Part shown: piece after piece, positions 1 to 64,000 of the stretch
Position numbering within the stretch: the first letter of the stretch is position 1
Layout of the letters: every line of letters begins with the position of its first letter
Assembly: GCA_963666975.2 (NCBI GenBank)
Contig: CAXVYR010000004.1
Span: forward strand, 1,024,001-1,088,000
Reading direction: 5' to 3'
Origin: Terriglobia bacterium
Lineage (GTDB): Bacteria; Acidobacteriota; Terriglobia; 2-12-FULL-54-10
Length of the DNA: 64,000 nucleotides
Notes under the pieces: generated by a model
Database searches by the model: none
What the model was told of the DNA's origin: nothing
The model's input: only the letters and a program-made list of their open reading frames with translations
Translations under genes and position numbers: made by a program

Positions 1-925
1 GGTCGCCTGGCCCGCCGCGCCTCACGCGGGCCACCAGCAAGCCCTGGGAGGCAGGCAGGTCCAGCAGTTCCGCCAGCGCCGGCGTGATCTCTCTCCCTAC
101 CACGCCCAGGTATCCGCGCCTCACCCGACCTTCCTGCAACAGGTCCGTCAGGATGCTCTTCGCCGTATTCACCGGAATGGCAAAGCCGATTCCAATGCTG
201 GCCTGGCCGAAGATGGCCGTGTTGATCCCGATCACATCCCCGCGAGCATTCAGCAACGGCCCTCCGCTGTTGCCCGGGTTGATGGCAGCGTCGGTCTGGA
301 TCACATCCTCCAGCAAACGTCCCTCTTGATCTTGAATATTCCGCCCCAGGGAACTGATGACGCCCGTGGTCAGCGTCCCATCGAACCCGAAGGGGTTCCC
401 GATAGCCAGCACCTTCTGCCCCACTTGCAGGCTCTCCGAACTGCCCAGCTTGACGTACGGCAAGTCCCTTCCGGCATCGATTTTGATGACGGCCAGATCG
501 CTGAGGCGGTCATGCCCGATCAGTTTCGCCGGGTGACGGCTATGGTCCGACAAAGTGACCTCCACGGAACGCGCTCCGCTGACCACGTGGTAGTTGGTCA
601 ATATGTTGCCCTCGGCATCGATCAGGAAGCCCGAGCCGCTGCCTTGCGAGGGCAAAACACGGAAAAAGAAATCGTACTGGATGGTCGTGCTGGTCAGGTT
701 GACCACCGCCGGGCTCACAGCTTTGTAAACCTGGATATTGTTCCGCTCATCGGAGATGCTGGATACATCCGGAGGAACAGCGGCCGCGGCAGGCGTGGAT
801 TTCGGGGCAGTCTGCGGCGGCGGCTCGGCGTTGTTCACCTGCGGTCTTTGCCAAATCCACCAGCCCGTGACAGCGCCTAAGATCGCTGTCAGAAGCAACT
901 TGGACCAGATCGATTGTCTCGGCAT
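1..925 (-). CDS. HtrA/DegP-family serine protease (trypsin + PDZ), runs off window start
   Basis: Manual translation of the minus strand: MPRQSIWSKLLL (TM), GSGSGFLID, TNYHVV, SDLAVIKI, QTDAAINPGNSGGPL, RGYLGV PDZ start. Not in the ORF track because no stop is in the window. Confidence 0.92.
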   Translation of the reverse strand, partial: MPRQSIWSKLLLTAILGAVTGWWIWQRPQVNNAEPPPQTAPKSTPAAAAVPPDVSSISDERNNIQVYKAVSPAVVNLTSTTIQYDFFFRVLPSQGSGSGFLIDAEGNILTNYHVVSGARSVEVTLSDHSRHPAKLIGHDRLSDLAVIKIDAGRDLPYVKLGSSESLQVGQKVLAIGNPFGFDGTLTTGVISSLGRNIQDQEGRLLEDVIQTDAAINPGNSGGPLLNARGDVIGINTAIFGQASIGIGFAIPVNTAKSILTDLLQEGRVRRGYLGVVGREITPALAELLDLPASQGLLVARVRRGGPGD

Positions 926-949
926 GCTCACACCCGTCCAACCGGAACG

Positions 950-1870
950 CTAGGGTCGGAGAGAAAATTTCGACTCCCGGAAACTGCTTTGTTGTCCAAT
1001 CCGGTCGCGGATGGTTACTTGCAGCCTGTACTCGCCGGACTGGGGGGCTTCCAACTCCACCTCAAAAACGGTGGGGAGAAAACGCGGCGGATAGAAGCTT
1101 TGATCCCTTTGCACAGAGGCATTGACCCGCGAGATCACCCCATTGCCTTCCGCATCCAAGACCGCCAGGTCCTGCTCCACCCAGACCTGATTCTGCGGTG
1201 ATACGCGGTAGCCGACGATCTTGTACCGTGCCCAAACGCGGTCGGATACCGAGAACGTACGGCTGGGAAACCAAGGCCCCCGCTCCGAGCGGGCATATTC
1301 CAGCCGCTGAATCTCCAGCGTGTCGCTGGGCTGGACCTCCTCCCCGCGCACTCGAAAGGTAACGCGGCGGCGGATATCGCGTTCCGCGATCCGGTCGGTC
1401 ACGCGGATCTCAACGTTGTAGTCGCCTCCCGGCGCAGAAGAGGGCACGGTGGCGGACCAGTTGATCTTGGGTCGCCACTCTTCGTCCCGTGGTCCCAAGA
1501 TCGTGTCGATCCCCCCTTCCTCTCCCGGCGCCACCAAAACCCCGAGCGGGTCCCGCAGCTCCACATGATGGCTGAGATGCACGCGATGTTCCCTGAGCCC
1601 GCTCCCGGTCCGCACCGGCAGGCGCCGGAAACCTTCCACCCGAAAAGAGAGCACCACATTGCTCCCTGCTTCCACATCCAGACGAGGTCCGATCCATCCG
1701 TCGTAGTCCTCAAAAAGAACTTCGGCAATCTCCAGTTCTTCCTGCTGTTCCTCTTTCAACTCCGGGTCCGCCCGTTGCTGCGCAGCAACGACAGGACTGA
1801 AGAAAACCCCGAAGCAAAAAATCAGCAAAGCGATCATAGCCGCGTGTTCCCCATTAGATCGGGTCTCCAC
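950..1870 (-). CDS. Exported hypothetical protein with two Ig-like beta modules
   Basis: Signal-peptide-like N-terminus; two similar modules (PGGDYNVEIRVTDR, SGEYRLQVTIRDR); same strand as the neighbouring genes; true start may be the later ATG (MIALL). Confidence 0.7.
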   Translation of the reverse strand: METRSNGEHAAMIALLIFCFGVFFSPVVAAQQRADPELKEEQQEELEIAEVLFEDYDGWIGPRLDVEAGSNVVLSFRVEGFRRLPVRTGSGLREHRVHLSHHVELRDPLGVLVAPGEEGGIDTILGPRDEEWRPKINWSATVPSSAPGGDYNVEIRVTDRIAERDIRRRVTFRVRGEEVQPSDTLEIQRLEYARSERGPWFPSRTFSVSDRVWARYKIVGYRVSPQNQVWVEQDLAVLDAEGNGVISRVNASVQRDQSFYPPRFLPTVFEVELEAPQSGEYRLQVTIRDRIGQQSSFRESKFSLRP

Positions 1871-1993
1871 TAGATGTTAACTAATATGTGTGCTGGTGTC
1901 CAAGAGGCGTCTGCGGATAGGGGAATGGGAACAGCCCACGGCGGGAGAAACCTTCCGCAACCTGGAAAACCATTTCGGACGCAGTTCCCCAAT

Positions 1994-3739
1994 TCAAAAC
2001 ACTGGCAAGCGGAAAGGGATTTGGATCAGGACTTCCAAATCGATGGGGATTCCATTTTTTGTTGCCGGTTGAAACTCCCATCGGGTGAGGGCATCCATGG
2101 CGCTGCCGTCCAGGCGCGGGTCCAAGGTATTCAAAACCTCGATGTTCGATACCGTGCCGTCGCGGAGGATATGGGCCGCCAGCAGCACCGTGCCCTCCAC
2201 CCGGTCGCGGACCGCCGAGGGCGCATACTTCGGGTCCACCTTCCTCAAGGCCACGGGGGCGGAGAGGTCGCCTTCGTCTTCTTCGTGCCATGTGCCGTCG
2301 CCATTGAGCTCCGCAAACCGCAGAACCCAGCTTCCCGACCCGCTGGTCAGGTTCGGCATGTTGATGGTTACGGTGTGGACGCGCTTGGCTCCGAAAAATT
2401 TCGGAGCCGCAACCACCTGCTGGCCGCGCGACATCTCCGGCAGAAAAGAAGGCCGGGTGGCCTTGGCAAGCAGTGTCGTCAGGTCTCGCCGCGGGGGCGG
2501 TGGTGCAGGCCGCCGTGCCAGCGGGGAGCGGCGCGGTTCGGGAACGGTCTGGACGACCAGAGGCGGGAAGTCCAGCGGATTCCCGCCCGAAACGGAGGAA
2601 ATGGAAAGATGCGGCGCGCGAATCGCCGCCATCTCGCTTCCGTCGAGCACCGGCGGACTGATATCTGCGGCTTCATCCCAGGTGATCTCCGGTTCCGGGC
2701 TGCCTTCGGGCGACACCGCAAAGGCGCCGGAGCGGTTGCCTGCCGGGATGTGGATTTCAATCGGGGGAGGCGGCGCGGGAGCCACGCTCACGGCAATCAG
2801 GCTCTGGAGCGTTGACGGGTTGGCCTCCGGGGAGAGGACCGGGGGAACTGGAACCTTCGGCATTTTTTTCGCTTCCAGCGGAGCCGCCGGGGGAACCCCG
2901 GGCGCGACGGGAAGCTCAGGAAACGGCAGCATCGCCGTTGAGGCTATCTGTATCTCGGAGACCCTGAGATTCAGCTCAGCCAATTTAGGAGGTTCCGGGG
3001 GAGGAGGAGCAGCCACCTTCGGAACGGGCAAATCCGGCAACCCAATCTGGGACAGTTGTCTTTGCACCTCTGTCAAAGAAGGCGCGGGAGGCACGATCTC
3101 CGGCTTCCAGTAAATCATGTTCGGCAGCCTGATTTCCGCTTGTAGCTGGAGCTCCGGCGCCTTCGGCTGGATGATGGTTTGCCTCCGGTTGTCGGGGGCC
3201 GGCGGCTTGGAGACAATCTCCTGCGTAGGATGAAGATGAATGGCAGGGCTCTGCTTATTGATTGGCGGCGCTGCTTGCTTTTCTATTTTCTTCTCTGCCT
3301 TTTCCTCTATTCCCCTCTCCGCCTTTTCTTCTGCGGGAGGGTTTTCCTCCAGCGGGGCAACGGGCGGAAGCGTGTCGGTTGGGGTATACCAGACGATCTT
3401 TTGATTGCTCCTGGAAAATTTCTCCGGGCCGGCATCCTGCTGCCAGTCCGGTAAAGCAGGCCCGCTCACCAGATATGTCCCGAACGTCACATGCAAAAGC
3501 AAGGAAGTCAGCAGCGCTTGCCTCGGAAAACCGCCCCTCAGGTAGGCGCTTCGGAACATCACCGCAAAGGATCTGGACGGGACTCTCCTCGGAGGAGCCG
3601 AGATGCAGGCGGCCAGATTGGAGCAAAAACGCCAAAAGGGAGAACTGGCGGGAAGCATGGCGAACGCCGGCACAGGGGAAGGTTCGGAAACGCTTCGCCG
3701 CGCTGGCTGCCTGGCCGACAAATTCGCTCTGCTTTCCAT
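1994..3739 (-). CDS. TonB-family protein (TM, long Pro-rich linker, TonB_C)
   Basis: SLLLH TM motif, Pro-rich spacer, C-terminal PKYAPSAVRDRVEGTVLL...WEFQPA. Start uncertain. Confidence 0.85.
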   Translation of the reverse strand: MESRANLSARQPARRSVSEPSPVPAFAMLPASSPFWRFCSNLAACISAPPRRVPSRSFAVMFRSAYLRGGFPRQALLTSLLLHVTFGTYLVSGPALPDWQQDAGPEKFSRSNQKIVWYTPTDTLPPVAPLEENPPAEEKAERGIEEKAEKKIEKQAAPPINKQSPAIHLHPTQEIVSKPPAPDNRRQTIIQPKAPELQLQAEIRLPNMIYWKPEIVPPAPSLTEVQRQLSQIGLPDLPVPKVAAPPPPEPPKLAELNLRVSEIQIASTAMLPFPELPVAPGVPPAAPLEAKKMPKVPVPPVLSPEANPSTLQSLIAVSVAPAPPPPIEIHIPAGNRSGAFAVSPEGSPEPEITWDEAADISPPVLDGSEMAAIRAPHLSISSVSGGNPLDFPPLVVQTVPEPRRSPLARRPAPPPPRRDLTTLLAKATRPSFLPEMSRGQQVVAAPKFFGAKRVHTVTINMPNLTSGSGSWVLRFAELNGDGTWHEEDEGDLSAPVALRKVDPKYAPSAVRDRVEGTVLLAAHILRDGTVSNIEVLNTLDPRLDGSAMDALTRWEFQPATKNGIPIDLEVLIQIPFRLPVF

Positions 3740-3922
3740 ATGCCTTCTTGAGGCGAAAGCCAGTTATCAAGGGGGGGGAAGATACTTTTGCATTATATCA
3801 AGAATGGGGAGTGGCAAGGCAATTGGAAATAAAAACAGCTCCGAGAGACGGCTCCTCGAAGGTACTTTTTGAATTGCTTTGCCGTTTTGCCGGACAATCG
3901 CCCGGCAATGGCTCGGGGACGG

Positions 3923-4780
3923 CTAGCTGGCAGCGGGGGTTTTCGGGTCCACCAAAGCGAGGAGTTCCACAAACCTGGGGTCTTCGGCCAGAAAGAGAAA
4001 CACGTCGTCCTGCAGGGCCTCGCGCAGATCGGCAAACCCTTCCTCCCATGCCTTCACCAAATACCGCAAGGTTTCCTCCACGTTCCCCAGGCTGGCGTGA
4101 CTCTTGGCCAAATAGAAGTTGAATGCCGCCGTGTTTTCCGACTCGCGCTGATGCACAATGCTTCCGGAACGGCCACCCCGGTCAAATATTTTCGGGTCGA
4201 GCATCAAGGCATAGCGGTAGCAGTTCACGGCGTATTCGTAGCGCTCGTAGGAGAAATACGCCGTGCCCAAGTTGCTGTATATAACAGCGTCGCCGGGGGA
4301 CAGTTTTAGAGCATCCAGGTAGGTGAGGATCGCCGAACGATATTTTTTTCGGGCATATTCTACAGCCGCCAGGTTGTTGACGGCCTGCGCGTACTGCGGG
4401 TCCAATTGAATCGCTTTTTGGTAAGCCTTCCGGGCGGCGCCGAAATCCATCAATTGGTGATAGGCGATTCCCAGCTTGTTGTGGAACTGGGCGTTCGCAG
4501 GCTGAAGCTCAATCATCTTCCGGTAAGCCTCAACGGCCTCCGGATAATACTTCCGCGCCATGTAGATATCCCCGCGACGCTCCAACCGCTCGAATTCGGA
4601 AAGTTCCGCAAAGTTTTCGCCAGTCTGCTCCTGATTCTGCGCAACCAACAAGGCCGCCGCATTGCCCGTTCTTCCCCCTGCGATGCAAAGCAGGCAGAAT
4701 ATAGCTCCCGCACCGATGGCCCGGAGCAGGGAAAACCGGTTCCGGCTCAAAAAAAAGCGTTTCCGACAGGCGGTTCTCAT
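3923..4780 (-). CDS. TPR-repeat protein, exported or membrane-anchored
   Basis: Multiple TPRs (HNKLGIAY, NNLAAVEY, YSNLGTAY); start chosen at MRTACRK, ahead of the hydrophobic segment. Confidence 0.85.
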   Translation of the reverse strand: MRTACRKRFFLSRNRFSLLRAIGAGAIFCLLCIAGGRTGNAAALLVAQNQEQTGENFAELSEFERLERRGDIYMARKYYPEAVEAYRKMIELQPANAQFHNKLGIAYHQLMDFGAARKAYQKAIQLDPQYAQAVNNLAAVEYARKKYRSAILTYLDALKLSPGDAVIYSNLGTAYFSYERYEYAVNCYRYALMLDPKIFDRGGRSGSIVHQRESENTAAFNFYLAKSHASLGNVEETLRYLVKAWEEGFADLREALQDDVFLFLAEDPRFVELLALVDPKTPAAS

Positions 4781-4953
4781 GACAAAAACTCCGTTGCTAT
4801 TATAGTTCGGAGAGTTCTGGAAGAGAGTGCGAGAAAGGCAGGAAAGTGACTCCAAACTGTCTGGATCCGCAGAAGCATTTCGATCACGCCTCCCCTTCCG
4901 GCCAGTGGGTGCCGTCGTTTTGGACTGGCCTGTGCGGCCTCTCGCGCGCCCGC

Positions 4954-5133
4954 TTGCAGGGACGTTCAGGTGTGTACCGGGAGCGGAGCGGCTCAGCTTC
5001 CCTGGGTTCATATTATACTCTCGCCATGGGGCCTCAGCAATCAGGAAAGGCGTCTCGCAGGCGGAGCTTCTGAAGCAGAAGACTGCATCCCGATCCGGCC
5101 GGGAGGCATCCAAGCCGGAGTGAACGCCTGGAA
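4954..5133 (+). ncRNA. Putative 6S (SsrS)-like structured RNA
   Basis: About 180-nt intergenic rod: CAGG/CCTG and CGTTCA/TGAACG closing stem, nested pairings, AU-rich central bubble (GGTTCATATTATA), CTCTCGCC/GGCGGAG inner stem. Judged by eye only. Confidence 0.5.
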
Positions 5134-5185
5134 GGAATTGGTTTCGCCGCCACAGCTTTAATTTGTTATACTAAGTTGTTTTTTT

Positions 5186-5854
5186 GTGATGAATTCTCCT
5201 CCCATCCGTATCTTCATCGTAGACGACCACGCCATATTCCGCGAGAGTCTGATCGCGGTACTGAACCTGCAAAAGGACTTTGAAATTGTAGGCCAGGCTG
5301 GGACGGTCTCGGAAGCCCGGAGCCTCATCGGAAAAAGCAAGCCCAACATATTGCTGCTGGACCTGAGACTCCCCGGACAAAGCGGCCTGGACTTGCTGCC
5401 CGAGCTGCCCAACCTCAGCCCCGATTGCAAAACGATTGCGGTCACGGGCATGGAAGTTGAAAAAGATGTAGTCGAGGCCATGCGTTATGGATCGCGCGGG
5501 TTTCTGGTCAAGCAGTGCGCCACCGACCTGTTCCTCAAGTGCATTCGCAAAGTCCACGACGGAGAAATCTGGCTCAACGGAAAATTGACCGAGGCGGTGC
5601 TGACCGCCTTTGGCAGCCAGCCGGCAGGCAGCCAGATCAATGGCAAGAGCGAACTCTCCCGCCGCGAAATGGAAGTGATCCAACTGGTTGTCCAGGGCTA
5701 CAAGAACCGCGACATCGCCCAGAGGCTGTTCATCAGCGAAAAGACCGTGAAAAACCATCTCTCCGCCATCTTCAATAAGCTGGGGGTGGGCGACCGGCTG
5801 GAGCTGACGCTCTACGTATTCGAAAAGCGGCTCGTCCCCACTACGCCGGAGTAA
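5186..5854 (+). CDS. NarL/LuxR-family response regulator (no cognate kinase adjacent)
   Basis: IVDDH, LLDLRLP receiver domain; LSRREMEV...ISEKTVKNH LuxR HTH. Confidence 0.95.
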   Translation: MMNSPPIRIFIVDDHAIFRESLIAVLNLQKDFEIVGQAGTVSEARSLIGKSKPNILLLDLRLPGQSGLDLLPELPNLSPDCKTIAVTGMEVEKDVVEAMRYGSRGFLVKQCATDLFLKCIRKVHDGEIWLNGKLTEAVLTAFGSQPAGSQINGKSELSRREMEVIQLVVQGYKNRDIAQRLFISEKTVKNHLSAIFNKLGVGDRLELTLYVFEKRLVPTTPE

Positions 5855-5900
5855 GCCACCTTCGCTTGAACAGTCCTGCCTGGTTCTATTACACCGTCTG

Positions 5901-5930
5901 TCATGACGCCTCATGACGCCTCATGACGCT
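5901..5930. repeat. 3 x 10-bp tandem repeat TCATGACGC(C/T)
   Basis: Seen directly between convergent genes. Confidence 0.9.
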
Positions 5931-5996
5931 ATTGTTGAGGCGGCTTTGCGATGAAGTTTTGTTCCGAGAGTGCCTGCAACCGCTTATGTGGCCACG

Positions 5997-6938
5997 TTAG
6001 GTAGTCACGTAGGCCGCTAGGTGCGAGCGCCGCAGACGCGCTGCCCGAACCGTGTTCACCATCAACATGGCGATGGTCAGCGGACCGACGCCGCCGGGCA
6101 CCGGCGTCAGAGCGCCGGCGACGGGGAGAACCGTAGAGGGATCGATGTCCCCGATCAGCGTGGACCCTTTGGTTTCAACCTGGCTCCTGCGCTTGGAATC
6201 GCCGGGGAAGAATCGTTCCACCTCTTCCAGCGTGGTGATCCTGCCGATGCCTACGTCGATGACCGCAGCCCCCGGTTTGACAAACTCGCCCGTCACCATG
6301 CCCGCCTTGCCGAGCGCGGCCACCAGGATGTCCGCCTCGCGGCAAACAGCGGGCAGATTTTGCGTCCGGGAATGGCAGACCGTCACCGTGGCGTGATGGT
6401 GCATCAGCAGCAGCGCCACTGGCTTGCCAACAATGTCGCTGCGGCCGATCACGACCGCCCGCTGTCCTTTGATCGGAATCTCGCTGCGTTTCAGAATCTC
6501 CAGGATGCCGGCAGGCGTGCAGGGAACCAATCCGGGCCGTTGCGTAACCAGGTTCCCCACGTTCATAGGATGGAAGCCGTCCACATCCTTCTGCGGATCG
6601 ACGGCCAGCAACACTCGCTTGGAGTCAACAGGGGAGGGCAGGGGCAGTTGCACCAGGATTCCGTCAATCTCGTTGCGGCCGTTCAGAAGCTCCACCTGCG
6701 AAAGCAATTCTTCCGTAGTGGTCGTCTCCGGAAAAACCAGCCGCTCGCTGTGAATCCCCAATTTTTCGCAGGTCTTCACCTTGTTCCGTGTATAAATCTC
6801 CGAGCCGGGGTCGTTGCCCGCCAGAATCACCGCCAAGCCGGGCCGGACGCCCGCTTCCCGGAGTTGCGCTATCTCCACGGTCACTTCGGCCTGAATTTGG
6901 TCGCGAATGGCAGTGCCGCTCAGGATGCGTGCTGGCAA
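5997..6938 (-). CDS. folD: Methylenetetrahydrofolate dehydrogenase/cyclohydrolase
   Basis: GILVQLPLP, KDVDGFHP, PCTPAG, GRSDIVGKP, TPVPGGVGPLT. Confidence 0.97.
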   Translation of the reverse strand: MPARILSGTAIRDQIQAEVTVEIAQLREAGVRPGLAVILAGNDPGSEIYTRNKVKTCEKLGIHSERLVFPETTTTEELLSQVELLNGRNEIDGILVQLPLPSPVDSKRVLLAVDPQKDVDGFHPMNVGNLVTQRPGLVPCTPAGILEILKRSEIPIKGQRAVVIGRSDIVGKPVALLLMHHHATVTVCHSRTQNLPAVCREADILVAALGKAGMVTGEFVKPGAAVIDVGIGRITTLEEVERFFPGDSKRRSQVETKGSTLIGDIDPSTVLPVAGALTPVPGGVGPLTIAMLMVNTVRAARLRRSHLAAYVTT

Positions 6939-7018
6939 TTCAGATTCCTCCCTCCGTCATCCATATCTGGATTTCAAAAACAAGCAATCGGCGCAGATGC
7001 CGAGCCGGGCGGCTCGCC

Positions 7019-7084
7019 CCGTTACACCATCCGTTACTCCATGTCGGGCCGTTACTCCATGTCGCCCCGTTACTCCATGTCGGG
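7019..7084. repeat. 3 x 18-bp tandem repeat (plus partial) CCGTTACTCCATGTCG(GG/CC), copying the gene's stop region
   Basis: Units at 7031, 7049 and 7067; the last one is the 3' end of ORF 7070..8422. Confidence 0.9.
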
Positions 7085-8422
7085 CGGGGTCACTTTCGCA
7101 ATCCATGCGTCGTAGTCTCCGCCGTAGCCGGCTTTTTTCTGAGCGGCGCTGATTCGCTGTTCGAGGGCCTTAACCTGTGCCTCCGACAGGGGCGTTACCG
7201 ATTGAATCCTCTCCTTCACCTGTTCGGCCTGCGCGGCGGCCCGGCCTTCGGCGGGCGCGGTGAAACCGGAAATATCACCGCTTTCGCCAACGCCCATGTA
7301 ATTTTCAATCAGGTGATGGGCCACCTTCTGGCTATGAACCAGCGAGACCCGGATGTTTCCCTGGCCGGTGACCACGTTCCCCACGCCGAAGACGCGGTCC
7401 GAGCCGGCGTAGTAGCCGAAGTCCCAGTCCTTGAAAGTGTAATACTCGCCCTTCATGGCGATGCCCGGGATGATCTCCGGAACCGAGCCGATAGAGGAGA
7501 TAATCAGCGGGGAGCGCAGTTCGTGCTCGCTGCCGGGGATGGGAGTGGCTTTGCGTCCCTCGACGTGAGTTTCAGATAACTTCAGCCCTGCCAAACGGCC
7601 GTTCTCGACAATCAGCCCCCCCGTCAGCCTGCGGTCTTGAAAGCGAAACAGGTATTTCCCCTGCGCCACGCTGAGCAGTTTCTGGCGGATGCCCTCGGTT
7701 CGGGCCAACTGCTCCGGGGTGGCGTTGTCGGGCGGTTGCGCCAGCGGCATGTCCTGCATGCGGCGGCGGTAGATCAGCAGACATCCCTTGACGCCCAGGT
7801 CCTTGGGGTCGATGCCGTGATTCTTGCAAATGGCCGGGATGCCCTTCTTTTCAAGCTGGTGCATATCGGTCTCGACGCCCTTGGCCCGGAGCGCCCGCTC
7901 GTAGTTCTCCAGTTGCAGAGCCTTCACCACGTCAATCGACGCCAGCCCGCCGCCGAGGACCAGGGTCTCGTCCGGAGCCTCGTAGCGGGGGCCGGAGTAG
8001 CTTTTTTCATTCTTGTGGTTGTACCAGTAGATAAAGGGATTTTGGTAAATCAGGCCCTTGTCGATATACTCATCGGCGCCCTCCACGCCCACGCCGCGGT
8101 CCCTCCAGGCGCCGTTGGCCAGGATGACGGCCGAAAAACCCCACTGATCAACCATCTCCTTAAAATCCAGATCGCTGCCGAGCTTGGTGGAGGGAAGAAA
8201 CGTTACGCCGGGCTTTTTGAGGCGGGCATCGATGCGGGCGTATTCCTGCTTGCGTTGTTCCAGGTGCCAGCGCGGCAGGCCGTCTTCGATCTTCCCATAC
8301 GGCCTTGTGTTCTGATCAAAAACGACCACCCGAATTCCGTGCTCCGCCAGAATCTCGGCGGCCACCGAGCCGGCCACGGCTCCTCCGATAATGGCTACGT
8401 AATGCGTTCCTTGCTTAGACAT
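7070..8422 (-). CDS. FAD/NAD(P)-dependent oxidoreductase (ferredoxin-NADP reductase/GltD-like)
   Basis: VAIIGGAVAG, PYGKIEDGLPRWH, VLGGGLASID, VFGVGN motifs. Confidence 0.75.
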   Translation of the reverse strand: MSKQGTHYVAIIGGAVAGSVAAEILAEHGIRVVVFDQNTRPYGKIEDGLPRWHLEQRKQEYARIDARLKKPGVTFLPSTKLGSDLDFKEMVDQWGFSAVILANGAWRDRGVGVEGADEYIDKGLIYQNPFIYWYNHKNEKSYSGPRYEAPDETLVLGGGLASIDVVKALQLENYERALRAKGVETDMHQLEKKGIPAICKNHGIDPKDLGVKGCLLIYRRRMQDMPLAQPPDNATPEQLARTEGIRQKLLSVAQGKYLFRFQDRRLTGGLIVENGRLAGLKLSETHVEGRKATPIPGSEHELRSPLIISSIGSVPEIIPGIAMKGEYYTFKDWDFGYYAGSDRVFGVGNVVTGQGNIRVSLVHSQKVAHHLIENYMGVGESGDISGFTAPAEGRAAAQAEQVKERIQSVTPLSEAQVKALEQRISAAQKKAGYGGDYDAWIAKVTPPDME

Positions 8423-8530
8423 GAATCAATCAGCCTCCAAATTTGGGAATCCCTGTCCCTGGGAAGGGGATGAAAGAAAAAGAATATTCAGGTCGGCGCG
8501 ACAAACTTTCCTGACGGCGGCGGTCCGCCT

Positions 8531-9619
8531 CTAAGGACGGATGGTGATCAACTGCTCCGGGCTTGCGGTCAAATTCACGACGCTGACTCGCGCCGCCACT
8601 CGCTTGGCGATCTCGTAAAAAACAGCCGCCTCGGGGGACTCCGGGCCACGAGCCGCCAGCGGAGAACCGTAGTCCCCGCCGGCCCGAATCTCCGGGTGAA
8701 GCGGAATCTCGCCCAGGAACGGAATGCTGAAATCCTCGCTCGTTTTTCGTCCGCCGCCGTGGCTGAAAATTTCTATCCGTTCCGAGCAGTGGGGACAGAC
8801 GAAGTAGCTCATGTTCTCTACGATTCCGAGCACCTCCACCTTCACCTGCCGGAACATCTCAATGGCTTTGCGGGCGTCTTCGAGAGCCACATCCGACGGC
8901 GTGGTGACCACCACGCCTCCCGAGAGCGGCACCGACTGTGTCAGACTCAGTTGCACATCGCCGGTTCCAGGCGGCAAATCCAGAATCAGATAGTCGAGCT
9001 CTCCCCAATCCACATTGCGCAGAAACTGCTGGATCACGCTGTGCAGCATCGGGCCGCGCCACACCAGCGGCCGGTCCCCCGGATTCAGAAATCCCATCGA
9101 CATCAGCCGAATGCCGGAACCTTCCAGCGGTTGGATGCGCTCTCCCACCGCTTGCGGACTTGCCTGAATCCCCATCATGCGCGGCACGTTGGGGCCGTAA
9201 ATGTCGGAATCCATCAGGCCTACGGCGGCTCCCAGACGCGCCAGCGCCACAGCAATATTCACTGCGACGGTCGTCTTGCCCACGCCGCCTTTGCCCGAAG
9301 CTACGGCGACGATATTTTTTACCCCCGGAATGCCCGCGCGCCCCTGCATGTCGCGCACCTGCGGCACCGAGGCTTCCATCTTGATCTGAACGCTCTCGAT
9401 GCCGTCGAGCTTCAGCAACTCGTCCCGGATGCTTTTTTCAATTTCCTCTTTCAGGGGACAGGCCGGGGTGGTCAGCACGAAGGTCAGCGAGACGGTGGCG
9501 CCTTTGACCACAACGTTCTTGACCATGTCGAGGGTGATAATATCTTTGTTCAGCTCGGGTTCGGGTACGCGGCGCAAGGCCTCCAGAATCCGGCTCACAT
9601 CTGTGCTGGCTCCAGCCAT
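8531..9619 (-). CDS. mrp: Mrp/ApbC (NBP35) Fe-S cluster carrier ATPase
   Basis: N-terminal DUF59-like TTPACP, GKGGVGKT, WRGPM, DLPPGTGD, CPHC. Confidence 0.95.
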   Translation of the reverse strand: MAGASTDVSRILEALRRVPEPELNKDIITLDMVKNVVVKGATVSLTFVLTTPACPLKEEIEKSIRDELLKLDGIESVQIKMEASVPQVRDMQGRAGIPGVKNIVAVASGKGGVGKTTVAVNIAVALARLGAAVGLMDSDIYGPNVPRMMGIQASPQAVGERIQPLEGSGIRLMSMGFLNPGDRPLVWRGPMLHSVIQQFLRNVDWGELDYLILDLPPGTGDVQLSLTQSVPLSGGVVVTTPSDVALEDARKAIEMFRQVKVEVLGIVENMSYFVCPHCSERIEIFSHGGGRKTSEDFSIPFLGEIPLHPEIRAGGDYGSPLAARGPESPEAAVFYEIAKRVAARVSVVNLTASPEQLITIRP

Positions 9620-9753
9620 ATTTTCCTTTCCAACAGAAATCTTGTCGCAACTTGAATCAGGCATTATAACATAAGCGGTAGAGGCCGCTTGCGCCTCGCG
9701 GACGTAGGAGACAGAGCGCCACAAATCGGAACGGGATTCGCCTCAGAAAAATC

Positions 9754-11172
9754 ATGCAGACAGAATGGATAACCCAACTCGCAAGCATCGTCGGCCCGGA
9801 AGCCGTGCTTCACCGGTCCGAAGACATGATGCTCTATGAGTACGACGGGTCGGTGGAGCGCGCCGCGCCGGAAGCCGCCGTATTCCCCACCACCACCGAC
9901 GAGGTCGTTCGTCTGGTGCGCTGGGCCAACGAAAAAAATCTTCCCATTGTGGCGCGAGGCGCAGGAACCGGTTTGAGCGGCGGCGCAGTCGCCGTCGAGG
10001 GCGGGCTGATCCTGGGCTTCTCGCGCATGAAGAAGATCGTCGAGATCGACACCGACAACCAGCGGGCCGTGGTGCAACCGGGCGTCGTCAACCTGGACCT
10101 CTCACTCGCCGTCGCCGCCAGCGGCTACTACTATGCGCCCGACCCCTCCAGCCAGAAGGCCTGCACGCTCGGCGGCAACGTGGCGGAAAATTCCGGCGGA
10201 CCTCACACGCTCGCCTGCGGCGTCACCACCAACCACGTCCTGGGCCTGGAGGTCGTGATGCCCGACGGCCAGTTGCTGCACACTGGCGGCAAAGTGGCCG
10301 ACTCGCCCGGCTACGACCTGACCGGCCTGTTGGTCGGCTCGGAAGGGACGCTCGGCATCGTCACCGAGATCACGGTGCGGCTGATCCGGCTGCCCGAGGC
10401 GGTGAAGACGCTGCTGGCCATCTTCGAGACCGTGGACGACGCCACCGAGACGGTGGCCGAGATCACGTCGCGCGCCATCACGCCCGCAGCCCTGGAGATG
10501 ATGGACCAGTTGACGCTTCAGGCGGTGGAGACGGCCACGAAGGCCGGCTATCCCCGTGACGCCGCCGCCGTGCTGCTGATCGAACTGGAAGGGCTTTCCG
10601 AAGAAGTGGATGTTCAGGCCACCCAAATCGGCGAAGTCTGCCGGAACCACGCCGCCCGCGAGGTGCGCCTGGCACAGTCAGAAGCGGAACGGCAGCTATT
10701 GTGGGCGGGACGCAAAAACGCCTTCGGGGCCATGGGCCGCATCTCGCCCAGCTTTTATGTCCAGGACGGCGTCATCCCGCGCACGCGCATCCCTGAGACG
10801 CTGCGCTTTATTCAGCAGGTGGGCGAGCGATTACAGCTGAAAATCGCCAACGTCTTCCATGCAGGGGACGGCAACATGCATCCGCTGATCCTGTTCGACG
10901 CGCGCGACCGGCAGCAGTACCAACGAGTGGTCCAAGCGGGCTCGGAGATACTCGCCTTCTGCGTCGAGCTGGGCGGCTCCATCACGGGAGAGCATGGCGT
11001 GGGCACGGAAAAAAATAACCTGATGCCGCTGCTGTTTACCGAGGACGATTTGACCGCCATGAGACAGCTTAAAACGGTCTTCAACCCGAGCGGGCGGCTG
11101 AACCCGTCCAAAATGTTTCCGACCTCCAAAGGGTGCGGCGAAATTCGCATCCGCCATCAGGTCGGGCGTTGA
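9754..11172 (+). CDS. glcD: Glycolate oxidase subunit D
   Basis: RGAGTGLSGG, PDPSS, GSEGTLG, FHAGDGN, GEHGVG; first gene of a D-E-F cluster. Confidence 0.92.
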   Translation: MQTEWITQLASIVGPEAVLHRSEDMMLYEYDGSVERAAPEAAVFPTTTDEVVRLVRWANEKNLPIVARGAGTGLSGGAVAVEGGLILGFSRMKKIVEIDTDNQRAVVQPGVVNLDLSLAVAASGYYYAPDPSSQKACTLGGNVAENSGGPHTLACGVTTNHVLGLEVVMPDGQLLHTGGKVADSPGYDLTGLLVGSEGTLGIVTEITVRLIRLPEAVKTLLAIFETVDDATETVAEITSRAITPAALEMMDQLTLQAVETATKAGYPRDAAAVLLIELEGLSEEVDVQATQIGEVCRNHAAREVRLAQSEAERQLLWAGRKNAFGAMGRISPSFYVQDGVIPRTRIPETLRFIQQVGERLQLKIANVFHAGDGNMHPLILFDARDRQQYQRVVQAGSEILAFCVELGGSITGEHGVGTEKNNLMPLLFTEDDLTAMRQLKTVFNPSGRLNPSKMFPTSKGCGEIRIRHQVGR

Positions 11173-11215
11173 CGACAGCAACACTGACGACAACAACAGT
11201 GACAACGGCGGACAG
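11170..11215. repeat. About 3 x 15-bp tandem repeat beginning at the glcD TGA stop
   Basis: TGACGACAGCAACAC / TGACGACAACAACAG / TGACAACGGCGGACA. Confidence 0.75.
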
Positions 11216-11263
11216 GATCGAGTCTATTTTTGTTTTCTTGGACTGAACTGGAGAACTTGCCTC

Positions 11264-12625
11264 GTGCAACAAGAATCCTACCGCAAGCGGCTGGCTGAGA
11301 TCGTCGGGGATGAGCATCTCACCTTCGACACCGAATTTCTGCGGGAGCGCGGCTGGGAAGGTCCCCTGCCTCAAGCCATCGTGCATCCTCACAGCCCGGA
11401 GCAAGTCGCCGAGGTCATGAAGCTAGCCTGTGCCGAACGGCTGAAGGTATCGCCCGCCGGAGCTTTGACCAAACAGCGTATGGGCGGAGTTCCCCGGCAG
11501 ATCGATTTGATTCTCTCGCTCGACCGTCTGAACCGCGTCACTGACTATCAGCCAGCCGATTTAACGGTTACCGTCCAGGCCGGACTTCCAATCCGCGAGT
11601 TGGATGCCGCGTTGCGCGCCCAAGGACAGATGCTGCCGTTCGATGCGCCGTTCGCTGCCCAGGCGACCGTCGGCGGCGTGCTGGCCACTAACGGGAGCGG
11701 GGCACGGCGGCTGAAGTATGGGACCTCCCGCGACATGCTGCTCGGTGTCCGCTTTGTCACGGCTGAGGGGAAGCTGGTGAAAAGCGGTGGCAAGGTGGTC
11801 AAAAACGTGGCGGGCTACGATATGGGGAAAATGCTGCTCGGGTCTTTCGGCACCCTGGGCGTCATCAGGGAGGTCACCTTCAAGGTCTTCCCTGTTCCGC
11901 CCTCCAGCGTGACTCTCCTGCTAGGGTTCACCACGGCCCGGCAGGCATTGCAGGCGCGACACCGCATCCTGAATTCCCCGTTCGCCCCGCAGGCCCTGGA
12001 TTTGGTGGACGCCGCGGCCGGTTCGCTCATGGGGGAGCCGGTTTTGTCCGCTGCTCCCTTTACCCTGCTGGTGGCGATGGCAGGGCCGGAGCCGGTGATT
12101 GAGCGGGCACGCCGCGAGCTGCCCCCGCTGGTTCGCCCTGATGGAGGGGAAAGGCATTCAGAGCTTGCGGCCGAGGCCGAGATGAACCTGTGGAGAAAAA
12201 TCCAGGAACTTACCCCCACCGTCCTTCGCGCCCATCCGGAAGCCACGGTCGTAAAGGCTTCGGTCTTGCTCTCCCACATCGGCGACATGATGGAACAAGC
12301 GCGACAATCTACATCCCGCAACGGCATGGCGCTTGCTACGCTGGCGCGCGCGGGCACGGGCGTTGTGTACTGTTATTTGTTGCCACAGCCCAAAACCAAT
12401 GGCGTCTCCCAGGCCGAACACACGGCCAAGGCCTGCGAGGATATTCTGAATGAGACGGACCGGCTCGGGGGCCGCGCCGTTGTAGAATGGGCTCCCCCCG
12501 AAGTAAAAGGTAAAGCGAACCTGTGGGGACCGCTCCGTGACGACTTCCCTGTGATGCAGCGGTTGAAGGCGCAGTTTGACCCGCAGACGATTCTGAACCC
12601 CGGCCGGTTCTATGGGGGAATATGA
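11264..12625 (+). CDS. glcE: Glycolate oxidase FAD subunit E
   Basis: GGKVVKNVAGYD, GSFGTLG, FDPQTILNPG. Confidence 0.92.
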   Translation: MQQESYRKRLAEIVGDEHLTFDTEFLRERGWEGPLPQAIVHPHSPEQVAEVMKLACAERLKVSPAGALTKQRMGGVPRQIDLILSLDRLNRVTDYQPADLTVTVQAGLPIRELDAALRAQGQMLPFDAPFAAQATVGGVLATNGSGARRLKYGTSRDMLLGVRFVTAEGKLVKSGGKVVKNVAGYDMGKMLLGSFGTLGVIREVTFKVFPVPPSSVTLLLGFTTARQALQARHRILNSPFAPQALDLVDAAAGSLMGEPVLSAAPFTLLVAMAGPEPVIERARRELPPLVRPDGGERHSELAAEAEMNLWRKIQELTPTVLRAHPEATVVKASVLLSHIGDMMEQARQSTSRNGMALATLARAGTGVVYCYLLPQPKTNGVSQAEHTAKACEDILNETDRLGGRAVVEWAPPEVKGKANLWGPLRDDFPVMQRLKAQFDPQTILNPGRFYGGI

Positions 12626-13988
12626 GGGGAACATTGCATTGAGCGCTCCGAAATTTCCCATCTCCCTTTCCGATGATTCCCAGCCAACGGAGTCGCGCAC
12701 AGAAGCGCCCAGCGGCTTTTCTGCCATCGACCGGCCCGAACGGGAAGATTATTCCCGCTGCATCCGCTGCGGCCTTTGCCTGAACGCATGTCCCACCTAC
12801 CGGGAGCTGGGCGTGGAGATGGACTCGCCGCGCGGGCGCATCTATCAAATGGTTCAGGTGGACGAGGGCCGCCTCCCGCTGGGGGAGAGCTTTGTCCGCC
12901 ACATCGACCTGTGCCTGGATTGCCGCGCCTGCGAGACGGCATGCCCCTCCGGGGTGGAATACGGGAAGCTGGTGGAGGCGGCGCGGGCGCAGATCGAGCA
13001 GCACTACCGGCGGCCACTGCTCGAACGCGCGCTGCGGCGGCTGGCCTTCTATCATTTAATCTCAAAGCCCTCCAACCTGAAACTCGCGGGGTTTCTGCTG
13101 CGCTGCTACCAGGCGTCCGGCTTGCAGAAGTTGGTGCGGCGGAGCGGCCTGCTCAAACCGTTTGGCCGCTTGGGGGCGCTGGAAGAACTGACGCCGCAGA
13201 TCGAATCCCCCACGTTTTTCCCGCAGATCGGCAAGGTGTTCCCGGCGCGCGGGCAACGGCGCTACCGCGTGGGCCTCCATGCGGGCTGCATCGCCAACCT
13301 GGCCTTTGCCCGCTTGCAGGAGGCCACGATTCGCGTCCTGCAGGAGAACGGTTGCGAGGTGGTCGTTCCCGCTGGACAGATATGCTGCGGGGCCTTGCCG
13401 GCGCACGCCGGGCTGCGCGAGCTGGCCCGCGATCTGGCGCGCCGGAATATTGAAGCGTTCTCGAAAGAACCGTTCGACGCCGTCCTGACCAACGCCGCCG
13501 GTTGCGGGTCAACATTGAAGGAGTACGACCACCTGCTCCACGGCGACACGGCATGGGCGGAGAAAGCCGCAGGGTTCGTAAGCAAGATGAAAGACGTCAC
13601 CGAGTTTCTTGTCGAGATCGGGCTGGTGCAGAAGATGCGCCCGTTTGCTGCGACGGTCACCTATCAAGACTCCTGCCACTTGGCGCACGGACAAAAGGTC
13701 CGCAAGCCGCCGAGGACGCTGCTCGAGGCTGTGCCGGGGTTGCGGTTTGTGGAGATGCCGCTATCGGACATTTGTTGCGGCAGCGCTGGAATTTATAACA
13801 TCACGCAAACAAAACTCTCTATGCAGTTGCTCGAAAAGAAAATGGAGGCGGTGAACAGCACCGGCGCCGAGATCGTCGCCACGGCCAATCCAGGCTGCAT
13901 CCTGCAACTGCGCGCCGGGGCAAAGCTTTATGGGAACGGGCAGCAGGTACTGCACGTGGTGGAGTTGCTGGACCGGGCGCGGGGGTAG
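12612..13988 (+). CDS. glcF: Glycolate oxidase Fe-S subunit F
   Basis: Two CxxCxxCxxxCP motifs, CCG domains, YQDSCHLAH. Confidence 0.92.
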   Translation: MGEYEGNIALSAPKFPISLSDDSQPTESRTEAPSGFSAIDRPEREDYSRCIRCGLCLNACPTYRELGVEMDSPRGRIYQMVQVDEGRLPLGESFVRHIDLCLDCRACETACPSGVEYGKLVEAARAQIEQHYRRPLLERALRRLAFYHLISKPSNLKLAGFLLRCYQASGLQKLVRRSGLLKPFGRLGALEELTPQIESPTFFPQIGKVFPARGQRRYRVGLHAGCIANLAFARLQEATIRVLQENGCEVVVPAGQICCGALPAHAGLRELARDLARRNIEAFSKEPFDAVLTNAAGCGSTLKEYDHLLHGDTAWAEKAAGFVSKMKDVTEFLVEIGLVQKMRPFAATVTYQDSCHLAHGQKVRKPPRTLLEAVPGLRFVEMPLSDICCGSAGIYNITQTKLSMQLLEKKMEAVNSTGAEIVATANPGCILQLRAGAKLYGNGQQVLHVVELLDRARG

Positions 13989-14047
13989 CCACGGCGAGTG
14001 AATTCCCTCGCCGTGGGCATTTTCCGAATTTACAAACCCACGGCTAG
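13985..14047. repeat. GTAG-type REP-like element (GTAGCCACGG...CCGTGG)
   Basis: Similar to 15050-15141; its GTAG overlaps the glcF stop. Confidence 0.75.
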
Positions 14048-14306
14048 AGAAATCGAGGCCCGCAGTCAACCGTTTGGCAGGATAGGAGACAGGAGGTTTT
14101 GAAACTGCCACCCTTGGGCCTGGGGTCCACTACCGCCGAGGTTATTCTGGATTGCGGGCTGTTCGGTTGTCAGGAGCCGGAGAGGATCACTCGGATCCCC
14201 CAATAGCAAAACTGCGTTGGTAGGAGCCAGTTTGAAGGAAGATACATATATACTTTCGACTGCCGGAGGGCCCCAAAATTATTCCGGATAAGATGAGAGG
14301 AAGGCT

Positions 14307-14951
14307 ATGAGCGCAGACAAATCTCCGAAACCGACTATCACTCCAGCCGGGAACGGGCCCTACGTTGTGAAGGGTCTGGAAAACCTGCGCAACTCCAGAG
14401 GCGAAAAACTTCAAACCAAAGAGGCCTTCGCTCTGTGCCGATGTGGGGCTTCAGCCAATAAGCCCTATTGTGACGGCGCCCACTCGAAGATCGGTTTTTC
14501 CGATGACAAGCTCGAAGGCAGGGTGGGGGACAAACGAGAAAGCTTCGCAGGCGCCGAGGTGACCGTCCACGACAATCGGGGCATTTGCGCCCATGCCGGT
14601 GTTTGTACCGACGGGCTTCCGAAGGTCTTTCAGTTGAGGCAGGAACCGTGGATCGACCCCCATGGCGCCTCCGCCGACCAGATCATCGCCACCGTCAAGA
14701 AATGCCCCTCTGGGGCTTTGAGCTATTCAATCGGCGGTGTTGAGCAGCGGGACCAAGATCGGGAACCGACCATCACTGTGGCTAAGGACGGTCCCTATGT
14801 TGTGACGGGGAGACCGGATTTTGCTGGCGTAGGGTGGGCCGAAGGAGCGTCCCAAGAACACTATACACTTTGTCGATGCGGAGCGTCCCAGAACAAGCCT
14901 TTTTGCGACGGCACCCACTGGTCCATCAAGTTCAGCGACGAAAAGAACTGA
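14307..14951 (+). CDS. CDGSH iron-sulfur protein (two CDGSH domains flanking a divergent Fe-S domain)
   Basis: LCRCGASANKPYCDGAH and LCRCGASQNKPFCDGTH; central CAHAGVC...CPSGAL. Confidence 0.93.
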   Translation: MSADKSPKPTITPAGNGPYVVKGLENLRNSRGEKLQTKEAFALCRCGASANKPYCDGAHSKIGFSDDKLEGRVGDKRESFAGAEVTVHDNRGICAHAGVCTDGLPKVFQLRQEPWIDPHGASADQIIATVKKCPSGALSYSIGGVEQRDQDREPTITVAKDGPYVVTGRPDFAGVGWAEGASQEHYTLCRCGASQNKPFCDGTHWSIKFSDEKN

Positions 14952-15049
14952 CACGTTGGGATGGCGCACACCTTCCCCCGTCTGCGTGCCAACCGGGAAT
15001 TGCTCGGTAATATTTACGTCGAACAGCCACTTCCCCAACATATAGCGGG

Positions 15050-15141
15050 GTAGCCACGGTGAGCGTTTTTTCTCGCCGTGGGCATTTCGGCGGCGTTTAC
15101 AAACCCACGGCAAATTTGCAATTCAAATTTGCCGTGGCTAC
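15050..15141. repeat. REPIN-like doublet GTAGCCACGG...CCGTGGCTAC
   Basis: Two hairpins with inverted GTAG/CTAC ends. Confidence 0.8.
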
Positions 15142-15248
15142 CGCTGCCAGCCAAAGCAAGGACGATTGGCGCTGGCTCGGAATCCGGGTAAACTGAATGT
15201 TGAGTTTTTTGCCGCCCTAACCGGCCCAACCGGAAAGCTCCCGACAAC

Positions 15249-16802
15249 ATGGAAACTGCCACCGGCATTGTCATCCTGGATTTTGGTTCGCAGTACACGC
15301 AACTGATTGCGCGCCGCATCCGGCAGCACCACGTCCGCAGCACGATTGTTCCCTGCACCATCAGCCCGAAGGATTTGGGCAAGCTCCGCCCCGCCGGCAT
15401 CATCCTTTCCGGCGGCCCTAGCTCGGTCTTTGACGACGACGCGCCGCGCTCCGACCCGGCCATCCTGAAGATGGGAACGCCGGTTCTCGGCATCTGCTAC
15501 GGACTCCAGTTGATCTCTCATCAGTTGGGCGGCACGGTGCGCCCCGCGCCGCACAGGGAGTACGGGCGCGCACAGCTTGAGATCATCGTCGGCTCAGGTG
15601 GCTCGGACAGCTCGCGCCTGTTCCGCTCCCTGCCTTCGCCGCTGCCGGTGTGGAACAGCCACGGGGACCAGATCGTAAAGCTGCCGCCCGGATTCCGCCA
15701 GACGGGCCGGACCGAAACCGCCGTGGCGGCCATCGAAGACCCGGAGCGGCGCATCTACGCGCTGCAGTTCCATCCCGAGGTCCACCACACCGCGCGCGGG
15801 AACGAAATCCTGGCCAACTTCCTTTTTGAAATCTGCCAGGCTCCGGCTGACTGGACCCCGAAGTCGTTCATCGAGCAGACGGTCGCCTCCACACGCGAAA
15901 CCGTGAGCGAGGGGCGGGCGCTCTGCGCTTTGAGCGGAGGCGTCGATTCCACCGTTGCCGCGATGCTGGTCCACCGGGCCATCGGCGACCGCTTGCATTG
16001 CATCTTCGTGGACAATGGAGTGCTGCGGCAGAATGAGTTCTCCAGAGTTTCCGCCATGCTGCGCCGCCTGGGGCTGAACGTGACGGGGGTGGATGCCTCC
16101 GAGCGCTTCCTCCGGAAGCTCGAGGGCGTTACCGACCCGGAAGAAAAACGCCGCATCATCGGGAACGAATTTATTCATGTGTTCGAGGAACAGAGCACCC
16201 GGCTGGGCGAGGTGGAGTATTTAGTCCAGGGAACGCTCTACCCCGACGTGATCGAATCGGTCTCGGTGCGCGGGCCTTCGGCCACCATCAAGACGCATCA
16301 CAACGTGGGCGGCCTGCCCGAAACCATGAAGCTCCGCCTGCTGGAGCCCTTGCGGGAGCTGTTCAAAGATGAAGTGCGCCGCGTGGGAGCCGATCTGGGA
16401 CTCGACCCGGAGATCCTGAACCGCCAGCCGTTTCCCGGTCCGGGGCTGGCCGTGCGCATCCTGGGAGAGGTGACCCGCGAACGGTTGGAAATGCTGCGGG
16501 CGGCCGATGAGATCGTGGACGAGGAAATTCGCGAGGCGTCATTGTACGAAAGCATCTGGCAGTCGTTTGCCGTGCTGCTGCCGATCCGCAGCGTGGGAGT
16601 GATGGGCGACCAGCGAACCTACGGCTACACCGCCGCCATTCGTGCGGTGCATTCCGAAGACGCCATGACGGCCGACTGGGTCAAGCTGCCGTACGAGGTG
16701 CTGGCGCGGATTTCCAACCGCATTGTGAACGAGGTCCAGGGCGTCAACCGCGTCGTCTACGACATCTCCTCGAAACCCCCCAGCACCATCGAGTGGGAAT
16801 AA
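15249..16802 (+). CDS. guaA: GMP synthase
   Basis: [40 protein letters not shown]. Confidence 0.98.
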
Positions 16803-16955
16803 CCGGAGCCGACGAGACGGCGGCGTGCTTCTGGTCCATTTACTTCCGCTGTGGATGTGATTGATCTTAATTGATCTCATCGGGCACGTTTCGTTAGACT
16901 GGAGTTCAGATTTGACGCCCTGCCCGGCGAGCGGGCTTAGGTTTGAGGCAAGCGT

Positions 16956-17423
16956 ATGGCATCCATTCTCGGCGGCATTGTGGAAACGGCGGTGGCGCTG
17001 GCCTCCGGCTTCAAGGTCACCTTTCGGCAGATGTTCCGTCCCACGGTCACGGAGAACTACCCGGACGAGCCGCCGAACTTTCAGAATCGCTTTCGGGGCC
17101 TGCACGTTTTGCAGCGGGACGAGGCGGGCCTGGAAAAGTGCGTAGCCTGCTTCCTGTGCTCGGCGGCCTGCCCGTCCAATTGCATCTACATCGAAGCGGC
17201 CGACAACACCGCCGAGCAACAGATCAGCGCCGGAGAGCGCTACGCCGATGTATATAACATCGACTACAACCGCTGCATTTTTTGCGGCTACTGCGTGGAG
17301 GCTTGCCCCACCGACGCCATCACCCACGGGCACGAATTTGAACTCGCCAGTTACAACGTCACCGACCTGATCTATCGCAAAGAACGGCTGCTAGCCAAGC
17401 AACCGCAGGCGGCGGAGCGTTGA
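16956..17423 (+). CDS. nuoI: NADH-quinone oxidoreductase subunit I (stand-alone)
   Basis: FRGLHVL, CVACFLCSAACP, CIFCGYCVEACP. Confidence 0.92.
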   Translation: MASILGGIVETAVALASGFKVTFRQMFRPTVTENYPDEPPNFQNRFRGLHVLQRDEAGLEKCVACFLCSAACPSNCIYIEAADNTAEQQISAGERYADVYNIDYNRCIFCGYCVEACPTDAITHGHEFELASYNVTDLIYRKERLLAKQPQAAER

Positions 17424-17487
17424 GCAGGCCCGCAATCCGCGCGGTTTTGAGCTTTCAGGCCACCGCCTGCAAACACAAGGAAAATCC

Positions 17488-17994
17488 GTGAAGATTCCGG
17501 TTGAGATCACCGTCAACGGCACACGGCATTGCTCGGAGGTGGAGCCCCGCCTGTTGCTGGTTCACTACCTGCGCGATGTGCTGGATTTGACCGGCACGCA
17601 CGTCGGCTGCGAGACGGGCTTGTGCGGCGCCTGCACGGTTCTTTTGGACGGAGAAGCCGTCAAGTCCTGCATGATGCTGGCGGTGCAGGCCAACGGCCGC
17701 GCCGTCGAAACCGTCGAGGGGTTGTCGGTGGAAGGCGAATTGGACGCGGTGCAGCGCGGATTCCGGGAGGAACACGGCCTGCAATGCGGCTTCTGCACTC
17801 CCGGCATGCTGATGGCCGCCCACGACCTGCTCCGCCGTTCGCCCCAACCCACGACCGAGGAAATCCAGCGCGCGATCAACGGCAATCTCTGCCGCTGCAC
17901 CGGATACCAAACCATCGTGAAAGCCATCCAGAACGCGGGCAAGCAGATGAGGGCGGGCAAGCCTTCTGCGGCCTCCTCGCGGGGAAGGAGATAG
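17488..17994 (+). CDS. coxS: Molybdo-hydroxylase 2Fe-2S small subunit (CoxS-like)
   Basis: GCETGLCGACT, QCGFCTPG, GNLCRCTGY. Confidence 0.9.
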   Translation: MKIPVEITVNGTRHCSEVEPRLLLVHYLRDVLDLTGTHVGCETGLCGACTVLLDGEAVKSCMMLAVQANGRAVETVEGLSVEGELDAVQRGFREEHGLQCGFCTPGMLMAAHDLLRRSPQPTTEEIQRAINGNLCRCTGYQTIVKAIQNAGKQMRAGKPSAASSRGRR

Positions 17995-17998
17995 CCCC

Positions 17999-20344
17999 AT
18001 GTCGCAGGCGAAATATGTCGGACAGAAAGTGCTGCGGAAGGAAGACCCTCGGCTGCTGACCGGAAAAGGCGCCTACGTGGATGACGTTCACCTTCCCCAT
18101 ACGGCCCACATGGCGCTGTTGCGCAGCCCCCATGCCCACGCCCGCATCCTGCGTTTGGACGTCTCCCGCGCTCGCGCTCTCGAAGGGGTTCTGGATATCG
18201 TGACCGGGCCCGACATCCGCGGCAAGCTTGGGAAGATTCCCTCGGCGGTGGCCCTTCCCGATCTGCGCGTTCCGGACCACTATCTGCTGGCCATCGACCG
18301 CGTGCGCTATGTGGGCGAGCCTGTGGCGGCGGTGGTGGCCGAGAACGCCTATATCGCCAGGGACGCGCTCGATTTGATCGAGGCGGACTACGAGCCGTTG
18401 CCCGTGGTGACGGACCCGGAAAAGGCCCTCGAACCCGGCTCACCGGTGATCCATGAACAGTGGGACAGTAACATCGCCGGCACCTACAAGCTGGAGTCGG
18501 GCGACGTGAAGCGCGCTTTCCGCGAGGCGGACCGGGTAGTGAAGATCCGTCTGGTCAACCAGCGCCTTTCTCCCGCCCCCTTGGAAGGCCGCGCCGTCCA
18601 GGCCAGCTACCAGCAGGGGGAAAAACTGCTGACCGTCTGGGCCGCCACCCAGGGACCCCACTCCCAGCGGGCTCGCATCGCGAGGTTGCTTCGCATACCC
18701 GAAGACCGGGTTCGGGTCATCACCATCGACGTGGGCGGCAGCTTCGGGAGCAAGATGAATGTTTTTCCCGAAGACGGGCTGGCGCCCTTTCTGGCGATGC
18801 GGCTGGGGCGTCCCGTCAAGTGGATCGAAACCCGGCGCGAAAGCCTGCTCGCCACCTTCCATGGCCGGGGTCAGATCAACTATGCCGAGCTGGCCCTCAA
18901 CCGCAAAGGCCGAATCCTGGGACTCAAGTGCCGCTCGGTCGCCGACGTGGGTGCTTACCTGCAAATGTTGACGGCGCTGATTCCTTCGACGACGGTCACC
19001 ATGGCGGTGGGATGCTACAAGATTCCCGCCGTCTCCATGGAGCTGACCGAGGTGTTCACCAACAAAATGTCCACCGACCTCTATCGCGGCGCGGGCCGTC
19101 CGGAAGCGACATACATTCTGGAGAGGGCCATCGACTCGGCAGCCGCCGAGCTGGGGCTCGACCCGGCGGTCGTCCGGAGCAGAAATTTCCCGAAACCTTC
19201 GGAGTTCCCTTACACCACGCCCACCGGCTTGGTTTATGACTCAGGCAATTATCAGCGCTCGCTGAAAAAAGCGCTCGCCCTGGCCGGCTACCAGAAGCTG
19301 CGCGAGCGGCAGAAACGGATGCGCAAGCAAGGGAGGCTGCTGGGCATCGGCATCGCCAGCTATGTCGAGATGTGCTCCATAGGGCCGGCCAGCGCCAGCC
19401 CCGCCGGAGGAGGCTGGGAGAGCGCCACCGTCCGTGTCAGTCCCTCCTGCAAGGTCACCGTCCTCACCGGCTCCTCTCCGCATGGACAAGGCGGTGAGAC
19501 CACCTTCGCCCAGATCGCAGCCGAGCAGCTTGCCGTGCCCTACGAGGACGTGACCGTGTTGCACGGCGACACGGCGGCCGGACCGCAGGGAACGGGAACG
19601 TTCGGCAGCCGGACAACCGCCGTGGGGGGAGCGGCCGTTTTCATGTCGGCGGAGAAGATCAAGGCAAAGATGCAAATCCTGGCGGCACACCTGCTGGGCG
19701 TCCGCCCCAAAAACGTCGTCTGGCGGAACGGGAAGCTCGTTTCCAAAACGAATCCCAGGAAGCTCAAGACGTTCCATGAAATTGTCCGGGCAGCCTACAT
19801 GGGTAAAAACCTGCCGCGTGGTATGGAGCCGGGTCTGGATGCCACAAGCTATTTCAGCCCCCCGAACTACACCTTTCCCTTCGGGGCGCACGTTTGCGTT
19901 GTCGAGATCGACACGGAGACGGGCGAGGTGAAGTTTGTAAAATACGTGGCCGTGGACGATTGCGGCAAGGTCATCAACCCATTGTTGGTCGAGGGCCAAG
20001 TGCAGGGAGGAATCGCTCAGGGGGTGGGGCAGGCCCTCTATGAGGAGACCGTTTACGATGAGAACGGGCAACTGCTGACCGGAAGCTTGATGGATTACGT
20101 CATGCCCAAAGCCACACAGGTTCCGCAGTACCTCTGCGACCGCACCGTGACGCCGACCGACGTGAATCCCCTGGGGGCCAAGGGCGTGGGCGAGGCCGGA
20201 ATCATCGGATCGACGCCTGCGGTGGTCAACGCCGTGGTCGATGCGCTGGCCCCTTATGGGGTCCGGAATCTGGATATGCCTTTGAAGCCGGAAAAAATTT
20301 GGAAGATTCTGCGGAGCAGCCGCGCGGGTGTTGCAGGCTGCTAG
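17999..20344 (+). CDS. Molybdo-hydroxylase large subunit (form-II CoxL-like)
   Basis: VGGSFGSK, LYRGAGRPE, FGSR, AKGVGE; S-L-M gene order. Confidence 0.9.
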   Translation: MSQAKYVGQKVLRKEDPRLLTGKGAYVDDVHLPHTAHMALLRSPHAHARILRLDVSRARALEGVLDIVTGPDIRGKLGKIPSAVALPDLRVPDHYLLAIDRVRYVGEPVAAVVAENAYIARDALDLIEADYEPLPVVTDPEKALEPGSPVIHEQWDSNIAGTYKLESGDVKRAFREADRVVKIRLVNQRLSPAPLEGRAVQASYQQGEKLLTVWAATQGPHSQRARIARLLRIPEDRVRVITIDVGGSFGSKMNVFPEDGLAPFLAMRLGRPVKWIETRRESLLATFHGRGQINYAELALNRKGRILGLKCRSVADVGAYLQMLTALIPSTTVTMAVGCYKIPAVSMELTEVFTNKMSTDLYRGAGRPEATYILERAIDSAAAELGLDPAVVRSRNFPKPSEFPYTTPTGLVYDSGNYQRSLKKALALAGYQKLRERQKRMRKQGRLLGIGIASYVEMCSIGPASASPAGGGWESATVRVSPSCKVTVLTGSSPHGQGGETTFAQIAAEQLAVPYEDVTVLHGDTAAGPQGTGTFGSRTTAVGGAAVFMSAEKIKAKMQILAAHLLGVRPKNVVWRNGKLVSKTNPRKLKTFHEIVRAAYMGKNLPRGMEPGLDATSYFSPPNYTFPFGAHVCVVEIDTETGEVKFVKYVAVDDCGKVINPLLVEGQVQGGIAQGVGQALYEETVYDENGQLLTGSLMDYVMPKATQVPQYLCDRTVTPTDVNPLGAKGVGEAGIIGSTPAVVNAVVDALAPYGVRNLDMPLKPEKIWKILRSSRAGVAGC

Positions 20345-20357
20345 TGCGAAGTGCTGG

Positions 20358-20394
20358 GTAGCCACGGCAAATCGGCGGTTTCAATTTGCCGTGG
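20358..20394. repeat. GTAG-type REP-like hairpin
   Basis: GTAGCCACGGCAAAT...ATTTGCCGTGG; degenerate inverted copy at 21440-21467. Confidence 0.7.
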
Positions 20395-20560
20395 GCCTGT
20401 AAATTTGGAAATGTTCCAAGACGATTTCTAAAGCGGCTTCACCATTCGTGGATAGTCTGAGCCGCGCGCGCGAGCAAGCGGGCACTTAAGCCGTTTTTTC
20501 AAACTGCCGGTGCGGAGTTGACGGAGAGGGAAAGCCGAAGAGGAAAACCGGAAAGGAAAT

Positions 20561-21430
20561 ATGTTCCCCGCAAATTTTGAGTATCGATGCCCCGCGAACA
20601 TCTCAGAGGCGCTCGGCCTGCTGAGTGAACACGGCGAGAACGCCAAGCTTCTGGCCGGAGGGCAGAGCCTGATCCCGATACTCAAGCTGCGGCTGGCGGA
20701 ACCCCAATTGCTGGTGGATATCGGGCGGCTGGCGGAACTGCGGGAAATCCGGGAGACGGACGATTCTTTCCAGATCGGCAGCCTGGTGCGGCACGTGGAG
20801 ATTGAACGCTCCCAGCTTCTGGCGCGGGCCTGTCCGCTGCTGCCGGAGACGGCTTCGGAGATCGGCGACGTGCAGGTGCGCAATCGCGGCACCTTCGGCG
20901 GCAGCCTGGCCCACGCCGACCCGGCGGGAGATTTTCCGGCGGCGGCGCTGGCGCTAGAGGCGCGGCTTACGGCCTCAAGCACCGATGGGCAACGGAGCAT
21001 TGCAGCGCAGGATTTCTTTACTGGCCTGATGACGACCGCGCTCCGCCCCAATGAGATTCTGACCTCGATTGCCGTCCCGAAGCAGGGAGCGCGCAGCGGC
21101 TCGGCGTACGTCAAGCTGCACCAGCAGGCTTCCGGCTTTGCTATCGTCGGCGTGGCCTCGATTGTGAAGCTCGATGCAGCGGGCAAGGTGGAGGACGTCC
21201 GTGTGGGAGTCACCGGCGTTGCGGACAGGCCTTACCGGGCGAGGGGCGTAGAAGAGAGGCTGCGCGGGAGAGTTGCAGGCAGCAAGGAAATCCGCGAGGC
21301 TGCTGCGCTCGCCGCCGACGGGGTGGAGCCGCTCGGCGACATCCACGCCTCAGAAGAATACCGCAAGGACTTAGCCACCGTGTTTACGGCCCGGTCGCTG
21401 TTCAAGGCGGTGGAGCGGGCGAGAGGGTAG
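20561..21430 (+). CDS. coxM: Molybdo-hydroxylase FAD subunit (CoxM-like)
   Basis: LAGGQSL, QVRNRGTFGGS, HADPAGD. Confidence 0.9.
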   Translation: MFPANFEYRCPANISEALGLLSEHGENAKLLAGGQSLIPILKLRLAEPQLLVDIGRLAELREIRETDDSFQIGSLVRHVEIERSQLLARACPLLPETASEIGDVQVRNRGTFGGSLAHADPAGDFPAAALALEARLTASSTDGQRSIAAQDFFTGLMTTALRPNEILTSIAVPKQGARSGSAYVKLHQQASGFAIVGVASIVKLDAAGKVEDVRVGVTGVADRPYRARGVEERLRGRVAGSKEIREAAALAADGVEPLGDIHASEEYRKDLATVFTARSLFKAVERARG

Positions 21431-21475
21431 GTGAAAAATCCACGGCAAATTGAAGCTGCCAATTTCCTTCCAGTT

Positions 21476-22042
21476 TCACGCCCTATACCGCTCCATGATC
21501 TTGTCCCACTTGCCCTGAGCGCGGAGGATGAAATCGAGCGCCTCCCGCACCGCGCCCCGGCCGCCTTCCCGCCGGGTGACCATGTGGCAAACTTCTTTGA
21601 TTTCAGGCTGGGCGTTGGCAGGTCCCACGGCGAAGCCGACACGCCTTAAAACGGGCAGGTCCTGCAGGTCATCGCCGATATACCCGATCCGCCTGTCCTC
21701 CAGCTTCACCGCCGCGCGAACTTTTTCGTAGGTTTCGAGTTTGTTCCAGCTTCCCTGCTCGACAATTTCCATACCCAATTCTTTGGCGCGCGCCGTGACG
21801 CTTTCCGAGCGGCGGCCCGTGATGATCCCCGTCCGCAGGCCCACGCGATGTACAAACGTGATGCCTACGCCGTCGCCCACGTCGAACATTTTCACCTCTT
21901 GCGGCTCGCCTTGCTGGTTGGGGATAAGAATGATGCGCCCGTCGGTCATCACGCCGTCCACGTCCATCAGGATCAACTCGACGCGCCGTGCACGCTCTTC
22001 TGCGTCAGCACTGTAATAAGGGCTGCGATAGGCTTCAGTCAT
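21476..22042 (-). CDS. kdsC: KDO 8-phosphate phosphatase
   Basis: DVDGVMTDG, IGDDLQD, GGRGAVRE. Confidence 0.95.
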   Translation of the reverse strand: MTEAYRSPYYSADAEERARRVELILMDVDGVMTDGRIILIPNQQGEPQEVKMFDVGDGVGITFVHRVGLRTGIITGRRSESVTARAKELGMEIVEQGSWNKLETYEKVRAAVKLEDRRIGYIGDDLQDLPVLRRVGFAVGPANAQPEIKEVCHMVTRREGGRGAVREALDFILRAQGKWDKIMERYRA

Positions 22043-22062
22043 AGGTGATCAGGAGACAGGAA

Positions 22063-23172
22063 TCAGAACATCTGCGTAGTCCACAGGTCATGGATTTGGA
22101 GCAGGCCTTCGAGACGCCCTTGTTCGTCTACAACCGGGAGAAAGGTAATTTTCCGGGACTCCATCAGGTTCAGCGCGCGCGCGGCCAGCTCCCTGCGGCC
22201 GATGCTCAGCGGATTGCGCGTCATGCACTCGCCGGCAGTCACAGCAGTCATCAAGTTTTCCTTGGATCGGAGCAGCCGCCGGAGGTCGCCGTCGGAGATG
22301 ACACCCACAAGCTTCTGTCCGTCCTCGACGACCCCATTTTTGACAACCCCGTCCTTGACGACCACATCCTTAACAACCATGGTCATGCCGAATCCCTTGC
22401 GCGACATCTCCTCGACGGCCTTCGCCATTGGGTCTTCGGGCCGCACGACGGGGACAGCCTCCCCCTCGTGCATCAGGTGCTCCACCCGCTTCAGCTTGCG
22501 CCCCAGCGCCCCGCCCGGATGCAGTTCGGCGAAATCCTTCTCCTGGAAACCCTTCCGCTCCAGCATCACCACCGCCAGCGCGTCGCCCATGGCGAGCGAA
22601 GCCGTTGTGCTGGCCGTCGGGGCCAAGTTCAGCAGGCAGGCTTCCTTTTCAATGCTGACGTCGAGCATCACGTCGCTGGCGCGGGCCAGCGTGGACTCCG
22701 GGTTGCCGGTCATGCTGATCAACGGAATGCCCAGCCGCTTGACGCGCTCCAAAAGCCGGATGAGTTCTTCCGTCTCCCCGCTGTAGGAAAGCGCCACCAC
22801 GGCGTCGCCCCGGACCATCATGCCCAGGTCCCCGTGGATGGCTTCGGCGGGATGCAGGAAAAAAGACGGGGTGCCGGTGCTGGAAAACGTGGCCGCGATC
22901 TTCTTGGCCACCAGGCCGGACTTGCCCATTCCGGTGACGATGACGCGGCCGCTGATGCCGGAGAGCAACTCCACGGCCTGCTCAAAGCTGCTGTCCAGCC
23001 GCTCGACCAGCGCGGCGACTGCCCGCGCCTCGGTCTCGAGCACCTTGCGGGCGGTATCGAGTACAGCGGAACCGGATGGAAGCGGCTGCCTCGATGAGAC
23101 GGAATGCCCAGACTGGCTTGGCGGAACCGTTCTCTTGACGGCGGTTGGGCGCTTTGTCTTTCTCACAGCCAT
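22063..23172 (-). CDS. kdsD: Arabinose-5-phosphate isomerase (SIS + CBS)
   Basis: GMGKSG, HGDLG, LAPTAST, HPGGALG. Confidence 0.95.
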   Translation of the reverse strand: MAVRKTKRPTAVKRTVPPSQSGHSVSSRQPLPSGSAVLDTARKVLETEARAVAALVERLDSSFEQAVELLSGISGRVIVTGMGKSGLVAKKIAATFSSTGTPSFFLHPAEAIHGDLGMMVRGDAVVALSYSGETEELIRLLERVKRLGIPLISMTGNPESTLARASDVMLDVSIEKEACLLNLAPTASTTASLAMGDALAVVMLERKGFQEKDFAELHPGGALGRKLKRVEHLMHEGEAVPVVRPEDPMAKAVEEMSRKGFGMTMVVKDVVVKDGVVKNGVVEDGQKLVGVISDGDLRRLLRSKENLMTAVTAGECMTRNPLSIGRRELAARALNLMESRKITFLPVVDEQGRLEGLLQIHDLWTTQMF

Positions 23173-23180
23173 GGCAGAAT

Positions 23181-23288
23181 CATTCTCCCGACAATCTTCC
23201 CGGCCATCTTTACAGCCCTTGTCACAACCCTTGTCACAATTATTTATTCAACTATTTATACAACTGTCTTTACGCCTATTTTACAGCC
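23181..23288. repeat. About 9 degenerate 12-bp tandem units between kdsA and kdsD
   Basis: For example CCTTGTCACAAC/CCTTGTCACAAT and TATTTATTCAAC/TATTTATACAAC. Confidence 0.7.
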
Positions 23289-24126
23289 AGGGCCGCACCA
23301 CGCGGTCCATCTCCAGCAAACGCTCCAGAAGGCGCGCGAGTTGCGAAAGCGGCAAGGCGTTGGCGCCGTCCGATAGCGCAGCGGCGGGATCGTCATGCAC
23401 CTCCATGAAGAGGCCGTCCACTCCCGCTCCCACGCCGGCGCGGGCCAGCGGTTCAATGAACTCCGGCTGGCCGCCGCTCGCCGTGCCCGCTCCGCCCGGC
23501 AACTGCACGCTGTGGGTGACGTCGAGCACCACCGGGTAGCCAAAGCCCCGCAGAACGGGCAGCGAGCGCATATCCACCACCAGGTTATTATAGCCGAACG
23601 AAGAACCGCGCTCGGTAACGAGTATCTTCTCGTTGCCCGTGCTGCGTATCTTCTCCACGCCGTGCCGCACCTCCTGCGGCGAGACGAACTGCCCCTTCTT
23701 GATATTCACCGCGGCCCCACTGCGTCCGGCGGCAACCAGCAGGTCCGTCTGCCGGGAAAGGAAGGCGGGAATCTGGATGACGTCGCAGACCCCGGCTACG
23801 GCCTCGACTTGTGAAACCTCATGGACGTCGGTCAGCACGGGGACGCCTGTCTCCTGCTTCACGCGCCGGAGAGCTTCGAGGCCTTTCTCCAGGCCCGGCC
23901 CGCGATAGGACTGGAGGCTGGTGCGGTTGGCTTTGTCAAAGGAGCTTTTGAAGATCAGCGGAAGCTTCAGGCGGCGGGTGATCTTCGAGATGGCATCCGC
24001 CATGCGGAGGACGTGCTCGTCGCTTTCGATGACGCAAGGACCGGCAATCAGGAACAGGGAAGATCCCCCTCCTGCCGGAACGCCCCCCACTGAGCCCCCC
24101 ACGAAAATGGGTTGGTGTTCGCTCAT
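23281..24126 (-). CDS. kdsA: KDO 8-phosphate synthase
   Basis: AGPCVIE, FDKANRTS, PAFLSRQT, KKGQF, DVTHS. Confidence 0.96.
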   Translation of the reverse strand: MSEHQPIFVGGSVGGVPAGGGSSLFLIAGPCVIESDEHVLRMADAISKITRRLKLPLIFKSSFDKANRTSLQSYRGPGLEKGLEALRRVKQETGVPVLTDVHEVSQVEAVAGVCDVIQIPAFLSRQTDLLVAAGRSGAAVNIKKGQFVSPQEVRHGVEKIRSTGNEKILVTERGSSFGYNNLVVDMRSLPVLRGFGYPVVLDVTHSVQLPGGAGTASGGQPEFIEPLARAGVGAGVDGLFMEVHDDPAAALSDGANALPLSQLARLLERLLEMDRVVRPWL

Positions 24127-24179
24127 GCGATCCGGCCCGCCAGGGCTGCTCCCGTCTGTCTTAGTGACTGAGTGATTTG

Positions 24180-25865
<1,686 letters not shown>

Positions 25866-26201
25866 CAAACCTCCTCGAACAAAGTAGCCTGGGTTCTTAC
25901 GGCGGCTCCCACGGCAGTCCCCGAACCCTGGCTGGCCCCAGCGCATTCCGAGCATTCAACCGAGGTGGACATTTCTAAACAGGCGCGGTGAAAAAACCAG
26001 CGAATCCAGTAAATCCGGGGAAGCCCTTGAAGCAATTCCCTTTGCAGGTTTTCCGGCAGGGCTTGGACCCGCCCGACACCCGTAAAAAAGTCATTTTATC
26101 ACATGGCGTTGTTCTATAGTAGAATCGTTACAGGTTGTTAGGCTCAGTGGCCTGTTATATGATGAAGGCTTCTGAGATGGACGTTCCCTCTGAGGACTAC
26201 G

Positions 26202-27146
26202 ATGGTCCAGAACCGCAAGATCGGATGCGTGGCGGCTTTCCTGTTGCTGGTTTTCTCCGGCGGTGATCTCCGCTCGCAGACCGATGTCGCCGAAACCAGA
26301 GAGCGTCCCATCCGCGTGGACGTGGAGCTGGTGCTGGTCAACGTGAGCGTCATTGATCCCTACAACCGTTTCGTCACCGGCCTCGGAAAAGAACACTTCC
26401 AAATCTTCGAGGACAAAAAGAAACAGCCTGTTCTGCACTTTTCCAACGAAGACGTCCCCATCTCGATCGGTCTGCTCTTTGACGCCAGCGGAAGCATGTC
26501 CGGCAAAATGGACAAAGCGCGGATGGCGGTGCAGCAGTTCTTTCGCACCTCAAACCAGGAAGACGAATTTTTCCTGATAGACTTCAACGACCGGCCTCAC
26601 CACGTGGTCGACTTCACCCCGGATGTGGATTTGCTCCAGAGCAAGCTGAGCTTTACCGAGGCCAAGGGCCGCACCGCGTTGCTCGACGCCATCTATCTGG
26701 GGTTGAACGAAATGCGCAAAGCACGACACACCCGCAAAGTGCTGCTCGTCATCTCCGATGGAGGCGATAATCACAGCCGGTATACGGAACGGGATATCAA
26801 GCGCGTGGTGCGGGAAGCCGATGTGCAGATTTACGCCGTAGGGATCTATGAGCCGTACTCCAGCCGCAGCCGCACGCCGGAAGAGCTTGCCGGACCTTCC
26901 CTGCTGACCGAGATTGCGGAGATGACGGGAGGACGGCAATTCCCGGTGGAAAACCTGAACGACTTGCCGGACATCGCGCGGAAAATCGGACGGGAGCTGC
27001 GGAACCTCTACGTCGTCGGATATGCCCCCAGCAATGCCAAGCGGGATGGGAAGTGGCGGAAGATACAGGTCAAATTGAACCCGCCCAGGGGACTGCCGCC
27101 GCTCCACCTCTATAACAAATCCGGGTATTATGCGCCGTTGCAATAA
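26202..27146 (+). CDS. Secreted VWA-domain protein (acidobacterial type)
   Basis: Signal peptide; MIDAS DASGS, TALLDA, ISDG. Confidence 0.88.
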   Translation: MVQNRKIGCVAAFLLLVFSGGDLRSQTDVAETRERPIRVDVELVLVNVSVIDPYNRFVTGLGKEHFQIFEDKKKQPVLHFSNEDVPISIGLLFDASGSMSGKMDKARMAVQQFFRTSNQEDEFFLIDFNDRPHHVVDFTPDVDLLQSKLSFTEAKGRTALLDAIYLGLNEMRKARHTRKVLLVISDGGDNHSRYTERDIKRVVREADVQIYAVGIYEPYSSRSRTPEELAGPSLLTEIAEMTGGRQFPVENLNDLPDIARKIGRELRNLYVVGYAPSNAKRDGKWRKIQVKLNPPRGLPPLHLYNKSGYYAPLQ

Positions 27147-28233
27147 AGCTCACCGACCGCCTGCCAAGGTCTTTTTTCCTGGGTTTGCCCGAAAAGCCTT
27201 TCCCTCGCTTTGCGCCCTTCTGTTCCTGCTGCCGGCTGCGCTTTGGGCGCAAGGACAGCAAGCGAATGCGGTTCTCGCCGACAACCTTGCCGATAACAAT
27301 GACGCAACACGAGCGGCAAAGTCCCCGGACTCGGTTCCGCCCGCCCGGAATGCCAGCCAGCAGGAAGGGTTCCGCCTGCGCGTGGAAACGGACCTGGTGG
27401 TATTGCACGCCACCGTGCTCGACAAAATGGGGAAGCCGGTTACCGAGCTGACCCGGGACCACTTCCAGGTTTACGAAAACAATGTGGAGCAGCAACTGAA
27501 GGTCTTCAAACAGGAGGACACTCCCGTTTCGGTGGGAATCCTCGTGGACAACAGCGGCAGCATGCGGGACAAGCGAAAAGGGGTCAACGCGGCGGCTCTC
27601 CAGTTTGTCCGGTCGAGCCATCCTATGGATGAAGTCTTCATAGTGAACTTCAACGATGAGCCGTTCCTGGACACCGATTTCACCGACAACCTCAAGCTGC
27701 TGGAGGAAGGCCTGGAAAAAATCGATTCGCGCGGCGGCACGGCGCTTTACAGCGCGATTGACGCCTCGCTGAAGCACCTGAGCGAAAAAGGCACACGGGA
27801 CAAGAAAGTCCTGCTGGCCGTAACCGACGGAGAGGACAACGCCAGCCGCTTGTCTTTAGAGGAGATCGTCCAGGCCGTGCAACGCTCCGATGCCGTCATC
27901 TACACGGTGGGGCTGCTCAGCGGCGAAAGTTCCCGCTCGGTGCGGAGAACCAAACGGGCGCTGGAGGCCATCTCTCAAGCGAGCGGCGGGAAGGCCTACT
28001 TCCCCGGAAGTCTCAGCGAGGTTCAGAGCATCGCCAGCAACATTGCCGCCGATATTCGAAATCAATATGTCCTGGCGTACACACCCACCGCTTTGGTCAA
28101 GGACGGAGCTTTTCGCAAAGTGGAAGTAAAGCTCCGCGCCCCGAGAAAATACGGCAAACTTTCCGTTCGCACCCGCACCGGCTATTACGCCGACCCGCAA
28201 TCGGGTGACCAAGCCAGAGCCGACAGTCTGTAA
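27130..28233 (+). CDS. Secreted VWA-domain protein, paralogue of the preceding gene
   Basis: DNSGS, TALYSA, VTDG, YVLAY, RTRTGYY. Start uncertain. Confidence 0.88.
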   Translation: MRRCNKAHRPPAKVFFPGFARKAFPSLCALLFLLPAALWAQGQQANAVLADNLADNNDATRAAKSPDSVPPARNASQQEGFRLRVETDLVVLHATVLDKMGKPVTELTRDHFQVYENNVEQQLKVFKQEDTPVSVGILVDNSGSMRDKRKGVNAAALQFVRSSHPMDEVFIVNFNDEPFLDTDFTDNLKLLEEGLEKIDSRGGTALYSAIDASLKHLSEKGTRDKKVLLAVTDGEDNASRLSLEEIVQAVQRSDAVIYTVGLLSGESSRSVRRTKRALEAISQASGGKAYFPGSLSEVQSIASNIAADIRNQYVLAYTPTALVKDGAFRKVEVKLRAPRKYGKLSVRTRTGYYADPQSGDQARADSL

Positions 28234-28382
28234 CGGAGACGCCGCCGGCAGCAGCAGGGTGGCTTGCATCCGCGATACCATGTATTGAAAACCTGCGAAG
28301 GCGGGGACGGATTTCCAGCTTTGACGATCCTGCCCCTTGAGGGGGAGGGAGCGGACTCAAACCCACTCAAGGAGAATTACTC

Positions 28383-29285
28383 ATGCGCAGGCTAGGAACT
28401 TCTTTTTATGGCGGCCCCGGATTGGCCGGCTATGGGAAAGCTCCGGTTGGTTTTTCCAATACGCGGCAAGCTTGCTCCACTATCCGAGCACGAGCCGGAT
28501 TTCTTTTGCTTGCGTTGCTGGCCGCTCTGGGCTGTTCCTCGCAAGCTCCCCCCAGCCAGCAGCAAGTATTGCCGCCCGACCCCGGCAAGGAAGTCGCAAC
28601 GAGGATGATTGAAGCGCATGGCGGGCTGGAGAGATGGCAGTCCGCGCCCACGGTCAGCTTTGAGGTCGCGCCGCAACCCTCCGGGGCGGTTACTCGCGTG
28701 ACGGTGGAACAAGGAGCGCGCCGCGCCTACCATGATTTTCCAGGGACCGATACGCGGCTCTCCTGGGACGGCAACCAAGCCTGGAGCGAGAATTGGACGA
28801 GCCGTCAGTCTCCCCGGTTTGCCGCGCTGCTGAATTACTACTTTATGAATCTTCCCTGGCTGACGGCGGACCCCGGCGTGATCCTCGGCGAGCCCGAAAC
28901 CGGCACGCTCCTGGACGATCCGACTGAATATATCACCGTGCGGATGAGCTTTGAACCCGGCGTGGGAGATACGCCCGAGGACACTTATCTTCTGTATATT
29001 GACCCGACCAGCTATCGCCTGCACGCAACCGAGTTCACCGTCACCTATGGCCGCGCAGAAGCAAGCGAGCCGCGAGTGCTTGTTTACGAAGATTACACGA
29101 CGGTGGATGGGTTGACGGTTCCGACCAAGGCTGTTTCCTACAGAAAAGACGGTTCGTCTTCGGGCATCCGAGAGGTACGCAACTGGTCCTTTAGCGCATC
29201 CTTCGATGAATCGCGGATGGTGATGCCCGCAGATGCGGTGCTCGATACCTCCAGCCCCACCCCGGAGGGCGAAGCGCCACAATAA
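28383..29285 (+). CDS. Putative lipoprotein of unknown function
   Basis: Lipobox LAALG-C; AAGGAG ribosome-binding site upstream. Confidence 0.7.
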   Translation: MRRLGTSFYGGPGLAGYGKAPVGFSNTRQACSTIRARAGFLLLALLAALGCSSQAPPSQQQVLPPDPGKEVATRMIEAHGGLERWQSAPTVSFEVAPQPSGAVTRVTVEQGARRAYHDFPGTDTRLSWDGNQAWSENWTSRQSPRFAALLNYYFMNLPWLTADPGVILGEPETGTLLDDPTEYITVRMSFEPGVGDTPEDTYLLYIDPTSYRLHATEFTVTYGRAEASEPRVLVYEDYTTVDGLTVPTKAVSYRKDGSSSGIREVRNWSFSASFDESRMVMPADAVLDTSSPTPEGEAPQ

Positions 29286-29395
29286 TGCAAGACGGCGGCG
29301 CCAAACCTTGGTGGGTAGTGCCACAGGGAATGGGCTGCGCTGGACCTGTTTCCGTGAAGGTATATAACAAGTCTGGCTATTGACAACCCGATTCA

Positions 29396-29472
29396 GAGCC
29401 GCGACTCCTTCGGCTTCGCTCAGGGCAGGCCGTGAGGGAGCGGTCAAATGGTGTTTTTCAACAACCTGCTAA
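29396..29472. repeat. Composite repeat: GAGCCGCGA..CCGTGAGGGAGCGG interrupted by a 25-bp insert, followed by an IS-end-like GTTTTTCAACAACCTGCTA
   Basis: Uninterrupted form at 46544-46567; reverse-complement relative of the insert at about 40241-40264. Confidence 0.6.
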
Positions 29473-29494
29473 CGAAGGGAGAAACAGATCGAGC

Positions 29495-30382
29495 ATGGCT
29501 GCAACACAAGACATCTCAGCGGAATTTCCTTTCCAGCCGCGCTATGCCGAGGTCCACGGTTCCCAGATGCACTACCTGGAGGAAGGGTCGGGAGACCCGA
29601 TTCTGTTCCTTCATGGCAATCCCACTTCTTCCTACCTGTGGCGCAATATCATCCCGCACATGACCTCCCAGGGACGGTGCATCGCTCCGGATTTAATCGG
29701 GATGGGAAAATCGGGCAAGCCTGGCATCGACTACCGTTTTGCAGATCATGCAAAGTACATCGACGGTTTCATCGAAAGGCTGGGGTTGAAGAACATTACT
29801 TTGGTGGTGCACGACTGGGGTTCGGCGCTCGGCTTCCATTACGCCGCGCGGCACGAGAGCAACGTCAAAGCGATTGCCTTCCTGGAGGCGATTGTTCTCC
29901 CTGTGCCCAGTTGGGATATGTTCCCTCCTGATTTTAGAAAACTCTTCCAGGCCTTCCGGACGGCAGGGATCGGTTGGGACATGATTGTGAACAAGAACGT
30001 GTTCGTGGAGCGCACCCTGCCCGGAGGAGTGCTTCGGAAACTCAGCGAAGAGGAGATGAACCACTACCGGGAGCCATTCCTGGAGCCAGCCAGCCGCAAG
30101 CCGGTCTGGCGCTGGCCTAACGAAATCCCGATTGAAGGCGAGCCAGCCGCCGTGGTCCGCATCGTTGAGACCTATAATGCTCATCTGCAACAATCAGACA
30201 TGCCCAAGCTTCTGTTTTACGCCACTCCCGGAGCAATTACTCCAGCGCCGATGGTGGAATGGTGCAAGCAGAACCTGAAAAACCTGAAAACAGTGGATCT
30301 CGGGCCGGGTATTCACTTCCTGCAAGAAGACAATCCGCACTGGATCGGTTCCGAACTGCGCGAGTGGTATAGCTCCCTGTAA
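29495..30382 (+). CDS. dhaA: Haloalkane dehalogenase (DhaA/LinB-like)
   Basis: HGNPTSSYLWRN, VHDWGS, FLEA, HFLQED. Confidence 0.9.
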   Translation: MAATQDISAEFPFQPRYAEVHGSQMHYLEEGSGDPILFLHGNPTSSYLWRNIIPHMTSQGRCIAPDLIGMGKSGKPGIDYRFADHAKYIDGFIERLGLKNITLVVHDWGSALGFHYAARHESNVKAIAFLEAIVLPVPSWDMFPPDFRKLFQAFRTAGIGWDMIVNKNVFVERTLPGGVLRKLSEEEMNHYREPFLEPASRKPVWRWPNEIPIEGEPAAVVRIVETYNAHLQQSDMPKLLFYATPGAITPAPMVEWCKQNLKNLKTVDLGPGIHFLQEDNPHWIGSELREWYSSL

Positions 30383-30418
30383 TCAGCAGAACTCCGTGCG
30401 AGAAGCATGGGAAGCGAC

Positions 30419-30652
30419 TAGACCTGTTTTAGAGTTCATGTATCCCATATTGCGTTCTTGTCAGGGCACGGTTTTAACCGTGCCGCCACCCGGATCACGA
30501 CAGCGGCTTCAGCCGCTGAGGTCGGGGTTAAGTCGCTGGAACAAGCAGAGTTCAAAACTCACCTCAGGCGCTAAAGCGCACTTGGCTGGAGAGCGTTTCG
30601 GCACGGCTGAAGCCGTGCCCTGACGGGATACACAATTCATAAAACCGGTCTA
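30419..30652 (+). mobile_element. 234-bp MITE, copy 1
   Basis: Terminal inverted repeats TAGACCTGTTTT / AAAACCGGTCTA; near-identical inverted copy at 40267-40500. Confidence 0.85.
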
Positions 30653-31075
30653 ACCATCTATAACGGCGTCGGCGCTGTCAAGATACACCCATCGCTTTGT
30701 GAGCCGGGAGCAGGGTCCAGGGCGGCCCGCGAATACACCACCCCCGCGCTGGTTGCGGCCATCGTGGAAAGTCTCGGTAAAAGCGCCCGGTAAATCTGCG
30801 AAGGCATCCCAAAAGAGGCCATGGCGAACCGGGCTTGAACCGACCAGACGGCCAGCGTATGCGCTTGAGCGAATGGGAAGACCAAAGATTTGGCTCTTCT
30901 GCCGCCTATTGGAGAATCATGCGAAGTCGGCGAAGAAGTGGTTGACATGTGTTGGAGCGCTGACGCAGGAATCTCTGCGCCGTAAGTACGCGCGGTCGGG
31001 GAGGCATTGGAGAACTGCTTCTGTGATCTGTGATTGCTATCACAGGCCAATAGCGGGAGTAAAAGACGGTATCTC

Positions 31076-31861
31076 CTATTTCCCGGAGAACTTGGGAGGC
31101 CGCTTCTCGCGGAAGGCCCGGAAGCCTTCCTGAACATCCTCGGTTTGCAGCAGGATGCTCTGCCCCAGGCGTTCCAGCGCCCGGCCGGTGGCCGCATCGA
31201 CGCTGAGAGCCGTGTTGATCATCTGCTTGGCCATGCCCACCGCCAGCGGCGCACGCCTGCCGATCTTTTCTCCGTACTCTCTTATCTTGGCCGGCATCTG
31301 ACCGGCGGGGACCACGGCATGGATCAGCCCGATCTGTTTCGCCTCGGCGGCGGAGATCAGCTCTCCGGTCAGGATCATCTCTTTGGCCACTCCCACCCCC
31401 ACCAGCCGGGCCAGTCGGGAGCATCCGCCCGAGCCCGGTATGATGCCCGCATTGACCTCCGGAAAGCCGAAGCGCGCCTCCTCCACCGCGACGCGCAGGT
31501 CGCAGGAGATGGCAAACTCCAGCCCGCCGCCCACGCATACGCCGTTGATGGCGGCGAGAACCGGCTTCTCCAGCTCTTCCAAAGCGTCAAACACATCGTG
31601 AGCGTACCGGGCCTGGATGCGAAATCGATGCGTCTGCGTGTCCGGGGTAAACCAGTTCAGGTCCGCGCCGACGGAGAACGCCCTTCCCTCGCCGGTGAAA
31701 ACAACCAGCCGGACATCGTCTTGCTTGCCGATGGCGTCCAGAGCCGTCTTCACCTCTTCGAGCATCTGGCCGTCCCAGGCGTTCAGTTTTTTCGGCACGC
31801 GGAACGTGACGGTGGCGATTTGGCCGGCGGTCTCCAAGGTGATCTTTTGAAAATCCATCAT
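31076..31861 (-). CDS. Enoyl-CoA hydratase/isomerase family protein
   Basis: AFSVGADL, GGGLE, FGFPEVNAGIIPG. Confidence 0.93.
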   Translation of the reverse strand: MMDFQKITLETAGQIATVTFRVPKKLNAWDGQMLEEVKTALDAIGKQDDVRLVVFTGEGRAFSVGADLNWFTPDTQTHRFRIQARYAHDVFDALEELEKPVLAAINGVCVGGGLEFAISCDLRVAVEEARFGFPEVNAGIIPGSGGCSRLARLVGVGVAKEMILTGELISAAEAKQIGLIHAVVPAGQMPAKIREYGEKIGRRAPLAVGMAKQMINTALSVDAATGRALERLGQSILLQTEDVQEGFRAFREKRPPKFSGK

Positions 31862-31897
31862 CTGATGCGGCCCCCTATCGGGTTTGAGAAGATTCTC

Positions 31898-31943
31898 ATA
31901 CTATTCGGCTGCGGCGAGGCTGTCAAACTTATGGATGCCATAA
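31898..31943 (-). promoter_or_regulatory. Sigma70-like promoter with an adjacent palindromic operator candidate
   Basis: TTGACA-N17-TAGTAT on the minus strand; TTATGG-ATG-CCATAA at 31929-31943. Confidence 0.55.
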
Positions 31944-32091
31944 CTATGGATGCTTATGCGTGTGTTCCCTCCGCCGACAGCGATTCCCCATAATCCCGGC
32001 CTTCCTGACGCCGCTTGCCGGGCCGAAGCCCGATGCCTATAATGGAGTCCGCCTATCCAATCCATCGGTGGGAGACGAGACCTAGCACCTC

Positions 32092-32739
32092 ATGATTTTC
32101 GAGCAGATTCACGCCGGCGGCGACAGGAATTTTGCCTACCTTGTCGGAGACCCCGACACACGCGAGGCGGCGATCATCGATCCTTCCTACGCTCCCGAAC
32201 GCGCCCTCGCCGAGGCCGAGCGCCACGGGTTGAGGGTGCGCTACGTCATCAGCACGCACTCCCACAAGGATCACATCGCCGGAAACGCCCATATCATCGA
32301 GAAGACTCAGGCCGTCGAGGTGCTGCACGAAAGCACCCCGCACCCGTGTAGTCTGCGCGTCACCGACAACGAAGAACTGGCCGTGGGCAGCCTGAAGATG
32401 CGGTTCCTGCACACGCCGGGACATATCCCCGACCACCTCTGTATCCAGACGGAGGGGAATTTGCTGACCGGAGATATTCTCTTTGTCGGCAAGGTCGGCG
32501 GCACCGGCCCTTACTTCCCCGGCAGCGACCCGAAACAGCAATGGGAAAGCCTCCAGCGCTTGAAAAAGCTGGACCCGGCGCTCGTGGTGTGGCCGGGACA
32601 TGATTACGGCGCGAAGCCCTCCTCTACAATCGGTTACGAGGCCGCCAGCAATCCTTTTCTGCTCTGCAATAGCTTCGATGAGTTCCAACACCTGAAGGGC
32701 CACTGGGCCGAATACAAAAAGGCCCATAACATTGCATGA
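32092..32739 (+). CDS. MBL-fold hydrolase (glyoxalase II/ETHE1-like)
   Basis: THSHKDH, HTPGH, TGD, PGHDY. Confidence 0.9.
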   Translation: MIFEQIHAGGDRNFAYLVGDPDTREAAIIDPSYAPERALAEAERHGLRVRYVISTHSHKDHIAGNAHIIEKTQAVEVLHESTPHPCSLRVTDNEELAVGSLKMRFLHTPGHIPDHLCIQTEGNLLTGDILFVGKVGGTGPYFPGSDPKQQWESLQRLKKLDPALVVWPGHDYGAKPSSTIGYEAASNPFLLCNSFDEFQHLKGHWAEYKKAHNIA

Positions 32740-32925
32740 GGACACGACCAGGGCTTAGTCCAAACAACCTGGGCCGGCCCCGGCGAAATGGGTCAAATCG
32801 GATGCAAAGCAATTCCCCATCTCAAATACGTGCAAGACTAGATGGACCGGTGTATACTATCGGTCCCCCGGGAATCCAAAACGGAAATCCCGGTCAAAAC
32901 GTCGTCAATGAAAGGGAGAAAATTT

Positions 32926-33492
32926 ATGGCTCAAGTGGCTCGGGAAATGGTGCAGAAAGCTGGCATTGATATTGACAAACTGCTGGACATGCTCGTGAGG
33001 AACGCAGCGGCGGAACTGACTACCTACTATTACTACACCATCCTGCGAGTTAACCTGATCGGGATGGATGGTGAAGGCCTCAAAGAAATCACGGAAGATG
33101 CCCGGATCGAAGACCGGAATCACTTTGAGGCGCTGGTACCGCGCATCTACGAATTGGGTGGTAAGCTGCCGGGCGACATGAAGGCGTTTCACGACATTTC
33201 GGCCTGCCCGCCTGCATCGCTGCCCCCCAAACCTACCGACATCAAAGCCATGCTCAATGTACTCGTCAAAGCGGAGCGATGCGCAGTGAATGGTTACACG
33301 GCTGTCTGCAACTATACAGCAGGAAAGGACCACCGGACGTACGACCTTTCGCTCGCGATCTTGCACGAGGAGATCGAGCACGAAGCCTGGTTCTCGGAAT
33401 TCCTGGGTGAAGGCCCCTCCGGTCATTTTCGGCGGTCGGGGACGGGAATGGAGCGCAATTCGCCCTACGTCTCGAAGTTCCTTCATCCCTGA
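32926..33492 (+). CDS. DPS-like (DPSL/thioferritin) ferritin-family protein
   Basis: [19 protein letters not shown] di-iron ligands; Cys pair in SACPP and AERCA. Confidence 0.85.
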
Positions 33493-33760
33493 TGACGGGA
33501 AGCGCGTCCTTTTGGCAACTTCTTTTGGTGTGGGCCTTCAGCACCTCGGAGACTAACGAGTAGCTGGGAACAGGCAACAGTTCGCCATCTAGTTCAACCC
33601 GTGGTTGTTCGTAAGAGCGGCCCGGATTGTACAGAACCCGTAGCGGGTCGTTGTCTGTTTCTGCCCCTCCCTCCGTTTTAGGGTTTCTTCTCGCCTCCCG
33701 AAATAAACAGCAGTCTCCAGTGCCAAGAAGGTGCTGACCATCAATCCGACATGCTCCTAG

Positions 33761-34059
33761 CTAATTGAATACTCCTCAGCCGAGGAGCGGGATGTGAAGC
33801 TGCGGGAGTTTTGCTCGGCCTGGAAGACCACATCCGGCTGGTGGTGGCCGATACGCCTCCCATCCCGGCTCGTTTCGACAACCGGCAAATCGCAAGCGAC
33901 TGCATCAGCTCGGTCCAGTACCTCAAATTCCAGCTTTCACCGGAACAAATCCGCCGGTGGAGGGAGGGTGCGAAACTGGCAGCCGACCACCCCAGCTATC
34001 GCGCCGAGAGGGCGCTCCGCGAAGCCGAACTCGAAGAACTCGCCGCCGATTTGGCCTGA
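33761..34059 (+). pseudogene. 5'-truncated, frameshifted DUF3501-like gene
   Basis: LIEYSSAEERDVKLRE in one frame continues as LLGLEDH...ISSVQYLKF...DHPSY...LAADL after a frameshift at about 33809 (GAGTTTTGCTC). Confidence 0.6.
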
Positions 34060-34177
34060 GAGGCTACCCCCCTAACGCCTCCATTGAAACCACGGAATCC
34101 TGTGTGATACCATCTGCATCTCTCATCGCCTATCCTGCACTGCGCTTCTGCCCCCAGGGGGAGAAAGGAGCTTTGTT

Positions 34178-36280
34178 TTGAAGGTTTATCCCGGAAAAGA
34201 CATTCGCAACGTCGGCGTGGTTGGCCACGGCGACAGCGGCAAGACTTCTCTGGTGGCCGGGTTCCTGCACGCTGCCGGCCTGACCAACCGTCTGGGCCGC
34301 GTGGACGAGGGCACCACCACCACCGACTACGATGAGGAAGAGATCGAACGAAAGGTCACCATCTCCACCGCGCTAGCATATCTAGAATGGAATCAAACCA
34401 AGATCAACCTTTTGGACACGCCGGGCTACAACATCTTTATTAACGACACCCTGGCCAGCCTGGTGGCTGCCGACGCGAGCCTGGTGGTCGTGGACGGCGT
34501 AGCCGGAGTCGAGGTGCAAACCGAGAAGGTGTGGGATTACTCCAACCGCTTCAACCTTCCCCGCGCGTTGGTGGTCAACAAGCTCGACCGGGAGCGCGCC
34601 AGCTTTGAGCGCGCCGTGGAGTCCATCCAGCAGAGCTTTGGCCGCACCGCCATCCCCATTCAGTGGCCGCTGGGAGAGGAGAAAAGTTTTCGCGGCGTAG
34701 TGGACCTCCTGAGCATGAAAGCCCACACCTACGAATCCAATGGCAACGGGAAGGGAAAGGCCGGCGAGGTCCCGCAGGAGGTTTCCGCCGCAGCGGAGGC
34801 GGCCCGCGAAAAGCTGATCGAGGCGATTGCGGAAGGCAATGACGCCTACATGGAAGAGTTTTTCGACAAGGGGACCCTGGAGCCGGAACATGCCGTCCAG
34901 GGTTTGCAGGAGGCCATTGCAGGCGGAAAACTGTTTCCGATTCTTTGCGCCTCCGCCTATCACATGGCGGGAATTGACCTGTTGTTGAATTTTCTGACGG
35001 AATTTTTCCCCTCTCCGGTTGCCCGGAACACTGCCCAGGGAACCCTGCCCGAAGGCGGGACGGTGGAACGCAAAATCTCCGATGAAGAACCCATCTCTCT
35101 TTTCATTTTCAAGACGATAGCGGATGCGTTTGCGGGTCGCGTCACCTGCTATAAGGTCCTTTCCGGCGTCCTGACAAACGATGCCCATCTGGTCAATTTC
35201 AACAAAGAGGGCTCCGAGCGGCTGGCGCACATCTCCCTGTTGCAGGGCCGGACGGCGACCGCCGTGCCGGAGTTGCATGCCGGGGACCTCGGTTCCGTAG
35301 CGAAGCTGAAAGAATCTTTGACCGGAGATACCCTGGGAGACAAGGCCTCGCCCATTCTCTATCCGCCCGTGAAGCTGCCGGAGCCAGCGATCAGTTTTGC
35401 CATCGCGCCGAATTCGCGGGGAGACGAGGACCGCCTCAGCACCGCCCTGCACAAGATTCTCGAAGAGGACATCTCCTTGCGGTTTTACCGGAACCCCCAA
35501 ACCAAGGAATTCCTGCTGGCGGGAGCCGGGCAGCAGCACGTGGAGGTTATCGTCTCCCGTCTCAAGAAACGCTATAACGTGGATGTCACCCTGCAGGCTC
35601 CGAAGGTGCCCTACCTGGAAACGGTCCGCGGCAAGGCCGACGTCCAGGGAAGATACAAGAAACAAACCGGGGGGCACGGCCAGTTCGGCGATTGCAGGAT
35701 CAAGCTCGAACCGCTCCCGCGAGGAGGGAAGTTTGAGTTCGTCAATGAAATCCATGGCGGCGCGGTCCCCAAACAATATATCCCGGCCATTGAAAAAGGG
35801 ATCGTGGACACAGCCGAGAAGGGATTTCTGGCAGGTTTTCCGGTTGTCGATTTCCGCGTGATCCTCTACGACGGCTCCTACCACACGGTGGATTCCTCGG
35901 AGATGGCTTTTAAGATCGCCGGTTCGATGGCGTTCAAAAAAGCCATGGAACAGGCCAAGCCGGTTCTGCTGGAACCCATCATGACTGTGGATGTCTACGC
36001 TCCCAGCGCCTATTCCGGCGATTTGATCGGTGACTTGAATGGCCGCCGCGGGCGCATTCAGGGAATGGACTCCCAAGGCGACCGGCAGGTGATCAAATCG
36101 CAGGTGCCCATGGCTGAGATGCTGAGCTACGCGTCGGATTTGACCTCCATGACTCAGGGACGAGGCAGTTTCTCCATGGAGTTCTCCCACTACGACGTTG
36201 TTCCGCAACAGACCAGCGAAAAAATCGTCGCTGCCGCCAAAGCAGCCCGCAGCGGAGAAGAAACGCCGGCAGAGGAGTGA
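34178..36280 (+). CDS. fusA2: Elongation factor G paralogue (EF-G2 type)
   Basis: GHGDSGKT, RKVTI in place of RGITI, DTPG, NKLD, KQTGGHGQF, VDSSEMAF; not in an rpsLG-tuf context. Confidence 0.9.
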   Translation: MKVYPGKDIRNVGVVGHGDSGKTSLVAGFLHAAGLTNRLGRVDEGTTTTDYDEEEIERKVTISTALAYLEWNQTKINLLDTPGYNIFINDTLASLVAADASLVVVDGVAGVEVQTEKVWDYSNRFNLPRALVVNKLDRERASFERAVESIQQSFGRTAIPIQWPLGEEKSFRGVVDLLSMKAHTYESNGNGKGKAGEVPQEVSAAAEAAREKLIEAIAEGNDAYMEEFFDKGTLEPEHAVQGLQEAIAGGKLFPILCASAYHMAGIDLLLNFLTEFFPSPVARNTAQGTLPEGGTVERKISDEEPISLFIFKTIADAFAGRVTCYKVLSGVLTNDAHLVNFNKEGSERLAHISLLQGRTATAVPELHAGDLGSVAKLKESLTGDTLGDKASPILYPPVKLPEPAISFAIAPNSRGDEDRLSTALHKILEEDISLRFYRNPQTKEFLLAGAGQQHVEVIVSRLKKRYNVDVTLQAPKVPYLETVRGKADVQGRYKKQTGGHGQFGDCRIKLEPLPRGGKFEFVNEIHGGAVPKQYIPAIEKGIVDTAEKGFLAGFPVVDFRVILYDGSYHTVDSSEMAFKIAGSMAFKKAMEQAKPVLLEPIMTVDVYAPSAYSGDLIGDLNGRRGRIQGMDSQGDRQVIKSQVPMAEMLSYASDLTSMTQGRGSFSMEFSHYDVVPQQTSEKIVAAAKAARSGEETPAEE

Positions 36281-36577
36281 GGACAATTCTGCACCAGCAA
36301 GCTTCAAAAACCTGGAAGAACGAAATCCTGGGGATATAGCAAGCCTGTCTTCGGGAAAGGCACGCCCGGCAGATGAAACCCGATTCGGGCCTGGGCTCCC
36401 TTGCCCGCCGGGATGTGCCTGTGCCCGTGTAGGTTATCGCTCCCCGTTTTTTCCGGTAGCTACGGTAATCCTTTCATAAGAATAAGGTTAGACAAAATTA
36501 ACTTGACCCGGTGCAGATTCTTAGGGTACCCTGGGAGGGTTTTGTACAGGATTGCCGCCCGGAGGATGGCGACCAGC

Positions 36578-36616
36578 AAGCTCAGAACTAAAGCTAAGAA
36601 CTAAAGATCAAAACTA
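36578..36616. repeat. 3 x 13-bp tandem repeat AAG(C/A)T(C/A)A(G/A)AACTA upstream of mltD
   Basis: Seen directly. Confidence 0.8.
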
Positions 36617-36654
36617 GGGACCTACGGCAGATCAACTCAAGGCAGACTCCAAGC

Positions 36655-38721
36655 ATGCCGATTAAAAATGTTGTAAAGTCTTTGCTGCTGGTAATCGCCC
36701 TTCTGGGTATCTCGGGTTGCTCCATCATACGGAAACCTGTAGCTGTCGTTCCGCCCACGCCCCGAGAAGCGCCCTCCCTGGCGCAGAATCTCCCGCTGTC
36801 TCACACCGCCATTCCCCCGGCCATAAAAGGCCTATCGCAGGCAAAGCTGGACCCGGTAGTCCAGGTGATCGTCCAGGCGGAAGCTGCTTTTCACAGGGGA
36901 GAAAGAGAATATAACGCCGGCCATATGGAGGCGGCCAAAGAGGAATTCAATCAGGCCATTCAGGGGCTCTTGCAGGCTCCCGATCCCGTAGTCGCAGACA
37001 AGCGGCTGCTCAAGAAGCTCGACTTTTTAGTGGCCCGTATTCATGCCTACGAACTGGAAGCCCTCAAACAGGGCGATGGGTTCACTGAGCAGTTCTACGA
37101 ACCGGCGCCGCTCGATGAGATGGCGACGATTACTATTCCTGAAGATATCAGCGCTGCAGAGCTGCAAAAAATCGCTCAGGAAGACCTCGCCAACACCGTC
37201 TCCGATCTGCCGCTGGTCGTCAACAGACGCGTAGCCGCGCTCATCAAATATTTCTGTTGTACCCGCCGTGGTCGGGAAACCCTCGAAGGGGGGCTGCGGC
37301 GTTCCGGGCGCTACCGCGATATGATTCTGCGGATCCTCAAAGAGGAGGGAGTTCCGCAGGACCTGATCTACCTGGCTCAGGCTGAATCGAGCTTTCATCC
37401 CACAGCCCGCTCCCGCGCCGCAGCCGTCGGCCTCTGGCAGTTCATACGGTCCACCGGGAAGCTGTATGGGCTGGAACGCACATGGTGGGTAGATAACCGC
37501 CTCGACCCGGAAAAAGCCACACGGGCGGCCGCCAAGCATTTGAAAGACCTCTACGAGATGTTCGGGGATTGGTATCTGGCCATGGCAGCCTACAACACTG
37601 GGCCGAGGAACGTTAAACGGGCTATTCGACGCACTGGATCGAGGGATTTCTGGAAGCTTGCCGCCCGCCGCGCATTGTTCCGGGAGACACGGACCTATGT
37701 TCCGATCATTCTGGCCCTCACCATCATCAATAAAAACCCCGAGAAATACGGGCTGGGCGATATCTTGCCGGAACCTCCCCTGGCATATGACACGATTGCC
37801 GTGGAACATCCCGTGGACCTCCGCTTGGTGTCGGAGATCGTAGGGTCGAGCCTGAAGACCATCCGGGAACTGAATTCCAGTTTGCTGCGCATGACCACGC
37901 CCAACGTTCCGAAGTTCAATCTGCAGATCCCGCTCGCCACCCAGAGCCTTTTCCAGAGGCGGATCGCCATGGTGCCTCCGGATAAGCGTGTGTGGTGGCG
38001 CTGGCACACGGTTCATTATGGGGAGACGCTTACCGGCATCGCCAAGAAATTCAAAACCTCCGTCAAGGCCATCGCCGAGGTCAACAACCTGGACGCCGAC
38101 GAGCGGCTCCAGGAAGCAGCCGAGTTGGTGATCCCGGTTACGCGGCAGCAGCCGCCCGGAGGAACCCACCAGATCCGCCCGAGAGAAACGCTTTCCGTCC
38201 TTGCCCGCCGGTACAACGTATCGGTCGCCCAGCTAATGATGTGGAATCAACTGGACAGCACCGTCATCCGGGCGGGCAGCATGTTGCACGTGGGGCCGCC
38301 CACTGCGCCTCCACCCGGATCGGGAACCTATCGGGTTCGCCGGGGCGATTCTCTTTCTCGCATTGCCGGGCGTTACAGGGTAAACGTCCCGCAGCTCATG
38401 GCATGGAATCAACTGAGCAGCGCGCTCATCCATCCTGGGCAGACTCTGCGCGTGGGGACCTCGACTCCTGCCTCGGCTTCTTCTCCCTCCAGCACTATCT
38501 CCAGCACTACGGCGCGCAGCGCCCAGCCCAACGCCTTGAGGAACAACTCTGCCACGTCGCGGTCGCGGGGAAGGGTGGTGCATCGAGTCCGCAAGGGAGA
38601 GTCCTTGTGGATCATCGCTACCAACTACAACACCTCAGTGAAAGTTTTGAAGCGCACCAACAGCCATTTGGGACGTGTTCTGCAGATTGGTGACCGGGTC
38701 GTGATCCCTGCCTCCAGATAG
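36655..38721 (+). CDS. mltD: Lytic murein transglycosylase with LysM repeats (lipoprotein)
   Basis: Lipobox ISG-C, AESSF, GLWQF, AAYNTG, four C-terminal LysM repeats. Confidence 0.9.
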   Translation: MPIKNVVKSLLLVIALLGISGCSIIRKPVAVVPPTPREAPSLAQNLPLSHTAIPPAIKGLSQAKLDPVVQVIVQAEAAFHRGEREYNAGHMEAAKEEFNQAIQGLLQAPDPVVADKRLLKKLDFLVARIHAYELEALKQGDGFTEQFYEPAPLDEMATITIPEDISAAELQKIAQEDLANTVSDLPLVVNRRVAALIKYFCCTRRGRETLEGGLRRSGRYRDMILRILKEEGVPQDLIYLAQAESSFHPTARSRAAAVGLWQFIRSTGKLYGLERTWWVDNRLDPEKATRAAAKHLKDLYEMFGDWYLAMAAYNTGPRNVKRAIRRTGSRDFWKLAARRALFRETRTYVPIILALTIINKNPEKYGLGDILPEPPLAYDTIAVEHPVDLRLVSEIVGSSLKTIRELNSSLLRMTTPNVPKFNLQIPLATQSLFQRRIAMVPPDKRVWWRWHTVHYGETLTGIAKKFKTSVKAIAEVNNLDADERLQEAAELVIPVTRQQPPGGTHQIRPRETLSVLARRYNVSVAQLMMWNQLDSTVIRAGSMLHVGPPTAPPPGSGTYRVRRGDSLSRIAGRYRVNVPQLMAWNQLSSALIHPGQTLRVGTSTPASASSPSSTISSTTARSAQPNALRNNSATSRSRGRVVHRVRKGESLWIIATNYNTSVKVLKRTNSHLGRVLQIGDRVVIPASR

Positions 38722-38849
38722 CGTGTTCCACCGTGGGAGGACGCCTTTCCCTCGTAATGATTTCAAAACACCCGCAAACAGGAACTGTCCCTAAGTGCCA
38801 TAGTTTGCCAGGGTGGAACCGCACCCGGCGGAGAGGAGAAACAAGCTTC

Positions 38850-39737
38850 ATGAAACGAAAAGTCCGCAAGGCAGTGTTCCCCGCAGCCGGGCTGGGGACG
38901 CGTTTCCTGCCGGCCACCAAAGCCCAGCCCAAGGAGATGCTGCCGCTGGTGGACAAGCCCCTCATCCAATACGTCATCGAAGAGGCCGTGGACTCGGGTA
39001 TCGAGAGCATCATCATCATCACCGGGCGCGGCAAAAATGCCATCGAAGATCACTTTGATGTTTCCTATGAACTCGAAGACCTGTTAAGCAAGCGCGGCAA
39101 ACAAGACCTGCTGGAGACGGTTCATAAGGTCTCCAGCCTGGCCCATATCAGTTTTGTAAGGCAGAAAGAGGCGCTGGGACTGGGCCACGCCGTCCTGATG
39201 GCGCGGGAGTTGGTGGGGGATGAACCCTTCGTTGTGATGCTCGGGGATGATATTATCCATGCACAAACCCCTTGCCTGCGGCAGATGCTGGACGTTTATG
39301 AAGCATACTCCGCTCCTATCGTGGCAATTGAAGAAATACCCCTTGAATCCATCTCCCAATACGGTGTGATTAGCGGGAATCCGGTCGCTTACAATGGAAC
39401 CGAAGACCGGTTGTACAAATTGGACGGCTTGGTGGAAAAGCCTCCCAAGGAAGCCGCCCCTTCCAACCTGGCCATCATCGGGCGTTACATCCTGGAACCG
39501 GAGATTTTTGAGGTGCTGGCAGCCACGCAGGCCGGTGCTGGAGGTGAAATTCAACTCACCGACGGCCTCCGAACGCTTCTCCAACAGAAAGAAATATACG
39601 GATGGCGTTTTGAGGGAAAACGCTACGACACCGGCAATAAGCTGGGGTTCCTGGAAGCCACTGTTGATTTTGCACTGCGTCATCCGGACCTGGGCGACGC
39701 TTTTCGGAAATATCTGAAAAGCCTGCGTTTCGAATGA
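38850..39737 (+). CDS. galU: UTP-glucose-1-phosphate uridylyltransferase
   Basis: PAAGLGTRFLPATKAQPKEM, LVEKP, EIQLTD; AGGAG ribosome-binding site. Confidence 0.97.
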   Translation: MKRKVRKAVFPAAGLGTRFLPATKAQPKEMLPLVDKPLIQYVIEEAVDSGIESIIIITGRGKNAIEDHFDVSYELEDLLSKRGKQDLLETVHKVSSLAHISFVRQKEALGLGHAVLMARELVGDEPFVVMLGDDIIHAQTPCLRQMLDVYEAYSAPIVAIEEIPLESISQYGVISGNPVAYNGTEDRLYKLDGLVEKPPKEAAPSNLAIIGRYILEPEIFEVLAATQAGAGGEIQLTDGLRTLLQQKEIYGWRFEGKRYDTGNKLGFLEATVDFALRHPDLGDAFRKYLKSLRFE

Positions 39738-39766
39738 ATTGTAGCACCCTGTTCCGGCAACCTGCC

Positions 39767-39795
39767 TTGACGCGCCAAAAGCAACAACTTAAAAT
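39767..39795 (+). promoter_or_regulatory. Sigma70-like promoter
   Basis: TTGACG-N17-TAAAAT upstream of the FmdB-like gene. Confidence 0.55.
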
Positions 39796-39843
39796 AAAAA
39801 TATTAGTTTGGCGGCTTATTCCGAGCCGGAGACGAGGTAAGAT

Positions 39844-40182
39844 TTGCCACTGTATGAGTACGAGTGCTCCGATTGCAAAAAGCGATTTGAAGTCCTGCAA
39901 AAATTTTCCGACGATCCTGTAACCGTCTGCACCCATTGCGGCGGGCCCGTGACCCGTTTAGTCTCTCCTCCTGCTATCCATTTCAAAGGCACCGGATGGT
40001 ATGTAACCGATTATGCCAAGAAATCCCCGTCGGCGGCTGAAACCAAAGCTGACGGAAAAGGGGAAGATGGAAAAGGAGAAGGAGAAAAGAAACCCGCAGC
40101 AACTTCGCAGGAAACCAAGCCGAGCAAGGAAGCCTCCTCCACGCCCTCCAGCACGCCTGCAGCAAAATCCACCACGGATTAG
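39844..40182 (+). CDS. FmdB-family zinc-ribbon protein
   Basis: MPLYEYECSDC...CTHCGG...FKGTGWYVTDY. Confidence 0.92.
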   Translation: MPLYEYECSDCKKRFEVLQKFSDDPVTVCTHCGGPVTRLVSPPAIHFKGTGWYVTDYAKKSPSAAETKADGKGEDGKGEGEKKPAATSQETKPSKEASSTPSSTPAAKSTTD

Positions 40183-40266
40183 CGTAACCTTTCACAGTTT
40201 GTGCATAGTCAGAGCCGCTCGCGCCTCTCCCGCCTGCCCTGCCTGCCCTGAGCGAAGCCGAGGGAT

Positions 40267-40500
40267 TAGACCGGTTTTATGAATTGTGTATCCCGTCAGG
40301 GCACGGCTTCAGCCGTGCCGAAACACTCTCCAGCCAAGTGCGCTTTAGCGCCTGAGGTGAGTCTTGAACTCTGCTTGTTCCAGCGACTTAACCCCGACCT
40401 CAGCGGCTGAAGCCGCTGTCGTGATCCGGGTGGCGGCACGGTTAAAACCGTGCCCTGACAAGAATTCAATATGGGATACATGAACTCTAAAACAGGTCTA
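40267..40500 (-). mobile_element. 234-bp MITE, copy 2 (inverted)
   Basis: Reverse complement of 30419-30652 with a few substitutions. Confidence 0.85.
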
Positions 40501-40641
40501 GCAAGCGGACCCCGAACGCCAAGTGGCCACAGGTTTGCTACATGGTGGTTGCAGCAGTCCGCCAAGCACTGCAAAAAGCAAGGTTGCTGGGCAGCTTCTG
40601 CCCATTGGAGAAACGAAATTGCCGCCGGAGGGGGATTGAGG

Positions 40642-41850
40642 ATGCCGCAAGAAAATGCACACGAGCGGGGACGCCGGCTATATGACGAAGGTAAATTTCC
40701 GGAGGCCGTCCGCATGCTCGCTTTTGCCATCGGGGAGCAGGAGAGCAGCGAGGCCTGGAATGATTGGGCGACCGCCCAACTCCACTGTGGCAACCCGGCG
40801 GAAGCGGAGCAAGGTTACACGCGCGCGCTGGAACTGAACGAGAAGAATGGCCATGCTCTCGTCAATCTGGGGAATCTGCTTGTGAACATGGACAGGTTGG
40901 AAGAGGCGATTGGACTACTCGAAATGGGAATACCTTCCATGAATGAGCCGGAGCAAGAACCACTGAAGCAGCTCGTGGCCGAGTGCCGCCGGAAGCAGAG
41001 CGAGCACGGGGAGCCGACCCTACAGACCATGGCAAACTATCTAGGTGACTTTGTTGCTGAGGAGGAACAGTCTCAACGGTACTTTCAGAATCAGTTGAGC
41101 CGTTATCTCGTCACCCTGGAGTTGTTGCCGCCCGCCGTTCCGGGTGAGCGGCTATTGGAGGTGGGCGCTTCCTACCATCACCAAACACCTGCTTTGAAGC
41201 GCTGGAAGGGTTACGACGTACGCTGCACGGACCTCTGGGATGGACCGCAGCAGTTGAACCAAACTGTGGTAAACCGCAACGGAGACGAATCACACATCTT
41301 CCCCGTGGACAATTTCGATGTCCAGCAGACTCCCTGGCCTTATCCCGACGCATCCTTTGACGTGGTAATGTTCTGCGAGTTGCTGGAGCACTTGAGCACG
41401 GACCCGATGCGCGTCATGGGAGAGATCAACCGTGTGCTGAAAAAAGGCGGCCGCTTGCTGCTGAGCACCCCAAACATTATCAGCGCACAAAGCGTTGAGG
41501 CCGTCCTGCGAGGCGAGAGCCCTTACTTCTGGGGACAATACGAAGTGGGCGGACTGCCCACCGACCACCACAACCGGGAATACACCCCCGGCGAAGTGGT
41601 GCGGCTGGCGCAGGCTGCCGGGTTCGGCATCCTCACGCTGCGAACAGCAGGAGGCATCGGCGCTCCTAACCGCTCGGTCCTGCGGGAGTTAGTGAGGTCC
41701 GGCCACTCGATCGCCTGGCGAGGCGACTGCATATTGGCTCTGGCACAAAAGGAAGGGCCCGTTCGGGACCGCTATCCTGCCGAGTTCTACGCGCGTACCG
41801 GCACTCAGGAAGCATGCCGCCGGCAACGCGCCGGGCGGCCAGCGGAATGA
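40642..41850 (+). CDS. TPR + class I SAM-dependent methyltransferase
   Basis: N-terminal TPRs; LLEVGA, FDVVMFCELLEH, LKKGGRLLLSTPN, HNREYT. Confidence 0.85.
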   Translation: MPQENAHERGRRLYDEGKFPEAVRMLAFAIGEQESSEAWNDWATAQLHCGNPAEAEQGYTRALELNEKNGHALVNLGNLLVNMDRLEEAIGLLEMGIPSMNEPEQEPLKQLVAECRRKQSEHGEPTLQTMANYLGDFVAEEEQSQRYFQNQLSRYLVTLELLPPAVPGERLLEVGASYHHQTPALKRWKGYDVRCTDLWDGPQQLNQTVVNRNGDESHIFPVDNFDVQQTPWPYPDASFDVVMFCELLEHLSTDPMRVMGEINRVLKKGGRLLLSTPNIISAQSVEAVLRGESPYFWGQYEVGGLPTDHHNREYTPGEVVRLAQAAGFGILTLRTAGGIGAPNRSVLRELVRSGHSIAWRGDCILALAQKEGPVRDRYPAEFYARTGTQEACRRQRAGRPAE

Positions 41851-41988
41851 GAAGCATCTCCGGCACTATCCCCCGCCTCCGCTTAACCGGCGCTGACTCC
41901 GTCACCCTTTGAAAGCTGCCCGCTTTCCGTTTCTGTCCTTTTCCTTTAGTATTGGATCATGCGGTATTCCGCCGTCAGGTGATGGGTC

Positions 41989-42885
41989 ATGAAGAGACCA
42001 GATGATTTGGATGAAACTCCTCTATCAACCCCAGACAGGCCCGCGAAGCGGTTGTCTGCGCTGCGAATTGTCCTGCTCATAACCTTCGGGCTCGCCTTCT
42101 TCGGTATCGCCGGCTACTTTTTTTTGAGCCGTCTCGAAGATATAGAGCAACAGATGGCTCGGCTCAACAGACAAGTCGAAGAAACCGTGCAGAAGGCCGC
42201 AGACGCCGCCGAACGGTCGGATACCGCTCTCTCCCGTGCCTCCCAGGCCGAAGAGAACGCGCTGCAGGCGGCTCGCGGAAGGATTCAGGCCGAACAAGCC
42301 GAAGTGGCAGCCCAAACAGAGGCAGAGCTTGCTCGGCAGGAATCGGCGGTGGCGGCTCAGGAGGCGGAACGGGCTCGCGAAGAAACCAGGCTGGCTCAGG
42401 AGGAAACCGCGCGCATCCGCAAGCAGAGGGAAGAGGAAATGGCCCGCTTGCAGAAGGCCCTGGGCCGAATCGCGGAAACACGCAGGACCGCCCTGGGATT
42501 GGTGATGAACCTGGACAGCGACTCGATTCAGTTCGATTTCAACAAGGCAGCCCTGCGGCCTGCGAATCGCGAGCTGCTGAGCAGAATCGCCGGCGTCTTG
42601 CTCACTTCCAACGGGTACAAGGTTCAGGTCTTCGGCCACACCGATGACGTCGGCTCAGAGAAATACAATTTGGAGTTGTCAGAAAGACGCGCTCAGTCCG
42701 TCCGTGATTACTTGATCGAAGCCGGCATTGACCCGGACATTTTCACCACCAAAGGGTTTGGGAAATCCAGCCCTGTGGCGCCGGGAACCGATCCGCAGGC
42801 GCGAACAAAAAACCGCCGTGTGGAGATCGGCATCATCGATTCCGTGATCGGCTATCAGGGAGCTGTGGCGCGCCGGGAAGAATGA
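41989..42885 (+). CDS. OmpA-family protein (TM, coiled coil, OmpA_C)
   Basis: FDFNKA, GHTDDVG, LSERRA, NRRVEI. Confidence 0.92.
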   Translation: MKRPDDLDETPLSTPDRPAKRLSALRIVLLITFGLAFFGIAGYFFLSRLEDIEQQMARLNRQVEETVQKAADAAERSDTALSRASQAEENALQAARGRIQAEQAEVAAQTEAELARQESAVAAQEAERAREETRLAQEETARIRKQREEEMARLQKALGRIAETRRTALGLVMNLDSDSIQFDFNKAALRPANRELLSRIAGVLLTSNGYKVQVFGHTDDVGSEKYNLELSERRAQSVRDYLIEAGIDPDIFTTKGFGKSSPVAPGTDPQARTKNRRVEIGIIDSVIGYQGAVARREE

Positions 42886-42968
42886 GAGAGGGCGTGTCGC
42901 GGGCTAGACATCGGCAACGGGCTATATCTGAAGAACCCACTGGATAAGAACTCGCAGCGTCACGCCGA

Positions 42969-43031
42969 ACTGATCGCCGCAATTCGGAAGATCGGGTTGA
43001 AACGTAATCCGTGAAAACCGAAGGCGCAGAA
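42969..43031 (+). repeat. 63-bp direct repeat, copy 1 (60/63 identical to 48013-48075)
   Basis: Direct comparison of the two copies. Confidence 0.92.
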
Positions 43032-43735
43032 TGCGACACCGAGTATTATTTCTGGACCAGCCATTCAACGATGGCCTGCCCGTTCTGCAACGTCGAAGGG
43101 CAGCGATAGCCGAGGTTTGCAAGAATTGCCGAGCAGCGGGATAGCCACAGCTTGGCGGATAGAATGGTGCGGGAGGGGGGATTCGGTCTTTTCCATATAT
43201 TGAAGCCCTGTAACTTACTGATTCTCGGTAGGCACTGTGTGCATGGAACGCACCAAGCACCATACCTGTGTTACACGGGTGTTACGCGGGATTTGGGTGC
43301 TGGCAGCAAAAACCACCCTGCCTGAGAGCTTCCACGGTTGACCCAGCGTAGATTGACACAACAGGCAAGACGGGAGATTTCACTTTCTTCTTCTGGCGGG
43401 CAGACCCGGCTGTTGGCTCCAATCCGGCACCTGTAGCAAACGCCACCGGCAGGGGAGTCCTAAAAAGGTAAGAAATTTCTCAAAAAACGCTTGCTTTCCA
43501 ATTGGAGACTGTTATTCTTATGAACTTAGTAGCCGGTTCGGCTGTTTGAATCACATTGATTACATGGAAACATATTGCCATTTGCATACCGTTGTTGTAA
43601 TATAGCTTTCAACCCTGGAAGGTTCCCCTCTTCTATGTTTCAGGACGAAAAGGTGAACAAGCGCCCAGCTTTTTTTCCTAGAAAAATATGGAGTCTAGTC
43701 CACACGCCCATGCAGTGATATGGGGGGGGGGTGTC

Positions 43736-44371
43736 GTGAAGGTTTGGCTTATCGTCGTTTTAGCAACCGCAATCATTAGCTTCGGTTTGAGCGCAGGGTT
43801 CGTAAGAGCCGCAGAAAAAGGCAGCCAGGAAGTTGTTGTGGGAGTAGAGAGGAAAGAGATCGTACTCATCCAGAAAGACGTTATTCTGACTTTGTCTGGC
43901 TTGCCTACAGAAAGTGTTATTGCCCCATTCGATCTCGAAAATGCGACCTTCCATAGTGTGGCTCTATCACCACAAGGGAACCTTGTCGCATTCTCAGTGA
44001 AGGGAAAGACACACGACTGGCTGGGGCTCTACGATATTCAAAAAAAGAATGTGACGGAGATAAGCTTCCTTTATGGAGGCGATGCTGGAGAGCTTTCTTG
44101 GTCTCCAGACGGTCACTACCTGGCCGCCGAGGCCATTCCGGCAAGCGGTATCCGCACTATCCTCGTTATAGATTCAACGGACCAGAAAATCATAGCGACG
44201 CTACCACAGGTGTCCGGCGATGGTGAAAAGATTGCTGAGGTGTTTCAGCCTTGGTGGAGCAAGGACGGAGAAATACTGCATTTCAAAGCAACTCGAACTG
44301 CCAATGAAGCCCCTTTCAATCATCAACTTCTCTTGAATTCTATAGAGGTTCCTGGGCCTCACAAGAAGTAA
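43736..44371 (+). CDS. Secreted protein with TolB/PD40-like repeats
   Basis: Signal peptide; SPQGNLVAF, WSPDGHYLA, WSKDGEIL. Alternative ATG at 43688. Confidence 0.7.
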   Translation: MKVWLIVVLATAIISFGLSAGFVRAAEKGSQEVVVGVERKEIVLIQKDVILTLSGLPTESVIAPFDLENATFHSVALSPQGNLVAFSVKGKTHDWLGLYDIQKKNVTEISFLYGGDAGELSWSPDGHYLAAEAIPASGIRTILVIDSTDQKIIATLPQVSGDGEKIAEVFQPWWSKDGEILHFKATRTANEAPFNHQLLLNSIEVPGPHKK

Positions 44372-44670
44372 AGAAGTGAAAGTAAACGTATACGCACGGC
44401 GAGTTAACAGTGATCCCTGTCCTCCTGCTCACTTACCTCTTGCTCGGAAGTCTTGTTTATGGTCAAGACTGCCTAAATAACTGTAGCCTCGAGTGCATCC
44501 CTTTTATACCTGCTCATGATCCCGGAAAATTATGAACAGAATCAAGGCGAGAGGGATCACCTTGTTAGTATAAAGGCCATCATGATGACAATAAGGTCAA
44601 GCATCATAAATTGGCGTGATCCACAGGTTGGCCACTCGTCGGGTAGCACTGCAGGACAGGAAGCATATAA

Positions 44671-46119
44671 GAGGGTGTCCCATACATAGTTGAAGGTTGA
44701 ACGGCGGTTCGGCCCGAATCGAATAGAATCGGGCCAAGCCTAAATCCTATAGAAGGAGAACCGCCGAATGAAGGGAAAATATCACGTTTTGGAACTGGGT
44801 TCCAAGGGAGCCGAAGAAACCATCCAGAAGTTTTGCCAAACCAACGGACAGATGCTGTTGCCGGTGGTGGATCTGATCACGGAGGCGCGTCTGGCGGTGG
44901 ATGAGGTGATTGATCGGGCCGGGCGAGGTTTGATTGAAACGATTCTGAGCATGAGCGCAGAGCAAATCGCGGGGCCAAAGAGTCCCGGGAAGGCGAGCGG
45001 AGAGGTGCGCTGGCATGGCCGGCAATTGGGGAGGGTGAAACTGGCCGATCGCCAGCTGCGGGTGGAGCGGCCGAGGCTGCGCCGGAAGGGCGGAGGGGAA
45101 GAAGCGGTGCCGGCCTACGAAGCGCTGCGGAAAAGCGAGAAGACGGGCGAGGAGATGTTCGAGGCACTGTTGAAAGGGGTTTCGACGCGGAACTACCGCG
45201 AGGTGATCCCGGAGATGGCCAACAGCGCTGGGGTGTCGAAGTCTCAGGTGAGCCGGGAAGCGGCCGAGCAAGGAGCGCGGCGGCTGGAAGAACTGTTGGC
45301 GCGGCGCTGGGAGGAGGTCGAGATTCTGGTGATTTACCTGGACGGAATGCGGTTCGGCTCCCACCACGTCATCAGCGCCGTGGGCGTGGACATCGAGGGC
45401 CGCAAGCATGTGCTGGGGATTCAACTGGGCGCGACCGAAAACGCCGCTGCGGTGAAAGACCTTCTCACCCGCCTGCGCCAGCAAGGTTTGCGCACGGATC
45501 AGCGCTATCTGTTTGTGATCGACGGCGCCAAAGCGCTCCGCGCGGGGATCGAGGAAGTATTCGGCAGCAATCAGCTGGTGCAGCGTTGCCGTACTCATAA
45601 GCTGCGCAACGTGGCTGAGCGGTTACCAAAGGGCGACAAAATGCTGGCGAATCAGGTGCGGTCGCTGATGCGCGCCGCCTGGCGATTGCCCCAAGCCGAG
45701 GAAGGCATCGTGCGCATAAAAAAGCTCGCTGGGATGATCGAGTGCGATCATCCGGCAGCAGCCGCCAGCTTGCGCGAAGGGTTGGAGGAGACCTTTACGA
45801 TCAATCGAGCCGACGTTCCTCCCAGCCTCCACCGCTGCCTGGCAACCACGAACCTCATCGAGAGCCCGCAGTCGGGCGTGCGGAAAAAGACTGGCAATGT
45901 TTGCCGCTGGCGCGACGGCGAGATGACGTTGCGCTGGGTGGCAGGAGCGTTTCTGCTGACCGAGAAGAATTTCCGGAAGATCATGGGTTATCACGATCTC
46001 TGGGCTTTGGCATCGATTCTCGGCCGAAGTCCAAACGCTGCTTCCTCTCACAAGGAGAAAGTGGCGTAATATGAACTCAACCCGCCGTCCCAACCTGCAA
46101 CTGAGTTTGGGACACCTTC
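44671..46119 (+). mobile_element. IS256-family insertion sequence
   Basis: Imperfect terminal inverted repeats GAGGGTGTCCCATACATAGTTGAAGGTTG / CAACCTGCAACTGAGTTTGGGACACCTTC; no short target-site duplication visible. Confidence 0.9.
44768..46069 (+). CDS. IS256-family DDE transposase
   Basis: GVSTR, YLDG, VIDG, QRCRTHK, TTNLIES. Confidence 0.95.
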   Translation: MKGKYHVLELGSKGAEETIQKFCQTNGQMLLPVVDLITEARLAVDEVIDRAGRGLIETILSMSAEQIAGPKSPGKASGEVRWHGRQLGRVKLADRQLRVERPRLRRKGGGEEAVPAYEALRKSEKTGEEMFEALLKGVSTRNYREVIPEMANSAGVSKSQVSREAAEQGARRLEELLARRWEEVEILVIYLDGMRFGSHHVISAVGVDIEGRKHVLGIQLGATENAAAVKDLLTRLRQQGLRTDQRYLFVIDGAKALRAGIEEVFGSNQLVQRCRTHKLRNVAERLPKGDKMLANQVRSLMRAAWRLPQAEEGIVRIKKLAGMIECDHPAAAASLREGLEETFTINRADVPPSLHRCLATTNLIESPQSGVRKKTGNVCRWRDGEMTLRWVAGAFLLTEKNFRKIMGYHDLWALASILGRSPNAASSHKEKVA

Positions 46120-46508
46120 GAAGGAACTATCGAATGGTTCAAGGATCCCGAGAGTAAGGCCAGTGCGCACTTTCTTGTTAGTAGTAAAGGCGAAATCATC
46201 ATGATGGTTTCCCTTGACAACGTTGCCTACCATGCTGGTGGTGATTTTAGCAACAACCAATCAAGCATCGGTATAGAACTTGAAGATGGCGCTTCGCAAG
46301 CCTATCTAGATGCTGATTCAGGTTGGCCGACTCGACTCCAATATGAAGCGACAGCCAAATTGGTCAGATGCTTAGCAGCGCTGCACGACGATATATACCT
46401 AGACAGGAAGCATATAATTGGGCATAGTGAAGTCCCACGCAGTAAAAAGACAGATCCTGGTCTGAACTGGGATTGGGATTATTTCATGCAATTGGTTATT
46501 AATACTAA

Positions 46509-46680
46509 CTAGAGCGGTTCTCCAGTTGCTATCTATCGTGTCCGAGCCGCGACCGTGAGGGAGCGGTTCCAAAAATGGCTCAATCGACCAGCGTTTGGTG
46601 TCCGCTTGCTTACGCGCGCGGCTCGGATTGGCTTGGCTCCCGGTGAACTGGGGTCTACACTATCACGAGAACTGCTCTAG
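46509..46680. mobile_element. About 170-bp MITE-like element containing an inverted REP-like pair
   Basis: Ends CTAGAGCGGTTCTC / GAGAACTGCTCTAG (13/14 match); internal TCCGAGCCGCG...CGCGGCTCGGA. Confidence 0.7.
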
Positions 46681-46938
46681 TGCTCTCCGTTCGGATCAGA
46701 AGCGCAGCGGTTCCACGCCCCCCCAAGATAGCAGTCTCAAATCACCCCCACCGCAATCAGAAACCCCACCACCGGCATGGCAGCAAATATGGCGTTCATT
46801 TGCAATAGCCATGGGATGATCCTCTTGATCCGTCTCAGCCGTCATTCCACTACCTGATCAGAAGTTTGGATTTCCGCTTTTTGGGTTCATAATGCGAGTA
46901 GCTGTGCGGTAGCGAAACTACAGGGCGGTTGCGAGAGC

Positions 46939-47481
46939 ATGAGCGAGGATTTCCATTCAGCGCCGGTCCCGATCCGGATGAGTTGCCGATACTCGAACGG
47001 AATGACCGTCAGTTACGGCGCGCGCGCTTTGGCTTACGACGATTCTTCCCTGCGGGTCTTGTCGTCCGAGGACTTTGAAAGGGGGCTTCAGTTGAATATC
47101 TTTGCTCCCTTTTTGAAAGGCATCACCGCCTGCAGGGTCGTGGCCTCGGCTCGGAACCGGAAGCAACCCGCCTACTTTGAGCTGGAGTTGAGCTTTTTGA
47201 AAAAGCAGCTCCCGGCCGCGCAGTCGGAGGAAAAACCAGCCGTTGAGCAAACCCGCAAAGCGATCCCCGAAGAAGTAGCTTTCGCTGCGGAGCGGATGGC
47301 CGCTGCATTGGAATTGGCCACTGACCAAGGGGTATCCCAGGTGTGGCGGCAGTTCCCTCCCTCCCGGCGTCCTTTACTTCTGACGGTGGGCGCAGCCGCA
47401 GTTTTGCTGCTTCTGCAGGAGAAAGGGCTCCTGGATGTGCAGAATTTGCTCGCCGGGGTCAAGGAAAAGCTCAGCAGATGA
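46939..47481 (+). CDS. Hypothetical protein, possibly a degenerate PilZ-like N-terminus
   Basis: ORF overlapping the next gene at ATGA; beta-rich N-terminus. Confidence 0.6.
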   Translation: MSEDFHSAPVPIRMSCRYSNGMTVSYGARALAYDDSSLRVLSSEDFERGLQLNIFAPFLKGITACRVVASARNRKQPAYFELELSFLKKQLPAAQSEEKPAVEQTRKAIPEEVAFAAERMAAALELATDQGVSQVWRQFPPSRRPLLLTVGAAAVLLLLQEKGLLDVQNLLAGVKEKLSR

Positions 47482-48017
47482 GAACCTCGCGGAAAGACCG
47501 CCGGAGCGAGCGCGTTCCGACAACGCACAAGTTGCTGCTGACCATTCTTGGGCCCAGCGGAGCCGTAATATTGAAAGAAATCGTCACCTCTGTTGAAATC
47601 TCCCAGCACGGGGCCCGGCTCAGGGGACGGCGGACCCTCGAAGCGGACTGGAAGGGGGTCCTGGTCCAGTTGGGTTCCGGCCAGCAGGCTCCTTGCCGGG
47701 TCGTCTGGCAAACCAAGTCCGTCTCCGTGCCGGCGTCTCTGGAAACCGGCGTCGAAATTTTGTCGGTCCATGATTTCTGGAGACGAAACTTTTCCAATCC
47801 CGATGCTGAGCCGGAGTCCGCTGAGATCGTCATCGAAGACGCTTCGGTGACTCCGGAAATGTTGCTGCGGAAACTCGGTGAAGCTTCCAATTCTCACGCC
47901 AAGGGAGATATGCAAGTTCTGGAAGCTGTCTGGTGCGGTTTGGTAGAGCAATTGGAAGAGCGCAACCTATTTACTCGGTTTGGTAGAGCAATTGGAAGAG
48001 CGCAACCTATTTACTGA
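47478..48017 (+). CDS. PilZ-like protein with its C-terminus altered by a 40-bp duplication
   Basis: RRSER and EISQHGARL motifs; exact tandem repeat at 47936-47975 and 47976-48015. Confidence 0.65.
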   Translation: MRTSRKDRRSERVPTTHKLLLTILGPSGAVILKEIVTSVEISQHGARLRGRRTLEADWKGVLVQLGSGQQAPCRVVWQTKSVSVPASLETGVEILSVHDFWRRNFSNPDAEPESAEIVIEDASVTPEMLLRKLGEASNSHAKGDMQVLEAVWCGLVEQLEERNLFTRFGRAIGRAQPIY

Positions 48018-48075
48018 TCGCCGCAATTCGGAAGCTCGGGTTGAAACGTGATCCGTGAAAACCGCAGGCGCAGAA
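48013..48075 (+). repeat. 63-bp direct repeat, copy 2
   Basis: Matches 42969-43031. Confidence 0.92.
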
Positions 48076-48145
48076 GTTCCCGGTTAGCAAGCGGACCCAT
48101 ACACCCGTTTTCCCACAACCTCTTAGGATGGCAACGGGACATCCT

Positions 48146-50416
48146 TCACTGGTTGGAGCTTTTTCGGACCGGCACCAGAAGAACCGGGCAGGGAGTGGAG
48201 CGAACCACGCTGTAGGCGACGCTGCCGATCATCATGCGCCGGGTAAAGCTGCCCTGTCCCATCGTAGCCATCACAATCAAATCCGCGCCCTCGGTTTCGG
48301 CAACAGACACAATGGTCTGGGCGGCGCCCGAGCCCCTCACCAGGGTATCGGTCTTCACGCCTCTCTCGCGGAGGGCAGCTCCTACCTTGTCCAGATATGC
48401 TTTTAGCACGGGAGCGTCTTGTTCTCTGTCCGGCACTGCTAAAAGCAGAACCTGGCTCTCGAACCGTGGGGCTAGCTGCCTAACATAACGGAGCGCCCGT
48501 TCAGCGTTTTCCGAGCCATCCAGCGGCACCAACAGCCGCTTAAACTGCGACATTCGGCTCTTCCATTCCTCCGTGGGCCGCAACAGCAACACCGGCGTGC
48601 TGGTCAACCGTGTGAGATCGTACGCCACGCTCCCGAGAAATAATCGTTTGACTCCGGACCGCGCGCGGGTGCTCATCACGATCAGATCTGCTTCCAAATC
48701 CTGGGCCATCGCGTTGATTCCCTGTGCGACCGGGCCAGAACCGAAGACGAAGTCAACATTCAACCCCGCCTCCTGCAACTGTCCCGTGTGATGGTTCAAA
48801 TAGGCTTCCAGGTCCTTATTGTCCCCAACCAGCTGATTTTCCTGAGACCGCTCGCGGCTCTGTTTCCGCCCGACAGAAACAAGCGCCAACTCGGCATCGC
48901 AAGCACGGGAGAGCGCCCCCGCAGTGGGAAGCGCATACTCGCTCAGTTGGGAGCCATCCAGCGGAATGGCGATCTTTCCAAAAGTGGCTTCGTCCTCCGG
49001 CAGCCCTTCTCTCTCGTAGGGCAGCAAATACCTGCCGACAAACATTCGCCCCAACTGATCCTCGAGAGATGTAGGCTCTCCCATCGCTGAACGAGTCACA
49101 CTAAAAGCTGCGTAGAGAACTGGGATGAAAAGGAAATACATCCAGGCGCCCTCCACGAAGCGTTCCTCAAAGATGAGCACCGTGGCCCCGGAAGTCAATA
49201 TAGCCGCCACAATCGTCCCGGTCAGGGAGAGCAAACAGGCCACAGAGAACTTCGCCCTCAGTTCCCGCAGGAGCCGTTTGCTAACCGCCCAACCGGTGAG
49301 ACTCAATAAGACAAACACCCCTGCGGCGTAAATTGCTAAATAGGTTTCCTCGCTGGTTCCAAAAGCCAAAAAACAAAAGGAAACTACCGTAACTTGAATC
49401 CAAACCGGTATATCCGCCACGTCAAAATGGTTCCGCTGGCCGATCCGGCTGGGAAGATAGTGGCGGTATCTCAGTCCTAGCGCCAGGTTCTGCAACCCCT
49501 GGGCACTCGCCGCCGCCGCTGACAGCAACACAGCAATCCCGACCAGAGTGCCCAAGTAGGCTAGCGGTTGCGGCAGCAATTGATCCATTGTTTGGGTAAA
49601 TACGGAGACATGCTCGTTGGATGGGTCTGAGAGCTGCAAGATGGCCGGTCCAACGATTAGCATCGTTATGGAGGTGGTTCCCATGATAATCAGAAGACTG
49701 CCAAATGACTTTTTGCTTTTCTGCTGAGGTGTTCCCCCATAGGCCGCTACAAGATTGGCAAAGATTTCAATGCCGGTCATGAGAGCCAAAATACGGGCAT
49801 ACCCTCCCAAGGTGAAGGGCAGATATTCCGGGCTAAAAGCGCGCAGGTCCAGCGGTGGCAATTGAAAACCCAGCTTCCAAACGCTTGCAATCACCATGGC
49901 CCAAAGCAATAGCAGGACTCCGGCTGTAGCTGGACCGAAAGTCCGCGCTGCCATCTTCGGACCCCGATTGACCAGCCAGCCGGTTACAAGGCTCAGAAAG
50001 ATAGCCACGTAGGTCCGCAACTGAAATCCCAGGAACGTTTGGTTAAATACCGGAAACCGGTCCGCCAGGAAGGTAACCAATGCGGCTATGCTCACCAGGA
50101 AGGTGAGAGTGTACTCGACGAATGTGATCCCCGCATTGATCTTTACGGCCCAGCTTCCAAACTCCTCTTCGTTCAATCCGCTGCCGCCGCTGCCGTCGGT
50201 CACCCAGTTCATCACTAGGCGATACATGGTTGATACCACAACAACGGTCAGTACGACGAGCCAGATGCTCGCCCCAAAGGTCACATTGGCTACGCCAGCG
50301 ACCACAATCAGCTTCAGAAAAGGACCGAAAACGTACAAAGGAGACGTGGCTGGATCGCCACCGCCGGCGAGCGCGCCTTCAAACGAGTTGTTCAGCTTAT
50401 GAGAGACGTGTGACAT
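48146..50416 (-). CDS. APC-superfamily (KimA-like) transporter fused to two universal stress protein domains
   Basis: About 12 TM segments, ALMTGIEIFAN; two USP domains (IPLDGS...GSVA, VPLDGS...GSVA..PVLLV). Confidence 0.82.
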   Translation of the reverse strand: MSHVSHKLNNSFEGALAGGGDPATSPLYVFGPFLKLIVVAGVANVTFGASIWLVVLTVVVVSTMYRLVMNWVTDGSGGSGLNEEEFGSWAVKINAGITFVEYTLTFLVSIAALVTFLADRFPVFNQTFLGFQLRTYVAIFLSLVTGWLVNRGPKMAARTFGPATAGVLLLLWAMVIASVWKLGFQLPPLDLRAFSPEYLPFTLGGYARILALMTGIEIFANLVAAYGGTPQQKSKKSFGSLLIIMGTTSITMLIVGPAILQLSDPSNEHVSVFTQTMDQLLPQPLAYLGTLVGIAVLLSAAAASAQGLQNLALGLRYRHYLPSRIGQRNHFDVADIPVWIQVTVVSFCFLAFGTSEETYLAIYAAGVFVLLSLTGWAVSKRLLRELRAKFSVACLLSLTGTIVAAILTSGATVLIFEERFVEGAWMYFLFIPVLYAAFSVTRSAMGEPTSLEDQLGRMFVGRYLLPYEREGLPEDEATFGKIAIPLDGSQLSEYALPTAGALSRACDAELALVSVGRKQSRERSQENQLVGDNKDLEAYLNHHTGQLQEAGLNVDFVFGSGPVAQGINAMAQDLEADLIVMSTRARSGVKRLFLGSVAYDLTRLTSTPVLLLRPTEEWKSRMSQFKRLLVPLDGSENAERALRYVRQLAPRFESQVLLLAVPDREQDAPVLKAYLDKVGAALRERGVKTDTLVRGSGAAQTIVSVAETEGADLIVMATMGQGSFTRRMMIGSVAYSVVRSTPCPVLLVPVRKSSNQ

Positions 50417-50867
50417 GGAAAAATTTCTACCGCAGTACCATGAATGTAGCCGCAGCTTATTCTACCCAGAATCTCCTTTTTGAACTCCTGGCGGAAAGAA
50501 TTATACGCCAACTGCTTCTGTTGCGATCTCCAGTCCACCCAACCTCAGATCGCCAAAGCCTCAGCTTTCGCTGCCGGTCAGGCAGTCCGGCTGGAGATAG
50601 CAACGACAGCGTTGTCCTGAAATGGTTAGAAGAGCTGAAACGGCAGTCAGCCAGCCCGCGAAGCGTTAACCCGGATGCGCGAGCAAGCGCAGCTTCCGCC
50701 TGGACCGCTTACGATGGATGCAGTGTTGCAGGCACTGGAGGGACTCGAACGCCGGTGGCCCGGTCAATTGCTGTTGCGCCGGGAACTCCGGCATGTCGTA
50801 TCTTGGTATGTATTTTGTACGCGGAGCATTTCCTGCCTGTAGGTCTCTGATAATTAAAAATGATAAT

Positions 50868-50952
50868 TGGTGCGGGAGGGGGGATTCGAACCCCCAAGCC
50901 TTGCGGCGCCACCCCCTCAAGATGGTGTGTCTGCCAGTTCCACCACTCCCGC
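50868..50952 (-). tRNA. tRNA-Leu (anticodon GAG)
   Basis: GCGGGAG acceptor stem, CCATC-TTGAGGG-GGTGG anticodon arm, long variable arm, GGTTCGAATCC, encoded CCA; downstream of secG. Confidence 0.97.
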
Positions 50953-50964
50953 AGCGGGCGATGA

Positions 50965-51408
50965 TTATTGACTTGGAGCTTCCGGCGGTGTCGTCTCTGT
51001 CCGTGCTGGAGAGTCTGTTTGTGCCTCGTTCGGGTTTGGGGCTGGTATGATCTCAGTCTGCACTCCAACGCCCGCTGGCAGCCCTTCGACTCCTATGCCT
51101 ATTGGCGCCGGTGCTGTCGCCGGTGCCGCCTCCTGGGTCTCCTGCTGGTTGCCCAGGATGGACTCTCCCCCTCCCCTGGCTCGATTGGAGAGAACAGACA
51201 GCGACATCGAAGTCAGCATGAAAAGGATGGCCAGTACAGTGGTCGACTTGGACAATAAGGTGGCCGTGCCGCGGGGGCCGAAGGCCGCCTGGCTGCCCAT
51301 TCCTCCGAAAGCCGCCGCGACATCGGCCCCGCGCGCGCTTTGCACCAGGACGATCAAGATCAAGACCACCGCAACCAGCACATGAATTGTTGTCAGCAAA
51401 GTTAGCAT
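50965..51408 (-). CDS. secG: Preprotein translocase subunit SecG
   Basis: VLVQSARG..AAFGG, two TM segments; tpiA-secG-tRNA-Leu synteny. Confidence 0.95.
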   Translation of the reverse strand: MLTLLTTIHVLVAVVLILIVLVQSARGADVAAAFGGMGSQAAFGPRGTATLLSKSTTVLAILFMLTSMSLSVLSNRARGGGESILGNQQETQEAAPATAPAPIGIGVEGLPAGVGVQTEIIPAPNPNEAQTDSPARTETTPPEAPSQ

Positions 51409-51438
51409 GGGGATCGACTCACTCAGGCTTCCGGCAAT

Positions 51439-52206
51439 TCACGCCGGAAAGTTGACGATGGCGGCGAAGGATTTTGCCTCCAGGCTGGCTCCTCCCACCA
51501 AAGCTCCGTCTATATCCGGCTGCGCCATCAATCCTTGAATATTGCAGGGCTTCACGCTTCCGCCGTAGAGAATGCGCATCCGGGCGGCTGCCTCAGGCGG
51601 ACCTACCTGGCCCAGGCTTGACCGAATGAATTGGTGGGCCTGCTGAGCAATTTCCGGTGTCGCCGTGCGGCCCGTTCCAATCGCCCAAACGGGCTCGTAC
51701 GCCATTATGATACGGGAGAAGTCCTGCCCGGTCAAGCCGGCCAAACTGCCGCTCAACTGCCGTTCGAGCACTTTTTCTGTCTCGCCCGCCTCGCGTTCCG
51801 ACAAGCTCTCCCCCACGCAAACAATGGCTTGGAGGCCCGCATCCAAAGCCGCGCGAATCTTCTTGCTGACTCCCTCGTCGGTTTCGCCGAAAAACTGCCG
51901 CCGCTCGGAGTGGCCGATCAGCGTCAAGCGGCACCCGGCGTCGCGAATCATCGCGGCAGAGACTTCCCCCGTCCATGCCCCTTCGCTTTCCCAGTGCAGA
52001 TTCTGGGCGCTGATGGCGATGCCGCTCTCCTCCGCCGCCTCCACCGCGCGGCGCAGCAGAGTGAAGGGAGAGGCGATCACCATGTCGCAGTGCGCGGAGC
52101 CGGCCACCAAAGGGCGTATCTCCGCGAAAAACGATTCCGTCTCGGCTATCGTTTTGTACATCTTCCAATTCCCGGCGATCACCGGTTTGCGAGCACTCGG
52201 ATTCAT
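51439..52206 (-). CDS. tpiA: Triosephosphate isomerase
   Basis: AGNWKM, GHSERR, AYEPVWAIGTG, YGGSV. Confidence 0.98.
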   Translation of the reverse strand: MNPSARKPVIAGNWKMYKTIAETESFFAEIRPLVAGSAHCDMVIASPFTLLRRAVEAAEESGIAISAQNLHWESEGAWTGEVSAAMIRDAGCRLTLIGHSERRQFFGETDEGVSKKIRAALDAGLQAIVCVGESLSEREAGETEKVLERQLSGSLAGLTGQDFSRIIMAYEPVWAIGTGRTATPEIAQQAHQFIRSSLGQVGPPEAAARMRILYGGSVKPCNIQGLMAQPDIDGALVGGASLEAKSFAAIVNFPA

Positions 52207-52284
52207 ATCGTCACCTCCCTGGGAAGCAGGAAACTGAGAAAGCGGCTTCCGGCCGAAGTCCCGATGTTCCGCAGGATGTATTTC

Positions 52285-52629
52285 TCAGGATCCCGAAGAT
52301 TCTTCCGCGGCGGACATCTTGGCGCGTACTTGCTTGTAGGCGCGGGCCGCGCCCACGCCCAGGAAGGTAAATACGATGGCGTAAACATACCACGCCAAGT
52401 CCCGGCCGAACAGAACCAGATATAAATAGGCCGAGCAAAAAAAGAAACCAGCCAGGCTGGCCGGCAGCGCGAGCGACTTTTTCTGCCGATAGCTGCGAAC
52501 GATCCAATACACGCTGGCAAAGAAGAACGGAATCGCTCCCACATAAATCCCGTCAAAAATCAGCGGATTGACCCCGTGCCGGGCCCCCAATTCCATTGCT
52601 TGTTGGTAATAATCAACCAGCCAGCCCAA
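52285..52629 (-). CDS. Small membrane protein of unknown function
   Basis: Three hydrophobic segments; GAGGAGG ribosome-binding site. Confidence 0.7.
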   Translation of the reverse strand: MGWLVDYYQQAMELGARHGVNPLIFDGIYVGAIPFFFASVYWIVRSYRQKKSLALPASLAGFFFCSAYLYLVLFGRDLAWYVYAIVFTFLGVGAARAYKQVRAKMSAAEESSGS

Positions 52630-52823
52630 TGATCCTCCTCAAAAAAGACGGGCTTTGAAAGAACAGACTTTGCAAAACAGGTTTCCCCTGCCTAGATTTT
52701 AGATGCAGACACGCGTCCGATGACTCAGATTTCGGAGAGAATCGTCGCCCTCGCCGGCCACGCCATGCTATGGACGATTACGGAGAAACGCGTTTCCCAG
52801 CCGGCCCCTGCCAGCAAACATGC

Positions 52824-52852
52824 TTGACAACCGGGAAACCCTTCGATAGTGT
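52824..52852 (+). promoter_or_regulatory. Sigma70-like promoter
   Basis: TTGACA-N17-TAGTGT. Confidence 0.55.
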
Positions 52853-52882
52853 CGCTACTGATTCTCCCAGCGAGGTATTGAT

Positions 52883-53680
52883 TTGGCAGGCAGTATTGTA
52901 ACTCTGACAACGGATTTTGGCCACTCCGATCATTATGTCGGCGCCATGAAAGGCGCCATCCTGAACGTGAATCCGGAAGCGAAGCTGGTGGATATCTGCC
53001 ATGACGTCCGGCCCTACGACGTTTTGGATGGAGCCTTCGCGATCGCTCAGGCATATCCGTACTTCCCCCCCCGGACGATTCACCTGGTGCTGGTGGACCC
53101 GGGCGTGGGCTCTTCGCGGCGGCCCTTGCTCGTCACCACCGTCAAGCAAATCTTCGTAGCGCCCGACAACGGCGTGCTCTCGCTCATCTTCGCCCGCGAG
53201 GAGGTGACGGTCTATCACATCACCGCGACCCATTACTTCCTGGAGTCGGTCAGCAACACCTTCCATGGAAGAGACGTGTTTGCGCCCGTCGCAGGCTGGC
53301 TGAGCCGCCACGTGGAGCCGGGCAAGTTCGGAGAGCCCATCACCGACTTCGCGCGCTTCAGCGCGCCGCAGCCCAAGAAGGTCAACGAGCGGCTCCTCAA
53401 AGGGGTGGTTCTGCGGGTGGACCGGTTTGGCACTCTTTTGACGAACCTGACGCCTGACGACCTGCCGCAACTGTCGGCAGAGAATCCTCCGCCCATCAAG
53501 ATTCTGGTGGGAAAGTCCGAAATTACCGAGCTGAACGCAAGCTATTCGGAAGGCGCGCCGGGCGAGGTTTTCGCCATCATAGGAAGCACCGGATACCTGG
53601 AAATCGCGGCCAACCGGGCCTCGGCCTCGCAGTCGTTGGGCGTGGGCAAAGGCGCCGAGGTGGGAGTCATTCTCGGCTGA
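52883..53680 (+). CDS. SAM hydroxide adenosyltransferase (DUF62; chlorinase/fluorinase family)
   Basis: TTDFG, VDPGVG, APDNG, TFHGRDVFAP. Confidence 0.93.
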   Translation: MAGSIVTLTTDFGHSDHYVGAMKGAILNVNPEAKLVDICHDVRPYDVLDGAFAIAQAYPYFPPRTIHLVLVDPGVGSSRRPLLVTTVKQIFVAPDNGVLSLIFAREEVTVYHITATHYFLESVSNTFHGRDVFAPVAGWLSRHVEPGKFGEPITDFARFSAPQPKKVNERLLKGVVLRVDRFGTLLTNLTPDDLPQLSAENPPPIKILVGKSEITELNASYSEGAPGEVFAIIGSTGYLEIAANRASASQSLGVGKGAEVGVILG

Positions 53681-53709
53681 AATTCGGAAGTCCGGTATAA
53701 TAGTCCAGC

Positions 53710-53982
53710 ATGGAAGAGAAAGATTTTTTCACAGAAAAAGAAGAACTCCGCCCGGCAACGCTCCAGTGCCCCTCCTGCCGGGAGCAAGCGAGCTATGATC
53801 TCCGCTGGGTCGTCCGGCGGAAAAAAGAGTCGTTGCCGCCCCGGGCCACCGAACAGGACCGCCAGAAGTTCGCCCGCGCCCAGCCCTACATGGTTCGCAA
53901 GGACGACCTTGTTTCCTGCAAAAATATCCGCTGCCGCAAACGCATTGAGGTCTCCGGGGTGCAATCGGTGGTTTTCTTGTAA
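53710..53982 (+). CDS. Small putative Zn-binding hypothetical protein
   Basis: CPSC and CKNIRC pairs. Confidence 0.75.
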   Translation: MEEKDFFTEKEELRPATLQCPSCREQASYDLRWVVRRKKESLPPRATEQDRQKFARAQPYMVRKDDLVSCKNIRCRKRIEVSGVQSVVFL

Positions 53983-54005
53983 GGCCCGGAAGCTTTGCCC
54001 AATGG

Positions 54006-54257
54006 TCACAGGGAAGAAGAATCCGCTTCCCGGCGCAGGCGTTTTTCGAGCGCCCGCATCTCGACTCCCCATTTCAAAAAACGCCCAATACTCTTCCGTT
54101 CTCTCCAGAGGAATTTGCAGAAAACGCTGCGGGTAATCGTTTCCGCCGGGATGCCGGAGAAGGTCTCCAGACGCCACCGCAGATAGGGACTTTCCCAGGG
54201 CCGCAGCCGGTATCCGGCCGACGCCGTCCAGAGGAACCGCAGAGCATAGAGGATCAT
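54006..54257 (-). CDS. Hypothetical protein
   Basis: Short ORF (YRLRPWESPYLRWRLETF) filling the gap between genes. Confidence 0.6.
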   Translation of the reverse strand: MILYALRFLWTASAGYRLRPWESPYLRWRLETFSGIPAETITRSVFCKFLWRERKSIGRFLKWGVEMRALEKRLRREADSSSL

Positions 54258-54314
54258 AGAAGCACTGTTTGGAGCCGCCTCGAACCCGGCTCCCGGACTT
54301 GCCTTCACTGCTAT

Positions 54315-55562
54315 TTACATGTGTTTCAGAATGCAGATCGTCAGGTCATCGTGGAAGTTGTATCCACTAAAGGCCGCAACTTCCTCCTGCAAGGAGCGGC
54401 AAATGGCAGCTGCAGACTTCTCCCTGTTTTTTTCCACCACTCCGAGAATCTTTTCGGCATCGAAAGCATCTCCTGCCTGGTTCTCCGACTCACTCAGGCC
54501 GTCACTGAAAAAAACCAAAATGTCATTGGGGCGGAGCACAATGGAGTCTTCATGGAATGATGCTTCCGGCAGAACTCCCAGCACCGGGCCGCCCGTCTCC
54601 AGCCGGCGGGGCTTCTTCCCCGGGCGGTAGAGAAGCGGCGCCACGTTCCCTCCGTTCACATAGATCAGCCGCCGCGTGCTGCAGTCCAGCGCCGCATAGA
54701 AGGCCGTCACGAATTGGTGGGTGGCGGTGCTTTCCACAAGCTGCTGGTTGGCCTTGCGAAAGACTGAACGGATGTTGAAATCGTTTTGAATCAGCCCGCG
54801 AAACAGTGCGCGGAATCCGGTCATCAACAGGGCGGAAGGAATGCCCTTTCCGGAAGCGTCCGCCACCAGAAACCCGTAATGATCATCGGGCAGCACGATG
54901 AAATCCAGCAAATCGCCGCCCACCATCTTGGCGGGAATGGTGATACTGCCCAAGTCAAAACAGGGGATATTGGGAGGGGTTCGGGGCATCAAGCGGGCCA
55001 TGATCTCTTTGGCCATGACCAAATCCCGTTCCATCTCCCCATCTCCTTCCCGGAGCATCCTTTGATGGATCAGGGCGCTTTCGATAAGGCCCGAGGCCTG
55101 GATGGCAAACGCGGAGAGCGCTTCCCCATCCTGCTCGGAATACGCGCCCGTTTGGGAGGACCTCAAAACCAGCGCGCCCCGCACCTGCGGCGAGGCCCGG
55201 AAGGGGACGGCCATCTGCGAACGGACGTTCTCCGTTGCGTCGGTCTTCCTTCGGTTGCCGGACAGGTTTGAAATCATAAAGGAGGAGGTGGCATGCAGGG
55301 CGGCTTGCAAGGCTCCCTCGCCGGTGCTCAGCTCCTGATCAAACAGATCGGTTACCTGGCCTTGGATGGTTCGTGTCTGCTCATCGAGAAGAAAGATTCC
55401 CGCCGCATGATCCGGAGCCACTTTCTGCAACAGGCTCAGCAAATGCTGCAATACCCGGACCAGATCCAACGAACCGCTGCCTGCTCTGAGCTCGCCTCGC
55501 AGTCCGCTCCACCGCGAATCCCTTTCCGTTGAGGGGGCTTGTCCGCTTTCTTGTTTTGTCAC
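54315..55562 (-). CDS. GAF + PP2C (SpoIIE/RsbU-like) phosphatase
   Basis: VGGD, ADASGKG, FSDGL, DDLT. Start uncertain (up to 55601). Confidence 0.9.
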   Translation of the reverse strand: MTKQESGQAPSTERDSRWSGLRGELRAGSGSLDLVRVLQHLLSLLQKVAPDHAAGIFLLDEQTRTIQGQVTDLFDQELSTGEGALQAALHATSSFMISNLSGNRRKTDATENVRSQMAVPFRASPQVRGALVLRSSQTGAYSEQDGEALSAFAIQASGLIESALIHQRMLREGDGEMERDLVMAKEIMARLMPRTPPNIPCFDLGSITIPAKMVGGDLLDFIVLPDDHYGFLVADASGKGIPSALLMTGFRALFRGLIQNDFNIRSVFRKANQQLVESTATHQFVTAFYAALDCSTRRLIYVNGGNVAPLLYRPGKKPRRLETGGPVLGVLPEASFHEDSIVLRPNDILVFFSDGLSESENQAGDAFDAEKILGVVEKNREKSAAAICRSLQEEVAAFSGYNFHDDLTICILKHM

Positions 55563-55637
55563 GTTGATTTCCGAAGTTGAATTCTGAGTTGAACTGCACA
55601 ACTAACCATAGCACTCATATTTGTGCTCCATAGAAAC

Positions 55638-56741
55638 TCAATACTGGAAACCCACGGGAAGCCAGATGACGTCCAGCGTGCGGTTGCTCAGTCCTCCCCG
55701 CCCTCCGCCGATTCCTACCAGCACCCGGAGGCGCGATTCATCCGCGCCTTTTTCCAAAAGATACCGCTTCACAGTCTCCCCTCTCGCGGCAGACAGAGCT
55801 TGCGGGTTTTGCTCTTCCGGCCCGGAATAGGATTCGATGGAGACGATCCCCTCAGGCTCCTCCCGCAATCGAACGAGAACCTTTTCCAGTTGAGCTTTCG
55901 CGCCGGGCTCAAGAGTCTGGTGATTCACGCCAAAAATTATCTGTGCCATGCTCTGCGGCGTGGGAGGGGGCGGAGGGGGAGGCGGAATTTCCACCTTTAC
56001 CGACGTGATGCAGTCCGAGGCCCCGCCCCAGCCATCCTCTACGCGGCCGGTGACCGTATAGACGCCCGGCAAAAGCCCCTCGGTATGGAGCCGTACTGCC
56101 TGACCTTCGGCTCCTTCTGCTCGACCTTCTCCTTGTTCTTGTCCCTGTCCTTGCAACCGGCCTGCATTGGAAAACCAATGGTAGCGGAGCGAATGGCCCA
56201 AGCTGTCGGTGGCCTCCGCCGTGATGGCGGCTTCCTCTCCCGGCGCGACCACGGACGGATCGGAAGCGCAGGACATGGTGAGGATGTCCGCCGGTCGCAC
56301 GACTTGAAAATGCGCCACGCAACTGGCCGAATGGCTGTAGGCATCCTGCACTACCGCCCGGACGCTATAGACACCAGGGTTTACACCGCTGAGATCAACC
56401 TTCACTTCCGGAACATTGCTTTCATCACCCACAATACGCCCCCCGTTCACCGACCACGCATAAGCAAGGTCGTGTTCCCGTAAGTCGGCGGCCTCTGCCT
56501 TCACGCCCAGCAACTCCTCCGAACCCTGCTCGATCTTCTCTTGCTCCAGCGTGCACTGGACGCTGACCTCATCGGGTTTGCTCCAGGGCCAATCCGCTGC
56601 GAACAAGCCAGCCGGATGCGCCAACCCTGCAAAACAAACCAAGAAGATCAGAAAACTGAGAACGCCCATGCGGCCACCGGGGCGACGGCGGGCTTTTCGC
56701 CGGATGCCTCCCTCATTTTTTGCTGCAACTTCCACCTGCAT
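55638..56741 (-). CDS. Secreted PKD/Ig-repeat protein with an OmpA-like C-terminus
   Basis: Two Ig-like repeats (PGVYSV, PGVYTV), Pro linker, LSAARGETVKRYL...NRTLD. Confidence 0.75.
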   Translation of the reverse strand: MQVEVAAKNEGGIRRKARRRPGGRMGVLSFLIFLVCFAGLAHPAGLFAADWPWSKPDEVSVQCTLEQEKIEQGSEELLGVKAEAADLREHDLAYAWSVNGGRIVGDESNVPEVKVDLSGVNPGVYSVRAVVQDAYSHSASCVAHFQVVRPADILTMSCASDPSVVAPGEEAAITAEATDSLGHSLRYHWFSNAGRLQGQGQEQGEGRAEGAEGQAVRLHTEGLLPGVYTVTGRVEDGWGGASDCITSVKVEIPPPPPPPPTPQSMAQIIFGVNHQTLEPGAKAQLEKVLVRLREEPEGIVSIESYSGPEEQNPQALSAARGETVKRYLLEKGADESRLRVLVGIGGGRGGLSNRTLDVIWLPVGFQY

Positions 56742-57064
56742 TCCGTGTCTCCAATGAATAAGACGTACGTTTCGGCAGTCAGCGTAGACTCCAACCTGCC
56801 AAAAGCGAATTCGCCCGGCTTCGTCCAGCCGGACTAAACATTCATTCGGCGATCCATTCGGCGATGCACTCAAGACCCTGTAGTAAACCCTCATTATACG
56901 CAAGCGGAAAGGAAAGTGGTCCCTCGGAAAGCAGATATGCCCCCAGATGAGATGGAAAGGGATGAGCCGGGAAGGAATAAGGAATGTCGTCGGCAGAAGG
57001 AGATCATGGGCGAGAGCCGCGCAGATCTGTCAGCCGGCAAAGAGCATGCCGAGCGGTCCGTCGC

Positions 57065-58210
57065 TTAGCCATTCGTTTTCTGCTGGGCAGACACAGGAAC
57101 CGGCATGAAACCAGCGAGGGTTTTCAGAAACGGTTTTCGTTTGGCCATCACGCGGTTCTTGCCGCGCTTTTTTCCCTCATAGAGCGCCTCGTCGGCCTGC
57201 CGGATGACATCCTCCGGGCTCTGCCTGGGAGTAAACTCCGCCAGCCCACAAGTAACCGTGAACCGCACCAGGCTGGCTTGTTCGCCTTCCCCGTACTGGT
57301 AACCGGGAGCGCAAACTTTCTCCAGCAAATCCGACAATCGGGGTTTCACCTCGGCGAGCCTCGCATTGCCCATCAGGAAGACAAACTCGTCGCCGCCGTA
57401 GCGCCCCAAGAAATCGGTATCGCGAAGCCATCCGCCGAGATGCTCCATCAGAGTAACCAGAACACGGTCGCCGACTTGGTGTCCGTGCGTGTCATTCAAG
57501 CGCTTGAAATCGTCCACGTCCATCATGGCGAGAACAAAGAATTTTCCGTTTTCCCCGTAAGCTTTTACCCAGTGCCGGAGCGTCCTGTCGAAACTCCCCC
57601 GGTTGGCGACGCCTGTCAAGGAGTCTAATGTTGCCTCTTCCCGAACTTGGTTGAGCTCCGAGTGGAGTCCCTCGATCGTTTGCGAGAGCTTGGAGCAGAG
57701 AGCTTCATCCTGCTTTCTCTTTTCCGTCACCAAATCCTGGAGACCGGAGACCTCCTGGGCGATTTGTTTTTTCAACTCCCGGATGTCCTCAATTTCGCTC
57801 AGCCGGGTGAAGCGTTCCGAGGCGCCCAGCAAACGCGTGTGGAAGGTATTCGCCTCCCCTGCGACCTCTGCCACGGCCTTTCTCAAGATGTCGATGACCT
57901 CCCCATATTCCGCTTCCCGCTCGGACTGGAACATCCGAACTTGTTTGAAATATAAGTTGCAGGCAGCCAGACACTCTTGGGCTGTTGCTTCCATGGACTC
58001 CCGGTTGCCGGCCTCAGCATCAACACCAGTGATGCGAGCCCGGTAAAGTTCCAGTTTGGACCGGAATTCCTGAATGCCAAGGTCCTTTGCTTCCAAGGGA
58101 ACCTCAGAGATGAGGGCTAACAGGCGGTCCAGGAGCCACGCCAGCACGACCGGCTCATCCCCGGAATGTCTCGTCTGAGCAAGACCTAGCTTGATTAATT
58201 GTTCACCCAT
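57065..58210 (-). CDS. Diguanylate cyclase (GGDEF)
   Basis: DSLTG, DVDDFK, RDTD inhibitory site, RYGGDEF. Confidence 0.93.
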   Translation of the reverse strand: MGEQLIKLGLAQTRHSGDEPVVLAWLLDRLLALISEVPLEAKDLGIQEFRSKLELYRARITGVDAEAGNRESMEATAQECLAACNLYFKQVRMFQSEREAEYGEVIDILRKAVAEVAGEANTFHTRLLGASERFTRLSEIEDIRELKKQIAQEVSGLQDLVTEKRKQDEALCSKLSQTIEGLHSELNQVREEATLDSLTGVANRGSFDRTLRHWVKAYGENGKFFVLAMMDVDDFKRLNDTHGHQVGDRVLVTLMEHLGGWLRDTDFLGRYGGDEFVFLMGNARLAEVKPRLSDLLEKVCAPGYQYGEGEQASLVRFTVTCGLAEFTPRQSPEDVIRQADEALYEGKKRGKNRVMAKRKPFLKTLAGFMPVPVSAQQKTNG

Positions 58211-58291
58211 AGGTTTACGCCGTGCAGATGAGTTCTGCAATTCAACCTAATCTATCGGCAAATGGCGGGGAAACCTGAAAGGGATTTTTCT

Positions 58292-58888
58292 TTATGAATC
58301 AGAGGTGTGGGAGAGACGGTCGAGCAGCACGCTCAGAGGTTCCGCCTTGCTTGCCTGAACCGAAACGCCGTAAAGCTGATTCCGGTCGCTTTGCGGAACC
58401 AATTGGTAGCCTCCCTGGCCGAACAGCGCGTCCAGAGCTTGCCGAATGGCGGGTTGCAGTTGCTCATCCGTGGCGGGAGTATTGGGAGTCTCCAGACGGT
58501 CATTGAAGCGGAGGTCCAGCGAGTCGGTCCGGAGACGGACGCCTGGAGGAAACTCTTTCTCCGCCACCAGGAGGTTGGACAGCGCCAGACACCACTCGAT
58601 GGCAGAGAGAATTCTTGCCGGGTGGGAGCCGGTCAAGCCTTTTTTGGCGGCGTATAAAATGCCGGGGCCGGGGTCGCCCATGTCAAAGGAAAAGTTACAG
58701 CGCTGCCCAATCAGCACAATCCCAGGCCCCCGCGAGACATGCGCGTAGTCGGCCATGTCCACCCAATCGGCGGGATGGCCCTCTTGTTTGCGCCAGCGGC
58801 CAAAGATGGTAATGAAGGAATCCAGGCTGAGCGACGCAGGCGCATCGCTGCCGATTCTGATTTGAAGCCGCTGCAAGTCTTGGATCAA
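58292..58888 (-). CDS. Hypothetical protein downstream of the sulfite reductase-like gene
   Basis: Same strand as the reductase; WVDMADYAHV..GPGIVLIG; TTG start inferred. Confidence 0.65.
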   Translation of the reverse strand: MIQDLQRLQIRIGSDAPASLSLDSFITIFGRWRKQEGHPADWVDMADYAHVSRGPGIVLIGQRCNFSFDMGDPGPGILYAAKKGLTGSHPARILSAIEWCLALSNLLVAEKEFPPGVRLRTDSLDLRFNDRLETPNTPATDEQLQPAIRQALDALFGQGGYQLVPQSDRNQLYGVSVQASKAEPLSVLLDRLSHTSDS

Positions 58889-58994
58889 ATTCGGAATCCT
58901 AAGCTTTCCTGAGACAAGAAGTGGAGTACGCAAAGCATGGCGAATAGTACGGCGCAGAGTTGCACCCACAACCGTGAACTGCCGGTGCAGCCCC

Positions 58995-61148
58995 TCAGGC
59001 CAGCGCGCCTCCCATGCGGCTGTACACGCCGTGAGCTTCCTCAATAAACAGTGTCGCCTCTTCCACGCGCTGATGGGCTTTTTCCGCGCTCAGGTTCTCG
59101 GGTCCCTCCCGGACGGCGCGGAAAAAGTACTCGCCGATCATGGGAATGAATTTGCCATTTTCGCCGAAGTGTTTGCGGAACTCCTCGACCGTATCATAGC
59201 GGTCGGAAAGCAGCAGCCCGCGGGTGAAAAGAAGTCCATCGGCCGCCTTTTTCATGGCCTGCAAGGCGGTGCCGGCTGCCTCCCCCAGGCGTCCCGCTTC
59301 CAGGTGCAGCGAGGCCTCAAACTCCATTCGGTCGGCATCCTCCAGCAGGAACTCTGCTTGGTCCACCACCTCCCCGGCGCATTCGCCCACACCGGTTGAC
59401 ACAAAGTAATCCCAATCCTGCCGGTTGTCCCGGTAATATTCCGGGTGTTCGTCGTACTCCGGCAAGTGCTCGAACTCGGCCAGTTCCTGCTTCATGCGGG
59501 CCTTGCCCAGCCGGTTGGTGAACTCGGTGAAACCTTCTGAACCGCTCCGTTCCGCCGTGTAGAGACCCGTCAGCTTCCGGACCACCGCCGGAGCGTCCTT
59601 GCTGGCAATCTTGCCCACCGAAAGGCCGAAGGAGGCGGCATTGCCCTCCGGCTTCCCTCCCAACACAACCTGAAAAATCGGCACGACATGCTGCCCCTTA
59701 CGGCGGCTGGACCCGAAGAAGCCGATATGGGCTATGTGGTGCTGCCCGCAAGCATTAAAGCAGCCGCTGATCTTAATGCGAACATCTTTCCGCTCCGCCA
59801 GATCTCCCATCCCGTTCTGAAAATCCTGGTGCAGGACGGCTGCCAGGCCCCGCGAGGAAGTAATCCCCAGCTTGCAAGAGTCCGTGCCGGGGCATGCAGT
59901 GATGTTGGCCATGCCCTCCGCCCCCGGCTGCGCCAGATCGAGCGCCGCCAGGTCTTGATAGAGCGCCGGCAGCTCGCCCGTGGGAACCCAGCGTATCAGA
60001 AGATTCTGGTCCACAGTGGTGCGGACGGTATCGTTGACATACTTGCGGCACACCCCGGCCAGAGAGTGCAACTGGCGGGCCGTGATGTCCCCCAGAGGAA
60101 GAAACACGGTCACCATCGAGTAGCCCTCTTGCGCCTGCGGACGCACATTCATCCGCATCCACTTTTGGAATTTGTCCGATGTGCCGGTCAGTTGCAGCGG
60201 CGAGCCGGGCTTCAGCGGCTTCTCTTGATCGGCTCCGGCTTCCGATAGGTGCTCGGTCCACTGCGGATCGTGAGGGAGCTTTTTGCGTTCTTCCCGGACT
60301 TGAGCGGCGAACTCGTCCATGCCGAGCTTTGCCACCAGGAACTTCATCCTGGCCTTGGCCCGGTTTTTCTTTTCGCCCAGCCGTGCAAATACGCGGGCAA
60401 TGGCCTGGGCCACGGGAAGCATCTCCCCGGCGGGAACAAAATCGCTGTAGAGCTTGGCTTGGTGGGGAATGGCCCCGAGCCCGCCGCCGAGGTAGACTTG
60501 AAATCCTCGCTGGAGCTTTCCGCTCTCTTCCCGCACCGCCGCGATGGCTCCGATGTCGTGAATGATGGCCAGCCCGCAGGGGTGCTGGCGGCAGCCGGAA
60601 AAGGCAATCTTGAATTTGCGCCCAAAATTCTGGGCATCGGGGTGGCGCAACAGAAAATAAGCCATCGCCCGTGCGTGGGGGGTTACATCAAAGGACTCGT
60701 CCGAGCAGACGCCCGATTGCGGGCAGGCGGTGACGTTGCGCACCGCGTTGCCGCAGGCCTCGCGCGTGGTGATGCCCGCCTCCGCCAGCCGGCGCATCAG
60801 GTTCGGCGTGTCGTTGATGTCCACAAAGTGAAACTGGATGTCCTGCCGGGTGGTGATGTGGCTGATCCCGTCGGCGTACTCCTCGGAGAGGTTCGCCAGC
60901 TCTTCCATCTGCCGTGTGGTCAGTATGCCGAGCGGGATCTTGATGCGCAGCATCTGCACCCCCGCCTGTCGCTGTCCGTAAACGCCGTGGCGGAGGCGAA
61001 ACTCCAGGAAGACCTTCTCCGGCATCTGCCCTTGCTGCACGCGGCGCAACTCGGTCTCATAGATGTCAATTTCTTCCCGGACCGCCTGTGGCAGATGCTG
61101 CCACCGCTCCGCTTGCTTTGCGGGTACCGATGCAGTTTGCTCGCTCAT
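58995..61148 (-). CDS. Siroheme/4Fe-4S sulfite (or nitrite) reductase with a C-terminal helical extension
   Basis: GVYGQRQ, MLRIK, TTRQDIQ, RNVTAC, RKFKIA, CPGTDSC, SGCFNACG. Sulfite is favoured because of the Cys leader. Confidence 0.9.
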   Translation of the reverse strand: MSEQTASVPAKQAERWQHLPQAVREEIDIYETELRRVQQGQMPEKVFLEFRLRHGVYGQRQAGVQMLRIKIPLGILTTRQMEELANLSEEYADGISHITTRQDIQFHFVDINDTPNLMRRLAEAGITTREACGNAVRNVTACPQSGVCSDESFDVTPHARAMAYFLLRHPDAQNFGRKFKIAFSGCRQHPCGLAIIHDIGAIAAVREESGKLQRGFQVYLGGGLGAIPHQAKLYSDFVPAGEMLPVAQAIARVFARLGEKKNRAKARMKFLVAKLGMDEFAAQVREERKKLPHDPQWTEHLSEAGADQEKPLKPGSPLQLTGTSDKFQKWMRMNVRPQAQEGYSMVTVFLPLGDITARQLHSLAGVCRKYVNDTVRTTVDQNLLIRWVPTGELPALYQDLAALDLAQPGAEGMANITACPGTDSCKLGITSSRGLAAVLHQDFQNGMGDLAERKDVRIKISGCFNACGQHHIAHIGFFGSSRRKGQHVVPIFQVVLGGKPEGNAASFGLSVGKIASKDAPAVVRKLTGLYTAERSGSEGFTEFTNRLGKARMKQELAEFEHLPEYDEHPEYYRDNRQDWDYFVSTGVGECAGEVVDQAEFLLEDADRMEFEASLHLEAGRLGEAAGTALQAMKKAADGLLFTRGLLLSDRYDTVEEFRKHFGENGKFIPMIGEYFFRAVREGPENLSAEKAHQRVEEATLFIEEAHGVYSRMGGALA

Positions 61149-61179
61149 TTACTCCCCCCTTTTATTCCCCTTTGTGGCG

Positions 61180-61224
61180 AAAAACAAAAAACCCACCCCG
61201 GAGCGCTCTTCCGTGGTGGGTTTT
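61180..61224 (-). terminator. Intrinsic terminator in the reductase leader (attenuator)
   Basis: AAAACCCACCACGGA-7 nt loop-TCCGGGGTGGGTTTT followed by TTGTTTTT. Confidence 0.85.
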
Positions 61225-61285
61225 CCTTGTAAAGATTATTTCTGAATGATCTTGTTAAGGACTAGCCATCCCCCACCCGCCGGAG

Positions 61286-61345
61286 CTACACACAACAACA
61301 GCAACAGCAGCACATGATCCGGCGAAGATGGGATTTCCCGCGCAT
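61286..61345 (-). CDS. Cysteine-rich leader peptide MRGKSHLRRIMCCCCCCCV
   Basis: Seven consecutive TGC/TGT codons just before TAG; AGAAGGGG ribosome-binding site upstream. Confidence 0.85.
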   Translation of the reverse strand: MRGKSHLRRIMCCCCCCCV

Positions 61346-61518
61346 CTATATATTTTCCCCTTCTGCCTAAGGCCAGTCAATAGGGAATTCACTTTGCCAA
61401 TCTGTTAAAAGAGCCAGCATCGCGGGAACTTTTTTTTCAAGTATCCATTTTTTCGAGTATCCATCGAGTCCCAGCGCCGTCGACGTCATCTGAGGCAACC
61501 AAGGTTGACACCAAGAGG

Positions 61519-61902
61519 CTACTCCTTGTCCTTCAACAAGGAGGATAAATCGGCGAACGGCTTGTAAGTGGCAGGTTGCTTTTTCTCGCCGATTGGTGTT
61601 GCCTCATCAGTTCCCCCTTCATTCCAATAACGACCGTGCTCATCATCGTGACAATAGAGACACAGGAGTTCCCAGTTGCGACCGTCGGGCGGGTTGTTGT
61701 CGTGGTTGTGGTCCTTGTGATGGACCGTGAGCTCACGAAGATTCTTAGGGGTAAATTCGCGTCCGCACCTGGCACAAATCCAGGGGTAGAGCTTGAGCGC
61801 CTGCTCCCGATAGCCCTGATTTCGCTGCTCCAGGATGCGGCGGGTCTCCGCGACGACCGGGTCCAACTTGTCGGGGTCTGGGCTTGTACGTTTCAATGGC
61901 AT
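61519..61902 (-). CDS. yajD: YajD-family HNH nuclease
   Basis: YREQALKLYPWICARC, HHKDHNHDNN, NWELLCLYCHD, TYKPFADL. Confidence 0.9.
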   Translation of the reverse strand: MPLKRTSPDPDKLDPVVAETRRILEQRNQGYREQALKLYPWICARCGREFTPKNLRELTVHHKDHNHDNNPPDGRNWELLCLYCHDDEHGRYWNEGGTDEATPIGEKKQPATYKPFADLSSLLKDKE

Positions 61903-62173
61903 TCACGCGCCCTTCCGCTTTCCCCGGACGGGACAAGCCTAACCCTTGTCTGCGATGGACTTGTTCATGACGCCTATCCTTTATCCTTTATCCTTCACAG
62001 GAAACCCTCGCGCAGACGACAGGAATGGCTCAATTAGACTGCCTCCCAACCTGCTGGTCAAGGGCAAAGCATCCTTTGGCAAAAAACCGTGCCGGGAAAG
62101 TTGTGACTTGGTCCCCACACGTTTTAGCCGAGCCGCGAGCGACTGGTCAGTTCCAGAGCGCTTCCGTAGCTTG

Positions 62174-62680
62174 TTAGAAAAGCCGGCTTCGGGGAAACTT
62201 CTTTTTTAAGTATCCGTCGAGCCCCAGCGCACGGCCCGCCGAAACTGCCACGAAAACCAGATGCAGGATGATAAAAATGCGGTTGATCCCCACCCGCGCC
62301 CCTCCGGCCGGGATGGCGACGGCGAGGTAGATGTTGAGATTGTAGAAGGCTCCAAACGAAGAGGCGATCCGGACCAGGCATCCCGACAGAAGGGAAAAAG
62401 CGATGGCGAGCTCGCCGAAACAAACCAGATAACTGAATACATCGGCGTTGGGGACGACCACGCCCAGGATGAAATCGCGGTGCCAGGAGATGGGATCGTC
62501 TGCAACCCCAGACAGCGTGCGGACCAGCGATTCCCCGCTTAAAAAACTTCCAGTCAGCTTCCGCCAGCCGACCAACAGGAAGTGGTAACCCACCATAATG
62601 CGCAGGATCGCCACGTATCCCAGGGCCGTATTCTGCCTGAAGTTGTCGGCGAGGAACGCCCGCGCACGATTCAGCAGCAT
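62174..62680 (-). CDS. DoxX-family membrane protein
   Basis: LRIMVG, GELAI, AGRALGLD. Confidence 0.85.
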   Translation of the reverse strand: MLLNRARAFLADNFRQNTALGYVAILRIMVGYHFLLVGWRKLTGSFLSGESLVRTLSGVADDPISWHRDFILGVVVPNADVFSYLVCFGELAIAFSLLSGCLVRIASSFGAFYNLNIYLAVAIPAGGARVGINRIFIILHLVFVAVSAGRALGLDGYLKKKFPRSRLF

Positions 62681-62768
62681 GGGAAAAGCCTCCTAGCCGT
62701 CAATTCTAAGCCATTTATTATAATCCCTATATTGTATGCAAAGCCCGGCACGTTGTGGATTCCGGCGC

Positions 62769-64000
62769 TTACTCTTCCTCATCCTGCTCTCCTTTGTAGC
62801 GTTCCGCGATGGGGCCCGAGTAGCCGAAGATGCGTTGAATCCAGCGCACCAGCCCCTCGGTGGATTTCTCCATCCAGTAGAAATCGGCCGCGTGCCGCCC
62901 GGCGAGCGAAAAAGTCGGGTAGGGATGGATGGTATCCGACAGTCCTGCGAGGCTGATTCCATGCTTCATAGCCAGGGTGTACTCCATGATCAGCTCGCCG
63001 GCGTGAGGCCCCACGATGTGCGCCCCCAGCAGCTTCCCGCCCCAGCGGGTGGCGATCAGCTTCACCAAGCCCACGCGCTCGCTGTCGGTGATGGCGCGGT
63101 CCTCAGAGCGGAATGAAACACGGTGCACCTTGACGGAGCCATGTTTCTCGCGGGCCTCGGTTTCGGTAAGGCCCACGCGCGCGACCTCCGGGTCCGAGAA
63201 AATCGCCCAGGGAACGGCCTTGTAGTTGAGCTTCATCGGAACGTGGAGGATGGCGTTGGTGATGGCCACCTTGCCTTGGTACTCGGCCGTGTGCGTGAAC
63301 AGAAAGTGCCCGGTCACGTCCCCGCAGGCGTAGATGTTGCGCGCCGTGGTGCGGCAACGGCTGTCCACGCGGATGCCCTGGCGCTCCACCGCGACGCCGG
63401 CTTTGTCCAGACCCAGCTCCTCGACATTCGGACGGCGGCCCACCGCCACGAGCAGAGTGTCCCCGGAAACGGTCTCCGGCGTCCCATGGTGATCGAGCGT
63501 CAGGGTGTGTTCCAGACCTTTATGGGTATGTTGTACGGAGTCCGCCTTAACCGCCGCATCCACATACACGCGGATACCTTCCCGCTTGAGAATGGCAGTG
63601 ACCTGCGCGGAGACCTCCTCGTCCTCGCGAGGGAGAATGCGCGGAGCCATATCGATCAGCGTGACCTCGCTGCCGAGCCGCCGGAAGGCCTGCGCCATCT
63701 CGACGCCGATCGGCCCGGCGCCCATGATCAGAAGATGCCGGGGCCGGGTGCGAATTCCGAAGAGGGTCTCGTTGGTGAGGTAATCGGTGAGTCCTTCCAG
63801 CGGCGGAACCAGTGGCCGCGATCCGGTGGCCACGACAAACTTTTTGCTGCGCAGCGTATCGCCGTTGAGGAGCAATTCGCGGGAGGAGAGGAACCGGGCC
63901 TCGCCGAAGCGCGTTTCCACCCCGTAGCGGGCCAGCTTTTCCGGGCTGTCGTGCGGCTCCACCTTGCGGATCACTCCGGCGACGCGCTCCATTACCTTGG
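62769..64000 (-). CDS. Pyridine nucleotide-disulfide oxidoreductase (MerA/Lpd-like), 5' end outside window
   Basis: ATGS, GAGPIG, ACGD, FTH, HPYPT; no C-terminal CC pair, so not a true MerA. Confidence 0.88.
   Translation of the reverse strand, partial: KVMERVAGVIRKVEPHDSPEKLARYGVETRFGEARFLSSRELLLNGDTLRSKKFVVATGSRPLVPPLEGLTDYLTNETLFGIRTRPRHLLIMGAGPIGVEMAQAFRRLGSEVTLIDMAPRILPREDEEVSAQVTAILKREGIRVYVDAAVKADSVQHTHKGLEHTLTLDHHGTPETVSGDTLLVAVGRRPNVEELGLDKAGVAVERQGIRVDSRCRTTARNIYACGDVTGHFLFTHTAEYQGKVAITNAILHVPMKLNYKAVPWAIFSDPEVARVGLTETEAREKHGSVKVHRVSFRSEDRAITDSERVGLVKLIATRWGGKLLGAHIVGPHAGELIMEYTLAMKHGISLAGLSDTIHPYPTFSLAGRHAADFYWMEKSTEGLVRWIQRIFGYSGPIAERYKGEQDEEE

Follow-up and report, generated by a model that had tools for sequence, protein, structure and literature searches.

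A predicted cysteine-responsive transcription attenuator upstream of a NirA/Sir-family reductase gene in Acidobacteriota

Architecture of the reductase locus

The analysed window, a 64,000-nucleotide stretch of a Terriglobia genome, carries on its minus strand a gene for a NirA/Sir-family reductase that is preceded by a leader with a short upstream open reading frame (uORF) (Table 1). The reductase matches the Pfam families NIR_SIR (1.8e-52) and NIR_SIR_ferr (1.6e-40), and the NCBIfam model 'NirA family protein' with 6.2e-82, under the curated cut-off. Its relatives in the PDB are plant nitrite reductases and NirA of M. tuberculosis (1zj8). The substrate is presumably sulfite and not nitrite, two activities that the sequence of the enzyme alone does not separate. 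In-frame TGA codons occur in some orthologues, L016 among them; the apparent one of L008 was read in a broken frame. A selenocysteine at the TGA of L016 was considered and rejected; the codon stands opposite Met ~552 in the alignment, on the border of a domain.

The probable second gene of the operon has no match in Pfam or NCBIfam, and its Atlas clusters are annotated only as 'hypothetical protein'. In a tblastn search of 73 related loci, it comes directly after the reductase orthologue in at least 65. Two of the 21 sequencing runs listed for expression are recorded as RNA. The RNA runs yielded, over positions 59000–61500, only exact contigs of 151–191 nt located within the reductase ORF, together with pieces from other organisms, and none that covered the leader. 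On the upstream side, an HNH (YajD-like) gene of the same strand ends 170 nt upstream.

Table 1 Features of the leader and operon in the window
Feature	Coordinates	Strand	Basis
Predicted sigma-70-type promoter, TTGACT-17-GAAAAT	61352..61380	-	promoter scan
Leader uORF MRGKSHLRRIMCCCCCCCV with TAG stop, probably leaderless	61286..61345	-	sequence and family-level comparison
Segment 1 (CCCATCTTCGCCGGA), within the uORF; predicted anti-antiterminator by pairing with segment 2	61318..61332	-	minimum free energy (MFE) fold
Run of seven Cys codons (TGC TGC TGT TGC TGT TGT TGT), proposed stalling site	61292..61312	-	sequence
Segment 2 (CTCCGGCGGGTGGGGG), immediately 3' of the stop; mimic of the terminator 3' arm; predicted partner of segment 1 or of segment 3 (antiterminator)	61270..61285	-	folds, pairing
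Nested middle hairpin, AAGAT..ATCTT inside TCCTT..AAGGA; juxtaposes segments 2 and 3	61224..61261	-	folds
Segment 3 (CCCACCACGGA), terminator 5' arm	61210..61220	-	hairpin energy, conservation, alignment
Segment 4 (TCCGGGGTGGG), terminator 3' arm	61192..61202	-	hairpin energy, RNAalifold consensus, covariation on 49 rows
U-tract (TTTTTTGTTTTT), predicted attenuated 3' end	61180..61191	-	sequence
Shine-Dalgarno region (AAAGGGGGGAG) of the reductase gene	61152..61162	-	sequence
Regulated gene: siroheme/[4Fe-4S] NirA/Sir-family reductase, 717 aa, ATG 61148	58995..61148	-	Pfam, NCBIfam
Probable second operon gene; conserved part ~195 aa (residues ~52–250 of the ORF), no known family	58292..59044	-	

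The uORF is composed of 19 codons, from the ATG at 61345 to the TAG at 61288–61286. A first-pass annotation of this DNA had described seven consecutive mixed TGC/TGT codons in the uORF, a post-stop segment that imitates the terminator 3' arm and can pair with the 5' arm, an extension of this pairing by TCCTT/AAGGA and AAGAT/ATCTT, and a strong hairpin with a U-tract followed by the reductase's ribosome-binding site; all of these elements are present at the positions given in Table 1. Segment 1, the pairing partner of segment 2 in the 1:2 helix, was absent from that annotation. This segment, CCCATC..CGCCGGA, is located inside the uORF, and the Cys run sits in the loop enclosed by the 1:2 helix.

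Runs of TGY codons, counted in the six frames of the 4.23-Mb genome, number 610 for length three, 44 for length four, two for length five, none for length six, and one for length seven. The sole run of seven is that of the leader, which makes it the longest Cys run genome-wide, and it exceeds the chance expectation.

A promoter scan of the region returned one promoter-like site (mean of 0.5 in shuffled sequences), the -10 hexamer of which, GAAAAT, ends 6 nt 5' of the uORF ATG. The purine run AGAAGGGG, which had been read as the uORF's ribosome-binding site, falls within the spacer of this conserved sigma-70-like promoter, and that reading is probably wrong. A promoter score of at least 8.5 was obtained in 32 of 45 related loci scanned, and 29 of the 32, by our own count from the scan output, have an in-frame start codon 5–14 nt past the -10 hexamer. 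Because of the short distance between the hexamer and the ATG, the transcript probably lacks AGAAGGGG, and a leaderless uORF is likely, with a predicted transcription start at or beside its AUG.

Alternative folds of the leader

The leader of the window can form three helices, with calculated energies of -28.2 kcal/mol for 1:2, -22.3 kcal/mol for 2:3 together with the nested hairpin, and -18.9 kcal/mol for 3:4. The order of the modelled energies, with 1:2 the strongest and 3:4 the weakest, is that required by a trp-type attenuator. The terminator hairpin by itself has -16.3 kcal/mol, and reaches the -18.9 kcal/mol with an A/U extension. The MFE structure of the full-length free leader consists of 1:2 plus 3:4, and the 2:3 pairing is present in the MFE structure of a transcript that ends before segment 4. 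The Shine-Dalgarno sequence of the reductase, ~30 nt past the terminator 3' arm, remains free of pairing in the predicted folds.

The energy of the whole-leader fold is not unusual, with a z-score of only -0.91; the information of the leader resides in its alternative helices and not in the total energy. The promoter and terminator scanner did not list the leader terminator, probably because a simple terminator scan misses a hairpin with an internal A/G mismatch in its stem. The energies of the segment 2/segment 3 duplexes, compared with those of shuffled upstream regions, are weak at many loci (shuffles equal or better in 0–96 of 200), because the upstream region is rich in G.

In equilibrium folds with ribosome footprints imposed, the whole terminator stays formed in most states, with a terminator probability of 0.72–0.99 in the window. 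In truncated transcripts of the window, the probability of 2:3 is 0.90 for the free RNA, 1.00 with the ribosome stalled, and 0.81 with the ribosome at the stop codon. Folding with a constrained footprint, which had been proposed as a check of the attenuator, does not cleanly separate the stalled from the terminating state in either full-length or truncated transcripts, and these folds are not counted in favour of the attenuator. Since equilibrium folding with footprints does not discriminate the states, the switch must be kinetic.

Conservation and covariation

All 13 family-level orthologous loci contain a cluster of 3–11 Cys codons located ~110–200 nt 5' of the reductase start, so that the proposed scan of orthologues for poly-Cys uORFs finds the cluster at the same place in each of them. 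A G-rich segment also recurs in 13 of 13, as does a CC(C)RCC..GGYGG hairpin with a T-rich tail on its 3' side. The cluster has an in-frame start codon at 12 of the loci; at L008, the ATG is one base out of the frame of the Cys run, in an assembly that has further broken frames, among them that of a TauE gene divided into two parts. Among metagenome contigs with 72–78% identical reductases, the uORF is present in eight of ten, and the other two have just 44 and 154 nt of upstream sequence. Loci with 54–69% identical reductases served as a negative control and gave no short uORF with three or more consecutive Cys codons (0/71 and 0/27). At ~50% identity, 15 of 32 contigs carry a diverged leader, M..AC.CC(C/R)Y..P.CG., and also share the CCCACC..GGTGGG terminator and the T-run.

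The position of the uORF stop codon varies. It precedes segment 2 in the window and in L002, and is located 20–40 nt later in most other loci. Because the nucleotides of segment 2 are retained while the stop codon moves, selection on this segment acts on the RNA and not on the peptide.

The terminator is the RNAalifold consensus structure. In an alignment of 49 rows, which was fitted to the terminator structure and contains related, non-independent sequences, 90.2% of its cells pair, compared with 81.8% in shuffles (0/500), and its covariation score is 0.263, compared with 0.123 (0/500). The segment after the Cys run binds the terminator 5' arm of its own locus with a mean energy of -15.25 kcal/mol, compared with -13.6 kcal/mol for permuted arms (0/5000 and 0/3000). 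The control permutations with reversed arms and with the middle region had no effect (z +0.9 and +0.2, respectively). Segment 2 of the window itself pairs with foreign arms as strongly as with its own (-16.8 vs -17.7). In the alignment of 19 family sequences, 85.6% of the cells pair in the antiterminator core and 72.9% in the 1:2 helix, the covariation of which is 0.174, compared with 0.120 in shuffles (1/500). The column-wise covariation of the terminator and antiterminator in these 19 sequences is not above that of shuffles, since the CCCACC/GGTGGG cores hardly vary. The covarying stems that the first-pass annotation proposed to look for were thus recovered for the terminator on 49 rows and for the 1:2 helix on 19 sequences, and not for the terminator and antiterminator on 19 sequences.

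Second copy and associated genes

A covariance model of the leader element, R1, was searched across the genomes of the class. It has matches in 40 of 151 genomes, or 37 of 148 without three unpublished ones, in a tally that still contains cross-matches that are not Cys leaders. Four such candidates were rejected and left out of the list of Cys-controlled genes: L224 and L234 precede TPP/acetolactate-synthase-like genes, and L240 and L241 precede anthranilate synthase. A permissive Rfam cmscan of positions 60500–62000 (E up to 10) gave no relevant family and no leader family; the best overlapping match, Cgb105, scores 21.3 bits, compared with a gathering score of 163.

R1 detects, with 48 bits and E 1e-8, a second copy of the element in this genome, at 1670761–1670875 of genome contig C4. 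It has the motif CCCMCCC in its uORF and is located before a gene for a TauE/SafE permease. The only family-assigned neighbour on its upstream side is a DAHP synthase gene on the opposite strand. Among the R1 matches that were inspected, the downstream gene is a NIR_SIR reductase at 11 scanned loci, plus two that coincide with reductase loci found by homology, and TauE at seven. The remaining matches precede genes for 1-Cys peroxiredoxin (three), PAPS reductase (two), ATP sulfurylase (two), rhodanese (one), and Pyr_redox_2 (one). The Cys clusters of uORFs from relatives comprise 3–13 Cys codons, and the length and termini of the peptides vary freely as well.

Proposed mechanism of attenuation

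Comparative genomics and the calculated helix energies indicate that the leader is, with high probability, a classical ribosome-mediated transcription attenuator with four segments, which responds to charged tRNA-Cys. The trp-type logic suggested in the first-pass annotation is supported by the conservation of the element, its spread, the genes it precedes, the co-variation of segments 2 and 3, and the helix energies. Its most likely role is to switch on sulfur assimilation under a shortage of cysteine. The anatomy, conservation, helix energies, and gene association are computed, and from them we infer translation of the uORF, ribosome stalling, and a response to cysteine.

Transcription would begin at or next to the uORF AUG, and the RNA would contain segment 1 within the uORF, segment 2 just past the Cys codons, and, as the terminator, segments 3 and 4. 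When cysteine is ample, the ribosome would pass the seven Cys codons and reach the stop, where its footprint would extend over the 5' portion of segment 2; the uORF of most relatives runs straight through this segment. With segment 2 masked, segment 3 would pair with segment 4, the terminator would form, and RNA polymerase would halt in the U-tract. In a transcript that is not translated at all, 1:2 and 3:4 would form, and termination would likewise occur. When Cys-tRNA is scarce, the ribosome would stall on the first Cys codons, with segment 1 covered in its 3' half. Pairing of segment 2 with segment 3 would then follow once the latter is made, in an antiterminator stabilized by the nested middle hairpin, which would block the terminator and allow transcription of the reductase operon. 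The same module would control the TauE/SafE permease locus in this genome and most steps of sulfate assimilation in relatives.

Alternative explanations

The leader could instead act on translation, as in mycobacteria, with a stalled ribosome opening a structure that hides the reductase ribosome-binding site and with the hairpin and U-tract being incidental. Leaderless poly-Cys short ORFs are reported to act in this way at Ms5788 of M. smegmatis (bioRxiv 10.1101/834739), and the uORF described here is predicted to be leaderless too. The GC-rich stem and U-tract at 13 of 13 family loci, as well as the covariation in the 49 aligned rows, nevertheless make translational control improbable. The Shine-Dalgarno sequence lies past the terminator 3' arm and is free of pairing in the folds, and the conserved element beside the Cys run complements the terminator arm and not the Shine-Dalgarno sequence. 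It is slightly less probable again that the uORF encodes a functional Cys-rich micropeptide, such as one with metal or redox activity, and that the hairpin is an ordinary terminator or partial attenuator that does not sense cysteine. Cys-rich small peptides exist, and the closest relatives share the N-terminal motif GKSHL.R; its GKSHL codons, however, coincide with RNA segment 1. Across the class, only the Cys cluster is common to the peptides, which differ in length, termini, and number of Cys residues, and the 'RRVG' tail is conserved at the nucleotide level also in loci whose stop codon precedes it. The module, moreover, precedes unrelated genes that share sulfur or cysteine metabolism alone.

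When read one base later, the TGY repeat becomes CTG and TTG, and an attenuator sensing leucine instead of cysteine could be imagined, all the more as the only ATG of L008 is in the Leu frame. We regard this as very unlikely. The start codon is in the Cys frame at the other 12 of the 13 family loci, the L008 genome contains further frame breaks, the interrupted runs (CCCMCCC, CCCCCCNCCCCC, and C.CCCY) are rich in Cys in the Cys frame only, and the controlled genes belong to sulfur assimilation and not to leucine synthesis. The least credible explanation is coincidence, in which the hairpin terminates the HNH gene that ends upstream on the same strand and the Cys ORF is a random frame. A promoter lies between the HNH gene and the uORF, the TGY run of seven is the sole one in the genome, and the only family-assigned upstream neighbour of the second copy is on the opposite strand. 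The conservation of the module, found by R1 in 40 of the 151 genomes searched, already contradicts chance. The cysteine-sensing transcription attenuator is the explanation that we retain.

Comparison with known cysteine and amino acid leaders

The kind of attenuator proposed here is already known from the classical attenuators, the mycobacterial poly-Cys short ORFs, and a uORF motif before cysS of Rhodobacterales. The trp, his, leu, thr, ilv, and pheA leaders of E. coli and Salmonella contain a uORF with codons for the end product and the mutually exclusive helices 1:2, 2:3, and 3:4. In these attenuators, 3:4 is an intrinsic terminator with a U-tract, and the controlled genes serve the biosynthesis of the sensed amino acid. 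The acidobacterial leader resembles them in silico in the clustered codons of its short uORF, the terminator before the gene, the 2:3 antiterminator, and the 1:2 helix. The controlled genes are likewise drawn from the pathway of the amino acid that would be sensed (NIR_SIR, TauE, PAPS reductase, ATP sulfurylase, and rhodanese), with a presumed specificity of the reductase for sulfite. It differs from the classical attenuators in that it would sense cysteine, occurs in Acidobacteriota, has a uORF predicted to be leaderless, and lacks an Rfam leader match. Furthermore, its regulatory codons are located in the loop between segments 1 and 2, and not within segment 1.

The polycysteine leaderless short ORFs of mycobacteria constitute a 'Cys ribulon' with an experimentally determined response to cysteine (Canestrari et al., bioRxiv 10.1101/834739, later Mol Microbiol 2020). 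That study describes, at the dissected locus, a stalled ribosome that frees a sequestered ribosome-binding site, and contrasts this with terminator-based attenuation. Both systems have a poly-Cys short ORF, leaderless here by prediction, before several independent cysteine and sulfur loci, and in both stalling would coordinate the regulon. The acidobacterial leader belongs to another phylum and, unlike the mycobacterial one as described in that study, has a conserved intrinsic terminator and antiterminator and a Shine-Dalgarno sequence unpaired in the folds. No sign of sequence homology to the mycobacterial short ORFs was seen.

The uORFC-8-2 motif before cysS of Rhodobacterales, as outlined by its authors (Brewer et al. 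2021, PMC8632094), is predicted to be a ribosome-mediated attenuator that combines a uORF containing tandem Cys codons with a terminator stem and its U-run, features that it shares with the leader described here. The alpha-proteobacterial motif (PMC8632094) has two Cys codons inside the first stem and controls cysteinyl-tRNA synthetase, whereas the acidobacterial leaders have 3–13, with seven in the 1:2 loop in the window, and precede assimilation genes. The cys and cbs operons of Actinobacteria have predicted Cys-rich leader peptides with Cys runs near the stop codon (Seliverstov et al. 2005, PMC1262725). They resemble the present leader as short ORFs with a Cys-codon run near the stop before cysteine genes, whereas the terminator and antiterminator are explicit only in the latter; its authors report that no conserved terminator hairpins were found in the actinobacterial leaders and suggest Rho-dependent termination there (PMC1262725). 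The first-pass statement that Cys-rich leaders had mainly been predicted in Actinobacteria needs to be complemented by the experimental translational version of mycobacteria (bioRxiv 10.1101/834739) and the predicted terminator version of Rhodobacterales (PMC8632094). Our literature search found no paper describing a Cys leader attenuator in Acidobacteria, in line with the first-pass annotation, which knew of no such description for an acidobacterial sulfite reductase.

Implications for sulfur assimilation in Acidobacteriota

The distribution of the element raises a broader reading, for and against which we see the case as evenly balanced, namely that Acidobacteriota operate the whole of sulfate assimilation as a ribosome-controlled 'Cys ribulon' that replaces a regulator of the CysB or CymR type and arose separately from the mycobacterial system. 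Such a ribulon would include the loci of ATP sulfurylase, PAPS reductase, sulfite reductase, TauE-type permease, rhodanese, and 1-Cys peroxiredoxin. Each locus would have its independent, probably leaderless poly-Cys uORF with an intrinsic terminator, and the ensemble would be the transcription-termination counterpart of that of mycobacteria.

Acidobacteriota are a dominant and poorly studied soil phylum, in which the regulation of cysteine and sulfur assimilation is essentially uncharted, and the element would supply a simple, testable mechanism for this control. It would extend terminator-based cysteine attenuation beyond one alpha-proteobacterial prediction and realize the logic of the mycobacterial 'Cys ribulon' at the level of transcription. 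By sequence alone, the element marks a regulon, here with the genes for the sulfite reductase and the TauE permease, and in relatives with sat, cysH, and the genes of rhodanese and peroxiredoxin. It may thereby aid the assignment of function, of the NirA-type reductase as a sulfite reductase, of the TauE/SafE permease to sulfur assimilation, and of the conserved ~195-residue protein without a known family as a reductase partner.

The leader of the reductase gene

The gene for the 717-aa reductase is preceded by a real and conserved leader element, predicted very probably to be a cysteine-sensing, ribosome-mediated transcription attenuator. Every sequence detail reported by the first-pass annotation, from the upstream open reading frame (uORF) with seven Cys codons to the post-stop segment, hairpins, and U-tract, is present on the minus strand. 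The leader is divided into pairing segments 1–4, where 1:2 is the anti-antiterminator, 2:3 the antiterminator, and 3:4 the terminator. Segments 2, 3, and 4 were found as that annotation described them, but segment 1, inside the uORF, had been missed. In a six-frame count of the 4.23-Mb genome, there are 610 runs of three TGY codons, 44 of four, 2 of five, and 1 of seven, and the sole run of seven is that of the uORF. A search of Rfam returned no family matching the leader. The upstream neighbor (61519-61902, minus strand), which lies outside the element, codes for an HNH nuclease of the YajD family (NCBIfam E 5.9e-49).

Features of the leader, in window coordinates
Feature	Position	Strand	Basis
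Predicted sigma-70-like promoter, TTGACT-17-GAAAAT	61380-61352	minus	promoter scan
uORF, 19 codons, MRGKSHLRRIMCCCCCCCV; ATG 6 nt past the promoter	ATG 61345; TAG 61288-61286	minus	sequence
Seven consecutive TGC/TGT (Cys) codons in uORF	61312-61292	minus	sequence
Segment 1, CCCATC..CGCCGGA, inside uORF	61332-61318	minus	minimum-free-energy fold
Segment 2, CTCCGGCGGGTGGGGG	61285-61270	minus	sequence
Nested hairpin	61261-61224	minus	
Terminator 5' arm, CCCACCACGGA	61220-61210	minus	
Terminator 3' arm, TCCGGGGTGGG	61202-61192	minus	
T-run, TTTTTTGTTTTT	61191-61180	minus	
Purine-rich Shine-Dalgarno of reductase gene	61162-61152	minus	
Start ATG of the 717-aa reductase	61148	minus	

The purine run AGAAGGGG, previously taken for the uORF's ribosome-binding site, sits instead within the promoter spacer. 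In a promoter scan of 45 related loci (score maximum 12, threshold 8.5), the best match scores at least 8.5 in 32 loci, and in 29 of these, by our own count from the scan output, the -10 hexamer is followed 5-14 nt later by a start codon in frame. Such a gap leaves scant or zero room for a Shine-Dalgarno sequence, so that the uORF is, on the basis of the promoter consensus alone, probably leaderless or nearly so.

Conservation of the leader with the reductase gene

Orthologs of the reductase occur in 45 of 61 related genomes, and the nearest named relatives are Acidobacteria, Terriglobia, and Bryobacterales MAGs, which bears out the 'acidobacterial' label of the first-pass annotation. The upstream scan for poly-Cys uORFs proposed in the first-pass annotation was positive at all 13 family-level orthologous loci (L001-L011, L016, and L017), each with a cluster of 3-11 Cys codons ~110-200 nt before the gene. 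A CC(C)RCC..GGYGG hairpin and, behind it, a T-rich tail are also present in all 13, and a start codon is in frame with the Cys cluster in 12. In the exception, L008, the ATG misses the frame of the Cys run by one base; the L008 genome has further frame breaks. In this single-contig genome (G003, also the source of locus L231), the TauE gene is broken into two ORFs, and the reductase match contains a TGA. The frame breaks are probably assembly indel errors.

Of 80 metagenome contigs, 69 were analyzed; 11 were left out because the contig ends at or close to where the match starts. The uORF is present in eight of ten contigs with 72-78% identical reductases, and the remaining two have just 44 and 154 nt of sequence upstream. 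Reductases of 54-69% identity, mostly from Bryobacterales and also from Planctomycetota and Poribacteria, served as a negative control: none of 71 loci (78 of 80 loci analyzed) and none of 27 metagenome contigs has a short uORF in which three Cys codons follow one another. In the ~50% identical group, a leader of the form M..AC.CC(C/R)Y..P.CG. with a like terminator is present in 15 of 32. The metagenome locus L119 contains ~200 nt with two extra GC-rich hairpins, which may be an inserted repeat, between the terminator and the reductase start.

Conservation at the RNA level

What is conserved is the RNA, not the peptide. Many leader peptides have an 'RRVG' tail, which is translated segment 2, and the conserved 'SHL.R' codons coincide with segment 1. 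The uORF of the window and that of locus L002 stop ahead of segment 2; most relatives read through and stop 20-40 nt later. Either way, the nucleotides of segment 2 are retained.

In the 19-sequence family alignment (A2), 82% of terminator cells pair, against at most 51% with slid partners, and 85.6% pair in the antiterminator core. Covarying stems, another proposed check, were only partly recovered in A2: helix 1:2, with 72.9% of cells pairing, exceeds shuffles (covariation 0.174 vs 0.120; 1/500), but the terminator and antiterminator do not, because their cores are nearly invariant. The RNAalifold consensus structure is the terminator. A distinct 49-row model-based alignment (46 full-length matches and three partial or reverse ones), which was itself fitted to the terminator, gives 90.2% pairing cells for it vs 81.8% shuffled (0/500) and a covariation score of 0.263 vs 0.123 (0/500).

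The antiterminator was tested without column alignment by pairing the post-Cys segment of 46 leaders with the terminator 5' arm, permuted among leaders. Own arms give a mean of -15.25 kcal/mol vs -13.6 permuted (0/5000; 0/3000, z -5.5), figures that are not probabilities since related sequences are not independent. The effect persists when only the inner arm part is used (z -4.1) and when the set is reduced to the 38 distinct arms (z -5.3); neither control has an effect (z +0.9 with reversed arms, z +0.2 with the middle region).

Proposed switch

When the free leader is folded to minimum free energy, segments 1 and 2 form 7 + 7 base pairs with the Cys run in the loop. The energies in the window are -28.2 kcal/mol for helix 1:2, -22.3 for 2:3 including the nested hairpin, and -18.9 for 3:4, the hierarchy required by a trp-type attenuator. 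Without translation, the leader would form 1:2 and 3:4, and transcription would terminate. A ribosome stalled at the first Cys codon would hide the 3' half of segment 1, and the freed segment 2 would pair with segment 3 ahead of the synthesis of segment 4. A ribosome at the stop codon would hide the 5' part of segment 2, and the terminator would form. Footprint-constrained folding, suggested earlier as a check, gave no clean separation of states in equilibrium runs with masked ribosome footprints; the switch is accordingly regarded as kinetic, and these runs are not taken as support.

Further copies and their downstream genes

The window's genome very probably contains at least two such predicted cysteine attenuators. 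A search with R1, a covariance model of the element, identified a second copy outside the window (contig C4, 1670761-1670875, minus strand; 48 bits, E 1e-8). Its uORF reads MRFCYSKPANTQTMVSGQMACCCMCCCTSAGAGGSGLN, with CCCMCCC, and its terminator is a perfect CCCACCAACCG..CGGTTGGTGGG plus a T-run. The copy precedes the gene of a 301-aa TauE/SafE permease (L195:9820-10725, minus strand), a pairing also present in six relatives (L225-L229 and L231).

At E up to 0.001, R1 matches occur in 40 of 151 genomes of the class (37 of 148 without the unpublished G080, G099, and G107), raw tallies that slightly overstate Cys elements because four inspected matches are non-Cys leaders. By family, they occur in 12/13 genomes of f1, 10/19 of f5, 7/19 of f7, 8/20 of f9, 1/7 of f11, and 1/1 of f12, and in none of the searched genomes of f2, f3, f4, f6, f8, f10, and f13. 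In a phylum sample, 8 of 151 genomes have matches, six of them outside the class.

Among the inspected matches only, the downstream gene encodes a NIR_SIR reductase at 11 scanned loci, plus two coinciding with known orthologous reductase loci; TauE at seven, in one with PAPS reductase next; PAPS reductase as the first gene at one; ATP sulfurylase at two; rhodanese at one; a Pyr_redox_2 enzyme at one; and a 1-Cys peroxiredoxin (AhpC/TSA) at three (L223, L232, and L233). The peroxiredoxin copies suggest that some relatives link thiol-dependent peroxide defence to the supply of cysteine.

Four inspected matches were rejected as Cys leaders. L240 and L241, from another class of the phylum, have a trp-type uORF ending ..NRYYWWY(H/R) and a similar terminator before anthranilate synthase; L224 and L234 have leaders with a similar terminator before TPP/acetolactate-synthase-like genes. 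These four show that the phylum makes general use of leader-peptide attenuation.

The reductase and its neighbor

The 717-aa protein contains the Pfam domains NIR_SIR and NIR_SIR_ferr, and the NCBIfam model that fits it best is 'NirA family protein' (E 6.2e-82, under the curated cut-off). The relatives whose structures have been solved are nitrite reductases of plants and NirA of M. tuberculosis. With such relatives, sequence alone cannot separate a sulfite from a nitrite substrate. The protein extends ~165 aa past the NIR_SIR core at the C-terminus (58995-59490, minus strand). In L016, a locus of genus g2, an in-frame TGA aligns with Met ~552, at the border of this extension, which suggests that the reductase is split in L016 and fused in the window; given this position, selenocysteine was ruled out.

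Immediately behind the reductase comes a conserved ORF of ~195 aa (58292-59044, minus strand), which as drawn overlaps the reductase's end. Neither Pfam nor NCBIfam has a family for it, and its Atlas clusters (Acidobacteriota, Myxococcota) are annotated only as 'hypothetical protein'. By tblastn, at least 65 of the 73 related loci searched, in Acidobacteria and Planctomycetota, have it directly 3' of the orthologous reductase. Its product may be an unrecognised partner of the NirA-type reductase.

Relation to known attenuators

Classical enterobacterial attenuators use a ribosome-mediated leader-peptide mechanism, and the same mechanism is proposed here. In Actinobacteria, Cys-rich leaders without terminators are predicted (PMC1262725). 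The study bioRxiv 10.1101/834739 reports experiments in which leaderless poly-Cys sORFs attenuate cysteine loci of M. smegmatis, at the dissected locus via release of a sequestered ribosome-binding site. For Rhodobacterales, PMC8632094 predicts a uORF with two Cys codons and a terminator before cysS. In agreement with the first-pass annotation, full-text literature searches, supplementary files aside, returned these three works and no account of such an element in Acidobacteria or before a sulfite reductase. The kind of attenuator is thus well known; what is new is a predicted member in a phylum whose cysteine regulation is undescribed.
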